Under the pieces are notes generated by a model. The model had not been told where the DNA came from. It saw only the letters and a list, made by a program, of their open reading frames with translations, and searched no databases. 64,000 nt of DNA from a bacterium (GTDB taxonomy: Bacteria; UBA8248). Of this stretch, positions 1 to 64,000 are shown in pieces; the stretch's first letter is position 1; every line of letters begins with the position of its first letter. A program made the translations under genes and the position numbers. The stretch covers positions 1,152,001-1,216,000 of the forward strand of contig CBDCRP010000003.1 in the NCBI GenBank assembly GCA_965221165.1. Reading direction: 5' to 3'.

Positions 1-467
1 ACCTCCACCACACCTTCGACTTCCCCGCAAATGGCTTCGGCAACTTCTCTCTGTATGCCGAGCAGGGCCGCCATGGCGCCGCCCCGTTCGGGGACGGCCT
101 CGTACATGAAGCGGCCTCTTTTCTTCACCAACTCGACGGAGGTCTGAAAATTGATGGCCCCGGACGCCAGCAGGGCGGAATATTCCCCCAAACTGTGCCC
201 CAAGGCGAGAGAAGGGCCGAAGCCGCACTCGCGCAGCAGGTTGCAGGCGATATGGCTATGAACCAGAATCGCGGGCTGGGTGTGACAAGTGAGCGTCAAC
301 TCCGACTTGGGGCCTTCAAAACTGAGCTTGGTGAGGTCCCATCCCAAAATATCACTCGCCTGTTGATAGGCTTCTCGCGCAAGCGGGTATTCATCATAGA
401 ACTGCTTGCCCATGCCAACATATTGCGAACCTTGGCCTGGAAACAAATACGCAATCTTCACACCCAT
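1..467 (-). CDS. fabD: Malonyl-CoA:ACP transacylase (5' part; runs off window)
   Basis: Manual translation MGVKIAYLFPGQGSQYVGMG...TQPAIL...GHSLGEYSAL; lies downstream of fabH. Confidence 0.95.
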   Translation of the reverse strand, partial: MGVKIAYLFPGQGSQYVGMGKQFYDEYPLAREAYQQASDILGWDLTKLSFEGPKSELTLTCHTQPAILVHSHIACNLLRECGFGPSLALGHSLGEYSALLASGAINFQTSVELVKKRGRFMYEAVPERGGAMAALLGIQREVAEAICGEVEGVVE

Positions 468-572
468 CTCAAAACCCTTGCCAACGGCATGAACGGCGAA
501 GCTTTAATCTATTATGCTCGCGGATAAAACAGGGCGGGGGGTAAAGCAAAATCCTTGCGTGCACTCATATCA

Positions 573-1562
573 TCACTTCCACTCGACCAAAACCGCACCC
601 CAAGTGAGGCCTCCACCGAAAGCAGCCATGAGAACATTATCTCCGCTTCGAACTTTCCCCTCCCTCACCGATTCATCCAGAGCAACCGGGATGGTGGCCG
701 CGGACATATTGCCATATTTGTTAATCGTGACGATCACTTTTTCCATCGACAATTTAAGCCGTTTCGCCACGGCTTCGATAATGCGCAGATTCGCCTGATG
801 GGGGATGAATACATCCACATCATCCAAGGTGAGGCCGCTTCGCTCCAGCGTTTCATTGCATACATCCGAGAAATAGCGTACCGCTGTTTTGAACGTCTCC
901 TGTCCTCTCATTTGCAGCAAATGCTCTTTGTTATGCACATCGTCCGGCGTCATCGGGGCGAATCGTGAACCGCCTCCGGGGACCACAATGAGTTCCCCGG
1001 CTTTCCCGTCGCTATACACCCTGGAATCCATGACGCCTCTGTTTCCATTTTCCGATGCCCCGATTACAACGGCGCCCGCTCCATCTCCCCACAAAACGCA
1101 TGTGCCCCTATCCTCCCAATTGGTCACCCGCGTCATGACGTCGGCGGAAACCAGGAGCACTTTTTTCATCACGCCTGAGCGGATGTATGCATCCGCCGCC
1201 TGAAGGCCATAGACGAATCCCGTGCACGCCGCATTCAAATCAAACGCCGCTGCCCTGTGCGCGCCGATATGAGCCTGGAGCCAGCAAGCGGCCGCCGGGC
1301 ACATCGTATCCGGCGTGAAGGTGGTTACGATGATGAGGTCGATGTCCTCGGCGCACACCTCCGCCGCCTCCAGCGCCTGATTGGCGGCATGTATCGACAG
1401 GTGGGAAGTGGCCTCATCTGCCTTCGCCACACGCCTCTCGCTGATTCCCGTTCGAGCGCGAATCCACTGGTCGCTGGTGTCGACCATCTTTTCCAGATCG
1501 GCATTCGAAAGAACTCTTTCAGGGACATAAGAACCTGTCCCCAAAATGACGGAGTGGGTCAC
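573..1562 (-). CDS. fabH: 3-oxoacyl-ACP synthase III
   Basis: AACTGF, PHQANLRII, YGNMSAA and FGGGLTWG motifs. Confidence 0.97.
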   Translation of the reverse strand: MTHSVILGTGSYVPERVLSNADLEKMVDTSDQWIRARTGISERRVAKADEATSHLSIHAANQALEAAEVCAEDIDLIIVTTFTPDTMCPAAACWLQAHIGAHRAAAFDLNAACTGFVYGLQAADAYIRSGVMKKVLLVSADVMTRVTNWEDRGTCVLWGDGAGAVVIGASENGNRGVMDSRVYSDGKAGELIVVPGGGSRFAPMTPDDVHNKEHLLQMRGQETFKTAVRYFSDVCNETLERSGLTLDDVDVFIPHQANLRIIEAVAKRLKLSMEKVIVTINKYGNMSAATIPVALDESVREGKVRSGDNVLMAAFGGGLTWGAVLVEWK

Positions 1563-1629
1563 AATATGATTCCCTATTCGGGCGAGATTACTGCCAGGGT
1601 GCGATCGTATTCGAAAATCGACTCAGATA

Positions 1630-2742
1630 TCAAGAGGGCTTATTTTCTTCATCGCTACTCTCTTGCTCATCTTCCGTTACCTTTTCGTAGAAAATGCCCG
1701 TTCGTATCTGATTCCATAAACGCCAACCGACATCTCCGCTACGCTGTATGGAGATATGTTTGTCAATCTCTTTTTGTATCTTGGCATTGAGATCCACGTG
1801 GACGATATTCGCCGTTGTCCGGATGGCGTTTTTCACGGCCTTCGCGTTGCTACGGCCATGTCCAATTGTACAAATTCCACCCAAGCCCAGCAATGGCGCG
1901 GCTCCATATTCGGAATAATCGGTTCTTTGGCGCATGGACTTCAGGCCATTCTGCAAAAACATATACCCGATCTTGCTGCGCATCGAACCGATGATTTGCT
2001 CTCTAAGCAGCGTCGTCAGCATTTCACTGAGACTCTCGCTCACCTTCAAGGCCACGTTGCCCGAGAATCCGTCGCACACGATCACGTCCGTGCCGCCCTG
2101 AAAAATAGTGCTCCCCTCGACATTGCCCACAAAATTCAAATCGCTTTTCACAAAAATCTCATGGACCGTCTTGAGCACTTCGGTTCCTTTGGAATCCTCG
2201 CCCCCCACGTTCAACAAGCCCACGGTGGGCGCGGGTTTCTTGAACACCTCCTCGGTATACACGGAACCCATGATCCCGAACTGGAACAAGTGCTGCGCCC
2301 GCGGGCTCAAATTCGCTCCCACGTCCAACATAACGGAAAATCCTTTGAGGGTAGGGATCAAAGCGGCAATGGCGGGCCGCTGAACCCCTCGCATACGCTG
2401 TAAAACCGTCAAACCCGTGGCGAAGGCGCCTCCGGTATCGCCCGCGCTGAATACCGCCTGCGCCTCCCCGTCCTTGACCAACTGAAGAGCGACGCGCATG
2501 GATGAGTCCGGCTTCGACTTCACCGACTTCGTGGGCGATTCGCCCATATCGATAACTTGACTCGCCGCGCGAATGTCAAAGATATCCCCAGAAGCTCCGA
2601 GACGCGCGAGTTCCGCTTCGATTCGCTCCGGCACGCCCACCAGGATGGATTCGATTTCCTCTTCCCGGTGAGCTTCCAACGCCCCTTCTATTACTGCCGA
2701 AGGCGCGTTGTCTCCACCCATGGCATCTATGGCTATTTTCAT
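1630..2742 (-). CDS. plsX: Phosphate acyltransferase PlsX
   Basis: Starts MKIAIDAMGGDNAP; CDGFSGNVALK, GHGRS; start moved to ATG 2742. Confidence 0.96.
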   Translation of the reverse strand: MKIAIDAMGGDNAPSAVIEGALEAHREEEIESILVGVPERIEAELARLGASGDIFDIRAASQVIDMGESPTKSVKSKPDSSMRVALQLVKDGEAQAVFSAGDTGGAFATGLTVLQRMRGVQRPAIAALIPTLKGFSVMLDVGANLSPRAQHLFQFGIMGSVYTEEVFKKPAPTVGLLNVGGEDSKGTEVLKTVHEIFVKSDLNFVGNVEGSTIFQGGTDVIVCDGFSGNVALKVSESLSEMLTTLLREQIIGSMRSKIGYMFLQNGLKSMRQRTDYSEYGAAPLLGLGGICTIGHGRSNAKAVKNAIRTTANIVHVDLNAKIQKEIDKHISIQRSGDVGWRLWNQIRTGIFYEKVTEDEQESSDEENKPS

Positions 2743-2762
2743 CGTCTCTTCCTGCGGTGGTT

Positions 2763-2942
2763 TTATTCCTTCACTTCTAAAACTTTTTGTCCCTTGTAAT
2801 ACCCGCAGACATTGCATACCCGATGGGGCAGCACCGGATTATTGCAGTTCGAACAAACTGCGACTGATGGTTTGGCCACTTTATAATGCGTTCTTCTTTT
2901 GCGGCCTCGCGTCTGCGAGTGCCGACGTTTGGGAAGTCCCAC
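2763..2942 (-). CDS. rpmF: 50S ribosomal protein L32 (Zn-ribbon type), absent from ORF track
   Basis: GTG start after GAAAGGAG; MGLPKRRHSQTRGRKRRTHYKVAKPSVAVCSNCNNPVLPHRVCNVCGYYKGQKVLEVKE; sits between yceD and plsX. Confidence 0.95.
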   Translation of the reverse strand: MGLPKRRHSQTRGRKRRTHYKVAKPSVAVCSNCNNPVLPHRVCNVCGYYKGQKVLEVKE

Positions 2943-3086
2943 AGCACCGTGCTCCTTTCAAGATAATGCGTCAAACACGACCATTTCCCTCGCATGCCTC
3001 TCGGCTTCACGTCCGGAAATGAATCACCATATAGTATCACATATTCCAAATTTCAGATTCATCACACACGAATTACCACAGACTCA

Positions 3087-3623
3087 TCATGCGGAACCTG
3101 GTTGTTTCCAGTCCTTGAGCACCCCCCACCTCGGGTCTGATCCCGCCCCCACGCCGACGGATTCCCCTTCATCGAGTTTCCGGCAGGTTTCAGGCGCTTC
3201 TCCCAAACATTTTTCAGGACATCTGGGCTGTATGGGAATCGCCAGCCCGATTTGATCGCAAACGGGCGTCGTCAGATCTACCGTTTCGCTTTCGATGTAT
3301 GCGACCTCGAGATCATCTTCATTCAGTTCAATTTCACCTTCCGGGCCCAAATCTTGCGGCATCCGGGAAAAATAGACGGCCAAAGGCTCATTGAACGAAA
3401 GCGGAAACTCCGCCAGCCCGAGAGAGCATTCCAACAACACCCGACCACTCAACCGACCCTGGAAACTCACCTGGTGAAGACCCGTTTTCTCCAACCTGCC
3501 GGTGAGCTTTAGACCGGAAGCCCTGAACCAGACTTCCTCCAAATCATCTGTTTCCAAATCCAGAGCGACATCAAGACCATTATCCGGAATTTGGGTGAGA
3601 GGAAATTGAAGTATTTTCCCCAT
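3087..3623 (-). CDS. yceD: DUF177/YceD family protein
   Basis: ECSLGL, DLTTPVCDQIGLAIP, C-terminal DPRWGVLK; canonical position upstream of rpmF. Confidence 0.85.
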   Translation of the reverse strand: MGKILQFPLTQIPDNGLDVALDLETDDLEEVWFRASGLKLTGRLEKTGLHQVSFQGRLSGRVLLECSLGLAEFPLSFNEPLAVYFSRMPQDLGPEGEIELNEDDLEVAYIESETVDLTTPVCDQIGLAIPIQPRCPEKCLGEAPETCRKLDEGESVGVGAGSDPRWGVLKDWKQPGSA

Positions 3624-3714
3624 ATCGATTCCCCAGAGGAAGTGCGCCAACAGATAGGTGCGCTCCCCGGCCATCACGGCGCATAGCGCTCCTATCCACA
3701 ACGCTCAAATTCAA

Positions 3715-3743
3715 AATATAGGCAGGCGGTAAGGCCGTGTCAA
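3715..3743 (-). promoter_or_regulatory. sigma70-like promoter for yceD-rpmF-plsX-fabH-fabD
   Basis: TTGACA (3743-3738), 17 nt, TATATT (3720-3715). Confidence 0.65.
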
Positions 3744-3824
3744 ACAACAACAGTACAAGGATCGACTCGGGGCGTTGCCTATTCCATTGAATTAACGCAC
3801 GTCGCGCAATCGCTCCCGGCAACC

Positions 3825-4775
3825 CTACGGACGCGACTCCAGTAACTCCAGAAGCCGTCCCTCACGAACACCACCGGTTGATATGCCTAACTCCCTCTTT
3901 TGCCCCCACCGCAACAGCGCGCGCGCGACGATGAGGCCGGCGAGCGCTACGTCCTCACGCCCTGACTCTAAGCCGCAAAGCCCACTTCTTTCCTCATAAG
4001 ACATTCCAGCAAACCGATCGACCCATTCCTCAAAAAAAGAGGCCTGCAGCGAGAGGCCATCGACGCCCCCGCCCGGCGGCGCGCCTTCGGTTATAAACCA
4101 GGCCAGCGCCACCACCCCCCCGCATCCGACAAAGGGGCGTTCCGCGAGTGCTACCTCACCAAAATCAATATCCGCCAACATCGCACCCACCGCCTCCGAA
4201 CAGGCCTGCACCTGCTCATCCGGCGTGGGCATTCTTTTCAGGTAACGCTCCGTCAGATACACCACGCCTGCGGGCAAACTCACCATCTCCCGAACCCCAT
4301 CTCCCTCGGCGAGTATTACTTCGAGGCTTCCTCCGCCGACATCGAAGACCAAGGCGCGTTCGGGCCTGGCCTGCTCGCCGGCGAAAACGCCAGCCAGCGC
4401 CAGCCGCGCCTCTTCCTCGGCCGGAATGACCCGCATCGCAATGCCCAGCCGCGAGGCGCGCGCAATGAATACGTCCGCGTTTCGCGCTTCACGCAGCGCG
4501 CTCGTCGCCATGGCATCGGTGAGGTTGACGCGACGCTCCTGAATGATTTGCGCAAATCGCGATAGGCAGGCGAGTCCTCTTTCCATGGCCCTCTCGGAGA
4601 GCATGCCCGTTTCACGAACTCCCTCACCCAGGCGTATCAGTTCACGCCAGCGGCCCCGCGATTCCAGCCTCCCCGCATCATCGAGCGTGGCGAGCGCCAA
4701 GCGGGCTGCGTTCGTGCCCAAATCCACCACCGCGGCAAGTGGAGCCGGGGCAATGATGCGAGATTTTTTAGACAT
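3825..4775 (-). CDS. Ppx/GppA family exopolyphosphatase (single domain)
   Basis: VDLGTNAARL, ATSALREARN, FDVGGGSLE, GGVREG motifs. Confidence 0.88.
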   Translation of the reverse strand: MSKKSRIIAPAPLAAVVDLGTNAARLALATLDDAGRLESRGRWRELIRLGEGVRETGMLSERAMERGLACLSRFAQIIQERRVNLTDAMATSALREARNADVFIARASRLGIAMRVIPAEEEARLALAGVFAGEQARPERALVFDVGGGSLEVILAEGDGVREMVSLPAGVVYLTERYLKRMPTPDEQVQACSEAVGAMLADIDFGEVALAERPFVGCGGVVALAWFITEGAPPGGGVDGLSLQASFFEEWVDRFAGMSYEERSGLCGLESGREDVALAGLIVARALLRWGQKRELGISTGGVREGRLLELLESRP

Positions 4776-4799
4776 TTAAAAGTAGTTTTTCCGGAGTGG

Positions 4800-5309
4800 T
4801 CATGAATTCCTAAAGCGTTCTTTGTTGTTCATGTAAGAAACGGCGGTGTTCTTGAAGCGCGCTCTTTCCTCATCGCTCAAGTCGCGAACATATCTGGCGG
4901 GCGCGCCCAGCCAAAGGGTTCCGGGATCAATCACCTTGTTCTCGGGCACGAGGGCGCCCGCTCCGACGACGGCGCCCTCGCCCACCTTCACGTTGTTCAG
5001 CACTATTGCGCCCATCGCGATAACAGCGCCGTCTCCCACCTCGCACCCATGCACGATGGCCATATGACCCACAGAAACGCCATCGCCCAGTACGCAGTCG
5101 TATTTCCCGCCCTCGATGTGCAGGATCGAGCCATCCTGTATGTTGGTGCGCTTGCCTACGCGGATGGGCATATGATCCCCGCGCAAAACGCAGTTGTACC
5201 AAACGCTGCTGTGCTCGCCGATCTCCACATCGCCAATAACGACGGCAGTCTCCGCCAACCAGGCGGTTTCATGAATTTTAGGCAGCATTCCCTCGAAGGG
5301 AATCAACAT
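4800..5309 (-). CDS. Gamma carbonic anhydrase-like (YrdA/CaiE) hexapeptide protein
   Basis: IGDVEIG, VLRGD, NIQDGSILH, VGHMAIVHGC. Confidence 0.92.
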   Translation of the reverse strand: MLIPFEGMLPKIHETAWLAETAVVIGDVEIGEHSSVWYNCVLRGDHMPIRVGKRTNIQDGSILHIEGGKYDCVLGDGVSVGHMAIVHGCEVGDGAVIAMGAIVLNNVKVGEGAVVGAGALVPENKVIDPGTLWLGAPARYVRDLSDEERARFKNTAVSYMNNKERFRNS

Positions 5310-5338
5310 GGGCGCTTCTCCCTCGTTTCATTTTCAGT

Positions 5339-6880
5339 TCAAAGACGTGGTGTTCGCTTACCCTCGGCACCGAACAAAGGCTCGTGGGCCGCGGGTGAAG
5401 CCTGAGATACCTTCAGCAGGGGCAAGTTGTCAAACATCGTTCGCCGCTCGTCCAGAATCCTTTTGAAAGCCGGCCGCAGCGAACGGGGAAGCGGCATGCC
5501 TTTGGGAAGCTCCGCCTTCAAGGGGTCCAAATGCCGGCCCCGACGGATGATCCTGTAATCGAGGTGGGGGCCGGTAGACAAACCCGTGGAACCCACGTAG
5601 CCGATCACCTGGCCCTGGTGGACCCGCCTGCCCGTGCGAATTCCGCGCGCGTATCGATACAAGTGGAGATAGGCGGTTCTATAACCTCCCCCATGGCGTA
5701 GTTCAACCGTCTTGCCGGCCTGGCGTTTTCGGCTCGCCCGGGTGACGACTCCATCGGCGACCGCATACACGGGCGTACCCCGGGGTGCGGCATAGTCTAC
5801 GCCGAGGTGGGGGCGGTAGCGCTTGAGCAGGGGATGGAAGCGCCTCCACGAGAAACGCGAGCTGATCCGCGTATAGCGCAGCGGAGATCGCAAAAATGCG
5901 CGCCTCAAGGATTCGCCCTCGAAGTTATAATACGTGCCGCCTGCGTGCTCGAAATACACGGCGGTGTGTCGCCTCCTCCCCACGATGAACTCAGCCGCCA
6001 GAATCTTCTCGTAGCCGGCGAATTCCCCTTCGAAGCGCTTTCTCTCAACCAGGACTTCCACTTGGTCTCCGGTTTGTAAATCCTTATGAAAATCAATGAC
6101 ATACGCAAAAATATCGCTCAGCCTATTCGCGAGGACAGGAGCCCCCCCGCCATCGGAAATGGCCTGATGCAAGGAACTGTCGATGCGGGATTGAATGCGC
6201 ACGACATCTATGGAATAGGGTATGGCCTCTTTCGTGGCTTTCAACGCGCCGTTCGGCGTTCGCGCGATTCTGAGCCGATTTGTATTGTCGAGTTGAAGAA
6301 CGAATTCACGAAATTCGCCATCCTTTTTTTTTACCTCATATCGGCGACCCGCCCGAACACGCGAAAAAATACGTTTTTCACGGACGCTCTCCAAAACTTC
6401 CTGAATCTCAGAGCGCCTCACACCATGGGTTTTTAGCACGCCGATGACGGTGTCCGCTTTCGAGAATTTGCCCGCTTTCGTCGTGAATTCCTCCTCTTTC
6501 AGCGGGCTCTCGACCGGCGCGCTCACAACCGGTGGTCTCTCGACTCGGGGGCTCTCGACCGGCGCGCTATCGACTGGCGGGCTCTTGAGGGTTTTCTTCA
6601 AAGGATTTTCTTTGGGCTTCTCGCGCGCCTGATTCCGAGGTGCCCGGGCGAGTTCGTGCTGCGTCGTATTCTTGCGCGCCTTTTCGGCTTCACGCGCATC
6701 CGGTCGCGCAACGTAGTTATCAGATGGGTCGGGAGAAATATATACGGAAGAACCAACGCCCGAGAACACGCCAAAGCCGAGCGCCAACGACACGCCAACT
6801 ACCCAGAACTTTACGGGACTCCCGGCAGATTTTAATTCGGAAATAAATTGCCTGGCGAAGCGCTCTAGCTTCCTGCGCAT
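5339..6880 (-). CDS. M23 family peptidoglycan endopeptidase (MepM-like) with N-terminal membrane anchor
   Basis: HLGVDYAAPRGTP, YLHL, STGPHLDY; hydrophobic segment near N-terminus; start probably ATG 6880. Confidence 0.9.
   Translation of the reverse strand: MRRKLERFARQFISELKSAGSPVKFWVVGVSLALGFGVFSGVGSSVYISPDPSDNYVARPDAREAEKARKNTTQHELARAPRNQAREKPKENPLKKTLKSPPVDSAPVESPRVERPPVVSAPVESPLKEEEFTTKAGKFSKADTVIGVLKTHGVRRSEIQEVLESVREKRIFSRVRAGRRYEVKKKDGEFREFVLQLDNTNRLRIARTPNGALKATKEAIPYSIDVVRIQSRIDSSLHQAISDGGGAPVLANRLSDIFAYVIDFHKDLQTGDQVEVLVERKRFEGEFAGYEKILAAEFIVGRRRHTAVYFEHAGGTYYNFEGESLRRAFLRSPLRYTRISSRFSWRRFHPLLKRYRPHLGVDYAAPRGTPVYAVADGVVTRASRKRQAGKTVELRHGGGYRTAYLHLYRYARGIRTGRRVHQGQVIGYVGSTGLSTGPHLDYRIIRRGRHLDPLKAELPKGMPLPRSLRPAFKRILDERRTMFDNLPLLKVSQASPAAHEPLFGAEGKRTPRL
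6501..6586 (-). repeat. Degenerate 15-nt tandem repeat encoding a Pro-rich linker in the M23 gene
   Basis: Encodes SPPVD-SAPVE-SPRVE-RPPVV-SAPVE-SP. Confidence 0.7.
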
Positions 6881-7258
6881 CGAAATTCCTTTCGAAATAC
6901 CGGGCGGATATCCCGTAAAGCAGGCAAGTCCAGCAAAAACTGCATCTTCCAATGGCGATGCCATTTTAACAGAGCTTCCCGATTTTTCAAATTTCCATAC
7001 CAAGCGCGGCCGCAGAAAATAGAATTCTCCCGGCGCGTTCATCGTTCACCATTTTTCGTATACCGGATATTCCCAAAAAGTGGGCCTTTTCAAAATATAC
7101 GCCGCCTCCACGCAGTTGCCCGCATTTGCGGGGCGAACGCGCCGCTCCATTTCCATATATTCCACGGCCCCGGCCCCTCCTGCGCCGGAGCGATGGCCGA
7201 GACGCGCCGCAAGCAAACGCTTCCTCTCGATGTGGGAGCCCTCATCCAGGAGAGTGAA

Positions 7259-8338
7259 ATGGGGCATCGCTTCATGTATCAAAATCTCATCGATGACGAG
7301 ACGGCCATCACCGCCACTTCGGTGGAAACGGGTTTCGTCGGCGCGGGCGTGCCACGCGTCGCCAACGCGGGCGGCTCGATGATATTCTCGGGCGCCTACG
7401 CCGGAGACGACAGGGAAGTCTACTCCGTGGAAATCGACGCCCCGGGTGATGTGGGAAGCGCTCGTTTCAAGTGGCGCAAGACCTCGACTTCGGCGGGTGG
7501 CTGGGAAGCCTCGAACATCCCCACCGCACTGAAAGACGTCGCCCTCGATGCAGGTGTGAAGGTCCGCTTCGCGGATGGAGCGAATTCACCCGCTTTCGCT
7601 TTGGGAGATCGTTGGCAGGCCACGGCGAATCGCTTTCACTCGCCAAGAAGAACCTACGATCTGGACCCCGGCACGAGGATGAGGAGCGCCTCCCCTCCCG
7701 AAGACCCCTGGTCGCTTGCCCTTGATTTCGGCGAGGAGAAATCTCCCGACGTATTCATCGCCCACCTCCACAACTTCACGCCAGAAACAAGTCTCAAGAT
7801 TCAGGCGAACTCAACTGCCGACTGGCGCGCGCCCGCGCTCGAGGAAGCGCTCGCCTGGAGAAGCCCCACGCTCGTCCATTATCTCACCACCACGCCCCGC
7901 CCGTATCGCTACTGGCGGCTTCTGGCGGAAGGCGGCGGCGCCAACCCGGATGCTTATCTGGAAATCTCGGAAATATATTTAGGCGGCTTTTTTGAGCCTG
8001 CCGATCATTTCTGGTTCGGAAACGTGGTGGGAGAAGAATCCTTCGAGGAAACAGGCCGCGCGGAGAACAGGGCGGACCGTCTGGTGCTCCTGAACCGCGC
8101 TCGCACGGCCACCCTCCCCTATCAGCGCATCTCCGGTGAGCAGCGCGGCGAATTCCTCGCCATGTACCGGGCGGTGAAGGACATTCAGGCAGGGCGGGCC
8201 AAACCGCTATTCGTTCATCTGGACGTGGATGACCCCGCCTCGCTCATTCTCGCCAACCTCATGGGCGATTTTTTGCCGCGCCAGACGGGGCCGGATGATT
8301 TCTCCTTCGAGCTTCAGCTCAAGGAGAGACTCTCATGA
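7259..8338 (+). CDS. Phage distal-tail (Dit)-like protein with inserted beta-sandwich/discoidin-like domains
   Basis: CAGGAG RBS then ATG 7259; YRYWRL...NPDAYLEISEIYLG motif recalled from siphophage tail-tip proteins; first gene of tail cluster. Confidence 0.6.
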   Translation: MGHRFMYQNLIDDETAITATSVETGFVGAGVPRVANAGGSMIFSGAYAGDDREVYSVEIDAPGDVGSARFKWRKTSTSAGGWEASNIPTALKDVALDAGVKVRFADGANSPAFALGDRWQATANRFHSPRRTYDLDPGTRMRSASPPEDPWSLALDFGEEKSPDVFIAHLHNFTPETSLKIQANSTADWRAPALEEALAWRSPTLVHYLTTTPRPYRYWRLLAEGGGANPDAYLEISEIYLGGFFEPADHFWFGNVVGEESFEETGRAENRADRLVLLNRARTATLPYQRISGEQRGEFLAMYRAVKDIQAGRAKPLFVHLDVDDPASLILANLMGDFLPRQTGPDDFSFELQLKERLS

Positions 8339-8868
8339 GACGGGCCACGGACCATGCCATCGCGGATATCGCCGAACATGCGGGCAAAAACGCTTTCGTC
8401 ATCTATCACCTCTCCACCGCCGGCGGAAAGCGCGTGTTTTGCGGAAAGCAGGTACCCGATTCGCTGATCGGGCAAGGCGGAAAAATCTACTTCCTCGATG
8501 GCGCCCGGATTCTCGACGGCTCACTCCTGCTGGGAGAAGGAGCCGAAGTGCTCCTCGGCGCTCATGATTGGATAGAGGATGGCGGACGCTTCTCCCTCGG
8601 CGCGTTTCAGGGCCCCTCCGCTCTCGAAGCATTCAGGCAAAAAGAACTCTCCGGCCTTACGATATTCATCAACAACAACTCCGATATGGACGGCCACCCG
8701 CGTATGAGCCGCATCCTCGCGACGGAACCGCTCGTGGGCGGGAGGGTGGACGTCCGCGTCGGGTTTTCGGGGCAAACCATAGCCGATGTTCTTTCGATCG
8801 CGAGTTTCACGGTTCGCCGAATCATCGAGCGCATCGACCTGGTCACGATTGAATGCGAGGGAAACTAG
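8335..8868 (+). CDS. Phage tail-tip protein, resembling the N-terminal part of a baseplate hub
   Basis: ATGA overlap with upstream gene; LTIFINN...LVGGRVDVRVG pattern; in frame with next ORF. Confidence 0.5.
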   Translation: MRRATDHAIADIAEHAGKNAFVIYHLSTAGGKRVFCGKQVPDSLIGQGGKIYFLDGARILDGSLLLGEGAEVLLGAHDWIEDGGRFSLGAFQGPSALEAFRQKELSGLTIFINNNSDMDGHPRMSRILATEPLVGGRVDVRVGFSGQTIADVLSIASFTVRRIIERIDLVTIECEGN

Positions 8869-10080
8869 ATGGCCGACCTGACGACGGACCGGCTCTCGGA
8901 TTCATTTCAGATAGGGCGCGCCTCGAGATACGCCGCTCCTGAGTTCGAAGACCAGAGCCTCCCCATCATCTACGGGAATTTAACCATCCCCTCGCGTGAG
9001 AATTCGGGTGTCTACGCGCTCCCGAAAATCGACACCACAGGCGACGGCCTCTACTGCGTGGCCGGGCATGAAATATCAGGCGGCGTCACGTTGTTTGATG
9101 ACGATGGCCGCATCGAGCCGGATGACTATGCGCTGGAACTCGCCCGCAACTATCTGGGCAAGGGGGTCATCGCCACCGCCGTCTTTTCCGCCCCGCCCAA
9201 GGGGAGAGTAACCGCCGTATGCAAGGGCAAGATGGACGCTGCGGGCGCGCTCATCGAAAACCCCGCCGCAATCATTTATGACCTGATGACGAGCGTCTGG
9301 GGTTTCAGCGAACAGGACATCGACATGCAGGCCCTCTCACGCGCGGCGGCCTGCGCGAACGCTCTCGCCTACCGGGCGGGCGGAATACTCATGGACGATC
9401 ATGCGCCCGCCGACGTTCTCACCGCGCTTTTGGGCGATTTTCTCGCGCGATACGAAATCGACCCGTTCGGTCGCCTGGGAGTTCGCATCGCCGGGGAGGA
9501 ATCTTCCGGGGTTCTTCCGAAAAAGGTTCTGCCCCGCTTCGGCCAATGGCGCATCGAGGCGGAGATGGCGCGCGACACGGTCATCAACCAGGTTCCGGCG
9601 CTCTACGCGAGGGACTACGTAAGCGCGCGGCACATGAAGCACGATGATGGCGAGACTACAAAAAACACGTCCTCCCAAAGGCTCTATGGCGTCAGGATGC
9701 CTCCGCAAAGCCCGCTCAGGCTCGAATGGGTCCGGCGCGAGAGCGTGGCCGCCACGATTCAATCGCGCATCGTGGAACGCTATCACCAACCCACCCGCAT
9801 GCTCACCATCGAGGACAACACCCTGAGAGCACTCGAGGTCGAACCGGACGACTACGTCGCGTTCAGCGTGCCCTGGATGCGCTCGGAAAACCTCGAACCC
9901 CTCGTGAATCAAATCGGGGAAGTGATTGAGGTGAACTACGACCTGAGTGAACAAAACATGGAGTTCAAAATCCGGGATACCGGCTTTTTCCTGACATCCT
10001 CCCCTCTTCTGGATGGGACCAGAACACTCGAAGGCGGCCGGCTCCTGGGTGCCGAGCGCGACGCCGCCACCTACGCGTAA
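8869..10080 (+). CDS. Phage baseplate hub / tail tip (Tal-like) protein
   Basis: LPIIYG, IENPAAIIYDL, SQRLYG, LEVEPDDYV patterns typical of siphophage hub proteins. Confidence 0.65.
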   Translation: MADLTTDRLSDSFQIGRASRYAAPEFEDQSLPIIYGNLTIPSRENSGVYALPKIDTTGDGLYCVAGHEISGGVTLFDDDGRIEPDDYALELARNYLGKGVIATAVFSAPPKGRVTAVCKGKMDAAGALIENPAAIIYDLMTSVWGFSEQDIDMQALSRAAACANALAYRAGGILMDDHAPADVLTALLGDFLARYEIDPFGRLGVRIAGEESSGVLPKKVLPRFGQWRIEAEMARDTVINQVPALYARDYVSARHMKHDDGETTKNTSSQRLYGVRMPPQSPLRLEWVRRESVAATIQSRIVERYHQPTRMLTIEDNTLRALEVEPDDYVAFSVPWMRSENLEPLVNQIGEVIEVNYDLSEQNMEFKIRDTGFFLTSSPLLDGTRTLEGGRLLGAERDAATYA

Positions 10081-10091
10081 AGGAGAAAAAA

Positions 10092-11033
10092 ATGCCCATC
10101 GGCGCTGATCTGTCCGCCCGCTACACCGAGGAAGCCCTCGGCGGCAACCATCCGACGAAAGCCCGCGTCATCGACCGCCTGGCCCTCGCCGCCCTGTTTC
10201 AGGACGGAAAAATCAGGGCCAACAGACAGCCCATCGAATGCGCGGGCAGGCTCGACTACGTGAACGCCACCACCCTGGCCCTCAAACCGACGCTCAACTC
10301 CGCCTATTATCCCGCCGTCGCTAATCCCGTGGCGGGCCGCCATGTACCCTTCATCGACGGGGCGTCGGGCGACGTCTATTACGAGGATTTGCCTTGGGAG
10401 GGGGTTAGCATAACGAACGCGGACCTCGTGGCGAACGAATCCTATGCGGTATTCGTCTACGATGATGGGGGCGCGCTCAAACTCGAATTCGAGGCCACGG
10501 GTAACTGGGCGTTCGACCCCGCCACGGGTCTTGCGCACAAAACGGACGATGTGAGCCGCACCCTCGTCGGCATCGCGAGAACGGACGCTACATCCCAATT
10601 CGTTCTCGCGAACGACGTGTACGTCAGGAGTTTTTGGAACAAGGCGGAATACGCCGCCCAATCCAAAGGCGCGCTCGCCACTACCACTTCCACGAACTGG
10701 GCCTCTATCACCACGCACGAGATATTGATGTGGCCGGGCCACGATGTCGTGCGCCAGGAAGCAGGCGGACAGGGCTGGGTGAATTCAACGAGCAGACCAG
10801 GGCTACTGGGCCTGGACATGGATCTCGCCCTGTTCAACGGGTCGGGGCAAGCCTATCCGCAGGTCGAAATCATCGGTTCATCCAGCAACGAAAAAGACAA
10901 TTTCGGGATGGTGAAAACACAAATATACACCGAGGCGCTCGGCGAGGTTCACTCTACGTTCGTCTTTCGCGTGCCCCAAGCGACCATCCTGAGCGTTGGC
11001 GATTATCTCTTCCAAAGCGTCGTTTTGATTTAG
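10092..11033 (+). CDS. Phage tail fibre / receptor-binding protein
   Basis: AAGGAG RBS; N-term YTEEALGGNHPTK; GRLDYVNATTLAL...YAVFVYD...TGLAHKTDDVSRTLVG domain recalled from proteobacterial phage fibres. Confidence 0.65.
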   Translation: MPIGADLSARYTEEALGGNHPTKARVIDRLALAALFQDGKIRANRQPIECAGRLDYVNATTLALKPTLNSAYYPAVANPVAGRHVPFIDGASGDVYYEDLPWEGVSITNADLVANESYAVFVYDDGGALKLEFEATGNWAFDPATGLAHKTDDVSRTLVGIARTDATSQFVLANDVYVRSFWNKAEYAAQSKGALATTTSTNWASITTHEILMWPGHDVVRQEAGGQGWVNSTSRPGLLGLDMDLALFNGSGQAYPQVEIIGSSSNEKDNFGMVKTQIYTEALGEVHSTFVFRVPQATILSVGDYLFQSVVLI

Positions 11034-11042
11034 GAGACCGAA

Positions 11043-11744
11043 ATGGAAATGGAAGTGACGAAAGCGATCGGCCCGCATTTTCGCGGTGAACTCGAAGCGG
11101 CCGGGCTTGCGCACCTATACCTGGGGGCAGCGCACCGACTGGAGGCGAACATGATCCCCGACGCCGCCTGGCGGCCCAAGCCCGGCGAGGCGGAATCGGC
11201 CCGTCCCGAAATCCAAGGACCCGGGCTGGATTTGTGGATCATCAACGTGGCCGATTCGACCACCGAAGCGCAGCGAGACGCCATTCTCGCCGCTCATGAT
11301 GCGCATGCGCCCGATGGCGTCGCGCAAATCCACCGGGACCAGGCGAAAGAGAAACTCCATTTGTTGCTCAACGGCGCCAAGGCGCGCATTGTGGGTGTTC
11401 CGGTAAGCGCTCTGGGCGGCAAGCTGGCCGAGTATGAGGAAAAAGCCAAGCTCATCGACGCCTGGGCGCAGGATTCCGACCCGGACTCGGACAAGCTCAC
11501 CAAACCGGGGTTCCTGCTCGTCAAAAACCGAAAAGACGCCTACCCGACACGCGACGCGACGGGCCAAAGCGTGGTGGATGAGTGGACGACCCTGAGGGCG
11601 GCTCTCCTCGGCAAGCTCGCCTCTCTCGTGAAAATCTACGACGAGAGCGTGCGTGACACCCAGGATGCGAGCATCACCACGAGCGTAGCGACCCTCGATG
11701 CGAAGCTCGCAGAAGCCGCCTCCTCTTTCGACGCCGTGCGCTGA
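11043..11744 (+). CDS. Tail fibre assembly chaperone-like protein
   Basis: KAIGPHFRGELEAAGL...QRDAILAAHDAHAP and AEYEEKA helical region; directly follows fibre gene. Confidence 0.55.
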   Translation: MEMEVTKAIGPHFRGELEAAGLAHLYLGAAHRLEANMIPDAAWRPKPGEAESARPEIQGPGLDLWIINVADSTTEAQRDAILAAHDAHAPDGVAQIHRDQAKEKLHLLLNGAKARIVGVPVSALGGKLAEYEEKAKLIDAWAQDSDPDSDKLTKPGFLLVKNRKDAYPTRDATGQSVVDEWTTLRAALLGKLASLVKIYDESVRDTQDASITTSVATLDAKLAEAASSFDAVR

Positions 11745-12127
11745 TGGCCTCCGAAGCAAACGGGAAAGGGCTCCAGATTTTCCTGTCCATCCTGAGCATC
11801 GCCGGCCTCGGGGTCGCCGCCTACACCCCGCTCTACAACCAAATCGTAAACGTGGAAACGCGTTTGGCGGCCCACATGGGAGAGCGTGGCCACCCCTGGC
11901 TTCTGGAGAAAAACGCGGGCGCGCGCGTTCGCTTCCAGGAGGTGGAGACCCAGTTCCGTGAGGCGAAGACGATCGCCGATCTCAAATTCCGTGAACTCAA
12001 GGGAATTTCCGCCAAAAAAACGCGCGAGGACACGCAAACCTTTGCGCAAATACTGCGCCGTCTGCGCGAAGTCGAAATCGCGCTCGCCAAACTCGACGAG
12101 CGCTTGAACAAGGAGCGTCAACCATGA
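11744..12127 (+). CDS. Small membrane protein with coiled-coil, holin-like
   Basis: N-terminal TM IFLSILSIAGLGVAAY then charged heptad region; TGATG coupling; position after fibre genes. Confidence 0.45.
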   Translation: MASEANGKGLQIFLSILSIAGLGVAAYTPLYNQIVNVETRLAAHMGERGHPWLLEKNAGARVRFQEVETQFREAKTIADLKFRELKGISAKKTREDTQTFAQILRRLREVEIALAKLDERLNKERQP

Positions 12128-12246
12128 TTCCCCATCTTCTCGCAGCGCTTTTCTCGGTCGCCGCCGTCGTGTGCGCCATTGCGGCCATCGAGCCGCGTCT
12201 CATCACGAACCATCTGTGGCACTTCATCAACCCCTGGGCGGATTAG
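12124..12246 (+). CDS. 40-aa hydrophobic peptide (possible lysis accessory), absent from ORF track
   Basis: AAGGAG RBS, ATGA overlap; MIPHLLAALFSVAAVVCAIAAIEPRLITNHLWHFINPWAD. Confidence 0.5.
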   Translation: MIPHLLAALFSVAAVVCAIAAIEPRLITNHLWHFINPWAD

Positions 12247-12405
12247 AACGATCGGGCATGTCGCGCCTCTCCAAAACCGAGTTGGCGTGGGAAAACTCCT
12301 CGCCTTCGAGCCGTTCTTGAACCTGCATGACCCGGAAGAATCGAGTTCCAAAGGAAGCGATGAGGCGCGTCGCATTCAGCATCTTATTCAGGAATGGGAG
12401 ATTCC

Positions 12406-14085
12406 ATGCCGGAGCACACCTATAAAATCTCGGTGACAAAGAGAATAGACTTGCACTCTGGAAACAGCCTCAAAACACTTGCCCGGTTCACCAAAACGGC
12501 GGGCCAGGCGCGAACCGCCACGGAACAACTGAATGCCGAAACCCGCGAGTCCCGCGATGCGCTTAAAAAATCGAGCCGCGCCTTCATAGAATCCTCGAAA
12601 AAACTCGAAAAGGTCGGCGACTCGTTCATGGACGCAGCCGACGGGATAAGCACCCTGGGAAAGAGCGCGGAACAGGCCGGTTCCCAACTCGACTCCGGTC
12701 CGCTCGCCAAAGGCCTGAGCGACATTCAAAAGAAAGCCACGGCACTGCCCGCCTCTTTCGAGATCGCCGGAAGGGTGATGGATGACTTCGCAAGAGCGAG
12801 CGAGGAATCGCTTGCCCGGTTTTTCTCACGCGCCCTCTCCGGCAAAATCGCGGATGCCAAGGATCTGTTCAGCGACCTGAAAAACCACGCTATCAACATG
12901 GTGCGGGATGCCGCCGTCGAGATGGCCAGCACGCAATTCATCCAACCGGCGGTGGGCGCTCTCAAGAAGCTGGGCGTCGATTTGCTGGGTGACGTGGGTG
13001 AGGGTCTGTTCAAGGTGCTCGGCTTCGCCAAAGGCGGTCTGGTGAAAAAACCGACTCTGGGCCTGATCGGCGAGGCCGGGCCGGAACTCGTGGTGCCGCT
13101 GGCGAAAATCGGCGGCGAGGCGGGACTTTTGCGGCTTTTCAAATCCGTCTCCGAGATCGAGGCGGCGAATCGCCTGGGGGGCACGGAGGTCGCCACCACG
13201 CTGGGCGCAAAGGCGAGCGGCGAACTGGCCGCGCGGATCGCAGCCGCAAAGGCGGCGGCGTCCCTGCAAATCGTTTTTTCAGCGCTCGATTTCCTGAGGG
13301 GCCCGAAAACCCTGAAGAGAGGGGCGAATCTGGGCATTAACGTCGCCGGCGCCATCCCGGCGCTATCGGGCGCCACGGGCCTCGCCGCCTTCGGGCCGGC
13401 GGCAGGCGCTTTTTTGCTCACGGACGTGTTGTTCAACAAAGGAGGCGCCATCAAACAGGCGCTTTCTTTCCTGGGCATCAAGGGCCTCATCAGCGATTCC
13501 ACGCCCTTCACCAGGGGAATAGGGAATCTCGCACAGGCGGCCGAACTCTATCTGGCGCTCAGGAACTTCCGCACAACCGGCGTGGCGGATGAACCGATAA
13601 ACCTGTCGATTCCAAAAGCGGTCTACGAGGGCCGGATGAGCGTGGACGGTATTTTACTGAGGACTGCCGGATCTACGTTTCAGCGCATTCAACGAGCAGC
13701 GGGAAGAACCGGCATCTCGCCCCAGGAAGGGGTGCGCCGGTATTTCGGCAAGGAGCTTCACGCCGCCTACCTGAATGCGCTTCCCGTCTTCGAGGGCGAC
13801 GCGGCGGGGCGTTTCGTCAAGCGCTCTGCTCTCAGGCTCGTGGGCGAAGCGGGACCCGAGCACATCATGAACGTGAACCACCCCCAATCGATCGATTTCT
13901 TTCAGCGCGGCGTGCAGCCCATCATCCGCGACGCGATACGAGAAGAACTGGGAGAGCGCGGAGGCGACACGCATATCTACCATATACATATCGAGGGAAA
14001 CCTGAGCGACAACCGCACGCTCGAGAAACTCTCGCGCAAACTGGAGGACATCAACAAGCGCCGCCGCCGCTACGGAGGGGCTTGA
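12406..14085 (+). CDS. Phage tail tape measure protein (short, 559 aa)
   Basis: Ala/Gly-rich helical sequence; FAKGGLVKKPTLGLIGEAGPELVVPL and a second VGEAGPE motif; C-terminal HIYHIHIEG strand. Confidence 0.75.
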   Translation: MPEHTYKISVTKRIDLHSGNSLKTLARFTKTAGQARTATEQLNAETRESRDALKKSSRAFIESSKKLEKVGDSFMDAADGISTLGKSAEQAGSQLDSGPLAKGLSDIQKKATALPASFEIAGRVMDDFARASEESLARFFSRALSGKIADAKDLFSDLKNHAINMVRDAAVEMASTQFIQPAVGALKKLGVDLLGDVGEGLFKVLGFAKGGLVKKPTLGLIGEAGPELVVPLAKIGGEAGLLRLFKSVSEIEAANRLGGTEVATTLGAKASGELAARIAAAKAAASLQIVFSALDFLRGPKTLKRGANLGINVAGAIPALSGATGLAAFGPAAGAFLLTDVLFNKGGAIKQALSFLGIKGLISDSTPFTRGIGNLAQAAELYLALRNFRTTGVADEPINLSIPKAVYEGRMSVDGILLRTAGSTFQRIQRAAGRTGISPQEGVRRYFGKELHAAYLNALPVFEGDAAGRFVKRSALRLVGEAGPEHIMNVNHPQSIDFFQRGVQPIIRDAIREELGERGGDTHIYHIHIEGNLSDNRTLEKLSRKLEDINKRRRRYGGA

Positions 14086-14590
14086 TAACAAAGGAGGCCG
14101 GATGTTTCATGCTTCTATACCTCCTTGGGAATACGGTGTCTTCCTGGCGTGCTTCACCGGGAGATCCCTGAAAGTTTCATGCTTTCGCCTGTTTTGGTGA
14201 AGGCCATTTTTTCCGGGTGGATTCAGACCGGCCGCCGCCCGAAGAGTCTCCTGAGACGCACGAGCGATGAGGAGCGATTCTCTCGCCGATAACCTGAAAC
14301 GGATACGAAGCGGCTCATTTCACGCGGCACGCGAGACGTGAAAGAACCTGAAAGATGAGTTCTCGAAAAGATGGGGAAAAGACGATATGCAGAGGGTTCA
14401 TTCAGAAGCAAGGAACAATAGGTCGTGTGGAGAGGGATGGCTTAAAACATCGCCGACTTCACTCGCGCCATTTCGCGCCGGGGAAAGGCGCATGAAGCCT
14501 GCAATGCACTCAAACGATGGGGTGATGAGGCGTGATATCCACGTAAACCAACCATCAAATATACCCACGAAAAAAAAATATTTTCGCGCG

Positions 14591-14716
14591 TGCATTTCCC
14601 GGTTTTTCCCGGTATTTACCGGCATTTCATCGCATTTGCCAGTCTTGTTTTTCCGGTATTTTCCGCTTTTTTTTCGCTATTTTTCACCTTTTTCCACTAT
14701 TTTTTACTTTTTCTCG
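14591..14716. repeat. About 12 degenerate ~10-bp units with helically phased T-tracts
   Basis: tgcatttccc/ggtttttccc/ggtatttacc/ggcatttcat/cgcatttgcc then tgtttttccg/gtattttccg/cttttttttcg/ctatttttca/cctttttcca/ctatttttta/ctttttctcg. Confidence 0.8.
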
Positions 14717-14718
14717 CA

Positions 14719-15981
14719 TCATGTAAGCGGGTCGAGCCCCAGCACCGCGCGGCGCACGAGTTCCATCCCGTAGATAGGCGCGCGCGACTGCACGAACTGC
14801 TCGTTGCCCCCGAAGCTCGATGAGAAGGTGAACACGTCCCCTCCTGTGTCCAGCGCCATGTGTGTGGCACCCAGCGCCGGCGCGCGGCGGGAATTTTCCG
14901 GCTCGATGTTCTCGGGCGGATTGGGGCCGAAGACGGCGAGACCCATGTCGGCGTCCGACTCCTCGCGCACCCTCCGGGCGAGCGTCCTGGTGAAATCTTG
15001 AGGCCCTTCGTTCTCATCCACCCCGAACATGCGCGCCAACTCCTCCGCGTGAAGGCCGATGACGCCGCGTTTCAAGAATTGCACGCGCTCGGGCCAGGCG
15101 TTCAGCCTCTGAATCAAGGCTCCTCCGGTGTTCGACTCGACGATTGCAATGGTCTTGCCGCTCTGGGCCAGCACGCGCCCCAGCGTCTCCTCGAGCGTCG
15201 CGTTTCCCGTGGCGTAAACGGCCGAGCCCAGAATCTCGCGCACCTTGACCTCGAGCCCCGCAATCATGTTATCCGCTTCTTCGATATTCTGCGCGCGCGC
15301 GGTGATGCGCACGTCCACCTGCCCGGGGTGGGCGAGCACGCCGATGCTCGGATTGATAGATTCGCGAAACAGGTCCGATATCATCTCATCGACGCGCGAT
15401 TCGCCGAGGCCGCAGGTTTTGAGAACCTTCGTCCGGATGACCTCGCCCAGGTCGAATTTCTCCTGCAGGATGGGCACCGCGCATTGGGTGATGATGTAGC
15501 GCATCTCGTGGGGCACGCCCGGGCTCACGATGATGACCCCTTTTTCGTCCTCGCACATGAAGCAAGGCGCCGTTCCGCGCGGGTTTTCGATGGGCGTGGC
15601 CCCGGCGGGAATATAGGCCTGCTTTTTGTTGTTATCGCTCATGTGAAAACCGCGGCGACTGAAATAGGCGCTGATGTAATCATACAAATCCTGGCGAAAC
15701 TCGAGTTCAACGCCCATCACCTTGGCGCAGGCCCCTCTCGTCAAATCATCCACCGTGGGGCCGAGCCCGCCCGTGGTGATGACCACCTGGGAGCGCTCGT
15801 GCGCCTGTTTGATGACACCCGCGATTCTATCCAGATTGTCGCCGACGGTGGTCTTGAAATACATGTTGACGCCGATCGACTTGAGCTGGTCTGCAATGAA
15901 GGCGCTGTTGGTGTCGATGAGGTCGCCGAGCAGCATCTCGGTGCCGATGGCGACGATTTCGCCGCGAACAGGCTCTGCCAT
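14719..15981 (-). CDS. cinA: CinA family protein (COG1058/MocF domain plus degenerate PncC domain)
   Basis: IGTEMLLGDLIDTNS, VGDN, TGGLGPTVDDLT, PGVPHEM, ESNTGG. Confidence 0.9.
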   Translation of the reverse strand: MAEPVRGEIVAIGTEMLLGDLIDTNSAFIADQLKSIGVNMYFKTTVGDNLDRIAGVIKQAHERSQVVITTGGLGPTVDDLTRGACAKVMGVELEFRQDLYDYISAYFSRRGFHMSDNNKKQAYIPAGATPIENPRGTAPCFMCEDEKGVIIVSPGVPHEMRYIITQCAVPILQEKFDLGEVIRTKVLKTCGLGESRVDEMISDLFRESINPSIGVLAHPGQVDVRITARAQNIEEADNMIAGLEVKVREILGSAVYATGNATLEETLGRVLAQSGKTIAIVESNTGGALIQRLNAWPERVQFLKRGVIGLHAEELARMFGVDENEGPQDFTRTLARRVREESDADMGLAVFGPNPPENIEPENSRRAPALGATHMALDTGGDVFTFSSSFGGNEQFVQSRAPIYGMELVRRAVLGLDPLT

Positions 15982-16075
15982 GAATGATTCCTTTATGTCG
16001 AAAATCAGAAAATGATGACCCCCGTGGGGAGTTGCATATTAGGCAAGTGGCTCCCCGCCGACAAGGCGGGAAGGC

Positions 16076-16807
16076 TCAAGGCGACCCCATAAGCCCCGAG
16101 AGAGCGAGCCAGCGCTCGAACCAGCGCGCAGCGCGCCTGTTCAAAGTCTTCAGGTGCCCCGGCGCATCGCTCAATATCGCCTGGGGGTCCGCGTCCGAGC
16201 GCGGGGAATTCATATCTCCCTCAAACGCGTCCAGCCACGTGGATATGTCCTCCACCCCGATTTCCAGGTGAAACTGGAAGGCGTAGGCGCGCTCCCCCCA
16301 CCGGAACGCCTGGTGCGGGTATCGCGCGGAAGACGCCAGATGAACGGCGCCCTCTGGGATGTCGAACGTATCTCCGTGCCACTGAAAAACGGGGAAGGAT
16401 TGCTCCTCATCCCCCAGCAGCGGATCCGCTTGCGCCTGGGACGTCAAATCCACCGGGAACCAGCCAATCTCCTTTTTCCCCTCTCCCGGGTACACGCGAG
16501 CGCCCAACGCCGCCGCCATGAGCTGCGCGCCCAGGCAAAGTCCGTAAACGGGAAAACCCGCGCGAAGCGCTTCGCCGATAAAACGAAGCTCATCGGCCAG
16601 CCAGGGGTATTTTTCTTCTTCATAAACGCCCATCGGCCCGCCCAGGACGATAATCGCCTTGGCATCTTCCAGATCATTCAAAGAATGCGGGAGGCGCTCC
16701 CCCTTGTGGAGGGCCACGTAGCGGGAGGGTATGCCCTTCTGCGCGAGTATTTCTTCGAGCAGCGAGAGCCTTTCCATGTCCACATGCTGAAGCGCCAGAA
16801 CCGACAA
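16076..16807 (-). CDS. Class I glutamine amidotransferase (GMP synthase-like GATase domain)
   Basis: LGGPMGVY, GLCLGAQL, WHGD, QFHLE; probable TTG start at 16807, since the track's N-terminal extension lies in repeat DNA. Confidence 0.9.
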   Translation of the reverse strand: MSVLALQHVDMERLSLLEEILAQKGIPSRYVALHKGERLPHSLNDLEDAKAIIVLGGPMGVYEEEKYPWLADELRFIGEALRAGFPVYGLCLGAQLMAAALGARVYPGEGKKEIGWFPVDLTSQAQADPLLGDEEQSFPVFQWHGDTFDIPEGAVHLASSARYPHQAFRWGERAYAFQFHLEIGVEDISTWLDAFEGDMNSPRSDADPQAILSDAPGHLKTLNRRAARWFERWLALSGLMGSP

Positions 16808-16989
16808 CCGAATACCCTCATACAAACCGGACCTAGAGGAGGCTATTGAAAAAGCCCCAATGAACGAGAGTTTGACGCGACCGATGAAAGAGCAAGAAAC
16901 ACTCCCCCCTTGGGGGCTATAGGTGACCGAGTAGCGGAAAAACCACTCCCCCTTGAGGGTCGGTCTCATCCCTCGCGAGATATACAATT

Positions 16990-17220
16990 ACTCCCCCCTT
17001 GAGGGGGAGTAGCAGAAGCCGAGCGTTTTGTGCGAAGGCTGATGCGTGGGGGGTCAATTTCGAGCGAAGAGCGAGAAATAGCGAACCGACTCTTTCCTCA
17101 CCCGTCTGCAATCGCTCCTTAATCAGTCGCGATTGACCCCCCACCGGCGCGACTTCAGACTTCGTCCTTGTCTTGCCGTCGGGCTTTCCCCTCGGAAAGC
17201 TCGACCCTCAAGGGGGGAGT
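16990..17220. repeat. REP/MITE-like palindromic element, copy 1 (partial arms also at ~16901 and ~16945)
   Basis: Terminal inverted repeats ACTCCCCCCTTGAGGG...CCCTCAAGGGGGGAGT; internal GGGGGTCAAT/ATTGACCCCC; inverted homolog at 26109-26324. Confidence 0.85.
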
Positions 17221-17287
17221 GTTGTCTCCTCCCTTCCCGGTCGGCGACATTTACCGAATCACGAAATCAGGACTTTTTCAACAGCCC

Positions 17288-18049
17288 CTAGAGGCCCAGT
17301 ATCGAAAGCACGCTCTTAAGCTCCTGGATTTCAAAATCGGGCGGTTCGCCGCCCTCCGGCACGGGCGCTCCCTTTCTGTTGAGCCAGGCGCACGGCATGC
17401 CCACGCCTTGCGGCCCCTCTACGTCGGCCTCGAAAGTATCGCCCACGAAGAGCACTTCACCCGGCGCCACGCCCAAAGTTTCGGCCACCTTGAGAAACAA
17501 GGAAGCCGCCGGTTTCCTGAAACCCTCATCCTCTGAAATATGCACGGTATCGAGATACGGTGTGATGCCCCTTTGATCAATAATCCGCTTGGCGGTAGGC
17601 GCATGGTCGAAATTGCTTAAGAGCGCTATCGGCAGGCCGGCGTCTTTTATCCTCCCCAGCACGTCGAGCCGGCCCGGATCGAACACGACGGAGCTCTCGA
17701 TGCCGTACATGTGGGCGTTTAAGGCCGTCAGCGCGGCCCGTTCCCTGTCTTGTGAGGGAATCGCCACCAAAAGCGCCATGAGACGCCTGAAACGAACTAT
17801 CGAGCGAATCTCTTTGTACTCGGGGTCGTTGTTGCGCTCGGCCCACACCTCTTTGGAGCTCTGCAGCCAGAGCTGGTGGAAGGCCAAATAATTCGGCACC
17901 AGGAAGCCACCCTTGTAAAGCGCGTCATAAGCCGCTTTGGACGTGGTCTTCTCCTCTTTGCCGTCGATTTCCACCACGGGAAAAAGAGAGATGTCGAAGT
18001 CAACGAGCGTGTCGAAAAGATCGAACGCAACCGCGCGGTACGAAGCCAA
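17288..18049 (-). CDS. HAD-superfamily hydrolase
   Basis: FDLFDTL, LSN, KP, VGDTFEAD motifs. Confidence 0.9.
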   Translation of the reverse strand: MASYRAVAFDLFDTLVDFDISLFPVVEIDGKEEKTTSKAAYDALYKGGFLVPNYLAFHQLWLQSSKEVWAERNNDPEYKEIRSIVRFRRLMALLVAIPSQDRERAALTALNAHMYGIESSVVFDPGRLDVLGRIKDAGLPIALLSNFDHAPTAKRIIDQRGITPYLDTVHISEDEGFRKPAASLFLKVAETLGVAPGEVLFVGDTFEADVEGPQGVGMPCAWLNRKGAPVPEGGEPPDFEIQELKSVLSILGL

Positions 18050-18085
18050 GGGAACTCCTCGTGAAATTAGGGCCTTGTTCAGGTA

Positions 18086-18598
18086 TCAGTCGTAGGAGCC
18101 GTCCATATCCATCTTCCGGTAGGCGCTGCCGTAGAAAAGAAGCGGGGCGTGCACCTCCTCCTCGATCAGGACGCGGGTCACGCGCCCCACGACGATGGTG
18201 TGATCACCTCCGGGAAGCTCCTCGTGCAGGTCGCACTCCAGAACGCCTACGTGTCCCGTGAGCAGCGGCGAGCCGTTTTCTCCGATTTCATGCGGGATAT
18301 CCGCGAACTGATCTTCCGCGTCCCTGCCCTTGCCCGCAAACCAGTCGGAAGCGCTCTTTTGCTCCTCGGACAGGAAATTGATGGCGAATTTTTTCGCTTC
18401 CTGCACCATCTTGAGACTCGACGCCTTGTTGTCGTAACACACCAGGACGAGCGGCGGATCGAGCGAGAGGGAGGAAAACGCGTTCGCCGTCATGCCCCGC
18501 GCTTCGGTTTCGGTTTTCGCGGTGACGACCGTGACGCCGGTGGCGAACCTGCCGAGGGCGGTTCTGAATTCTTTCTGGTCGATGCTCATGTGTGCCAT
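18086..18598 (-). CDS. Flavin reductase (HpaC/RutF-like)
   Basis: FRTALGRFATGVTVVT, SLSLDPPLV, GGDHTIVVG. Confidence 0.93.
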   Translation of the reverse strand: MAHMSIDQKEFRTALGRFATGVTVVTAKTETEARGMTANAFSSLSLDPPLVLVCYDNKASSLKMVQEAKKFAINFLSEEQKSASDWFAGKGRDAEDQFADIPHEIGENGSPLLTGHVGVLECDLHEELPGGDHTIVVGRVTRVLIEEEVHAPLLFYGSAYRKMDMDGSYD

Positions 18599-18620
18599 CC
18601 CCTAAAATGAACGCTTTGGA

Positions 18621-19223
18621 TTAGTCCGAATATCTCTCTTCTCTGAACGGGTCCGCGTCGTTGTGGTATCCGCGCGTCTCCCAGAAACCGGGTTTGTCGA
18701 CGACGGAAAACTCCACTCCTGTAACCCACTTTGCGCTTTTCCAGAAATATCGCCCCGGAACAACCAGCCTGAGCGGCCAGCCGTGCTCGGGCGTCAAATC
18801 TTCCTCATCGTGCTTCCAGGCCCACAGCACGTCATCGTCCATACATGCCGAGAGAGGCAGATTCGTCGTGTAGCCGCACTCGCAATGGACGATGACGAAC
18901 CCGGCGTTTTTCTTGAGTCTCACCCGCTTCATCAGTTCCCGAAAGGATACCCCGTGAAACCGGTTATCCATCCGGCTCCAGTGGGTGACGCAGTGAATAT
19001 CGCAGGAGACATCGACGGTGGGCATCGAGGTGAACTCCTCGTAGCTGAACTCGAGTTCCTCATCCACCTCACCGAACACGCGGAATTTCCACGATTCGAG
19101 GTCGACCTGCGGCACCTCGTCGAGGTGAAGTACGGGCCACTTTTCCGTCGCGGTCTGGCCCGGCGGAATGCGCCCGCCATATTTTTCCTTGAGCTCTTTT
19201 TTTCTGGAAAAAAGCGCCGCCAT
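18621..19223 (-). CDS. Sulfite-oxidase-like molybdopterin oxidoreductase (cytoplasmic, YuiH-like)
   Basis: PPGQ, DIHCVTHWS (Mo-ligand Cys), EHGWPLRLVVP, KSAKW, GFWE. Confidence 0.9.
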   Translation of the reverse strand: MAALFSRKKELKEKYGGRIPPGQTATEKWPVLHLDEVPQVDLESWKFRVFGEVDEELEFSYEEFTSMPTVDVSCDIHCVTHWSRMDNRFHGVSFRELMKRVRLKKNAGFVIVHCECGYTTNLPLSACMDDDVLWAWKHDEEDLTPEHGWPLRLVVPGRYFWKSAKWVTGVEFSVVDKPGFWETRGYHNDADPFREERYSD

Positions 19224-19237
19224 TCTTCGTCCCAAGT

Positions 19238-20272
19238 CTACCCGATGGGCGCCAGGAGCACCTTCAGCCCGGCCCCGCGCCGCATGATGTCGAAACCAGC
19301 CTCCCAGTCATCGAGCGAGAGCACATCAGATACCATGGCTTCGGTGTCGATTCTGCCCGCCTCCATCAACTTGAGCGCCAGCAGCCAGGCGGAGCGCTTC
19401 TGGCCGAATGTGCCGACCAGGCGAATCTCCTTAAACGCCAACCGATCCATATCGACGGGAACCGGCGCTCCGGGCAGCCCCACCTGGAGAACTTCTCCTC
19501 CTTTTCTCACCGCCTCGATGCAAACCTCGAGCGCGCCGGGAGCGCCCGCCGCCTCGACCGCCAAATCGACCCCCCAGCCGTTCGTGACCGCGAGAACCCG
19601 CTCGAGAACGCTTTCTTTCTCCACGTTCACCGTCCATTCCGCGCCGAACGAGCGGGCGAGAGCGAGCCTGTGCGCATCCTTCTCGGCCCCTGCCACCATA
19701 ACCCGCGCACCGTGGGCGACCGCGACCTGGGCGCACCCCAGGCCGATGGCGCCCGGCCCCATGATGAGGACGAAATCTCCCTCCCGCACGCTGCATTGCT
19801 CACACATCCCGTGCACGCACACCGCCAGGGGTTCGGAGAGCGCGGCCGCCTTGAGACTCACGTTATCGGGCAGGCGATGAATCGACTCCGCCCGCGTGAC
19901 CACGTAGTCCGTGAAAGCGCCGTTGCTCACCACGCCCGCGATGTCGCGCTCATCACACCGATTGTAGCGGCCCGAGATGCAGTGCGGGCAGACGCGGCAG
20001 GTCGATTTCGTGGGTTCGGCCGTCACCCTTGTCCCGAGAGGAATTCCCTCGACTCCCGGGCCAATTTCCACCACTTCGCCCGAAAACTCGTGGCCCAGCA
20101 CCAAGGGGGGGAAATAGTGAAAAAACTCGCCCGATGCGATGTGCACGTCCGTCCCGCAGATGCCGGCATGGGTGATTTTGACCTTCACCTGCCCGGTACC
20201 CACGCGAGGCTCCTCCACGTCGAGAAGCGCCATGTTTCCAGGCCCTTTCGCCTGTTTCACCAAGGCCTTCAT
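19238..20272 (-). CDS. Zn-dependent medium-chain alcohol/polyol dehydrogenase
   Basis: GICGTD, GHEFSG, CxxCxxC...C, GPGAIG. Confidence 0.92.
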   Translation of the reverse strand: MKALVKQAKGPGNMALLDVEEPRVGTGQVKVKITHAGICGTDVHIASGEFFHYFPPLVLGHEFSGEVVEIGPGVEGIPLGTRVTAEPTKSTCRVCPHCISGRYNRCDERDIAGVVSNGAFTDYVVTRAESIHRLPDNVSLKAAALSEPLAVCVHGMCEQCSVREGDFVLIMGPGAIGLGCAQVAVAHGARVMVAGAEKDAHRLALARSFGAEWTVNVEKESVLERVLAVTNGWGVDLAVEAAGAPGALEVCIEAVRKGGEVLQVGLPGAPVPVDMDRLAFKEIRLVGTFGQKRSAWLLALKLMEAGRIDTEAMVSDVLSLDDWEAGFDIMRRGAGLKVLLAPIG

Positions 20273-20293
20273 ATTCGCCTCGCGCGAGAGGAA

Positions 20294-21007
20294 TCAGGCG
20301 TTCAGCACGGCGATCGCCCGTATCGGCGAACCCGACCCGCCCCGAATCTTGAGCGGAAGCCCGATGTAGAGAAACTCCTTACCCACCACCAGTTCGATGT
20401 TGCACAGGTTTTCCGTGTTGGTGCGGCCCAGGTCACGACAAACGAGGTGGCAGGGGTATTCCGGGCTGGTGGCCATATCCATGCTGGGGGCGTCGGTACC
20501 CACGTTGATGGCCCCGCATTCGCCATACACAAACTCGGCCGCATCGCGCGTCCAACCGGCGTAGGCCGTCGTGTAGAGGGGAGTCGGGTGGTGGCGCTCG
20601 AAGTGCCCGTAGGTGTAGAGGAGGGTATCGCCCGGCCTGATCTCGTAGTCATAGTGGTCGAGCCTGCGCTTCACGTCATCCGCGTTGATGTAGCTGTTAT
20701 CCTCGACGTTCTCGAAATCAATCGCTATTCCGCGGCTGTAGAAAGAATCGAAGTTCATCTCGTCGATGTGCGGCGCGTCGGGCGAGGGGTCGAGATGGCT
20801 GATGGAATCCACGTGCGTGGGGCCGTGCTCGCAGAACTGGATGATGCCCGAATAATAGCTCATCTCGCTCTTGAAGCGCCCGCTGGCGGCGCTTTCCTCG
20901 TGCGTCATATTCGTCCAGCGCCAGGTCTCGGGGTGCCCCACGAACACCGGCTGCCCCTGATAGATGTCTTGCGAGAGATCAACGATTTCGTGATTCTTAT
21001 ACGCCAT
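20294..21007 (-). CDS. Cyclase / kynurenine formamidase-like metallohydrolase
   Basis: VDLS, HGPTHVDSISH, VGTDAPS, ENL, PLKIRGGSGSPIRAIA. Confidence 0.9.
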   Translation of the reverse strand: MAYKNHEIVDLSQDIYQGQPVFVGHPETWRWTNMTHEESAASGRFKSEMSYYSGIIQFCEHGPTHVDSISHLDPSPDAPHIDEMNFDSFYSRGIAIDFENVEDNSYINADDVKRRLDHYDYEIRPGDTLLYTYGHFERHHPTPLYTTAYAGWTRDAAEFVYGECGAINVGTDAPSMDMATSPEYPCHLVCRDLGRTNTENLCNIELVVGKEFLYIGLPLKIRGGSGSPIRAIAVLNA

Positions 21008-21168
21008 GGTGATTCTCCTTCGGCATGTTCCGCGTTATAAGTGAACTATTCGAATCCTTGCGATTCGCTGCATGAAGCGCGTCTTTTGAACCAACGCCAA
21101 AACCGGTGAAATGACTGCCCTTATCCGGGTTTCTTACACGAGATGTCGTGGGTTTTGAGCGCTTCCCG

Positions 21169-21197
21169 ATATTAGGGTCGGCATGAAGCCTTGTCAA
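21169..21197 (-). promoter_or_regulatory. sigma70-like promoter for the cyclase operon
   Basis: TTGACA (21197-21192), 17 nt, TAATAT (21174-21169). Confidence 0.6.
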
Positions 21198-21231
21198 CGG
21201 AACGGCTACTTGAGAGAGCGCCCATAGAGAA

Positions 21232-21261
21232 TTGACATATAAAAGCCCGCCTCCTTACCAT
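21232..21261 (+). promoter_or_regulatory. sigma70-like promoter for the mocA operon (back-to-back with the above)
   Basis: TTGACA (21232-21237), 18 nt, TACCAT (21256-21261). Confidence 0.55.
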
Positions 21262-21308
21262 GCCGATGAAACGCAAGTCTTCTCTTTTCTTTCGGTGGAA
21301 AGCACTCT

Positions 21309-21944
21309 ATGGCGGACGCGCGCCGCGTATCGGCGATACTGCTTGCCGCAGGCCTCTCGAAACGCCTGGGGCGAAACAAACTTCTCCTGCCCCTGGGCGA
21401 TGAGACCGTCATCCGCAAGACGGCGAAGGCGGTGCTCGCCGCCGCAGTTTCAGATGTCATCCTCGTGACGGGTCATGAGGAGGCGTTGGTGAAACAGGCC
21501 GTCAGGGGCCTGAACGTGCGCCTCAAGCACAACCCCCGCTACGCCCAAGGACAGAGCACGAGCATGGTCGCAGGGGTCGAGGCGGCTTCCGAGGCCGCCG
21601 ACGCCTACCTGTTCGTCCTGGGCGATCAGCCCCTGCTGACGCCGGGAATCGTGAACGACATGATTTCCCTGTATCAGACATCCCGGCCCGACACACTGGT
21701 CGTGGCGCCGGCCTTCGAGGGCAGGCGCGGAAACCCCACGCTATTTTCCGCCTTCCTCAGAAACGAACTGCTCCAGACGAGCGGAGATGCGGGCGGCAGG
21801 GGAATCATCCAAAGACTGGAAAAGGAATCTCCTGGAAAGATCGTTTTTCTCCACTTGCCCAATGATGATATCTTTCTCGACATCGACACGGAAAAAGATT
21901 ACGAATTCATGCTTCGTAAATTCCCAAAAGCCTCATATGAGTAG
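21309..21944 (+). CDS. mocA: Molybdenum cofactor cytidylyltransferase (MocA-like nucleotidyltransferase)
   Basis: LLAAGLSKRLGRNKLL, GQSTS, LGDQP, GNP, GDAGGR, DIDT. Confidence 0.85.
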   Translation: MADARRVSAILLAAGLSKRLGRNKLLLPLGDETVIRKTAKAVLAAAVSDVILVTGHEEALVKQAVRGLNVRLKHNPRYAQGQSTSMVAGVEAASEAADAYLFVLGDQPLLTPGIVNDMISLYQTSRPDTLVVAPAFEGRRGNPTLFSAFLRNELLQTSGDAGGRGIIQRLEKESPGKIVFLHLPNDDIFLDIDTEKDYEFMLRKFPKASYE

Positions 21945-21959
21945 CGAAGGAGTGTATTC

Positions 21960-23102
21960 ATGGTGAAAGCGTTTGAAATTGCATCCGGCCCCCGCGTTCG
22001 CTTCGGTCGCGGAGAGGCCGCCCACATCGGAGAGGAAGCGAAGGGCCTGGGGATGGCGAAGCCGATGTTCGTCACCGATCCGGGACTCGCATCGAGCGGG
22101 GCGCTCGATTCGGTCATCAAGGGGCTCGAAGACGGATCGATTGATTACCAGTTCTACGATCAGGCCGAAGCCAACCCCTCCGACACCAGCATCATCGCGG
22201 CCCGCGATTTTTTCAATCGGCGCGGGTGCGACGGCTTCATCGCCGCGGGCGGGGGCAGCACGATGGACACCGCCAAGGCGACCCTCGCCATCACCGCGAA
22301 CGGAGGCGTGCCGAGCGACTACTACGGCCGCGGGAAGGCCACGAAGCCCGGTCCGCCGCTCATCACCGTTCCCACCACGGCGGGCACGGGCAGCGAGGTC
22401 ACCATGAGTTCCATCGTCACGGACACGAAGCTGATGATCAAAGCGGTCCTGGCCGACGACTCGCTGTTCGCGAAACTCGCCATCGTCGACTCGGCGCTTC
22501 TGGCCAAACTTCCCTCCCACATCGCGGCGGGCGCGATGATGGACGCCTTGACCCACGCGATCGAATCGGTCGGCTCGCCCAACTCCAGCCCCTGGACGGA
22601 AGCCCTGGCGTTTCAGTCGATCACCTATATCGGCAAACACGGGAGAGCCTACGTGGACGACCCCTCAGACCCCGAGGCGGCCGACGCCATCTCCCTCTCG
22701 GCCATGCTCGCGGGACGCGCATTCACCAACACGGGCCTCGGCATCGTGCACTCGCTCGCGCATCCGCTCGGAGCCTACCACGGGCTGCACCACGGCACGG
22801 CGAACGGCATCTTCCTGCCGCCCGTGATGGAGTTCAACCTCCCCGTCATGCGGGAGACCTACGCGCGCATGGCGCCGCTTCTCAGAGAAGGTGCTGCGCA
22901 CACGGCCGAGGCGGCGATAGACGCCATCCGCGAACTCAACACGGACATCGGCATTCCGGGCAGCTTGAGAGAGGCGGACGTCGTGAACGAGGATTTGGAC
23001 GTCCTGACGAAAGACGCGGCGGAAAGCCACCAGGTCACCACGAACCCGGTCCCTTCGACCCAGGAGGACCTGAAGCGCCTGCTGTTGGCCGTTCTCGAGT
23101 AG
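21960..23102 (+). CDS. Iron-containing alcohol dehydrogenase
   Basis: GGGSTMDTAK, PTTAGTGSE, DALTHAIE, HSLAH, HHG. Confidence 0.93.
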   Translation: MVKAFEIASGPRVRFGRGEAAHIGEEAKGLGMAKPMFVTDPGLASSGALDSVIKGLEDGSIDYQFYDQAEANPSDTSIIAARDFFNRRGCDGFIAAGGGSTMDTAKATLAITANGGVPSDYYGRGKATKPGPPLITVPTTAGTGSEVTMSSIVTDTKLMIKAVLADDSLFAKLAIVDSALLAKLPSHIAAGAMMDALTHAIESVGSPNSSPWTEALAFQSITYIGKHGRAYVDDPSDPEAADAISLSAMLAGRAFTNTGLGIVHSLAHPLGAYHGLHHGTANGIFLPPVMEFNLPVMRETYARMAPLLREGAAHTAEAAIDAIRELNTDIGIPGSLREADVVNEDLDVLTKDAAESHQVTTNPVPSTQEDLKRLLLAVLE

Positions 23103-23105
23103 ACG

Positions 23106-23627
23106 ATGCCCGCAAACGAGATACTGATACCGCAGGCGGACATCCAGAATCGCCTGTCGGAACTCGCCGCCGAAATCAACGCGGCCTCTCCCGCCGGGCC
23201 GATGCACGTCGTCATGATACTGAAAGGATCGGTTTTCTTCGGCGTCGATCTGGCCCGCGCCCTCATGCGCAACACCACGCTCGGCTTCCTCTCCGCCTCG
23301 AGCTACGGGGAGAGAACGCAAAGCACGGGCCGGGTGGAGATCGACGCCAGTCACCTGGGCGAAATCGAGGAGCGAAACGTGCTGCTCATCGACGATATTC
23401 TGGATACGGGGCATACGTTCTCGAAAACCATTGATCTTTTGAGAGAACTGCGCCCCGCAACTCTCAGGACTTGCGTGTTGATGGACAAGCCCGCGAGGAG
23501 AGAAGTCGAGGTGCAGGCGGACCACGTCGGATTCACGATAGAAAATCATTTCGTCGTCGGGTATGGCCTGGACTGCGGAGAGGCGTACCGCACCCTGCCG
23601 GATATCCGGATTTATGCGCCCGAATGA
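23106..23627 (+). CDS. hpt: Hypoxanthine phosphoribosyltransferase
   Basis: ILKGS, SSYG, LLIDDILDTG, FVVGYGLD. Confidence 0.9.
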   Translation: MPANEILIPQADIQNRLSELAAEINAASPAGPMHVVMILKGSVFFGVDLARALMRNTTLGFLSASSYGERTQSTGRVEIDASHLGEIEERNVLLIDDILDTGHTFSKTIDLLRELRPATLRTCVLMDKPARREVEVQADHVGFTIENHFVVGYGLDCGEAYRTLPDIRIYAPE

Positions 23628-23728
23628 ATCCCTCTCGGAGGGAGTCATGAGCGGGCCTCAGAGGTCTTGTCCTCTTTTTGTCTGATGTGAAGAGACGCTA
23701 GTCCTCCATTCATACAGGAGTGATGTTC

Positions 23729-24832
23729 ATGCCGATTCAGAAAATAACGGTCTGGGATACCGCCGTGGAAGTCGCCCAGCAATCCAGAAACCGCTACGGG
23801 GGCGCGTCCACACTCGAAAGAGTCGTGGTTCGCCTCACGAACGATGACGGAAAAGAGGGCTGGGGCGAGGCGGCGCCTCTGATGTACATCACGCAGGAAA
23901 CCGGCTCGGAGATGGCAGCCAGGCTACGGGAGGCCGCCCCCCGCATACAGGTAAAAGAGGCGGATGAGTTGCTCGCCACGCTCGATGAGACGGTGGATTT
24001 CAAGGGTATGGGCGCCACGCGCACCGCCCTGGAAATCGCCGCCATCGACTTGGCCGCCAAAATCAACCAGACACCGTTCGCACAAGTTTTCAGCGGACAC
24101 AGGAGAAACACCGTCACGCTCGACGGCCCCATCGGCCTCCTCCCTTATGATGAGGCCATCAAGAAAGCGGAAACACTCGTCAATCAAGGCGTCAAGACCC
24201 TCAAAGTGAAATCAGGTGTCGACGCGGAGGCGGACGCAGAGCGCATCGTCAGGCTGCGCGAGAGATTCGGCCCGCAAATCAAGCTGAGAACGGATGCGAA
24301 CGGCGGGTTTTCGCCCGATGAAGCCCTCCGCTTTACGGACAAGATGGTCGAGATCGGCCTCGAACACTTCGAGCAGCCCGTGCTTCCCACGGAGGAGAAG
24401 TGCATCGACGTGTTTCGGGAGATCCGCGCCCGGGGCATGCAGGTCGCCGTGGATGAGTCGCTGTTCTCCATCGACGACGCGCGCCGCCTCGTCGATGCGG
24501 AGGCCGCCGACGTCGCCGTCATCAAGATCGCGAAGTTCGGCGGCCCCAGAAACGCCTGGGAGGTGGCGCGGGTTTTCGACGCCGCCGGGAAACCCGCTCT
24601 CTTGAGTTCGCCCTACGAATCGTATATCGCCAAATCGGCGGGGTTCGCCCTCGCCCTGTCACTTGAGACCGCGGACAGGGCGCACGAACTCGCCCATTTT
24701 CTCGATGAAGAACCATACGCCGAGTGGAGCCACTCCATATCAGAAGGCGCGTTCACACTGGCGGATTCCCGCGGACACGGAGCCTTGGGGCTCCCCTCCC
24801 GCGTCGAGAAGATAGCGAGAACCACGGTATAA
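23729..24832 (+). CDS. Enolase superfamily, muconate-lactonizing/dipeptide-epimerase subgroup
   Basis: GWGEA, KVK, DAN, EQP, DES, IKIAK. Confidence 0.85.
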   Translation: MPIQKITVWDTAVEVAQQSRNRYGGASTLERVVVRLTNDDGKEGWGEAAPLMYITQETGSEMAARLREAAPRIQVKEADELLATLDETVDFKGMGATRTALEIAAIDLAAKINQTPFAQVFSGHRRNTVTLDGPIGLLPYDEAIKKAETLVNQGVKTLKVKSGVDAEADAERIVRLRERFGPQIKLRTDANGGFSPDEALRFTDKMVEIGLEHFEQPVLPTEEKCIDVFREIRARGMQVAVDESLFSIDDARRLVDAEAADVAVIKIAKFGGPRNAWEVARVFDAAGKPALLSSPYESYIAKSAGFALALSLETADRAHELAHFLDEEPYAEWSHSISEGAFTLADSRGHGALGLPSRVEKIARTTV

Positions 24833-24876
24833 CGTAACGGGAACGGACCCTTTACTTGCTCAGGAGAATGAATGCG

Positions 24877-25791
24877 ATGAGTCTCCCCACAAAGGTCGAC
24901 ATCGTCGAGGTAGGCACGCGAGACGGCCTTCAGAACGAAAAGCAACACATCACGCCGGAGGATAAGATAAAACTTCTGGATACCATCACCGACGCCGGCG
25001 TTCGCCGTATCGAGGTGACGAGTTTCGTGAGTCCAAAACACGTCCCCCAGATGAGGGACGCACAGGAGGTGCTGGCCGGGTGCAAGCGCAACCCCGATGC
25101 CGAGTATGAAGCCCTGGTTCCCAACGTCCGGGGCATGGAGTGCGCGCTCGAATGCGAACTGGACGGCGTCATGTTGTTCGTCGCCGCCAGCGAGACATTC
25201 AACCAGAAGAACATACGCGCGAGCCGGGAGGAAATGCTCGGAGTCGCCCGGGAAGTCGCTAAAATGGCGAAGGGAGCGAACCTAAAACTCAGAGGCGGCG
25301 TGGTCGCCGCGTTCGGCTGCCCGTATGAGGGGCGCATCTCCTATGAAGACGTGGAGTGGGTGGTCGGCGAATACGTGGACATGGGCTGTGAGGAAATCGG
25401 CTTGGCCGACACCGTGGGCATGACGAACCCGGCCGAAATCAAAAGGCTCACTGAACATATCCGCGATAAATATCCCTCCGTCCGCTACGCGCTTCACCTC
25501 CACAACACGAGAGGGGCCGGTCTCGCCAACCTCCTGGCGGGCCTGGAAGTCGGCATAGATACGTTCGACACGTCCATCGGCGGCCTGGGCGGTTGTCCTT
25601 TCGCGCCCCGCGCCACGGGCAACATCTCGAGCGAGGACACGATCAACATGCTCCACGAGATGGGGATCGAAACCGGCGTCGACCTGCCGAAACTACTCGA
25701 TGCCGTCGCTTATGCGGAGAAAATCCTCGATCGCCAACTACCGGGCCAACTCCTCCACGCCGGAATCCCGGAATGGGAAATGGCGTCCTGA
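24877..25791 (+). CDS. Hydroxymethylglutaryl-CoA lyase family protein
   Basis: EVGTRDGLQNE, ADTVG, HLHNTRG, GLGGCPFAP; start 24868 or 24877. Confidence 0.92.
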   Translation: MSLPTKVDIVEVGTRDGLQNEKQHITPEDKIKLLDTITDAGVRRIEVTSFVSPKHVPQMRDAQEVLAGCKRNPDAEYEALVPNVRGMECALECELDGVMLFVAASETFNQKNIRASREEMLGVAREVAKMAKGANLKLRGGVVAAFGCPYEGRISYEDVEWVVGEYVDMGCEEIGLADTVGMTNPAEIKRLTEHIRDKYPSVRYALHLHNTRGAGLANLLAGLEVGIDTFDTSIGGLGGCPFAPRATGNISSEDTINMLHEMGIETGVDLPKLLDAVAYAEKILDRQLPGQLLHAGIPEWEMAS

Positions 25792-25857
25792 AGCAACTCC
25801 AGTGGATGGCGCATGAGCGCTCCCGATACTCTCGACGGGCCACGCCACCGTATCGAC

Positions 25858-25982
25858 CTCACCCTGAGTAGCCGCCGAAGGCGGCGTATCGAAGGGCTGT
25901 CCTGAGCCTGTCGAAGGAGGCGCTCCCGATGCACCCCGGCTCTCCCTCGATACGGCGCGCGAGCGCGCCTACTCGGGATGAG
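25858..25982. repeat. Second REP-like palindromic element family
   Basis: CTCACCCTGAGTAG..CGTATCGAAGGG pairs imperfectly with CCCTCGATACG..CTACTCGGGATGAG; nested CCTGAGCCTGTCGAAGG. Confidence 0.7.
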
Positions 25983-26005
25983 GGAGGAGTGTCGTCGCGG
26001 GTCAA

Positions 26006-26053
26006 ACGCGATTGATGAATGAGTGTTTGACGCGATTGATGAATGAGTGTTTG
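26006..26053. repeat. Perfect 24-bp tandem duplication
   Basis: ACGCGATTGATGAATGAGTGTTTG x2. Confidence 0.95.
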
Positions 26054-26108
26054 ACGACCGACGAGGGAGGTATTACGTGCCAGGGCGGCGAATGCGCCGC
26101 AGGCGTTT

Positions 26109-26324
26109 TCCCCTTGAGGGTCGGGCTTTCCGAGGGGAAAGTCCGTCGGCAAAACGAGGGCGAAGCCCGAAGTCGCGCTGGTGGGGGTCAGCCCCGACTG
26201 AGGAAGGAGGGGCTGCCAGACTTAAAAAGGTGCAATCGCTCCCTCCTCGGTCGCGATTGACCCCCCACGCATCAGCCTTCGCACAAACCGCTCGGCTTCT
26301 GCTACTCCCCCTCAAGGGGGGAGT
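26109..26324. repeat. REP/MITE-like palindromic element, copy 2 (inverted relative to 16990-17220)
   Basis: Contains CCCCCACGCATCAGCCTTCGCACAAA..GCTCGGCTTCTGCTACTCCCCCTCAAGGGGGGAGT, reverse complement of the copy 1 left arm. Confidence 0.85.
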
Positions 26325-26484
26325 GGTTCCGCCATACTCTATCGTGAAGATGCCCCCTCAAGGGGTCAATCCCGACCAAGGCGGGAGGGATTGTGTTGTC
26401 TCCTCCCTCCCCGCCGCGCCGGTTTTCTTCCCAAAATCCAGTCCGGCGCATTCGGAAACCCTTGACTTTACGGCCCAAAGCTGA

Positions 26485-26500
26485 TTGTATGCAATGTACA
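26485..26500. promoter_or_regulatory. Candidate GntR(FCD) operator overlapping the promoter of the decarboxylase operon
   Basis: Near-palindrome TTGTATGCAA plus TGTACA, between TTGACT (26462) and RBS AGGAG. Confidence 0.5.
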
Positions 26501-26516
26501 CTTTAGGAGACGCGCA

Positions 26517-28079
26517 TTGCCGCTCGATCCGAATCGACAAGACCCGATAGATGAACTTAAAGCGCTGACCTCCAAGGCGCGGGCTCTGGGAGGTGAGGCT
26601 GCGAAAGAACGCCAGCACAAGCAGGGGAAGCTGACCGCCAGGGAGCGGATTGGCCTTCTGCTCGACCCCGAGAGTTTTTCGGAAATCAACCTTTTCGTCG
26701 AAACGCGCGCAACGGATTTCGGGATGGATGCGAGGCGGTCGCCGGGGGACGGCGTCGTCACCGGCAGCGGATACGTGAACGGCCAGCTCGTGTTCGTGGC
26801 CTCGCAGGATTTCGGCTCCCTCGGCGGCTCTCTGGGAGAGATGCACGCGGAAAAAATCGTGAAGATGCAGGAACACGCCATGAAGGCGGGCGCGCCCATC
26901 GTCACCATTCTCGATTCGGGCGGCGCGCGCATACAAGAGGGCGTTCTCGCGCTGCACGGCTATGCGCGCATCTTTCAGCGCAACACCCACGCATCGGGCG
27001 TGATTCCCCAGATATCGGTCATTCTCGGCCCCTGCGCGGGCGGGGCCGTCTACTCACCCGCCATCACGGATTTCGTTTTCATGGTCGACGGGTTGAGCAA
27101 GATGTTCATCACCGGGCCGGAAGTCATCAAGGCGGTGACGGGAGAAGACGTATCCGTCGAGGAGTTGGGCGGCGGCGCGGTGCATAGCTCGACGAGCGGG
27201 AACGCGCACTTTCTCGCCAAAGACGAGCGTGAATGTTTCGAGATGGTGAAAAAACTGCTCTCCTTCCTGCCATCGAACAATCTCGACGATCCTCCTCTGT
27301 CCGATGCGCCGGAGTGGCCGCCCGATGAGAACCCCGAACTGGACGGCATCGTCCCGGCGGAGGCCACGAGCGCCTACGACGTTCGGGATTTGGTGACCAA
27401 CGTCTTCGACGACGGAGATTTTCTGGAGGTACATGCGGATTTCGCCAAAAACATCGTCGTCGGGTTCACGCGTTTGAGGGGGAAACCCGTCGGCGTCGTG
27501 GGAAACCAGCCCACGCACCTGGCCGGCGTACTGGACATCGACAGTTCCGACAAGCTCGCCCGCTTCGTACGCTTCTGCGACGCCTTCAACTTACCGCTCA
27601 TCAACTTCGTGGACGTTCCCGGCTATCTGCCCGGCACCCAGCAGGAATACGGCGGCGTCATCCGCCACGGAGCCAAGGTGCTCTTTGCCTACAGCGAGGC
27701 GAACGTGCCGAAAATCGCCTTGATCGTTCGCAAAAGCTATGGCGGCGCTTATATCGCGATGAGCGGGTTCGGTCTGGGCTACGACCGCGTTCTCGCATAT
27801 CCGTTCGCCGAGATCGCCGTGATGGGTCCCGAGGGCGCCGCCAACATCATCTTCCGGCGCGAAATCGGAGAAGCCGAGGACCCCGAAAAAGTCCGACAGG
27901 AGAAGATTGAAGAATACCGCAGGCTTTTCGCCAAACCCTACACGACCGCGAAATACGGGCTCGTAGACGCCGTCATCGAGCCGCGCCATACGAGAGGCGC
28001 GCTCATCCGCGCCCTGGAGATGACCGCGAACAAGCGAGAGGACAGGCCGCAGAAAAAACACGGAAACATTCCGCTGTAA
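26517..28079 (+). CDS. Acyl-CoA carboxyltransferase (methylmalonyl-CoA decarboxylase alpha / PccB-like)
   Basis: DSGGARIQEG, GPCAGGAVYSPA, VDVPGYLPG, KKHGNIPL. Confidence 0.93.
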   Translation: MPLDPNRQDPIDELKALTSKARALGGEAAKERQHKQGKLTARERIGLLLDPESFSEINLFVETRATDFGMDARRSPGDGVVTGSGYVNGQLVFVASQDFGSLGGSLGEMHAEKIVKMQEHAMKAGAPIVTILDSGGARIQEGVLALHGYARIFQRNTHASGVIPQISVILGPCAGGAVYSPAITDFVFMVDGLSKMFITGPEVIKAVTGEDVSVEELGGGAVHSSTSGNAHFLAKDERECFEMVKKLLSFLPSNNLDDPPLSDAPEWPPDENPELDGIVPAEATSAYDVRDLVTNVFDDGDFLEVHADFAKNIVVGFTRLRGKPVGVVGNQPTHLAGVLDIDSSDKLARFVRFCDAFNLPLINFVDVPGYLPGTQQEYGGVIRHGAKVLFAYSEANVPKIALIVRKSYGGAYIAMSGFGLGYDRVLAYPFAEIAVMGPEGAANIIFRREIGEAEDPEKVRQEKIEEYRRLFAKPYTTAKYGLVDAVIEPRHTRGALIRALEMTANKREDRPQKKHGNIPL

Positions 28080-28096
28080 ATAATAAGGATTTCCCC

Positions 28097-28417
28097 GTGG
28101 ATACATTCTTGCCCGGAATCATGCTGACGATCATCGGCATGGGCGTCGTATTCGGTTCCCTGATCGTGCTGATGGTTGTCATCCTGCTTCTGAAGAAATT
28201 CGTCGGCTCAGGGCTTCAGGAAACCGAAGCGGCTGCCGAGGAGGAGAAGACCTCGCCGGAAAGCGGCGATCTGGAAATCGTTCTCGCCGCCGCCGCCGGA
28301 TATTTTCTGGAAACGGACAGTCCCGAGATTCACGTTCCCCCGGTGCGCCGGAATGTAAATTCCATTTGGGCGCGAACCGCCCGCCTGGGCCACTTCGACC
28401 AGCGGAGGCGGCGGTGA
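28097..28417 (+). CDS. Na+-decarboxylase OadG/delta membrane anchor subunit
   Basis: GMGVVFGSLIVL TM, IVLAAAA, C-terminal W..AR. Confidence 0.8.
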   Translation: MDTFLPGIMLTIIGMGVVFGSLIVLMVVILLLKKFVGSGLQETEAAAEEEKTSPESGDLEIVLAAAAGYFLETDSPEIHVPPVRRNVNSIWARTARLGHFDQRRRR

Positions 28418-28821
28418 GAAATTTCCATCTGACCATCAACGGAAAACGCTACGCGGTGAGCGTCGAGCGCGACCCCGGCTCGAACGATCTCGATGTCACG
28501 GTAGACGGCCAAACCCATCGCGTGGGGGTGGAAGAAGAGGAGAAGGCCACCCCCGCCGCTCCCCGTCCATCCGCCGCGCGCAAGCCCTCACCCAAGCCGG
28601 TGAGCACCGGCGGGAGAATACTGGCCCCCTTGCCGGGCGAGGTTTTATCCGTCGAGGTGGCTCCCGGCGATGCGGTGCGCGCCGGGGACACGCTTTTGGT
28701 GCTCGAAGCCATGAAGATGGAAAACGTGATTTCGGCTGATTCCGATTGCACGGTTCAGGCTGTTCACGTGCGCAAAGGCGACAAGGTGGAAGCCTCTCAA
28801 CTGCTGATGGAAATTTCATGA
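28414..28821 (+). CDS. Biotin carboxyl carrier subunit (decarboxylase gamma)
   Basis: GTGA overlap; [11 protein letters not shown], Pro/Ala linker, EAMKMEN. Confidence 0.92.
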
Positions 28822-29942
28822 GCCGCTTGTTCTACTCGGTCGCCGATTTCATATCCGTCACCGGATTTTCGTCGCTGGGTTTCGGCGACGTCCTCATGCT
28901 CGGAATCTCCTGCCTCCTGCTATACCTGGCCATCCAGAAGGGTTTCGAGCCCTTGCTCCTGGTGCCCATCGGATTCGGAATGCTGCTCTCGAACCTCCCC
29001 GAAACCGGTATTTTCGACGAGGGCGGCCTCATCCGCTATTTCTACTTCGGGGTGAAGGCCGGCGTGTTTCCGCCCCTGATCTTCATGGGCATCGGCGCGC
29101 TCACGGACTTCGGCCCACTGCTGGCGAATCCCAAGACATTGCTCCTCGGCGCGGCGGCGCAGTTCGGCATCTTCGCCACGCTGCTCGGAAGCATATTCCT
29201 GGGCTTCAACCTCTCCGAAGCCGGCGCCATCGGCATCATCGGCGGCGCGGACGGCCCCACGGCCATCTATACCGCCTCGAAACTGGCGCCTCACCTGCTC
29301 GGCCCCATCGCCGTGGCCGCCTACAGCTATATGGCGCTCGTGCCGCTGATACAGCCCCCCATCATGAAGGCGTTGACCACCGAGGAGGAACGCGCCCGAG
29401 CGATGATGCAGCTCAGAGAAATCGAAAAACCCGTCCGCATCCTCTTCCCCATCATCACGACGCTGCTCACTGGTCTTCTTCTCCCCTCGGCGGCGCCCCT
29501 CATCGGGATGCTCATGCTCGGCAACCTCTTCCGCGAGTGCGGGGTCGTCGAGAGGCTCCTCAAGACCTCCGAGGATGCGCTGCTCAACATGGTGACGATA
29601 TTCCTCGGCGTATCCGTGGGCGCTTCGATGACGGCCGAGAGTTTTCTCAAGTGGGAGACCATCGGCATCCTCTTGCTGGGCTTCATCGCCTTCAGCATCG
29701 GCACGGCCACCGGCGTGATCTTCGGCAAGATAATGGCCGCGTTCAGCAGTACGCCGATCAATCCCCTCATCGGCGCCGCCGGCGTGAGCGCAGTTCCCAT
29801 GGCGGCCCGCGTCGTCCAGAAGGTGGGAGCCGACGAGAATCCGGGCAATTTTCTGCTCATGCACGCGATGGGTCCCAACGTGGCGGGCGTCATCGGCTCG
29901 GCGATTGCGGCCGGCGTGCTGATATCACTCATTCGAACCTGA
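28818..29942 (+). CDS. Na+-translocating decarboxylase beta subunit (OadB/MmdB)
   Basis: [42 protein letters not shown]. Confidence 0.96.
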
Positions 29943-29956
29943 TGGAGCGAACCCTT

Positions 29957-31147
29957 ATGTCTGGACCACTGGAAGGTATCCGGGTAGTCGACCTGACGCG
30001 AATTCTCGCAGGTCCTTATTGCACCATGATGCTGGGCGATATGGGTGCCGAAATCATCAAGATCGAAAATCCCGACGGAGGAGACGATACGCGAAGCTGG
30101 GGTCCCCCTTTCCTGAACGGAGTGAGCGCATACTTCATCTCCATTAACCGGAACAAGAAAAGCCTCACGCTCAACTTGAAAGATGAACGCGGAAAGGAGC
30201 TTCTGCGGGATTTGATTCGCAACAGCGACGTGACGGTGGAGAATTTCAGGCCCGGCACCCTGGATAAACTCGGGTTTTCCTGGGAGGAAATCCACCGGAT
30301 CAACCCCGCGATGATATTCGCCTCGCTCTCGGGCTTCGGCCAGACCGGCCCCAGAAAAAGCGAACCCGGCTTCGACGTGGTCATCCAGGGAGAGGGCGGG
30401 CTGATGAGCATCACCGGAGAGCCCGACGGCCCGCCCAACAAGGTGGGCGCATCCGTCGCGGACATCACGGCGGGAATGCTCGCCGCCCAGGGCATTCTGC
30501 TCTCCTTGTATCATCGCGAGAAAACGGGGGTGGGGCAGATGGTCGACGTCGGCATGCTCGACGGGCAGGTGGCCCTGCTCACCTACCATGCGAACGGCTA
30601 CTTCGCGACCGGAAAGGTGCCGCCGAGGCGGGGGAACAAACATCCCTCCATCACGCCTTATGAAACATATTCGTGCAAGGACGGATATTTCAACCTAGGC
30701 GTGGGCAACGACAGCCTGTGGCGAAGATTCTGCGACGCGATGGGGTTGGGGCACATCAAGGAAGACCCCAAATTCGCCGTCAACAAGGACCGGGTGGACA
30801 ACCGCCTGGAGCTGCAGGAGATTCTCGACGCACTCTTCGCCGAGAAGACGGTGGAAGAAACGCTCGAAGCCCTGCGGGGAGCGGGCATTCCGTGCGGCCC
30901 GATCAACAATCTCGCACAGGTGCTGAGCGAACCCCAGGTCCTCGCCCGGGACATGGTGGTGGACCTCGACGTGCCCATCGCCGGCCCAACAAAAGTGACT
31001 GGCGTGCCCATCAAACTCTCCGAAACACCGGGCGCCGTGCGGACTCCTCCGCCCACGCTGGGCCAACACACCGAAGAGGTGCTGGAAACCGTTCTCGGAA
31101 TGGATGAAGCGCAAAGAAACACCCTTCGACAAGAAGGCGTGGTCTGA
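29957..31147 (+). CDS. Family III CoA transferase (CaiB/BaiF)
   Basis: PLEGIRVVDL, LAGPYC, NRNKKS, ENFRPG, D..AG. Confidence 0.95.
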   Translation: MSGPLEGIRVVDLTRILAGPYCTMMLGDMGAEIIKIENPDGGDDTRSWGPPFLNGVSAYFISINRNKKSLTLNLKDERGKELLRDLIRNSDVTVENFRPGTLDKLGFSWEEIHRINPAMIFASLSGFGQTGPRKSEPGFDVVIQGEGGLMSITGEPDGPPNKVGASVADITAGMLAAQGILLSLYHREKTGVGQMVDVGMLDGQVALLTYHANGYFATGKVPPRRGNKHPSITPYETYSCKDGYFNLGVGNDSLWRRFCDAMGLGHIKEDPKFAVNKDRVDNRLELQEILDALFAEKTVEETLEALRGAGIPCGPINNLAQVLSEPQVLARDMVVDLDVPIAGPTKVTGVPIKLSETPGAVRTPPPTLGQHTEEVLETVLGMDEAQRNTLRQEGVV

Positions 31148-31227
31148 GGATCAAGATGGGGACATCTTCTGGGACTTCTCCATCATCGGGCCACTGATGC
31201 GCGATAGGACATTTTCTGGGGATTGAC

Positions 31228-31896
31228 ATGCGAATACCGGGCGTTCAAATCGAAAAACCCAAATCCTTGAGCAAGATGGTGTCGGAGCAGATAAAAGACG
31301 CCATCCTGAGCGGAATCTTTCAGCCCGGAGACAAGCTGGTCGAGACGACGCTGACCGAATCGATGGGCGTAAGCAGAACGCCGCTTCGAGAAGCCTTCCG
31401 GGAACTCGCAGCGGAGGGCTATATCACCGTCGTTCCCCATAAGGGAGCGCATGTAAGCCTCGTGAGCGAGGATGAGGTTTTGGACATCTACGCCATCACC
31501 AGCGTGCTGGAGGGTCTCGCCACGCGCCTCGCGACCCCGAACCTCCAGGAGGGAAGGGCGAGCGAAAAGCTCCATCAGTTTTTCAATCAGTTGAAACAAC
31601 ACCATGAGCGCGGCGAGGTGGATTCCTACTGGGCGGCGAACCGCGATTTTCACCGCCACATCACGAGCGCTTGCGAGAACTCGAGACTTCAGGCGCTCAT
31701 CGGAAACCTCCGGCAGCAAATCATGAAAACCCGCGTGGTGACGCTCCATGCGCCCGGGCGCCTCGACGGCTCCATGGCCGAGCACGAGGAAATACTCCAT
31801 GCCATTCTCGGCGATGACGGGAGAACCGCCGAGCGCCTGGTGATAAGACACCTGGAAATTCAAGGGAAATTCGTGCTGGACCTCATCAAGGGATAA
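31228..31896 (+). CDS. GntR family regulator with FCD domain
   Basis: GVSRTPLREA HTH; NRDFH, EHEEI, H. Confidence 0.93.
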   Translation: MRIPGVQIEKPKSLSKMVSEQIKDAILSGIFQPGDKLVETTLTESMGVSRTPLREAFRELAAEGYITVVPHKGAHVSLVSEDEVLDIYAITSVLEGLATRLATPNLQEGRASEKLHQFFNQLKQHHERGEVDSYWAANRDFHRHITSACENSRLQALIGNLRQQIMKTRVVTLHAPGRLDGSMAEHEEILHAILGDDGRTAERLVIRHLEIQGKFVLDLIKG

Positions 31897-31930
31897 CCTG
31901 AAAAAGCGGGATTTCAGGCGCAGGGAGCGA

Positions 31931-33046
31931 CTAGGAAATCACTTCCCTCGCGCTTAGGTGCTCCATTTGCAGTGCCTCGGCCACTCCCGCGTGCGTAATG
32001 CGCCCTTCGGCTACGTTCAGGCCATCGGCGAGATAGGAGTTGCGCATCACCGCTTCTCTCAGGCCCAGATTGGCCAACTCCAAAGCGTAGGGCAGCACGG
32101 CGTTGGACAACGCGATGGTGCTTGTGCGGGGAACGACTCCCGGCATGTTCGCCACGCCGTAGTGGACGACGCCGTCGATGACATAGGTGGGATCCGAATG
32201 ATAGGTGAGTCGTATTGTCTCCACACAACCGCCCTGGTCCACCGCCACATCCACGATGACGGCGCCCGGGTTCATCTCCCCGAGCATCTCGCGAGAAACC
32301 AGAACGGGCGTGCGCCCACCGGGAACCAAAACGGCGCCGATGACCAAATCCGCCTCGCGGAGAGCCTCCCGAACGGTGAAGCGCGTGGATACCAAAGTCT
32401 TGACCCGCCCGTCGAAAATATCGTCGATATATTCGAGCCGTGCATGGTTGATGTCGAAAACCGTGACGCCCGCGTGCATTCCGACCGCTATTTTCGCCGC
32501 GTTTTTTCCCACGATGCCCGCTCCGAGGATGACAACGTTCCCTCGGGGGACACCCGGCGCTCCGGCAAGCAATACACCACGACCTCCTAAGTTTTTTCCC
32601 AGGTACTTGGCCCCTTCCTGAACGGCCATCCTGCCCGCTATCTCGCTCATGGGCTGCAAAATGGGCAAAACGCCATCGGGCGAACTCACCGTCTCGAACG
32701 CGACGCCATAAGTTCCGCTCTCCACGATCGCACGAGCGAGGGGCCGGCAGGCGGCCAGATGCAAAAAAGCGAATAAAATCTGTCCTTCGCGCATCAGCGA
32801 GAACTCTGATTCCAGGGGCTCCTTGACCTTGACGATCATCTCCCCCTCCGCCCAGAGTTCCTCCGCGGATGAAACGAGGCGCGCGCCCGCAAACTCGTAG
32901 TCCTCATCTGGAATGCCGGCTTCCAGGCCTGCCCCCGTCTCCACCATCACGGTGTGCCCCGCCTCCGAGAGGGCCTCTACGGCGCCGGGCGAGAGGGCGA
33001 CCCTGTATTCATCCTGTTTGATTTCCCTGAGCAGCGCGATTTTCAT
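31931..33046 (-). CDS. ald: Alanine dehydrogenase
   Basis: EIKQDEYRV, VKVKEP, LHLA, PMSEIAG, VDQGG, VANMPG; start ATG 33046. Confidence 0.95.
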   Translation of the reverse strand: MKIALLREIKQDEYRVALSPGAVEALSEAGHTVMVETGAGLEAGIPDEDYEFAGARLVSSAEELWAEGEMIVKVKEPLESEFSLMREGQILFAFLHLAACRPLARAIVESGTYGVAFETVSSPDGVLPILQPMSEIAGRMAVQEGAKYLGKNLGGRGVLLAGAPGVPRGNVVILGAGIVGKNAAKIAVGMHAGVTVFDINHARLEYIDDIFDGRVKTLVSTRFTVREALREADLVIGAVLVPGGRTPVLVSREMLGEMNPGAVIVDVAVDQGGCVETIRLTYHSDPTYVIDGVVHYGVANMPGVVPRTSTIALSNAVLPYALELANLGLREAVMRNSYLADGLNVAEGRITHAGVAEALQMEHLSAREVIS

Positions 33047-33468
33047 AAACCGCCCATCCCCTCTTCCACGACATGAAACGTACTCTCCGCCTCGGCAACG
33101 GCTTGGCCGTCTTCCTCCCTGGTCGCTTTTCCCTCCAGGACGACGAATCTGCCCTTTTTCTTCTTCAACCTTCCCTCGAGCAACAAGGGGGTGCCGACCG
33201 GAAGAGGGTCCCGATAACGAATTTCGCTTCGCGCCGAGTAGGCGCGAACACCCTTCAGGAAAAGCCAATTCGCCATGACATCATCGAGAACGCTAAAGAC
33301 GATTCCGCCGTGCGTGACGCCGTCGTAGCCCTGATGCACGGACTCCGGCGTAAACTCCGCGCGGCAGACATCGCCATCGAGCCGGAAAGTGATTTTCAGG
33401 CCTATCGGGTTCTCGGACCCACAGACAAAACAACCATCCGCATCCGGACGTCCTCTCGAATCAGACAA
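33043..33468 (-). CDS. PaaI family hot-dog thioesterase
   Basis: CFVCGSENPIGL, HQGYDGVTHGG, LDD. Confidence 0.85.
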   Translation of the reverse strand: MSDSRGRPDADGCFVCGSENPIGLKITFRLDGDVCRAEFTPESVHQGYDGVTHGGIVFSVLDDVMANWLFLKGVRAYSARSEIRYRDPLPVGTPLLLEGRLKKKKGRFVVLEGKATREEDGQAVAEAESTFHVVEEGMGGL

Positions 33469-33499
33469 TGGCGCTTCTCCACTTGATTTCAGGACAAAC

Positions 33500-33529
33500 A
33501 AAAAAGGAGAGCCTCAGCGGCTCTCCTTT
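33500..33529 (-). terminator. Intrinsic terminator of the alpha operon
   Basis: GGAGAGCC/GGCTCTCC hairpin followed by U6 on the minus strand, 23 nt after the rplQ stop. Confidence 0.85.
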
Positions 33530-33552
33530 GAGCGTCTAACATATTTCGCCCT

Positions 33553-33975
33553 CTATCCTTCCCCTTGGGCCTCTCTTTTTTTCAGGCGACGCTCCCGTCT
33601 TTCTTCTTCTCTCGAGGTATCCCTGTCGATCAATTCGAGGAGCGCCATGGGCGCGGCGTCTCCCTGCCTGGGCGGAAGGCGCAGAATACGGGTATAGCCA
33701 CCTGGCCGCTCCGCATACCTCGGGGCGATGGTCTCCATGAGCTTGGCGACAGCGCCCGGTGTCTTGAGATAAGAGGCGACCCGACGCCGCGCATGCAGCG
33801 TGCCTTTCTTGCCCACGGTGATGATGCGCTCGGCGTGGCGGCGAACCTCCTTGGCCTTCGCCAGCGTCGTTCGCACCCTCTCCTCGTCGATGAGAGAAGT
33901 CACCATGTTCCTCGTCATCGCATCCCGATGCTTCGAGGTGCGTCCCAGTTTTCTGCCATGCCATCGATGCCGCAT
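33553..33975 (-). CDS. rplQ: 50S ribosomal protein L17
   Basis: MRHR..GRKLGRT, TTLAKAKE, GGYTRI. Confidence 0.98.
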   Translation of the reverse strand: MRHRWHGRKLGRTSKHRDAMTRNMVTSLIDEERVRTTLAKAKEVRRHAERIITVGKKGTLHARRRVASYLKTPGAVAKLMETIAPRYAERPGGYTRILRLPPRQGDAAPMALLELIDRDTSREEERRERRLKKREAQGEG

Positions 33976-33986
33976 CTTTTTATACC

Positions 33987-35006
33987 CTATCCTTGTTCGG
34001 AATCATCCCGCCCGCTCAATTCGCGCGACGTGAGATTCATATAGCTCAAATCCATTCCCAGGGACAAACCCATTCCCGTAAGGATATCACGAATTTCATT
34101 CAAACTCTTGCGTCCAAAGTTCCTCGTTCTCAGCAACTCGCTTTCTGATTTTTGCACCAATTCGCCCAACGTACGGATCCGCGCGTTTTTCAGGCAGTTA
34201 TAGCTGCGAACCGAAAGCTCCAACTCCTCCACGCTTCTGCCGAGGCTCTCCATTATTCTTTGCCTGCGCTCATCCACCTTGGGCGCCTGGGGCGCACGCT
34301 CTTCTTCAAAGTTGATGAATATCTGAAGGTTGTCCTTCAAAATCTTCGCCGCGTGGGCGACCGCATCCACGGGGGCGATGGTTCCATTCGTCTCCACGTC
34401 GAAAATCAGCTTGTCATAGTCCGTAATATCGCCCACCCGCGTTTTTTCCACCTGAAAGGTGCAGCGGCGGATGGGAGAGAAGATGGCGTCCATCGGGATG
34501 AACTGGGGGCCGAGGGACAAATCCACGTTTTTCTCCGCGGGCACGTAGCCGCGACCGATGTTCGCCACGAGTTCCACGTCGAGTTCCGCCTCATCGTTCA
34601 TGTTGGCGATCTCCAAATCGGGAGTCAGCACCTTCACGCCCGCAGGAGCTTCGATATCTCCCGCCTTGAACGCGCCGGCGGAACCCGAATGCCGGTAATG
34701 CATGTGAACCGGCCAATTTTCCGATTCCACGTCGATGACAACGTCTTTAAGGTTCAGGATAATTTCCGTCACATCTTCCATGACGCCCGGAATGCTCGAA
34801 AACTCATGAAACACGCCCTCGATGCGCACACCCGTGAACGCGGCCCCTGGCAGTGAAGACAAAATCACTCGACGAAGCGCATTACCCAGCGTAACGCCAT
34901 ACCCGCGCTCCAGCGGCTCGGCGATAAAGCGGCCGAAAGTATCGGTCAAACTCTCCGGCTGCGGTTCCAGGCCCGTGGGTTTGACCAGCTCAGCAATAGC
35001 TGTCAT
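33987..35006 (-). CDS. rpoA: RNA polymerase alpha
   Basis: EPLERGYGVTLGNALRR, LSVRSYNCLK. Confidence 0.98.
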   Translation of the reverse strand: MTAIAELVKPTGLEPQPESLTDTFGRFIAEPLERGYGVTLGNALRRVILSSLPGAAFTGVRIEGVFHEFSSIPGVMEDVTEIILNLKDVVIDVESENWPVHMHYRHSGSAGAFKAGDIEAPAGVKVLTPDLEIANMNDEAELDVELVANIGRGYVPAEKNVDLSLGPQFIPMDAIFSPIRRCTFQVEKTRVGDITDYDKLIFDVETNGTIAPVDAVAHAAKILKDNLQIFINFEEERAPQAPKVDERRQRIMESLGRSVEELELSVRSYNCLKNARIRTLGELVQKSESELLRTRNFGRKSLNEIRDILTGMGLSLGMDLSYMNLTSRELSGRDDSEQG

Positions 35007-35073
35007 TTCTATTGGTCCTCCGTTCGGCGGTTGACCACTTTTTGAAACAAGTTGGTCGAAACACGCTCGTCAT

Positions 35074-35706
35074 TTATTTGGAATACAGTTCCACTATTTG
35101 TTGCGCGTTGATGTCAACCTGGGAGTCAAGCAAACTGGGCGGCTCCAGGACACGCGCTTGCAGATCCGCATGGTCCACATCCAGCCAGGCGGGAGCGCCA
35201 CGCACCTTCCCCTTCTCCGCGCTTTGCACAACCAGCGAATTTTTCTTGCTTTTCTCTTTTATTTCGACGACATCACCCTTTCTCACGACGAACGCCGGGC
35301 GATTCACCTTCTTGCCATTCACCCGAATGTGGTTGTGAATCACCAGTTGACGCGCCTGATTGCGCGAATCTGCAAAGCTCGCCCGGAATACGACGTTATC
35401 GAGCCGGGATTCGAGCAGTGAAAAAAGGTTGTCGCCGGTGACGCCTTTGCGCCGCGCCGCTTCTTTGTAATAAAGCCGAAACTGTTTTTCCAGCACGCCG
35501 TACACCCGGCGCGCCTTTTGTTTCTCACGAAGCTGAAGCCCGTATTCGCTCACCTTTCCCCGCGAACGCGCCGCCCCATGCTGCCCCGGCGGAAAGCTCC
35601 GCTTCTCGAAAGAGCATTTATCCCCGATGCAGCGATCGCCCTTCAAGAAGAGCTTCATCCCTTCCCTTCGGCAAAGCCGACAAACCGAATCCTTATATCG
35701 CGCCAA
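35074..35706 (-). CDS. rpsD: 30S ribosomal protein S4
   Basis: [25 protein letters not shown]. Confidence 0.98.
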
Positions 35707-35732
35707 AATTCAAACTCCCTTTTCGCCTTGAC

Positions 35733-36134
35733 CTAGACCCGACGCCGTTTGCGTGGACGGCATCCATTATGGGGAATAGGCGTCACGTCACGAATGAGAC
35801 TCACCTCGAGCCCCGCCGCGGCCAGCGAGCGAATTGCCGCTTCGCGGCCGGAACCGGGTCCACTCACGTATACCTCCACCGAAGTCACGCCAAGATCCAA
35901 CGCTTTTTTGGCGACATCCGCGGCGGCCATCTGCGCAGCGAAAGGCGTGCTCTTGCGGGAACCCTTGAAGCCCTGCCCCCCGGCCGTCGACCAACAAACC
36001 ACGTTCCCTCCCGTGTCGGAAATCGAGATCATGGTGTTGTTGAAAGTCGCCAAAATGTGAGCCTGGCCCTTACCAATGGCTCTCCGTTCGCGGCGGCGTT
36101 TTCCACCGCGTTTTCCTCTGCCCGCTTGCGCCAA
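35733..36134 (-). CDS. rpsK: 30S ribosomal protein S11
   Basis: [19 protein letters not shown]. Confidence 0.98.
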
Positions 36135-36172
36135 CTGAAATCTCCTACCCTATAAGAGGCGAAATAAAAAAA

Positions 36173-36547
36173 TCAGCTATCCTTTTTCCTTGCGCCCACC
36201 GTCTTGCGCGGCCCCTTGCGGGTGCGCGCGTTCGTGTGCGTCCTTTGCCCGCGAACGGGGAGGCCACGGCGGTGCCGAAGCCCCCTGTAGGTGCCGATGT
36301 CCATCAATCTCTTGATGTTCATGGTCACCCGGCTCCTCAAGTCCCCCTCCACCGCATAGCTACGCTCGATAATCTCACGCAAGGTCTGCACCTCGGGCTC
36401 GGAGAGGTCCTTCACCTTGGAGAAGGCATTGATTTTCGCTTCTTCCACTATCTTGTTCGCGGAAGTCCGCCCGATTCCATAGATATACGTCAAAGCGATG
36501 TTGATGTTCTTATCGTTGGGAATATCCACTCCGGCAATACGGGCCAT
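36173..36547 (-). CDS. rpsM: 30S ribosomal protein S13
   Basis: [16 protein letters not shown]. Confidence 0.98.
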
Positions 36548-36578
36548 TCGCGTTCTCCTTTATTTCTTTTTCGCCGCC

Positions 36579-36692
36579 TCAGCCTTGGCGCTGTTTGTGC
36601 TTCGGGTTCGAACACAAGACGCGCACGACACCTTTTCGGCGGATGACCTTACACTTATCACACATTGGTTTCACGGAACTTCTCACCTTCAT
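36579..36692 (-). CDS. rpmJ: 50S ribosomal protein L36, absent from ORF track
   Basis: [37 protein letters not shown]. Confidence 0.97.
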
Positions 36693-36721
36693 GGCCTGAC
36701 TCCAAATTTCACCCGAAACAT

Positions 36722-37009
36722 CTATTTATAACGACTCGTTATCCGCCCTCTCGTCAAATCGTAGGGGGAGAGTTCCACTTTGACGTTATCCCCGGGTAGA
36801 ATTCGGATGAAGTGCATCCGCATTTTCCCCGAGATATGGGCCAATACCTTGTGGCCTCCTTCGAGTTCTACACGAAACATAGCGTTCGGCAGAGGCTCCA
36901 CGACGATTCCATCCACCTCTATCACGCCTTCCTTGGGGGCACGCTCCTCTCGCTCGACTTGATCGCGCTTTCTCTGCTTCCGGCTCCCCTGTCGACGTGG
37001 TCTCCTCAT
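36722..37009 (-). CDS. infA: Translation initiation factor IF-1 with apparent N-terminal extension
   Basis: [25 protein letters not shown]; ATG 37009 overlaps map stop. Confidence 0.95.
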
Positions 37010-37758
37010 GCGGCAAGGCTCAGAATATCCGGGCCGTTCTCGGTAATGGCGACGGAATGCTCGAAATGCGCAGAGAGTTTCTCGTCCGCAGTGACGACTG
37101 TCCATTCATCACTTAAAACCTTCACGTCATGAACTCCCATGTTCAGCATGGGCTCAATCGCCAGAACCATGCCCGCCTTCAACTCCAGCCCCGTGCCGGG
37201 TTCGCCGAAATTCGGAACCTGGGGCTCTTCGTGAAGATTCGTTCCCACCCCATGCCCCACATAGGAGCGAACCACCGAAAAACCAGCGCTTTCCGCATGC
37301 TTTTGCACGGCATGTGAAATATCAAACAACCGGTTGCCCGGTTTGGCCTGCTCGATCCCCTTGAAAAGCGACTCCTCGCAGTATTTCAACAACTCTTTCG
37401 CCTTGGAATCCACGTTTCCCACGGGGAAGGTGACCGCATGATCGCCATAGTAGCCATACAATTTCGCCCCGACATCCACGCTGACGATATCTCCTTCTTT
37501 CAGCTTCTTCCCGGAGGGCACCCCATGAACGACCTCTTCGTTCACAGAAGCGCATATAGTGTGCTTATAGCCCCTGTAACCCTTGAAAGCGGGTATCGCC
37601 CCCTGCTCGCGAATGATCCTCTCCGCCAAGACATCCAACTCCAAGGTCGTGACGCCCGGCTGAATCGCTCTTTTGAGTTCCGCCATGACGCTCATCACCA
37701 CCTGGTTGCTCGCTCGCAGCCGCTCTATTTCTTTTCGTGAACGAAGGATGATAGCCAT
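37006..37758 (-). CDS. map: Methionine aminopeptidase type I
   Basis: [27 protein letters not shown]. Confidence 0.97.
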
Positions 37759-38387
37759 CACGCAAGCACCTGGGCAATACCTTCCTCTACCCTCCGCGCG
37801 ATTTCCTCCATGCTACCCTCGGCCTTGATTTCCGCGAGCTTGCCTTTCTCCCGATAAAACGTCACCAACGGCTCGGTATGCTCTTCATACACCCGAAGGC
37901 GCCGAAGCACCGTGCTTTTCATGTCGTCTTCGCGCTGGTAGAGGTCTCCCCCGCAGGCGGAGCAAAACGAAGTGTCCTTGTGGGGATACACGGCGCCGCA
38001 TTTCGTGCACGTGAGCCTCCCCGCCAGCCGCGACACTACGGCTTCGCTCGATACGTTCAAATAGATAACCACATCCACGCCTTCGGGCAAAACTCTTTCC
38101 AGGGCCTCGCCCTGTTCAATCGTCCTGGGAAAACCATCCAGGATAAATCCATTACCACAGTCTGCTCGGGAAATGCGCTCCTCGATGACCGAGATGATAA
38201 GATCATCCGGCACGAGTTGGCCCTTGTTGATGATCCCCCCTACCTGCCGGCCGAGCATCGTCTCCTCCGCCACCGCCTGCCGCAACATGTCTCCCGTCGA
38301 GATTTCGGGCACCTGCAGGGATTTCGAGAGCGTAGCGCCCTGGGTGCCTTTTCCCGATCCTGGAGGGCCTAGAAGAATAATTTTCAT
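37758..38387 (-). CDS. adk: Adenylate kinase (short Zn-LID)
   Basis: GPPGSGKGTQ, LDGFPRT, CxxC..CxxC. Confidence 0.97.
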   Translation of the reverse strand: MKIILLGPPGSGKGTQGATLSKSLQVPEISTGDMLRQAVAEETMLGRQVGGIINKGQLVPDDLIISVIEERISRADCGNGFILDGFPRTIEQGEALERVLPEGVDVVIYLNVSSEAVVSRLAGRLTCTKCGAVYPHKDTSFCSACGGDLYQREDDMKSTVLRRLRVYEEHTEPLVTFYREKGKLAEIKAEGSMEEIARRVEEGIAQVLA

Positions 38388-38390
38388 CCG

Positions 38391-39713
38391 CTAACCCGCA
38401 CGCCCCCGAATGCGCCCGCGACGCAGGAACCCTTCATAATTTCTCATCACCAAATGAGACTCGATCTGCCGCTGGGTATCCACCGCCACGCCCACGACAA
38501 TCAAAAGCGCCGTTCCGCCAAAGAAAAACGGCACGTTGAACCACTGGATCAGATAAGTGGGCAATATGACGATGGCGCTCAGGTAGATGGCGCCCAGAAA
38601 CGTCAGCCGGCTCAGAGTGCGGTCGATATAATCCGCAGTAGGCCGTCCCGGACGTCTTCCGGGAATGAAGCCGCCATACTTTCTTAAATTCTCCGCCACG
38701 TCCACCGGATTGAATATAATGGCTGTATAAAAGTACGCAAAAAAGAAAATCAGCACGACCGTCAACACCACATACCAGGTGCTCGGCGGCGTAAGCGCCG
38801 TGCTCAACTGCTGGAGCCAGGCCACGTTCGAGAATTGCGCGATTGTGGCAGGGAAAAGAATCATGGAACTCGCGAAGATAGGCGGAATGACGCCGGACGT
38901 GTTGACCTTCAAGGGCAGGTGCGTTTCCTGGCCTCCCGCCATTTTCCGGCCCACCATCCGCTTCGCGTACTGGACCCTTAGTCGGCGCTGCCCTGCCTCG
39001 AACCAGACCACGAGGCCCACGACGGCCACCATCCCCACCGCCAGCAAAATCATGACGAAAGGCTGAAGTTCCCCGGTGCCTAGCAAGCGGAACGTATTGA
39101 TGATCGCGCCGGGCAGACCGGCGACGATGCCTGCGAAAATGATGAGGGAAATTCCGTTGCCTATCCCTCGCTCGGTAATTTGCTCTCCCAGCCACATGAT
39201 GAACGAAGTACCCGCCACCAGGGTCAAAACCGTCATCAACCGAAAACCCCAACCCGGGTCCGGAACCACGAGCGCTCCCGTGGGAGCGGACATCTGCTCT
39301 ATGCCGACGGCGATGCCGAAACCCTGCACCGTCGAGAGAAAGACCGTGCCGTAGCGCGTATACTGGTTGATCTTCTTGCGCCCCGAATCCCCTTCCTTTT
39401 TCAGACGCTCCAGATGGGGAACCGCTACCGTGAGCAACTCCAAAATAATGGAGGCGCTGATATAAGGCATGATGCCAAGGGCGAAAATCGTCAATTGGCT
39501 CAGGGCGCCGCCCGTGAAGAGGTCGAAAAACTGCATGAGGGTGCCGCCGCCGCGGCTCAATTCGGCGAAAAAAGCGGCCAGCGCCACGGTGTCGATACCA
39601 GGCGTGGGGATATGCGCTCCGATTCGGTAGACCGCCAGAATGCCGATCGTAAAGAGAATCCTGTTTTTCAGCTCGGGCACTTGAAAAATGCTGGGAACGC
39701 CGCCTTCCCTCAC
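38391..39713 (-). CDS. secY: Preprotein translocase SecY
   Basis: LGIMPYISASII, GIGNGISL, GVIPPIFA. Confidence 0.98.
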   Translation of the reverse strand: MREGGVPSIFQVPELKNRILFTIGILAVYRIGAHIPTPGIDTVALAAFFAELSRGGGTLMQFFDLFTGGALSQLTIFALGIMPYISASIILELLTVAVPHLERLKKEGDSGRKKINQYTRYGTVFLSTVQGFGIAVGIEQMSAPTGALVVPDPGWGFRLMTVLTLVAGTSFIMWLGEQITERGIGNGISLIIFAGIVAGLPGAIINTFRLLGTGELQPFVMILLAVGMVAVVGLVVWFEAGQRRLRVQYAKRMVGRKMAGGQETHLPLKVNTSGVIPPIFASSMILFPATIAQFSNVAWLQQLSTALTPPSTWYVVLTVVLIFFFAYFYTAIIFNPVDVAENLRKYGGFIPGRRPGRPTADYIDRTLSRLTFLGAIYLSAIVILPTYLIQWFNVPFFFGGTALLIVVGVAVDTQRQIESHLVMRNYEGFLRRGRIRGRAG

Positions 39714-40222
39714 TCGCTTTTATCCTCCGGCTTCGCGGCGAGGGCCACAATCTCGACGCTTCCACCCGCGCTTTCGATTTTCCGGCGCGCCGATTCGCTG
39801 CATTTTTGAACTTTCAGGTGAAGCGCGCGATCCACATCGCCCTCGCCCAGGAGTTTGACGCCGTCTTTGGCTATTTTCCGAACCAGGCCGGCGGCCTGGA
39901 GGATTCCGGCGTCAACGCTGGCGCCCGGCGCCAGTGCACCCAAACGACCCACGTTCAACTCGGAAAACTCTTTTTTGAAGCGATTGCTGAACCCGCGTTT
40001 CGGCAAGCGGCGCTGGAGCGGCATTTGTCCGCCCTCGAAACCCACTTTTCGGCTATATCCGGAGCGTGATTTTTGCCCCTTATGCCCACGCGCCGAGGTT
40101 TTGCCCGTGCCGGAACCCGTTCCGCGCCCTACGCGCCGCCGGACTTTCACCGCCCCCTTCGGGGAGGACAAATCGCCCAGGCCCGTAAATGAATCTTCTG
40201 GCTTCGTATCGTTCTCGGACAT
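39710..40222 (-). CDS. rplO: 50S ribosomal protein L15
   Basis: GRGTGSG, FEGGQMPL. Confidence 0.97.
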   Translation of the reverse strand: MSENDTKPEDSFTGLGDLSSPKGAVKVRRRVGRGTGSGTGKTSARGHKGQKSRSGYSRKVGFEGGQMPLQRRLPKRGFSNRFKKEFSELNVGRLGALAPGASVDAGILQAAGLVRKIAKDGVKLLGEGDVDRALHLKVQKCSESARRKIESAGGSVEIVALAAKPEDKSE

Positions 40223-40235
40223 ATGAATCCGGGAG

Positions 40236-40424
40236 CTAGGCCCCCTCCTCCACTTCTACGAGGTGCTTGATCTTGAACACCATGCCGCGAATGCAAGCGT
40301 TGTCCTTCTTCACGACCGTTTGGTTGATCCGCCTCAGACCCAAGCCATGTAAAACGGCGCGCTGCTTCACATTCGAGCCCGACGTGCTCTTTCTCAAGGT
40401 GATTTTAATTTTATCCTGCGCCAT
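40236..40424 (-). CDS. rpmD: 50S ribosomal protein L30
   Basis: LGLRR, IRGMV..IKHLV; position in operon. Confidence 0.95.
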
Positions 40425-40433
40425 CTCGTCCCT

Positions 40434-41084
40434 CTATTCTTCCCCACCACCACTTTCGGCCTCGCCGCCTTCGGCGTCGGCATGCCCGGCGTCACTGCCT
40501 TCACCGTCTACGACATCGCTATCCACGACTGCGGCGTTCTCCGCTTCCCCGCCTTCGGCGGTTTCTTCTTCGGCGCCGATTCCCCGAAGCGCGAAGACGT
40601 CTTCTCGGTTGCGCAGCGAGGCTAATCCCTGCAACGTCGCCTTGGCCGCGTTGTGCGGGTTGTTCGTACCGATGCACTTCGTCAATATGTCGCGCACGCC
40701 GGCGACATCGAGTACCGCGCGTACGGGACCACCGGCGATGACTCCCGTTCCCCGCGCCGCGGGCTTGAGCATCACCCGACCCGCGCCGAACCGACCCATC
40801 GTCTGATGGGGGATCGTCTCCTTGTCCAGCGATACTTTCACCATCGACTTGCGGGCTTTCTCCACACCCTTGCGAATGGCTTCGGGCACCTCGTTCGCCT
40901 TGCCCATGCCGATGCCGACCTGCCCTTTCCTGTCGCCGACGGTGACCAAGGCGCTGAAACTGAACCGCCGGCCACCTTTCACCACCTTGGCCACGCGATT
41001 CACATAGATGACCCGGTCGATAAATTCACGCTCCTCGGGATTCTCGGGCTCCCTGCCCCGGCCCCTTCTCGCTTCTCGCGCCAT
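40434..41084 (-). CDS. rpsE: 30S ribosomal protein S5
   Basis: [20 protein letters not shown]. Confidence 0.98.
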
Positions 41085-41464
41085 CAGAAACTTACCCCCG
41101 TGTCTCTCACGCTATCGGCCAGCGCCTTTACGCGGCCGTGATAGAGATAGCCGTTGCGATCGAAAACCACTTTTTCCACGCCCCTGGCCTTCGCACGACC
41201 CGCCAGTAGCTTGCCGACGATAACGGCGCCCTCCACGTTGCTCCCGCCCGCGCTTTCGGCGGCCTTCGCCTCGGACGCAAAATCCTTCTCGCGCGAGGAG
41301 GCTGCTGCGAGGGTCTCACCCGAGATATCGTCTATCACCTGGGCATAGATGTGCGCACCGCTCCTGAATACCGTCAAACGCGGACGCTCGCTCGTCCCAC
41401 GGCTCTTTTTACGAATCCTCGTTTTTCGCTTGAGTCTCGCCTCAAGCTTACTCAATCGACCCAC
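41084..41464 (-). CDS. rplR: 50S ribosomal protein L18
   Basis: [21 protein letters not shown]. Confidence 0.98.
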
Positions 41465-41481
41465 TTCCTAAACCTCCCGCT

Positions 41482-42027
41482 CTACACGCCGGCCTTGCCG
41501 ACTTTCCGGCGAACGGTCTCGTTCGCATAGCGGATGCCTTTGCCTTTATACGGCTCGGGGGGCTTCACCTTGCGGATCTCAGCAGCCACCCAGCCCACAA
41601 CCTGCTTGTCGATGCCCTTCACCTTGATCGCCGTTCGATTCCGGTCGCTCTGCACCTCGAAGGTGATGCCCTCGATGGGTTCGATGCTCACCGGATGCGA
41701 ATAACCGACGTTCAGGACAACTCCCTTGCCCCTCTCCTCCACGCGGTATCCCAGGCCGATGATCTCGAGTTCCTTCTCGTACCCCTTTGTCACGCCTTCG
41801 ACCATATTGGCGATCAGCGTGCGCGTGAGGCCGTGCAGCGACTTGTCCTGGCGGGATTCGCTGACTCGCGAAACGACGATGTTCCCCCCATCTATCTCCA
41901 CCTTGGGCCTGTGGTGCACCTCGAGGTCGAGTTCGCCCAGGGGTCCCTTGACAGAGATGCGCCGCCCATCGAGCTTCACATCCACACCCGAGGGTATGGG
42001 AATCGGCATTTTTCCGATGCGTGACAT
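41482..42027 (-). CDS. rplF: 50S ribosomal protein L6
   Basis: MSRIGK, PEPYKGKG. Confidence 0.98.
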   Translation of the reverse strand: MSRIGKMPIPIPSGVDVKLDGRRISVKGPLGELDLEVHHRPKVEIDGGNIVVSRVSESRQDKSLHGLTRTLIANMVEGVTKGYEKELEIIGLGYRVEERGKGVVLNVGYSHPVSIEPIEGITFEVQSDRNRTAIKVKGIDKQVVGWVAAEIRKVKPPEPYKGKGIRYANETVRRKVGKAGV

Positions 42028-42037
42028 TCAAACCACC

Positions 42038-42439
42038 TCACCAAATTTCACAAAGAACTTCACCGCCCACACCCAGATTTCTCGCTTCCTCATCCGTCAC
42101 CACGCCTCGTGATGTCGTGAGAATGGCGATTCCCATGCCATTGAGGACCCTGGGAACCGACTCCTTGTTCACATACACCCGAAGGCCGGGCTTGCTGACG
42201 CGCTTGAGACCGGTCAGCACCTGCTTGCCGTCCTGAGGCGGCTTGAGTTGCACCCTGATCCGGGTCTGACCCGTCGGGCCGGGCTCGATATCATATCCTT
42301 TGATGTAGCCCTGGGACTTCAGGATTCCGACGACTCGCGCCTTCAATTGGCTTCCTGGAATCACAACGCTTTCATGCCCCGCGCGCACAGCATTGCGAAT
42401 GCGCGTCAGAAGATCGGCAATGGGATCGGTCATGCTCAT
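42038..42439 (-). CDS. rpsH: 30S ribosomal protein S8
   Basis: DPIADLLTRIRN, SKPGLRVY. Confidence 0.98.
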   Translation of the reverse strand: MSMTDPIADLLTRIRNAVRAGHESVVIPGSQLKARVVGILKSQGYIKGYDIEPGPTGQTRIRVQLKPPQDGKQVLTGLKRVSKPGLRVYVNKESVPRVLNGMGIAILTTSRGVVTDEEARNLGVGGEVLCEIW

Positions 42440-42455
42440 ATTCTTTGCTCTCCGA

Positions 42456-42641
42456 CTACCAGCTCGATTTCGTGACTCCCGGAATCTCGCCCTTGAGCGA
42501 TAATTCGCGGAAGCAGATTCGACAAATTTTAAAACGCCTCAAATAGCCTCGCGGACGCCCGCAACGCTGGCAGCGGTTATACGCCCGAACGCCGAACTTG
42601 GGCGTCTTCTTCTGTTTCGCAATCAAGCACTTTTTCGCCAC
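42456..42641 (-). CDS. rpsN: 30S ribosomal protein S14 (type Z)
   Basis: 61 aa; RCQRCGR, CRICFR. Confidence 0.97.
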
Positions 42642-42652
42642 TGTTTTCCCTC

Positions 42653-43204
42653 TTAAGTCACCCGGAAGGGAACGCCCAACTCTCGAAGCAACGCCCTTCC
42701 TTCTTCATCCGTGTTCGCCGAGGTGTTCATGACAACCCCGATTCCGCGGGATTTCTCCACCTTGTCGATGTCGATCTCGGGAAAAATGAGCTGCTCGCGA
42801 ATCCCGAGGCTGTAATTCCCGCGGCCATCGAAGGATTTGGGGCTCAAGCCTCTGAAATCACGCACGCGGGGGAGCGCCACGTTCACCAGACGATCCATGA
42901 AATCCCACATCCGCGCGCCGCGAAGCGTCACCATCGCTCCAATGGGCATCCCCTCGCGCAGCTTGAAATTCGCGATGGATTTTCTCGCCCGGGTGATGAC
43001 GGGCTTCTGGCCCGCAATGCTCGTCAACTCGACGACGCCGTTCTCCAGGGTCGCCGCATTCTGGACGGCCTCTCCGAGTCCCATATTCAACGTGATTTTC
43101 AGAAGCCTCGGAATCTCCATGACGTTGGAGTACTCAAACTCCTTGCGAAGTTTCTCCGCGATGTCATCACGGTAAAGCTGCAACATTCTGGGCATATACG
43201 CCAT
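42653..43204 (-). CDS. rplE: 50S ribosomal protein L5
   Basis: [18 protein letters not shown]. Confidence 0.98.
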
Positions 43205-43227
43205 TTCAATCAAAATCCTTCTCTCAC

Positions 43228-43566
43228 CTATACCGTGTCGAGCAACTCGCCGCTGCTATGCGTCACGCGCACATGCGCGCCGTCTTCCAGTCGTTTTCTC
43301 CGAACTCGGGAGGGACTGTTGGTCTTCGGGTCCACGGGCATGACGTTGGAAATATGGATCTTTCCCTCCCGCTCCAGGATGCCGCCCTGCTGATTCGTCT
43401 GGGTCGGCTTCGTGTGCCGCTTCATCATGTTCAACTTCTCGACGAGCACACGGTTTTCATTCTTGAACACCTGGAGCACCTTGCCGGTCTTTCCCTTTTC
43501 ACGGCCCGCGATCACCTGAACGATGTCGCCTTTTTTCACGTGCGTCTTCTTTGATTTCGAACCCAT
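43228..43566 (-). CDS. rplX: 50S ribosomal protein L24
   Basis: [22 protein letters not shown]. Confidence 0.97.
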
Positions 43567-43574
43567 CTCGTTCC

Positions 43575-43943
43575 TCACAAAACCTCAGGGGCAAGCGAAA
43601 CGATGCGCATGAAACGCTTGCGCCTCAACTCGCGGGCCACAGGCCCGAAAATGCGTGTTCCCATCGGTTCGCGCGCCTCATTGATGATGACGACGGCATT
43701 GTCGTCAAAACGAATATAGGTGCCGTCCTCACGCCCTGTCTCCTTGACGGTCCGGACCACGACGGCGCGCCTGACCTCGCCTTTTTGAACGGGACTATTC
43801 GGCACGGCTTCCTTGATCGCCACGACGATGATGTCGCCGATCCGCGCATATCTGCGGCGCGATCCACCCAGGACCTTGATGCACTGGGCGCGCTTGGCCC
43901 CCGAATTATCCGCCACGCTGCACATTGTTTCTACCTGAATCAT
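43575..43943 (-). CDS. rplN: 50S ribosomal protein L14
   Basis: [19 protein letters not shown]. Confidence 0.98.
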
Positions 43944-43955
43944 TTTTCCCGTTCC

Positions 43956-44216
43956 CTACTTCGTACGCTCGATAACATCCAGAAGACGCCAGCGCTTCCT
44001 CCGGCTCATGGGCCTGGTTTCGATGATGCGCACCCTGTCGCCTGCATGAAGGGAGTTCTCCTCATCGTGGACCAGATATTTCTTTCGCCTGCGCACGACG
44101 CGCTTGAAGGTCGTATGTTTGAACATGCGCACCACCTCGACGGTGACGGTCTTGTCCATGGCGTCGCTCACGACTTTTCCTTCCCGAACCTTCCGCCTCC
44201 CCCGCACTTCATTCAT
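43956..44216 (-). CDS. rpsQ: 30S ribosomal protein S17
   Basis: GKVVSDAMDKT, ETRPMS. Confidence 0.97.
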   Translation of the reverse strand: MNEVRGRRKVREGKVVSDAMDKTVTVEVVRMFKHTTFKRVVRRRKKYLVHDEENSLHAGDRVRIIETRPMSRRKRWRLLDVIERTK

Positions 44217-44438
44217 CTACGATCCCTCTCCCTCGGTACCTGCGGCCTGCGCTCTTTCGCGCTCACTCTTTGAGGTCAACACCCGCGCCAAATCCCGCTT
44301 GAGCAGACCGATGCGCGCCGTGTTGTCCAACTGGCCCGTCGCCTTGCGAAAGCGCAGGTTGAACAACTCCTGACGTAATTCCCCCTCCTTGAATCCGAGC
44401 TCATCATCGCTCAACTCGAGGACCTCGCTGTATTTCAC
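44217..44438 (-). CDS. rpmC: 50S ribosomal protein L29
   Basis: ELFNLRF, TGQL. Confidence 0.96.
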   Translation of the reverse strand: MKYSEVLELSDDELGFKEGELRQELFNLRFRKATGQLDNTARIGLLKRDLARVLTSKSERERAQAAGTEGEGS

Positions 44439-44450
44439 GCCATCATCCCC

Positions 44451-44858
44451 TCAGGAAGAGGTTACAATCCTGGTTTTACACGGCAGCTTCTGCGCAGCCA
44501 GGCGAAGCGCCTCGCGGGCGACGTCATCCGCGACGCCATCCATCTCATAGAGAACCCTGCCCGCGCGCACGGGAGCCACCCAGGACTCGGGCGCTCCCTT
44601 GCCCTTGCCCATGCGAACCTCGGCCGGTTTCTTGCAAATCGGCTTGTCCGGGAAAAGGCGAATCCATATCCGCCCGCCGCGCTTGACGTGGCGCGTCATG
44701 GCGATACGGGCAGCCTCGATCTGGCGCGCCGTGATGTGCATCGTCTCCAGGGTCTGAAGTCCGTAGGAGCCGAATGCGAGCGCCGCGCCGCGCTGGGCCT
44801 TTCCGTCCAGACGGCCTTTCTGCATTTTTCTGAACTTCGTTCTTTTTGGTTGCAGCAT
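44451..44858 (-). CDS. rplP: 50S ribosomal protein L16
   Basis: [18 protein letters not shown]. Confidence 0.98.
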
Positions 44859-44878
44859 GTTTCGCTCCTAAGCGCCGA

Positions 44879-45544
44879 TCATAAACCCAGAGCCTGAGAA
44901 GCCGGCGTTCTTCTGGTCTGCCGAATCATCTCGCCCCTGAATATCCAGACCTTCACGCCGATGATTCCATATGTCGTCTTGCCTTCGGCGAACCCATAGT
45001 CGATGTCGGCACGAAGGGTCTGGAGCGGCACGCGCCCTTCCCGGTACCATTCGGTTCGCGCAATCTCAGCGCCCCCCAATCTGCCGGAACATTGAATCTT
45101 CACGCCCTTGGCGCCGAAACGAAGGGCCGAGGTTACCGCCTTTTTCATCGCGCGGCGAAAGGCGATTCGACGCTCGAGCTGCATGGCGATGTTCTCCGCC
45201 ACGAGTTGGGCGTCCATCTCGGCCTTGCGCACTTCCTTGATGTTCACGTTCACCTGGTTGCCGGTGAGCTCTTGCAGATCCGCCTTGAGCCTGTCCACCT
45301 CCGCGCCGCGCTTTCCGATGATGATGCCCGGCCGCGCCGTCCAGATGTTGATGCGCGCTCGCTCGCTGGCGCGTTCGATCTCCACGTTGCTCACACCTGC
45401 GTGCGAGAGGCGCTCCTTCACGTATTTGCGGATGCGCAGATCGTCCAAAAGCAGGTCGCCGAAATTGTGCTTGGCGAACCAGGAAGAGTTCCAGCCTCTG
45501 GTGATGCCGACCCGAAAACCTATGGGGTGAACTTTTTGACCCAT
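44879..45544 (-). CDS. rpsC: 30S ribosomal protein S3
   Basis: [17 protein letters not shown]. Confidence 0.98.
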
Positions 45545-45554
45545 TTTTATCCCC

Positions 45555-45890
45555 CTAATTCGCTTCGCCGATATCCACGCGAATGTGGCAACTTCTGTGT
45601 TTGACCCGGCCGATGCGCCCGCGCGCCCGCGCGCGAAACCGCTTGAGCGTCGGCCCTTCGTCTACCCGCACGCTCCTCACTATCAGGCCTTCGGGATCGT
45701 CGTTCTCTCCCTTGTCGGTGGCATTCGCAAGCGCGGAGAGAAGAACCTTCTCCACCACCTTGGCCGAGGAGCGCGTGGAAAGGCGCAAAAGCGTGAGGGC
45801 ATCCGCCACCCGCTTGCCGCGAATCATATCGGCTACCTGGCGCGTCTTGCGCGGCTTGGCCCGGTAATATTTCAAAATCGCCTTGGACAT
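45555..45890 (-). CDS. rplV: 50S ribosomal protein L22
   Basis: SALANA, GPTLKR, RARGR. Confidence 0.97.
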
Positions 45891-45927
45891 ATCATTCCCT
45901 TGCCTGCTTCACCTATCCACCAAAAAC

Positions 45928-46212
45928 CTATTTCAGCGTCACCTGCCGCTTCGTCATTCCCGAATGCGAGCGGAACGTGCGGGTGGGAGAAAAATCACCA
46001 AGCTTGAAGCCCACCATGTTCTCCGTCACGTATACGGGTATGAATTTCTTGCCGTTGTGCACGGCGAACGTATGACCGACGAAATCCGGGATGATGGTGG
46101 AGCGCCTCGACCAGGTCCTGATCATCCTCTTCTCGCCGCTCTCGTCCATCGCCTCCACTTTCTTGCGGAGGTGAGCATCTATGAATGGCCCCTTGTGAAG
46201 AGAACGTGGCAT
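45928..46212 (-). CDS. rpsS: 30S ribosomal protein S19
   Basis: [12 protein letters not shown]. Confidence 0.98.
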
Positions 46213-46238
46213 CGCTATGCAATCTCCCTCAAATCCGG

Positions 46239-47069
46239 CTATCTGGATTTTCTTCGTCGCACGATGAATTTAGAAGATGGCTTATCCTTCTTTCGTGTCT
46301 TATACCCTTTCGTCGGCTTGCCCCACGGGGTAACCGGGTGCCTGCCTCCCGAACTTTTTCCCTCGCCACCACCCAGGGGATGATCCACCGGGTTCATGGC
46401 CACGCCGCGGACGTTGGGACGACGGCCCAGCCAACGCTTCCGACCCGCCTTGCCGAGGCTCACGTTGCCGTGGTCCGAGTTTCCCACCTCGCCTATCGTC
46501 GCGTAGCAAGACAGGTGAATCATGCGGACCTCGCCGGAGGAGAGCCTGAACTGCGCATAATTACCCTCCTTCGCCATGAGCTGGGCGCTCGCGCCCGCGC
46601 TCCGGGCAATCTGCCCGCCGCGCCCGGGCTTCATCTCGATGTTGTGGCACGTCGTGCCCAGCGGAATCCGATCCACGGGCAGCGCGTTGCCGGTGCGAAT
46701 CTCCGCATCCGGACCCGAACTGACGGTAGCGCCCACCTCCAGACCATCGGGCGCGAGGATGTAGCGCTTCTCCCCATCCAGATAGACGATGAGCGCCAGT
46801 CGCGCAGAACGGTTCGGGTCGTACTCGATCGAGCGCACCTTGCCGGGCACGCCGGTCTTCTCGCGCCGGAAATCCACCACCCTGTAGCGGCGCTTGTGGC
46901 CTCCGCCCCTCTGGTAGGTGGTGATGCGTCCGCGGTTGTTTCGTCCGCCGGATTTCGATATCCCCTTGGTCAGGGACTTCTCGGGCCGATCCGTCGTGAT
47001 GTCATCGCGCAGCAGGACATCCTGAAATCTTCGCCCGGGAGAAGTCGGCTTGTATTTTTTTACCGGCAT
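46239..47069 (-). CDS. rplB: 50S ribosomal protein L2
   Basis: [16 protein letters not shown]. Confidence 0.98.
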
Positions 47070-47086
47070 AGCGTTCGCCTCAAAAA

Positions 47087-47374
47087 CTAAACGGATTCAA
47101 AAAATTCGATGGTGTCGCCTTCGCGCAGCGTCACAATCGCTTTTTTCCATGCTGGCTTACTCCCCTGATGGCGTCCCATGCGAACGCTCTTGCCGGGCAC
47201 CCGCATCGTGTTCACATTCAGCACCGTGACGCCGAACAACTCTTGCACCGCCTTTTTTATCTCTATCTTGTTGGCGTCGGTGGCGACCTCGAAGACGACC
47301 TTGTTGGCTTCCTCGCTGCTCGCGATGCTCTTCTCCGTCACGCAGGGTCTGCGGATGACAAATGTGTTTTCCAT
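47087..47374 (-). CDS. rplW: 50S ribosomal protein L23
   Basis: TEKS, ANKIEIK, WKKAIV. Confidence 0.97.
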
Positions 47375-47377
47375 GTC

Positions 47378-48004
47378 CTAGTCCGCCAATCTTTCCGAGA
47401 TGCCGCCGATCGCGCCCTTGGTGCAGACCAGGTGCTCATGGCCCATGATGTCATACACGTTCAAGCCATCGGGCCGCATCGGCTTCGTTCCCTTGATGTT
47501 TCTCGTCGCCAATTCGAAGTTCCGCCCGTCTCCGTCATCCACTATCAACGACTTGCGCCCGAGATTCAGGCTCTCGATGACGCCCGCCATGAGACGCGTC
47601 TTCGGCTCCGGCAGATGGAGGTCGCGCACGACGAGCAGCTTTCCCTCTTTCCACTTCAAATTCAGGGCACTCCTGAGCGCGCCTTTTTTCACCTTCTTGT
47701 TCACCTTCTGGCTGTAATCGCGCGGCTTGGGGCCGAAAGTGATTCCCCCGTGCCGCCATATCGGCGATTTGACGTCGCCCGCGCGCGCGCGGCCCCCGCC
47801 TTTTTGACGAAAAGGCTTGGCGCCCGTGCCATGCACTTCCTTGCGCGTCAGCGTCGAATGTGCGCCCGCGCGCCGCGCCGCGAGTTGCGCCTTCACCATC
47901 TGGTGAATCAGGTGCATTTTGACCTGACCGTCGAATACGGCCTCGGGCAAATCCATCTGCTCCACCACCTTTCCTTCCAGGTCATAGACATCAATCTGGG
48001 GCAT
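47378..48004 (-). CDS. rplD: 50S ribosomal protein L4
   Basis: KPFRQKG.GRAR, FGPKPR. Confidence 0.97.
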   Translation of the reverse strand: MPQIDVYDLEGKVVEQMDLPEAVFDGQVKMHLIHQMVKAQLAARRAGAHSTLTRKEVHGTGAKPFRQKGGGRARAGDVKSPIWRHGGITFGPKPRDYSQKVNKKVKKGALRSALNLKWKEGKLLVVRDLHLPEPKTRLMAGVIESLNLGRKSLIVDDGDGRNFELATRNIKGTKPMRPDGLNVYDIMGHEHLVCTKGAIGGISERLAD

Positions 48005-48012
48005 CTCGCTCC

Positions 48013-48726
48013 TCAATTCCCGCGCGCGGCCCGTTTGGAGGCCTTCAGGGGATTCAGGTTCCTGATCTGCTCTTTCGGTTTTTCCAGTCCACCCCTGTTG
48101 CCCTTGACGCTTTTGCGCAAAACCAGAAGTCCATTATTCGCTCCGGGCACGGCGCCCCTGAGCATCAGGAGATTCTCCTCGGGAATGACGTCCACCACCA
48201 AAAGCCCTTGGGTGGTGACCTTCTCGTTTCCCATGTGACCCGGCATTTTCTTGCCCTTGATGATTTTCGAGGGAGTGGCCGAGGCGCCCATCGCACCCGG
48301 CAGGCGATCGAACATGCCGCCGTGAGAGGCCGGCCCGCCGCTGAATCCATGACGCTTCATCACGCCGGCGAAGCCGCGGCCCTTGCTCGTGCCCGTCACA
48401 TCAAGGCGATCGCCGCGATCGAATATCGTCACGTCGATGAGGCTTCCGGCCTCGAATTCCGCGTCCTCATCCTCCAGCGGAACTTCCTTGAGGTAGCGGA
48501 AAGGCTGCGTTCCCGCTTTTCTAAAATGCCCCAAGGACGCCTTCGAGAGACCCTTTTCCTTTCGGGGCATGTACCCGATCTGAACGGCCGCATAGCCGTC
48601 ATGCTCCTCGGTCTTTCTCTGCACGACGGTACAAGGGCCCGCCTCGACCACCGTCACCGAAATCGCTCCGCCATCCGGCGAGAATATCTGGGTCATCCCG
48701 ATTTTTCGGCCAAGTAAAAATTCCAT
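48013..48726 (-). CDS. rplC: 50S ribosomal protein L3
   Basis: KIGMTQ, SKGRGFAG, MPGHMG. Confidence 0.98.
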   Translation of the reverse strand: MEFLLGRKIGMTQIFSPDGGAISVTVVEAGPCTVVQRKTEEHDGYAAVQIGYMPRKEKGLSKASLGHFRKAGTQPFRYLKEVPLEDEDAEFEAGSLIDVTIFDRGDRLDVTGTSKGRGFAGVMKRHGFSGGPASHGGMFDRLPGAMGASATPSKIIKGKKMPGHMGNEKVTTQGLLVVDVIPEENLLMLRGAVPGANNGLLVLRKSVKGNRGGLEKPKEQIRNLNPLKASKRAARGN

Positions 48727-48739
48727 CACACCATCCCGT

Positions 48740-49048
48740 CTAATTCAACTTAATTTCGACATCCACGCCGGCGGCGAGCTCCAGCTTCATGAGCGCGTCC
48801 ACCGTCTGCTGCGTAGGCTCCATGATGTCCACGAGCCGTTTATGCGTCCGGATCTCGAACTGCTCTCTCGATTTCTTGTCGATATGCGGACCGCGCAACA
48901 CCGTATACTTGTTGATGGAAGTGGGCAGCGGCACCGGCCCTACCAGCAAAGCGCCCGTCCGCTTCACAGTATCGACAATCTCGCCTACCGATTGATCGAG
49001 CAGGCGATGATCGTATGCCTTCAGTCGAATCCGAATCTTCTGACTCAT
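48740..49048 (-). CDS. rpsJ: 30S ribosomal protein S10
   Basis: [21 protein letters not shown]. Confidence 0.98.
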
Positions 49049-49073
49049 TTTTTCCCGCTATCCTTCCATCGCT

Positions 49074-50252
49074 CTATTCGACGACCTCCGTGACGACGCC
49101 GGCCCCCACCGTACGGCCCCCCTCGCGTATCGCGAAGCGCAACTCGCGCTCCATCGCTATCGGCGTTATCAACTCCACGTCCAGTGACACGTTATCCCCG
49201 GGCATCACCATCTCGCGGCCCTCGGGCAGCGTCACCAGTCCCGTCACGTCCGTCGTCCTAAAATAAAACTGCGGCCTGTATCCATTGAAAAACGGCGTGT
49301 GCCTACCGCCCTCTTCTTTCGTCAGTATGTACACCTCGCCCCTGAACTTCAGGTGCGGCAGAATCGAGGCCGGCTGCGCCAGAACCTGCCCGCGCTCTAT
49401 CTCGTCTTTCTTCACCCCGCGCAGCAATACCCCCACGTTATCCCCAGCCTGCCCCTGGTCCAGGAGTTTCCGGAACATCTCCACTCCCGTCGCCACCGTC
49501 TTCTGCGTGTCCGTGATGCCCACTATCTCCACCTCGTCGCCCACGTTCACGACCCCCCGCTCCACGCGGCCCGTCGCCACCGTCCCGCGACCCGAAATCG
49601 AGAACACGTCCTCCACGGGCATCAGGAACGGCTTGTCCACGTCCCGTACCGGCTCGGGGATATAACCGTCCACCGCACCCATCAGAGCGTCTATCGAGGA
49701 AGTGTCCGTACCCTCCAGGGCTCTCAGCGCGGAACCCGGCACCACCGGAATGTCGTCGCCCGGGAACTCATAGGTCGAGAGAAGCTCGCGGACTTCCAGT
49801 TCCACCAACTCCAAAAGCTCCTCGTCGTCCACCATGTCCACCTTGTTCAGATAAACACAGATGTAGGGAACCCCCACCTGGCGCGCCAGCAAGATGTGCT
49901 CGCGCGTCTGCGGCATCGGCCCGTCCGCCGCCGATACCACCAGTATCGCCCCGTCCATCTGCGCAGCGCCCGTTATCATGTTCTTCACGTAGTCCGCATG
50001 GCCCGGACAGTCCACGTGCGCGTAGTGGCGGTTCTCCGTCTCGTACTCCACGTGCGCCGTCGCTATCGTGATGCCCCGCTCGCGCTCCTCGGGAGCCTTG
50101 TCGATCTCGTCAAAACCGATCTCCTCCGCCATCCCCTTCTGCGCCAGATGCTTCGTGATCGCAGCCGTCAACGTCGTCTTCCCATGGTCCACGTGTCCTA
50201 TCGTCCCTACGTTCACGTGCGGCTTCGTGCGCTCGAACTTCGCCTTCGCCAT
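49074..50252 (-). CDS. tuf: Elongation factor Tu
   Basis: [24 protein letters not shown]. Confidence 0.99.
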
Positions 50253-50322
50253 GGCTTACCTTCTCCTTCTGATTGAAATTCAGAGAGGGCGGCTTGCGCT
50301 CGCCCTCTCCCGAAATACCAGT

Positions 50323-52431
50323 CTATGCCGTTTCGACCGCCGTACCGACGTTTTTCGCCATCAACTCCTCGGTAAGCTGTCGCGGCATCTCTTCATAACG
50401 ACCAAACTGCATCGTATAGGTCGCTCTACCTTGCGTCATCGAGCGGACATCGGTCGCGTAACCGAACATTTCCGACAACGGAACAGAAGCGTTCACCACC
50501 TTGGCGCCCGCCCTGTCTTCCATCTCGCGAATCCGACCGCGCCTGGAGGTGAGATCTCCCATGACGTCGCCCAGAAAATCTGCGGGGCACACCACTTCCA
50601 TATCCATGATGGGCTCGAGCAGAACGGGTTTCGCCTTCTTCGCGGCTTCTTTGAAGGCCCTGGACCCGGCGATTTTGAAGGCCACCTCGGAACTATCGAC
50701 CTGATGGAAGGAACCATCGAAAAGCGTAACCTCGATATCGAGCAACGGATATCCGGCGACCACCCCGTTTTCCATGGCCTCCTTGATGCCATTCTCGACC
50801 GCCGGGATATATTCTCTCGGAATCACGCCGCCCACAATCTTGTTGACGAACTGAAAACCGCCGCCGGGAGCGAGCGGCCTGATGGTGATTTCCACGTCCC
50901 CGAACTGCCCCCGTCCGCCGGATTGGCGCACGAAACGCCCGCGCGCGGTGGCTTCGGCCCGAATCGTCTCCCGATAGGCGACCTGGGGCTTGCCCACGCT
51001 GGCTTCCAGCGCAAATTCCCGGAAAAGCCTGTCCACCAGAATCTCCAGGTGCAACTCACCCATGCCGGAGAGGATGGTCTGCGCCGTTTCCTCATCCGAA
51101 CGCACCCGGAAGGTCGGGTCCTCGTCCGAGAGCCTCGCCAGGGCGTTGCCCAGCTTGTCCTGGTCGGATTTCGTTTTCGGCTCGATGGCGATGGAAATGA
51201 CGGGTTCCGGGAAGTTGATGGTTTCAAGAAGGATGGGGTGGGCGGGATCGGAGAGGCTATGACCTGTTTTGGCCTGCTTGATGCCCAGGGCGGCGACGAT
51301 GTCGCCTGCATGGGCCTCCTGTATCTCCTCGCGCTTATTCGCGTGCATTCGCATGAGGCGTCCTACGCGCTCCTGCTTGCCGATAATCGTGTTCAACACG
51401 AAGGAACCGGATTTCAGCACGCCGGAATATATGCGGATAAACACCAGTTGGCCCACATAAGGATCCGTCATCACCTTGAAGGCCAGCCCGCAGAGCGGGT
51501 CGCTGTCTACAGGCGCTCTTTCCTCGGGTTTTCTGCCCAGTTCCAAATCTTCATCCGACAAGACGGCCTGAACCGGAGGGATATCGAGGGGAGAGGGGAG
51601 ATAGTCGACGATGGCGTCGAGCAGAAGCTGGACGCCTTTGTTCCTGAACGCCGAGCCGCATACGACGGGCACGAATTCTCCGGAGAGCGTTCCCTTTCGA
51701 ACCGCGGCCCGAATCTCCTCGGGAGAAATCTCCTCGCCTTCGAGGTATTTCTCCACCAGAGAATCGTCGAACATCGAGAGCGTGTCGAAGAGTTTCTCTC
51801 TCCAGTCATCCGCTTCGGCCTTCATATCCTCGGGCACTTCCGCCTCTCTGTAGGATTCGCCCATGGGGTCGTCGAACACCCGTGCCTTCATGGTCACGAG
51901 ATCCACCATGCCGGTAAAGTTTTCCTCCGCCCCGATCGGGACTTGCAGCACGAGCGGGTTCGCGGCGAGACGCTCCCGCACCTCCTCCACGACCCTCTGG
52001 AAATCCGCACCCGTTCTATCCATCTTGTTGACGAACACGAGGCGGGGCACGCCGTATTTTTCCGCCTGGCGCCAGACCGTCTCGCTTTGCGGCTCCACGC
52101 CGCCCACGGCGCAAAACACCGCCACCGCGCCGTCGAGAACGCGCAGGCTTCTCTCCACCTCGGCCGTGAAATCCACGTGGCCGGGCGTGTCGATGATGTT
52201 GATGACGTGATCGTTCCAGGCGCAGCGCGTCGCTGCGGAGGTGATGGTGATCCCGCGCTCTTGTTCTTGCGCCATCCAGTCCATGGTGGCCGCGCCGTCA
52301 TGCACCTCGCCCATCTTATGGGTTCTGCCCGTATAGAACAGGACTCGCTCGGTCGTCGTCGTCTTGCCGGCGTCGATGTGCGCCATAATACCGATGTTTC
52401 TGGTATTTCTGAGCGCTATTTCGCTGGACAC
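50323..52431 (-). CDS. fusA: Elongation factor G
   Basis: [24 protein letters not shown]. Confidence 0.99.
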
Positions 52432-52452
52432 GGTCTTAATCCTTCCCTCGGC

Positions 52453-52920
52453 CTACCAACGATAATGGGCGAAGGCCTTGTTTGCCTCCGCCATACGGTG
52501 CGTGTTTTCCCTGAGGCGAACGGCGCCGCCCGTATCGTTCGCGGCGTCCATAATCTCGGCTGCGAGGCCGTTCGCTATCTTTCTGTCCCGGCTCCGGGCG
52601 TTCTGGATGATCCAGCGGATGCTCAGCGCCGTGCGCCTGTCGGGCCGCACTTCCACGGGCACCTGATAGGTGGCGCCGCCCACGCGCCTGGAGCGAACCT
52701 CGAGAGCGGGCTTCACGTTGTCCATGGCGCGCTTGAAGACTTTGATGGGGTCTTCCTTCATCTTCTCCTCCACCACGTCCATCGCCCCATAGAACACGCG
52801 CTCGGCCAGGCTCTTCTTCCCCTTGAGCATCAAGGAGTTGATGAACTTGGTCACCAACCGGTCGTTGAACTTCGGATCCGGCAAAACGGTTCTTTTCGTG
52901 GCTCTTTTTCTTCTCGCCAT
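52453..52920 (-). CDS. rpsG: 30S ribosomal protein S7
   Basis: [21 protein letters not shown]. Confidence 0.99.
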
Positions 52921-52962
52921 GGACAGTGAATCTCCCTGCTGTACCTGAAAAGCGAATGCCGC

Positions 52963-53337
52963 TTACTTCGGCTTTTTCGCCCCGTATTTGGAGCGTCCGT
53001 TGCGGCGCGCCTCTACACCCACGCTATCGAGCGTCCCCCGAACGACGTGATACCGGATGCCGGGCAGATCCTTCACCCGCCCGCCGCGAATCAAGACGAT
53101 GGAGTGCTCCTGAAGGTTGTGCCCCTCGCCCGGGATGTAGGTTGTCACCTCCATTCCGTTGGTGAGGCGCACGCGCGCTACCTTTCGGAGCGCCGAATTC
53201 GGCTTCTTGGGCGTCGTCGTGTACACCCGTACGCAAACGCCGCGCTTTTGGGGACAATTGCGCAGCGCCGGGCTGTCGGTCTTCGTCTGAATCCGCTTGC
53301 GGCCCTTGCGAATCAACTGGCTAATCGTCGGCACCAT
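52963..53337 (-). CDS. rpsL: 30S ribosomal protein S12
   Basis: [19 protein letters not shown]. Confidence 0.99.
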
Positions 53338-53537
53338 TTACTCCAAAGCATGAGGAAAACCGTTGCGAAAAAATCTTGCGCTTTCGAGACCAGAGCGTTC
53401 TTTGCCCTCACCTCGGGACCCTTTGTCTGATTATAGGCTGAATCCCGAGATAGGGCAGCCAATTATCTATAATTATTTCAATTACTTGCAAGGGCCTGCA
53501 TATTCAAAAACCACACGCGCCAGACAAGGAAGCGGGG

Positions 53538-53565
53538 ATTATAGCCCGACTCGCGCTCTTGTCAA
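53538..53565 (-). promoter_or_regulatory. Consensus sigma70 promoter of the str operon
   Basis: TTGACA (53565-53560), 16 nt, TATAAT (53543-53538). Confidence 0.75.
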
Positions 53566-53600
53566 CCTCAGGCGCTCAAAAAAATACATATTCTCAGGGG

Positions 53601-57752
<4,152 letters not shown>

Positions 57753-57835
57753 TTCAACCCTCCTTGGGAGTATATTCGTCATCCCTTGGGCGACGGTCGA
57801 TGGAACCGCCAAACAAACAGGCCAATGATTTCAGT

Positions 57836-60800
57836 CTAGCTCGGCGCCTCGCCGCTCTCTATCAACTCGACATCGAGAGCGAGGCTCTGAAGCTCCTTCA
57901 TCAACACGTTGAAGGACTCGGGCAGACTCGCTTCGAGCGAGTTCTCGCCTTTCACGATGGACTCATAAATCCGCGTGCGGCCGGAAACGTCGTCGCTCTT
58001 CACCGTCAGTATCTCCTGCAGCGTCTTGGCGGCGCCGTAGGCCTCGAGCGCCCACACCTCCATCTCACCGAGGCGCTGCCCGCCGAATTGCGCCTTGCCG
58101 CCCAGGGGCTGCTGCGTCACCAGAGAATAGGGCCCCGTCGAGCGCGCGTGAATCTTGTCGTCCACGAGGTGGTGGAGCTTGAGCATGTAGATCATGCCCA
58201 CCGTCACCTTCTGCTCGAAGGGCTGGCCGTTTTTGCCGTCATACAACTGGGTTTTCCCGTAAGGCGGCAACTGGGCCTCGTTCGTATAGCGAACGATGTC
58301 CTCTTCCGTCGCGCCGTCGAACACCGGCGTCGCGAAATGCTTGCCCAGAACCTTGGCGGCCCAGCCCAGGTTCGTCTCCAGTATCTGGCCGACGTTCATG
58401 CGGGAGGGCACGCCGAGGGGGTTCAGTACGATCTCGATGGGCGTACCGTCATCGAGATAGGGCATATCCTCCTCGGGAACGATGATGGACACGACGCCCT
58501 TGTTGCCGTGGCGGCCCGCCATCTTGTCCCCCACCTGGAGCTTGCGTTTCATCGCCACATAGACTTTCGCCATCTTGAGAACGCCTGGGGGAAGTTCGTC
58601 GCCGCGCTGCAGCTTGGCTATCTTTTCCTGCAAAATGCTGTCGAGCAATTCCACCTGCTCGTTCGTGTGATCGGACATGGCCGTGATCTGCTCGAGCAAC
58701 CCCTTCTCGACGGGCAGGCCCAGGAGGTAGATGCCGCTGAAGCCCGCGAGACCCTCCGCATCGAGTTCCTCCCCTTTGGCGAAGAAGTTCTCGCCCGTTC
58801 TGGGATGCACCACCTCGGCGAGGGCGCGCTGCCCAATCAGCAGAGAGCGGATTCTCGCATCGCCCTCTTCAAGCAGAATACGGATTTCATCGCCGTAATC
58901 TTTTTCCAGCCTGTTGATCTCCGCCTCCTCGATCTCGAGCATGCGGCTGTCCTTCGCCGCGCCGCGCCTCGAGAAGACGCGAACCTCCACGACCGTTCCC
59001 TCGATTCCCGGAGGCACCCGGAGCGAGGAGTCGCGAACGTCGCCCGCCTTCTCGCCGAAGATGGCCCGCAGCAGTTTCTCCTCGGGGCTGAGCTGCGTCT
59101 CTCCTTTCGGCGTGATGCGCCCGACGAGAACGTCTCCCGGGTTGACCCGCGCTCCCACGCGAACGATGCCGCTCTCATCGAGGTCGCGGAGGGCTTCTTC
59201 ACTCTGGTTCGGGATGTCGCGCGTAATCTCCTCGGGTCCCTGCTTCGTGTCGCGCGCCTCGATCTCGAACTCCTCGATGTGCAAGGAGGTGTAGATGTCT
59301 TCTTTCACCACCTTTTCGGAGATGACGATGGCGTCCTCGAAGTTGTAGCCGTTCCAGGGCATGAAGGCGACGAGCATGTTTCTGCCCAAAGCGAGTTCAC
59401 CCTGGTCGGTGGAGAACCCATCCGCGACGATATCGCCCTTCTTCACCTCCTGTCCCACATGAACGATGGGTTTTTGGTTGATGCACGTGTTCTGGTTCGA
59501 GCGGCGATACTTCACCAGGTTATGGATGTAGACGCCCTCTTCGGCCACGTTCCCGGCCTGCTCGGTCGCGCGAATCACGATTCTGGTCGCGTCCACGCTC
59601 GCCACCCGGCCGTCGCACTGCGCGATGACGACCGCGCCCGAATCCCTCGCCGCGATTCCCTCCATCCCGGTGCCGACGAAGGGCGCCTCGGGACGCAGAA
59701 GGGGAACCGCCTGACGCTGCATGTTCGAACCCATGAGCGCGCGGTTCGCGTCGTCATTCTCCAGGAAGGGAATCAAGGAGGTGGCCACGCTCACCAACTG
59801 CTTGGGGGAGACGTCCATGTAGTCCACCTGCTCGCGGGGAACCATGACGAACTCACCGCTCGTCCTCGCGGATACGAAATCGTTGACGAGGTTTCCCTTC
59901 TCGTCCACAGGCGCGTTCGCCTGGGCTATCTTGTACTTGTCCTCATCGATCGCCGAGAGCCATTCGACGGATTCGCCGACGCGCCCGCTCACCACCTTGC
60001 GGCAGGGCGTTTCGATGAATCCGTACTGATTCACGCGCGCATACGTGGAAAGGCTCGCTATCAACCCGATGTTCGGCCCCTCGGGCGTCTCGATCGGGCA
60101 TATGCGGCCATAGTGGGTGGCGTGAACGTCGCGCACCTCGAAACCCGCCCTGTCGCGCGTCAAACCTCCGGGGCCCAGGGCCGAGAGCCTGCGCTTGTGG
60201 GTAATCTCGGAGAGAGGATTCGTCTGGTCCATGAACTGGCTCAACTGGCTGGAGCCGAAAAATTCCTTCACCGCCGCCGTTATCATCTTGGAGTTGACCA
60301 AATCGCGCACCAGGAGATTCTCCATATCCTGGATGCTCAGTCGCTCGCGAATGGCGCGCTCCATGCGCACGAGGCCCACGCGGAACTGGCTTTCGAGCAA
60401 CTCGCCCACGGAGCGCACGCGCCGGTTGCCGAGATGGTCGATGTCGTCCACCGTGCCCTGGCCGTGGCGAAGCTCGATGATGTAGCGAACCGTGGCGATG
60501 ACGTCGTTGAGCGTCAAGGTTCTCTGGTCCAGCTGGAGGTTCAGGCCCAGCTTCGTGTTCAGCTTCAGCCGCCCGATGCGGGACAAATCATATCGCTTCG
60601 AATTGAAGAAGAGATTCTCGAAAAGGAGCCGCGCCGTTTCCTTCGTCGGCGGATCGCCCGGTCGCAGACGCTTGTAGATTTCCACGAGAGCGTCTTCGTT
60701 CGTTTCGCACTTATCCGTCGTCAGGGTGTCGCGAATGGTCCTGTCCGCGCCGACGCCGGAAACATAAAGAATCGCCAGCTTGGAGATTTTCTTGTCGCGC

Positions 60801-61882
60801 AGGGTGGCGAGCACCTCCGAGGTGATCTCGAGGTTCGTATCGAAGAGCACCTCGCCGGTTTCGGGATCGGGCAAAGGCTGGGCCAGAATGCCCCCGACGA
60901 CTTCCTCGTCCTTGAGTTCGAGGTTCTCGATGCCCGCGGCCTGAAGCTTCCTTAATGCGGCGCGTGTGAACTTCCGCCCGGAGCGCAGCACCAACTCGCC
61001 CGTCTCGGGAAGGACGATGTCCTCGAAAATCCTCTGGTTCACCATGAGTTCGGAGAGTTTCTTGTAGTAGATGTCCCTCTTCTCGTCGTAGAAGAGATCC
61101 TCGCTCTGGTAAAAGGAATTCAGAATATCGTCCTTATCCAGACCGAATGCGCGCAGTAGGATGGTGACGGGAAGCTTACGCCGCCTGTCGATTCGGACGA
61201 AGAGCAGGTCCTTGCTGTCGAACTCGAAATCCAGCCAGCTTCCCCGGTAGGGTATGAGCCTGGCCGTGAAGGCCGATTTGGCCGTGGGCTTCGCCTTGTC
61301 CGCGCTGAAGAAAGCGCCCGGCGAGCGGTGCATCTGGCTGACGACGACGCGCTCCGTGCCGTTGATGATGAAGGTGCCGTTCTCCGTCATGAGGGGAATT
61401 TCGCCCAGGTATACCTTTTGCTCCTTCACCTCGCGGACGCGGCGTTCCTTGGTTTGCTCATCCTGCTCATACACCGTGAGGCGCAGCATGACGCGCAGGG
61501 GCGCGACGTACGTCATACCCCTCTGGCGGCATTCATCGGCCTCGTGCTTTTGACGACAGAAGATCTCTGCTCCGTCATCGTCCTTCACTCCGGGGCCGCC
61601 CAGACCGGGATATTCATTCCCTTTCGATTCCCAGAGGCCTATCTCATAGCCCAGATATTCGAGCGTTACGTTCTCGGCCGAATCAGAGATGGGGAACACG
61701 CTGCGGAACACACCCTCCAGACCCTCGTCCGTCCGACGCTCGGAGGGGTTCGTGTCCCACTGGAGGAATCTCTCGTAAGAAGAAAGCTGGATGTCGATCA
61801 GATTCGGAATATCGATAACCGCAGGTATAGAGGCGAAATCCTCACGAACCCGCCGGCCGTTTTTGCCATTTTTTACATTCAT
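57836..61882 (-). CDS. rpoB: RNA polymerase beta subunit
   Basis: [31 protein letters not shown]. Confidence 0.99.
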
Positions 61883-61976
61883 GTTGGCTCACCTCAAGAA
61901 AGTGGGGGCGATTCGAGTAAAGCACCCGGCCCCGCTCGAACAGCGAAAGCCGGGCTATCAGAATCCCGGGTGAGCC

Positions 61977-62360
61977 TTATGTGATTTCCACCTCCGCGCC
62001 GACCTCTTTGAGTTTATTGGCGGCGGCCTCGGCGTCTTCCTTGGGAATCGCCTCGACAACGGCTTGCGGGGCGCTTTCCACCAGGTCTTTCGCCTCCTTG
62101 AGGCCGAGACTGGTCAATTCGCGTACAGTTTTGATGACCTTGATTTTTTCCGAACCAAAAGATTTGAGAGTGACGGTGAATTCCGTTTTCTCCTCCGCCG
62201 CTTCGCCCGCGTCGCCGCCGGCCGCCATTCCCGCTCCCGCCATCATCATGGGTGCGGCTGCGGTCACGCCGAACTTGTCCTCGAGTTCCTTGACGAATTT
62301 GCTCAACTCCATCACCGTCATGTTTTCAATGAAATCGATTACTTCTTCTTTGGTCGCCAC
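61977..62360 (-). CDS. rplL: 50S ribosomal protein L7/L12
   Basis: GTG start; [23 protein letters not shown]. Confidence 0.97.
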
Positions 62361-62471
62361 AATTCCGCCCTTTCCTCGTATGCGCAATGAACCGTCGGCC
62401 AAGGCATGGCCATCTTATTTTGGAAAATTTGCCGTTTGCCCCCCTTCTTAGGGCAAACAATCATAGTACAC

Positions 62472-63032
62472 CTATTCTTTCTTCTTGGCAATCGCGTCAA
62501 CGACATTCACCAATTGAGTGATGACGCCATTCAAAACCCTCGGAAGACCCGCCACGGGCGCCTGTAAGGCGGCGAGCAGCATCGAGAGCAATACTTCGCG
62601 CGAGGGCAATTCCGCAAGCGCTTCCACCTCGGCGGTCTCGAGGAACCTGCCATCCAGAACACCGCCCTTGATCTCCCCGGCGGATTCTTGTTTCACGAAA
62701 TTTTTCAATATCTTGGCCGGAACCGAGGGATCGCCGTCGGTCGTCGCAATCGAAACCGGCCCGACGAGCCTGCCGCGCAATTCCTCGAAACTCGTGCCCT
62801 CTATAGCGCGCTCGGCGAGCGAATTCTTGATGACGGAGAGCCGAACGCCGCCATCGCGCGTTTGCCGCCTCAAGGCCGTCATCTGCGAGACGCTCAGACC
62901 ACGATAATCGAACAACACCAGGGAGGTGCTTTCGTTGAAGCGATCGTGCAGCACCTCGGTCGCCTCGACCTTGTCGGCGCGAGGCGCCTTGCCGGTCGCC
63001 AGCCTCCCCTTCTCCACAACGCCTGTCGCCAT
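62472..63032 (-). CDS. rplJ: 50S ribosomal protein L10
   Basis: DYRGL, KNSL, LPSRE. Confidence 0.96.
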   Translation of the reverse strand: MATGVVEKGRLATGKAPRADKVEATEVLHDRFNESTSLVLFDYRGLSVSQMTALRRQTRDGGVRLSVIKNSLAERAIEGTSFEELRGRLVGPVSIATTDGDPSVPAKILKNFVKQESAGEIKGGVLDGRFLETAEVEALAELPSREVLLSMLLAALQAPVAGLPRVLNGVITQLVNVVDAIAKKKE

Positions 63033-63043
63033 TTCTGGCCTCC

Positions 63044-63748
63044 TTATTTCAATGCCGCGAGAAGAGACTGGTGGTCGATCCGCACGCCCGGCCCCATCGT
63101 GCTGGAGATGGTGAGGCCCTTGAAGTACACCCCCTTGCTCGCCGCGGGCTTCGCGCGAACGAGTGCGTCCACGACCGCCGAGACGTTCTCGGAGAGCGCC
63201 TTTTCCTCAAAGCTCACCCTTCCCACCGGGGCGTGAATGATGCCCGCCTTATCCACGCGATATTCCACCTTGCCCGCCTTGATCTCCCGAACCATGCGGC
63301 CCACGTCGAAGGAGACGGTGCCGGATTTCGGGTTGGGCATCATGCCGCGCGGCCCGAGCAGTCGCCCGAGCTTGCCCACGACGCTCATGACGTCCGGCGT
63401 CGCCACCACGCGGTCGAATTCCATCCAGCCGCCCTGAATCTTCTCGGCCAAATCATCCGCACCCACGTATTCGGCGCCCGCCTCCTTGGCCTCGGCCACC
63501 TTCTCGCCCTTGGCGAACGCGACGACGCGCTCCTCTTTGCCGATGCCGTTGGGCAGAACGACGCTTCCCCGCACCATCTGCTCCGCATGGCGGGGGTCCA
63601 CGCCCAGCTTCGCGGTGATTTCGACGGTCTCGTCGAATTTGGCCGACGACACCTGCTTCACCAAACCCACGGCGCTAGAGAGTTCGTGGAGTTTTTCCCG
63701 CTCGATTCGCTCGCGGGCTTCTCGGTATTTCTTGCCGTGCCTGGGCAT
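63044..63748 (-). CDS. rplA: 50S ribosomal protein L1
   Basis: [23 protein letters not shown]. Confidence 0.98.
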
Positions 63749-63766
63749 TTTTCAACCTCCTCCATC

Positions 63767-63802
63767 GTGGTTCGAACGGCGCCCGACCCGGACGCCTCCC
63801 AC
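63767..63802 (-). promoter_or_regulatory. Putative L1-binding mRNA element between rplK and rplA
   Basis: GTGGGAGGCG...CGCC..CGAACCAC hairpin with internal loop, directly before the rplA RBS. Confidence 0.55.
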
Positions 63803-63819
63803 CTCGGTTCAATAAAAAA

Positions 63820-64000
63820 CTACCCGCTGACCTCGATCCCCATGCTCCGGGCCGTACCCTCGATGATCTTGACGGCCCCGTCGAGATCGGCGCTGTTCAA
63901 ATCCTCTTTCTTGATCTCCGCTATCTCCTCGAGCTGCTTGCGCGTCACGCTGCCCACGCCCTCGCGCCCGGGTTCGGAGGAGCCCTTGGCCAGGGCGGCG
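63820..64000 (-). CDS. rplK: 50S ribosomal protein L11 (3' part)
   Basis: ...[12 protein letters not shown]...[11 protein letters not shown]...[12 protein letters not shown]. Confidence 0.96.

Follow-up and report, generated by a model that had tools for sequence, protein, structure and literature searches.

Gene transfer agents (GTAs) resemble remnant phages that have kept packaging and structural genes only; they have several origins and tend toward multiple loci, hundreds of kilobases apart, as stated in a review (PMC11841831). Like the element described here, RcGTA-type GTAs (Rhodobacter capsulatus, Alphaproteobacteria) consist of packaging and structural genes of phage origin and lack genes for replication or lysogeny. 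The same review (PMC11841831) ascribes to them several loci, vertical inheritance and host control, of which the element shares the first two and presumably the third. F-type tailocins (F-pyocins, monocin) are also retained by their hosts; they are flexible tails built from tape measure, Dit, hub and fibres and are not known to include capsid, portal or terminase. The prophage-like GTA VSH-1 of Brachyspira hyodysenteriae reportedly has a divided genome with structural genes at separate chromosomal locations, and its phage ancestry is not known to be related to that of the present element. The locus studied here lies in a 64-kb window, the whole stretch of DNA that was analysed, and positions 7259-14085 ("block C") probably encode the tail tip and tape measure of a particle which derives from a phage and has been retained by a whole bacterial family.

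Block C consists of eight co-oriented genes on the plus strand (O1, O2, O3, O4, O5, O6, O6b and O8, 7259-14085) with ribosome-binding sites of the AGGAG type and ATGA/TGATG overlaps among them. Eight co-oriented, coupled genes had also been seen in a first-pass annotation, but the 85-aa ORF at 12179-12436 is read as spurious since its frame is not kept in the orthologues; the true seventh gene is the 40-aa O6b. The block is flanked by genes encoding an M23 peptidase (5339-7042) and CinA (cinA, 14719-15981), both on the minus strand and assigned by Pfam. On the plus strand, 96 nt past O8 (14181..14204), a hairpin and an ensuing run of T resemble a terminator; the evidence is weak, since terminator-like sites in the region are no more numerous than expected from shuffling. 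ARAGORN found no tRNA genes in the entire window. No convincing direct repeat flanks block C and none is att-like; the best pair spanning most of it (7678-7706 and 14266-14294, 29 nt, 72% identity) has one copy, 7678-7706, within O1. Capsid, portal, terminase, tube and integrase families had no match in eight ORFs (7193-14085, a set without O6b) or in the two flanking genes. The GC content of block C is 0.58-0.62 compared to 0.587 for the genome. The absence of integrase, tRNA, att repeat, capsid, portal, terminase and tube from the locus and its host-like base composition, both noted in the first-pass annotation, were thus borne out.

None of O1-O8 matched a Pfam family, and the identities of O1, O3, O4, O6, O6b and O8 are probable ones, drawn from predicted folds and gene context. 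O1 (7259..8338, 359 aa), whose start yields the 359-aa protein listed in the protein database, probably is a distal tail protein of the Dit-like kind, into which a CBM32/F5-8-type-C-like domain is inserted. Its AF2 model (pLDDT 77) matched Dit pb9 of T5 (4jmq_A) with a VIA-align Z of 8.5, a middling value in a range common for unrelated models, and CBM32 domains with likewise middling Z of 8-8.8; residues about 240-359 gave middling Z of 7.5 with RcGTA (6tba_6B) and 7.3 with both T1 (9l9p_H) and lambda gpM (8iyk_M). O1 directly follows the tape measure gene in the relatives G027 and G024 and adjoins O3 in 27 of 28 viral contigs. O2 (8335..8868, 177 aa), a conserved tail-tip protein always located between O1 and O3, had no match in Pfam, PHROG or PDB; its homologues hold the same place in G024, G026, G048, G055 and three viral contigs. 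O3 (8869..10080, 403 aa) is, by its predicted hub (gp27-like) fold and its conserved place after O1 and O2, the siphophage baseplate hub or tail-associated protein (Tal). Its AF2 model (pLDDT 65.7) had 15 Foldseek matches in PDB at E ≤ 0.001, and those listed are siphophage tail-tip, tail or baseplate structures and the RcGTA virion. The best matches were hub chains of T5 (7zqp_b, E 2.3e-7), DT57C, JBD30, Chi, lambda, T1 and RcGTA (6tba_8A, E 1.9e-4), with TM-scores of only 0.2-0.33. Structure searches recovered both the Dit and the hub resemblance that had been suggested, with middling Z for O1 and low TM for O3.

O4 (10092..11033, 313 aa) is judged by its relatives to be of the tail-fibre family and a putative receptor-binding protein. 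A profile search gave 1872 relatives at E ≤ 1e-3, which all share a modular domain at the centre (residues about 100-240); among 40 relatives scanned, many PHROG 'tail fiber protein' families were matched by two to three each (best E 2.7e-110), and O4 itself matched no PHROG or Pfam family. O5 (11043..11744, 233 aa) is a conserved protein (64-83% identity across the genus) with no match in Pfam, PHROG or PDB, and the earlier label 'fibre chaperone' was backed by no tool. Hydropathy marks O6 (11744..12127, 127 aa) as a membrane protein whose N-terminus contains a single hydrophobic helix (residues about 8-30); this helix, and nothing beyond it, agrees with the holin-like label it had been given, and a holin-like or spanin-like role is at most conceivable. 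An ATGA overlap couples O6 to O6b (12124..12246, 40 aa), a small membrane protein with 85-97.5% identity in 6/6 other species compared. O8 (12394..14085, 563 aa), which has two GEAGPE-containing segments, is probably the tape measure protein. It matched PHROG tape-measure families weakly (E 5.4e-7 and 4.5e-6) and no Pfam family, so that the earlier tape measure call stands on the PHROG matches and on position: in G055 a homologue (27% identity, E 1.9e-24) lies between the tube gene and O2/O3 and in G024 directly upstream of O1, the canonical place, whereas in the genus of the window O8 follows O6b instead. Its C-terminus resembles an 830-aa tape-measure-like protein beside the hub of G032 (E 3e-6), but there is no similarity to the PhageMin_Tail protein of G027.

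Tube and head genes had been expected at another locus and, indeed, capsid, portal, terminase and tube were found on a different contig (C2) from the one carrying block C (C3). The anticipated split over several loci is thus real, with three blocks rather than two, each among host genes. Block A (C2:876612-879687) encodes the portal (phrog_10963, E 1.3e-45) and a large terminase divided between a gene for the ATPase (GpA_ATPase, PF05876, E 8.8e-18) and a gene for the separate nuclease part; a large terminase that appears as two genes is unusual. Block B (C2:862166-868159) encodes a protease-major-capsid fusion (PF25209, E 8e-46; PHROG major head and protease), three connector/completion proteins, one of them gp10-like (PF04883), the tail tube (PF18906) and a 130-aa protein. 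The terminase and capsid genes are the sole matches to PF05876 and PF25209 in the genome, and PF05065, PF04860, PF03354, PF03237 and PF10145 had no match in it. The distance between O3 and the capsid gene is 0.26-2.06 Mb in seven single-contig genomes and the main contig of G019. For a small terminase, in GTAs a protein without DNA-binding domain, no candidate was recognised; ahead of the ATPase gene there is no room for it because the gap from motif to start is only 85 nt, and the genome of the window lacks homologues of the ORFs that precede the terminase in G027 and G032. Neither an endolysin nor a recognised head-tail adaptor was identified. According to Pfam, the neighbours of blocks A-C encode M23 peptidase, CinA, CofC/D/E, a cupin, a CdaA-like DAC, a deaminase, a dehydrogenase, luciferase-like monooxygenases and DUF520, and no integrase, replication or lysogeny families were found among the scanned neighbours; packaging and structural genes are the only phage genes in the neighbourhoods of the three blocks.

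The blocks are inherited vertically and under purifying selection. Block C is single-copy and syntenic in 20 of the 22 other species of the genus, in which O3 is present as a single copy with an open frame; frames stay open at 69-93% protein identity and dS of up to about 1. The order O1-O8 between the same host genes holds in 6/6 genus loci fetched, in line with the synteny proposed as a check for the mepM-cinA site, and the genes of blocks A and B are syntenic in 7/7. Against six species, dN/dS of O1-O8 was 0.09-0.49, near the 0.05-0.33 of the flanking host genes at similar dS, in favour of the maintained module proposed earlier (O1, 0.24-0.28; O2, 0.15-0.42; O3, 0.22-0.29; O4, 0.18-0.38; O5, 0.20-0.39; O6, 0.09-0.23; O8, 0.24-0.49). 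Since the frames are open in the orthologues and constrained to this degree, they go beyond chance. Values for capsid, portal and tube were 0.10-0.23 and the terminase reading frames are kept; constraint is looser for the gp10-like gene (0.35-0.51), a 142-aa gene (0.30-0.57) and O8 (up to 0.49). In G005, O1 and O4 have frame breaks which are probably assembly errors, since cinA is broken there, too. In the comparison of gene and species trees proposed earlier, the module tree recovered the three groupings with good support in the host tree; it differed in one placement, joining G007 and G020 (1.000), which the host tree does not.

Among 42 genomes of the family, 29 have hub, capsid and portal, eight have none and five fragmentary assemblies are mixed or broken. 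The pattern is therefore all-or-none in 37/42, a count that overstates the evidence as the genomes are related. In G008 and G009 the host backbone is kept at all three sites and every block is gone, except that in G009 a portal stub of 26 aa and the relic of a promoter are left. Six other genomes of the family have likewise lost capsid, portal and terminase together with the tail-tip block. A tree of seven host proteins placed G008 with G019, G001 and G006 (support 1.000) and G009 elsewhere, so that two lineages independently underwent a clean deletion of all three blocks. The portal match of G015 is broken into three pieces, and in genus g2 several genomes (G023, G056, G057) have broken or partial copies.

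All block promoters carry a tandem repeat, GCATTTGC-N2-GCATTTGC. Upstream of O1 it reads GCAGTTGC-CC-GCATTTGC (7112..7129, plus strand), with one mismatch to the consensus GCATTTGCCCGCATTTGC, and is followed after 26 nt by the -10-like hexamer TATATT (7156..7161, plus strand). The motif upstream of O1 is kept in 7/7 species of the genus, and every genus locus that reaches the block promoter sites has it. The same motif precedes the capsid and terminase genes on C2, with the hexamers TATATT and TAGATT at matching spacing; at each block its 3' end lies 63-85 nt ahead of the start of the first long ORF, and the hexamer 26-28 nt downstream of it. Motif and hexamer are putative promoter elements. 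The motif (≤3 mismatches) is absent from the clusters of G026, G027 and G032. It occurs at 61 sites in the genome, 23 of them within a repeated A-rich element, and may thus belong to a family of repeats and not mark where a regulator binds, for which reason co-regulation of the blocks is put forward as an inference only.

In other genera the parts lie together. In G048 and G055, portal, capsid, tube, tape measure and O1/O2/O3 are found within about 17-23 kb; the portal gene adjoins the cluster of blocks B and C, as does the terminase nuclease gene in G055, and with the queries used no terminase was detected beside the portal of G048. O3 had no match among 50,697 phage records, but IMG/VR contains 28 viral contigs with a relative of 26-34% identity, and in four of these contigs homologues of block B precede O1-O3 by 6-9 kb, with both on the same strand. 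A near-identical free phage, named in advance as evidence against a host-owned module, was thus not found. With a protein of the Microcystis phage Mae-JY22, the capsid fusion shares 31.9% identity across 97% of its length. The IMG/VR siphophages share the hub, Dit-like, connector and capsid families in the same order, which suggests that blocks B and C, contiguous in other genera and in uncultivated phages, derive from one ancestral unit. These phages are contiguous viral genomes, whereas the element is at fixed host positions and, unlike them, has no non-structural phage genes detected beside it.

Taken together, we favour, with a probability of roughly 0.7, the reading that blocks A-C encode a domesticated, vertically inherited siphovirus-like head-and-tail particle that is closest to a GTA and is known from its genes. 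Intact, single-copy, syntenic genes under purifying selection agree with the host-maintained particle module proposed in the first-pass annotation, and the checks suggested there all came out in favour of it. A functional temperate prophage was rejected as a candidate, there being three blocks, no tRNA, no flanking repeat and no integrase among the neighbours. Membership of the RcGTA family by homology was rejected as well: O1-O8 have no Pfam match, the capsid, fused to a protease, belongs to PF25209 and the terminase is of the PF05876 (GpA) type, so that RcGTA, which has a capsid of the HK97 type, presumably shares no sequence family with the element, and the 6tba chains matched by the O3 and O1 models show likeness at the level of fold only. 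It further differs from RcGTA in that the core head-tail cluster itself is in three blocks with host genes between, that the terminase is encoded by two genes and that the host lineage bears 'Nitrospinae' and 'Tectomicrobia' labels; the evidence for it is genomic, a look for RNA runs that include the stretch having returned none.

An F-type tailocin, in which block C and the tube gene would make headless, flexible killing tails and capsid, portal and terminase would be unrelated leftovers, was the other half of the initial proposal and would account for a host-retained block with complete tail tip and tape measure; monocin tip and diffocin baseplate chains are among the weak fold matches, and the fibre genes of some species are adjoined by a variable family of tandem lipoprotein genes, which could have an immunity function. 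However, capsid, portal and both terminase genes are constrained as strongly as the tail genes or more (dN/dS 0.10-0.23 for capsid and portal), terminase frames are kept, the head and packaging genes share the promoter motif, and they were lost together with the tail tip in G008, G009 and six further genomes. The element thus falls outside a class defined by a tail without capsid, portal and terminase, and since the head and packaging genes are kept and lost along with block C, the tailocin reading is disfavoured and distinctly improbable. That the blocks are idle fragments of an old prophage surviving by chance is more improbable still: the missing integrase and lysis cassette, the interruption by host genes and the broken copies in genus g2 would fit, but not frames open in 20/22 species at 69-93% identity and dS up to about 1, dN/dS like that of neighbouring host genes (0.09-0.49), conserved promoters and all-or-none occurrence in 37/42 genomes.

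The genes might act only during infection by a related phage, supplying or poisoning parts of its virions, the latter as a defence through mis-assembly, or being exploited by a satellite, with no particle of their own. There are indeed uncultivated phages that are related, with homologues of O1-O3 and block B (26-34% identity), a regulator-dependent promoter could respond to infection, and small terminase and lysis genes were not found. We consider this improbable; with terminase, portal, capsid and protease, connectors, tube, tape measure and tip, the set appears sufficiently complete to make a particle, and all of it has been retained together, whereas one or a few parts would suffice for a decoy. 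A killer particle of the PBSX type, whose heads package host DNA and whose selected function is the killing of non-immune relatives instead of transfer, is fitted equally by the structural evidence for a GTA, and nothing in the data separates killing from transfer. In four of seven species O6b and O8 are separated by one to three lipoprotein genes in tandem, and every such region has a motif promoter of its own ahead of O8; by analogy to Llp of phage T5, these genes would fit an immunity or exclusion function. They are missing from the genome of the window and from G005 and G020, though block C is intact there, and we regard a killer particle as rather unlikely.

For the GTA-like particle, the following course is conceivable. 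A single regulator binding GCATTTGC-N2-GCATTTGC would turn on all blocks, capsids would be built on the portal and the two-part terminase would load DNA. Tails would polymerise round O8, with a tip of O1 (Dit-like), O2, O3 (hub) and the O4/O5 fibre; release might be aided by O6 and O6b, and attachment to the target cell would proceed via O4 and the sugar-binding-like domain of O1.

That all of this holds jointly, an independent GTA lineage with a cluster in three blocks, a terminase in two genes, wiring by paired GCATTTGC and re-insertion through a circular intermediate, is a tentative proposal to which we give somewhat less than even odds. If true, block C was excised and re-inserted at its present site through a circular intermediate, which would explain why the tape measure gene comes after the fibre genes and not before Dit. 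A GTA lineage would then have arisen independently and been maintained through a whole family labelled Nitrospinae/Tectomicrobia. In one genus its cluster would have been cut three ways and its terminase two ways and still be one working unit, a unity kept since each block is wired to a tandem-repeat (GCATTTGC x2) activator site, which would also drive about two dozen A-rich repeat elements.

Eight genes lie on the plus strand at window positions 7259–14085, as the first-pass annotation had described, with AGGAG-type ribosome binding sites and ATGA/TGATG overlaps. They are referred to as block C and comprise O1 (7259–8338), O2 (8335–8868), O3 (8869–10080), O4 (10092–11033), O5 (11043–11744), O6 (11744–12127), O6b (12124–12246), which encodes a 40-aa membrane protein, and O8 (12394–14085). 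An 85-aa ORF at 12179–12436 was dropped as a gene since its frame is not conserved; the true seventh gene is O6b, whose product is 85–97.5% identical in 6/6 other species. Block C is flanked by genes encoding an M23 peptidase and CinA (Pfam), and its GC content is near the genome value, in line with the host-like base composition noted before. Neither tRNA genes in the window nor an att-like pair around the block (direct-repeat search) were found. Sigma-70 promoter and terminator scans gave counts not above shuffle expectation, and a search of window positions 6900–14800 against Rfam had no match. The closest database homologues are labelled 'Nitrospinae bacterium', remoter ones 'Candidatus Tectomicrobia' or 'Nitrospinaceae'.

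Pfam assigned no family to O1–O6, the 85-aa ORF or O8. PHROGs gave weak matches for the same set, among which the tape-measure families matched by O8 stood out, and a PDB sequence search with O8 alone and with profiles of O2, O4 and O5 returned nothing below E 0.07. The AlphaFold2 model of O3 (pLDDT 65.7) had its best Foldseek PDB matches in tail-tip hub chains of T5, DT57C, JBD30, Chi, lambda, T1 and the virion of the Rhodobacter capsulatus gene transfer agent (RcGTA), with E-values of 2.3e-7 to 1.9e-4 but low TM-scores of 0.2–0.33. The O1 model (pLDDT 77) had no Foldseek match in the PDB at E ≤ 0.001. A wider VIA search against representatives matched it to CBM32-type sugar-binding domains (Z 8–8.8) and the T5 Dit protein pb9 (Z 8.5), and residues ~240–359 to RcGTA chain 6tba_6B, a T1 tail-tip chain and lambda gpM (Z 7.3–7.5); these Z values are middling by the tool's own warning. 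Our main reason for accepting O1 as a predicted Dit-like protein with an inserted sugar-binding-like domain is gene order: its gene comes after the tape measure gene in two relatives (G027 and G024) and everywhere lies before the hub gene. A profile of O4 retrieved 1872 relatives at E ≤ 1e-3 from 1.84 billion representatives, with a modular central domain in common, and among 40 relatives scanned, many PHROG tail-fibre families were each matched by 2–3. In the ESM Atlas the nearest clusters of O1 and O4 were mostly viral (scores 0.97 and 0.96); with both queries below the tool's recognition mark, we take these as leads. O8 is the probable tape measure protein; at about 1.5 Å per residue (the tape-measure rule), its 563 aa would correspond to a tail of about 80–90 nm. 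In G024 the gene for an O8 homologue lies immediately before O1, and in G055 it is found after the tube gene and before O2/O3. O8 has no similarity to the PhageMin_Tail protein of G027. O6 and O6b contain one hydrophobic helix each.

Some variation was seen around block C within the genus. The M23 peptidase gene (window 5339–7042) is absent at this site in G001, G006 and G019 (loci L015, L016 and L019), yet the block and the remaining flanking genes are retained. Only G007 has two tandem 309-aa paralogues between O8 and cinA (L017:15604–17622), in a stretch that is A+T-rich by eye. A gene for a 182–217 aa protein with a signal peptide and a lipobox-like start occurs between O6b and O8 in some species, singly or in tandem: one copy each in G007 (L017:12664–13317) and G019 (L015:13266–13862), three each in G006 (L016:13052–14821) and G001 (L019:12795–14582), and none in G000 (the genome of the window), G005 or G020. 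Judged from sequence, these genes may have an immunity or exclusion role.

The annotation had also proposed that tube and head genes might reside at another locus. Head proteins from relatives with a full cluster (G026, G027 and G032), used as queries against G000, located a capsid fusion, portal, tube and terminase on contig C2. The protease–major-capsid fusion matches PF25209 (E 8e-46), the portal phrog_10963 (E 1.3e-45) and the tail tube PF18906; the terminase ATPase is of the GpA type (E 8.8e-18), and a gp10-like completion protein is encoded there too. Block A (C2:876612–879687) contains terminase and portal, and block B (C2:862166–868159) the capsid fusion, a 142-aa gene, a 236-aa gene, the gp10-like gene, a gene of ~175 aa, the tube gene and a 130-aa gene. 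The host segment between them encodes a CdaA-like cyclase, a deaminase, a dehydrogenase, two luciferase-like monooxygenases, UGSC and others, and beyond block B host genes follow again (cupin, CofE/C/D). The layout is syntenic in 7/7 genus loci, and capsid, portal and tube genes had dN/dS values of 0.10–0.23. PF05876 and PF25209 are each matched once in the genome, whereas PF05065, PF04860, PF03354, PF03237 and PF10145 are not matched at all; thus, for the families tested, exactly one head and tube partner set is possible for the tail tip. A small terminase, endolysin or adaptor was not recognised.

The large terminase, at first taken as a single 376-aa ORF, was resolved into two coupled genes on the minus strand (C2:877985–879687; L025:3986–5688) whose products are a 352-aa GpA-type ATPase and a 215-aa nuclease part. 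The ATPase stop overlaps the nuclease start (ATGA) with GGAGG before it, and in five species variable sites change codon phase at this junction. The two-ORF layout is also present in G006, G019 and G022. G000 is GC-rich and has long spurious ORFs antisense to real genes, such as an 884-aa ORF opposite the capsid gene (C2:865658–868312, plus strand); six-frame dN/dS against relatives was used to tell real from spurious frames. Six minus-strand ORFs at the head locus (366, 117, 294, 98, 154 and 74 aa) were discarded as unselected (six-frame dN/dS ~1, low dS); the two largest overlie plus-strand host genes, the CdaA-like gene and CofE, and it is the frames of these that are under selection.

Block C is maintained across the genus. 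O3 is single and open in 20/22 other species, and the order O1–O8 between the same host genes was found in 6/6 loci fetched, three of which lack the M23 peptidase gene. Pairwise Nei-Gojobori estimates against six species gave dN/dS of 0.09–0.49 for O1–O8 versus 0.05–0.33 in the flanking host genes, at similar dS. Frame breaks in O1 and O4 of G005 were taken as assembly errors because cinA is broken there too. The three blocks also tend to occur together: of the family's 42 genomes, hub, capsid and portal are all present in 29 and all absent from eight, and the other five, all assemblies of 270–540 contigs, gave partial or broken matches. In G008 and G009 every block is absent and the host backbone is intact at all three sites, where mepM adjoins cinA, CofE or cupin adjoins CdaA, and a 398-aa gene adjoins DUF520; G009 retains a 26-residue portal stub and a relic terminase promoter. 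A host tree (FastTree, seven host proteins, nine genomes) groups G008 with G019, G001 and G006 (support 1.000) and leaves G009 outside, so the two triple deletions are independent. A tree of 12 element proteins has the same three well-supported groupings as the host tree but, unlike it, pairs G007 with G020.

A tandem repeat, GCATTTGC-N2-GCATTTGC (joined form GCATTTGCCCGCATTTGC), precedes O1 (window 7112–7129), the capsid gene and the terminase ATPase gene, and is followed after 26–28 nt by the hexamer TATATT or TAGATT. All genus loci long enough to include the block promoter sites have it, and species with the extra lipoprotein genes have a further motif promoter upstream of O8. In the clusters of G026, G027 and G032 it was absent at ≤ 3 mismatches. 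In G048 a variant, GAATTTCC twice with a −10-like hexamer, lies upstream of O1 and of the putative tape-measure region (L075:11135 and L075:14334, minus strand), which suggests joint evolution of the motif, a putative regulator and the element. One factor binding the tandem motif would turn on all blocks. The G000 genome contains 61 motif sites at ≤ 3 mismatches, versus 2.8 predicted from base composition; 23 of the 61 are followed by arrays of ~11-nt A-rich repeats, and such arrays number 43 genome-wide. The repeated intergenic element measures ~190 nt and consists of GCATTTGC twice, ~75 nt of GC-rich sequence and 4–6 tandem ~11-nt units of the GTGAAAAA type, and often ends in a hairpin (examples L042–L046: C3:1663777, C3:1087275, C2:1117928, C3:464573 and C3:163209). 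Rfam had no match for five copies; the element may represent a family of sRNAs or else a mobile repeat.

Relatives point to a single ancestral cluster. In two genomes from different genera of the family, G048 and G055, a stretch of about 17–23 kb takes in the portal, capsid and tube genes, a gene resembling a tape measure gene, and O1/O2/O3, and the G055 cluster sits between CdaA and CofE/C/D, the host genes that flank block B in G000. Block C would thus have moved out of the CdaA–CofE site in the genus ancestor, and the tape measure gene, now last in order, would fit re-insertion of a circular intermediate. Phage relatives are distant: IMG/VR has 28 viral contigs with an O3 relative (26–34% identity), O1 adjoins it in 27 of these, and block-B homologues lie 6–9 kb upstream on the same strand in four. 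Among 50,697 deposited phage genomes, O3 had no match at E ≤ 1e-3, and the best capsid match was 31.9% identical.

In sum, blocks A–C are probably a host-maintained head-and-tail particle system (probability about 0.7). Only a handful of gene transfer agent (GTA) lineages are known. Of the candidate tailocin/GTA-type locus proposed in the first-pass annotation, the GTA half is favoured; the locus falls outside the definition of a tailocin because head genes are retained with it. A review describes GTAs as holding packaging and structural genes only, as spread over several loci that can lie hundreds of kilobases from one another, as having arisen independently, and as hard to find by bioinformatics, being scattered and resembling dead prophages (PMC11841831). 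In its gene anatomy the element described here is like the typical GTAs of that account. Homology does not place it in the RcGTA family (no Pfam family in O1–O8, capsid PF25209, terminase PF05876), and no published GTA in Nitrospinae, Nitrospinota or Tectomicrobia was found in one literature library. That it is a true GTA, an independent lineage in which three blocks and a two-gene terminase form one unit, with one activator site also at the A-rich elements and a move via a circular intermediate, is a tentative proposal to which we give somewhat less than even odds.

Fixed positions between host genes, purifying selection and separate blocks kept all-or-none, together with two independent triple deletions and a common promoter motif, make a strong comparative signature of domestication obtained without culture, in a host lineage for which metagenomes are the main source. 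For packaging-motor biology, the terminase split over two genes is an unusual case that can be put to the test. If particles are made, GTA-like exchange or particle-mediated killing would extend to a new phylum-level group, the scattered blocks would be a natural experiment on how far virion genes can be dispersed with function kept, and the regulator, the factor binding the motif, would become directly searchable.
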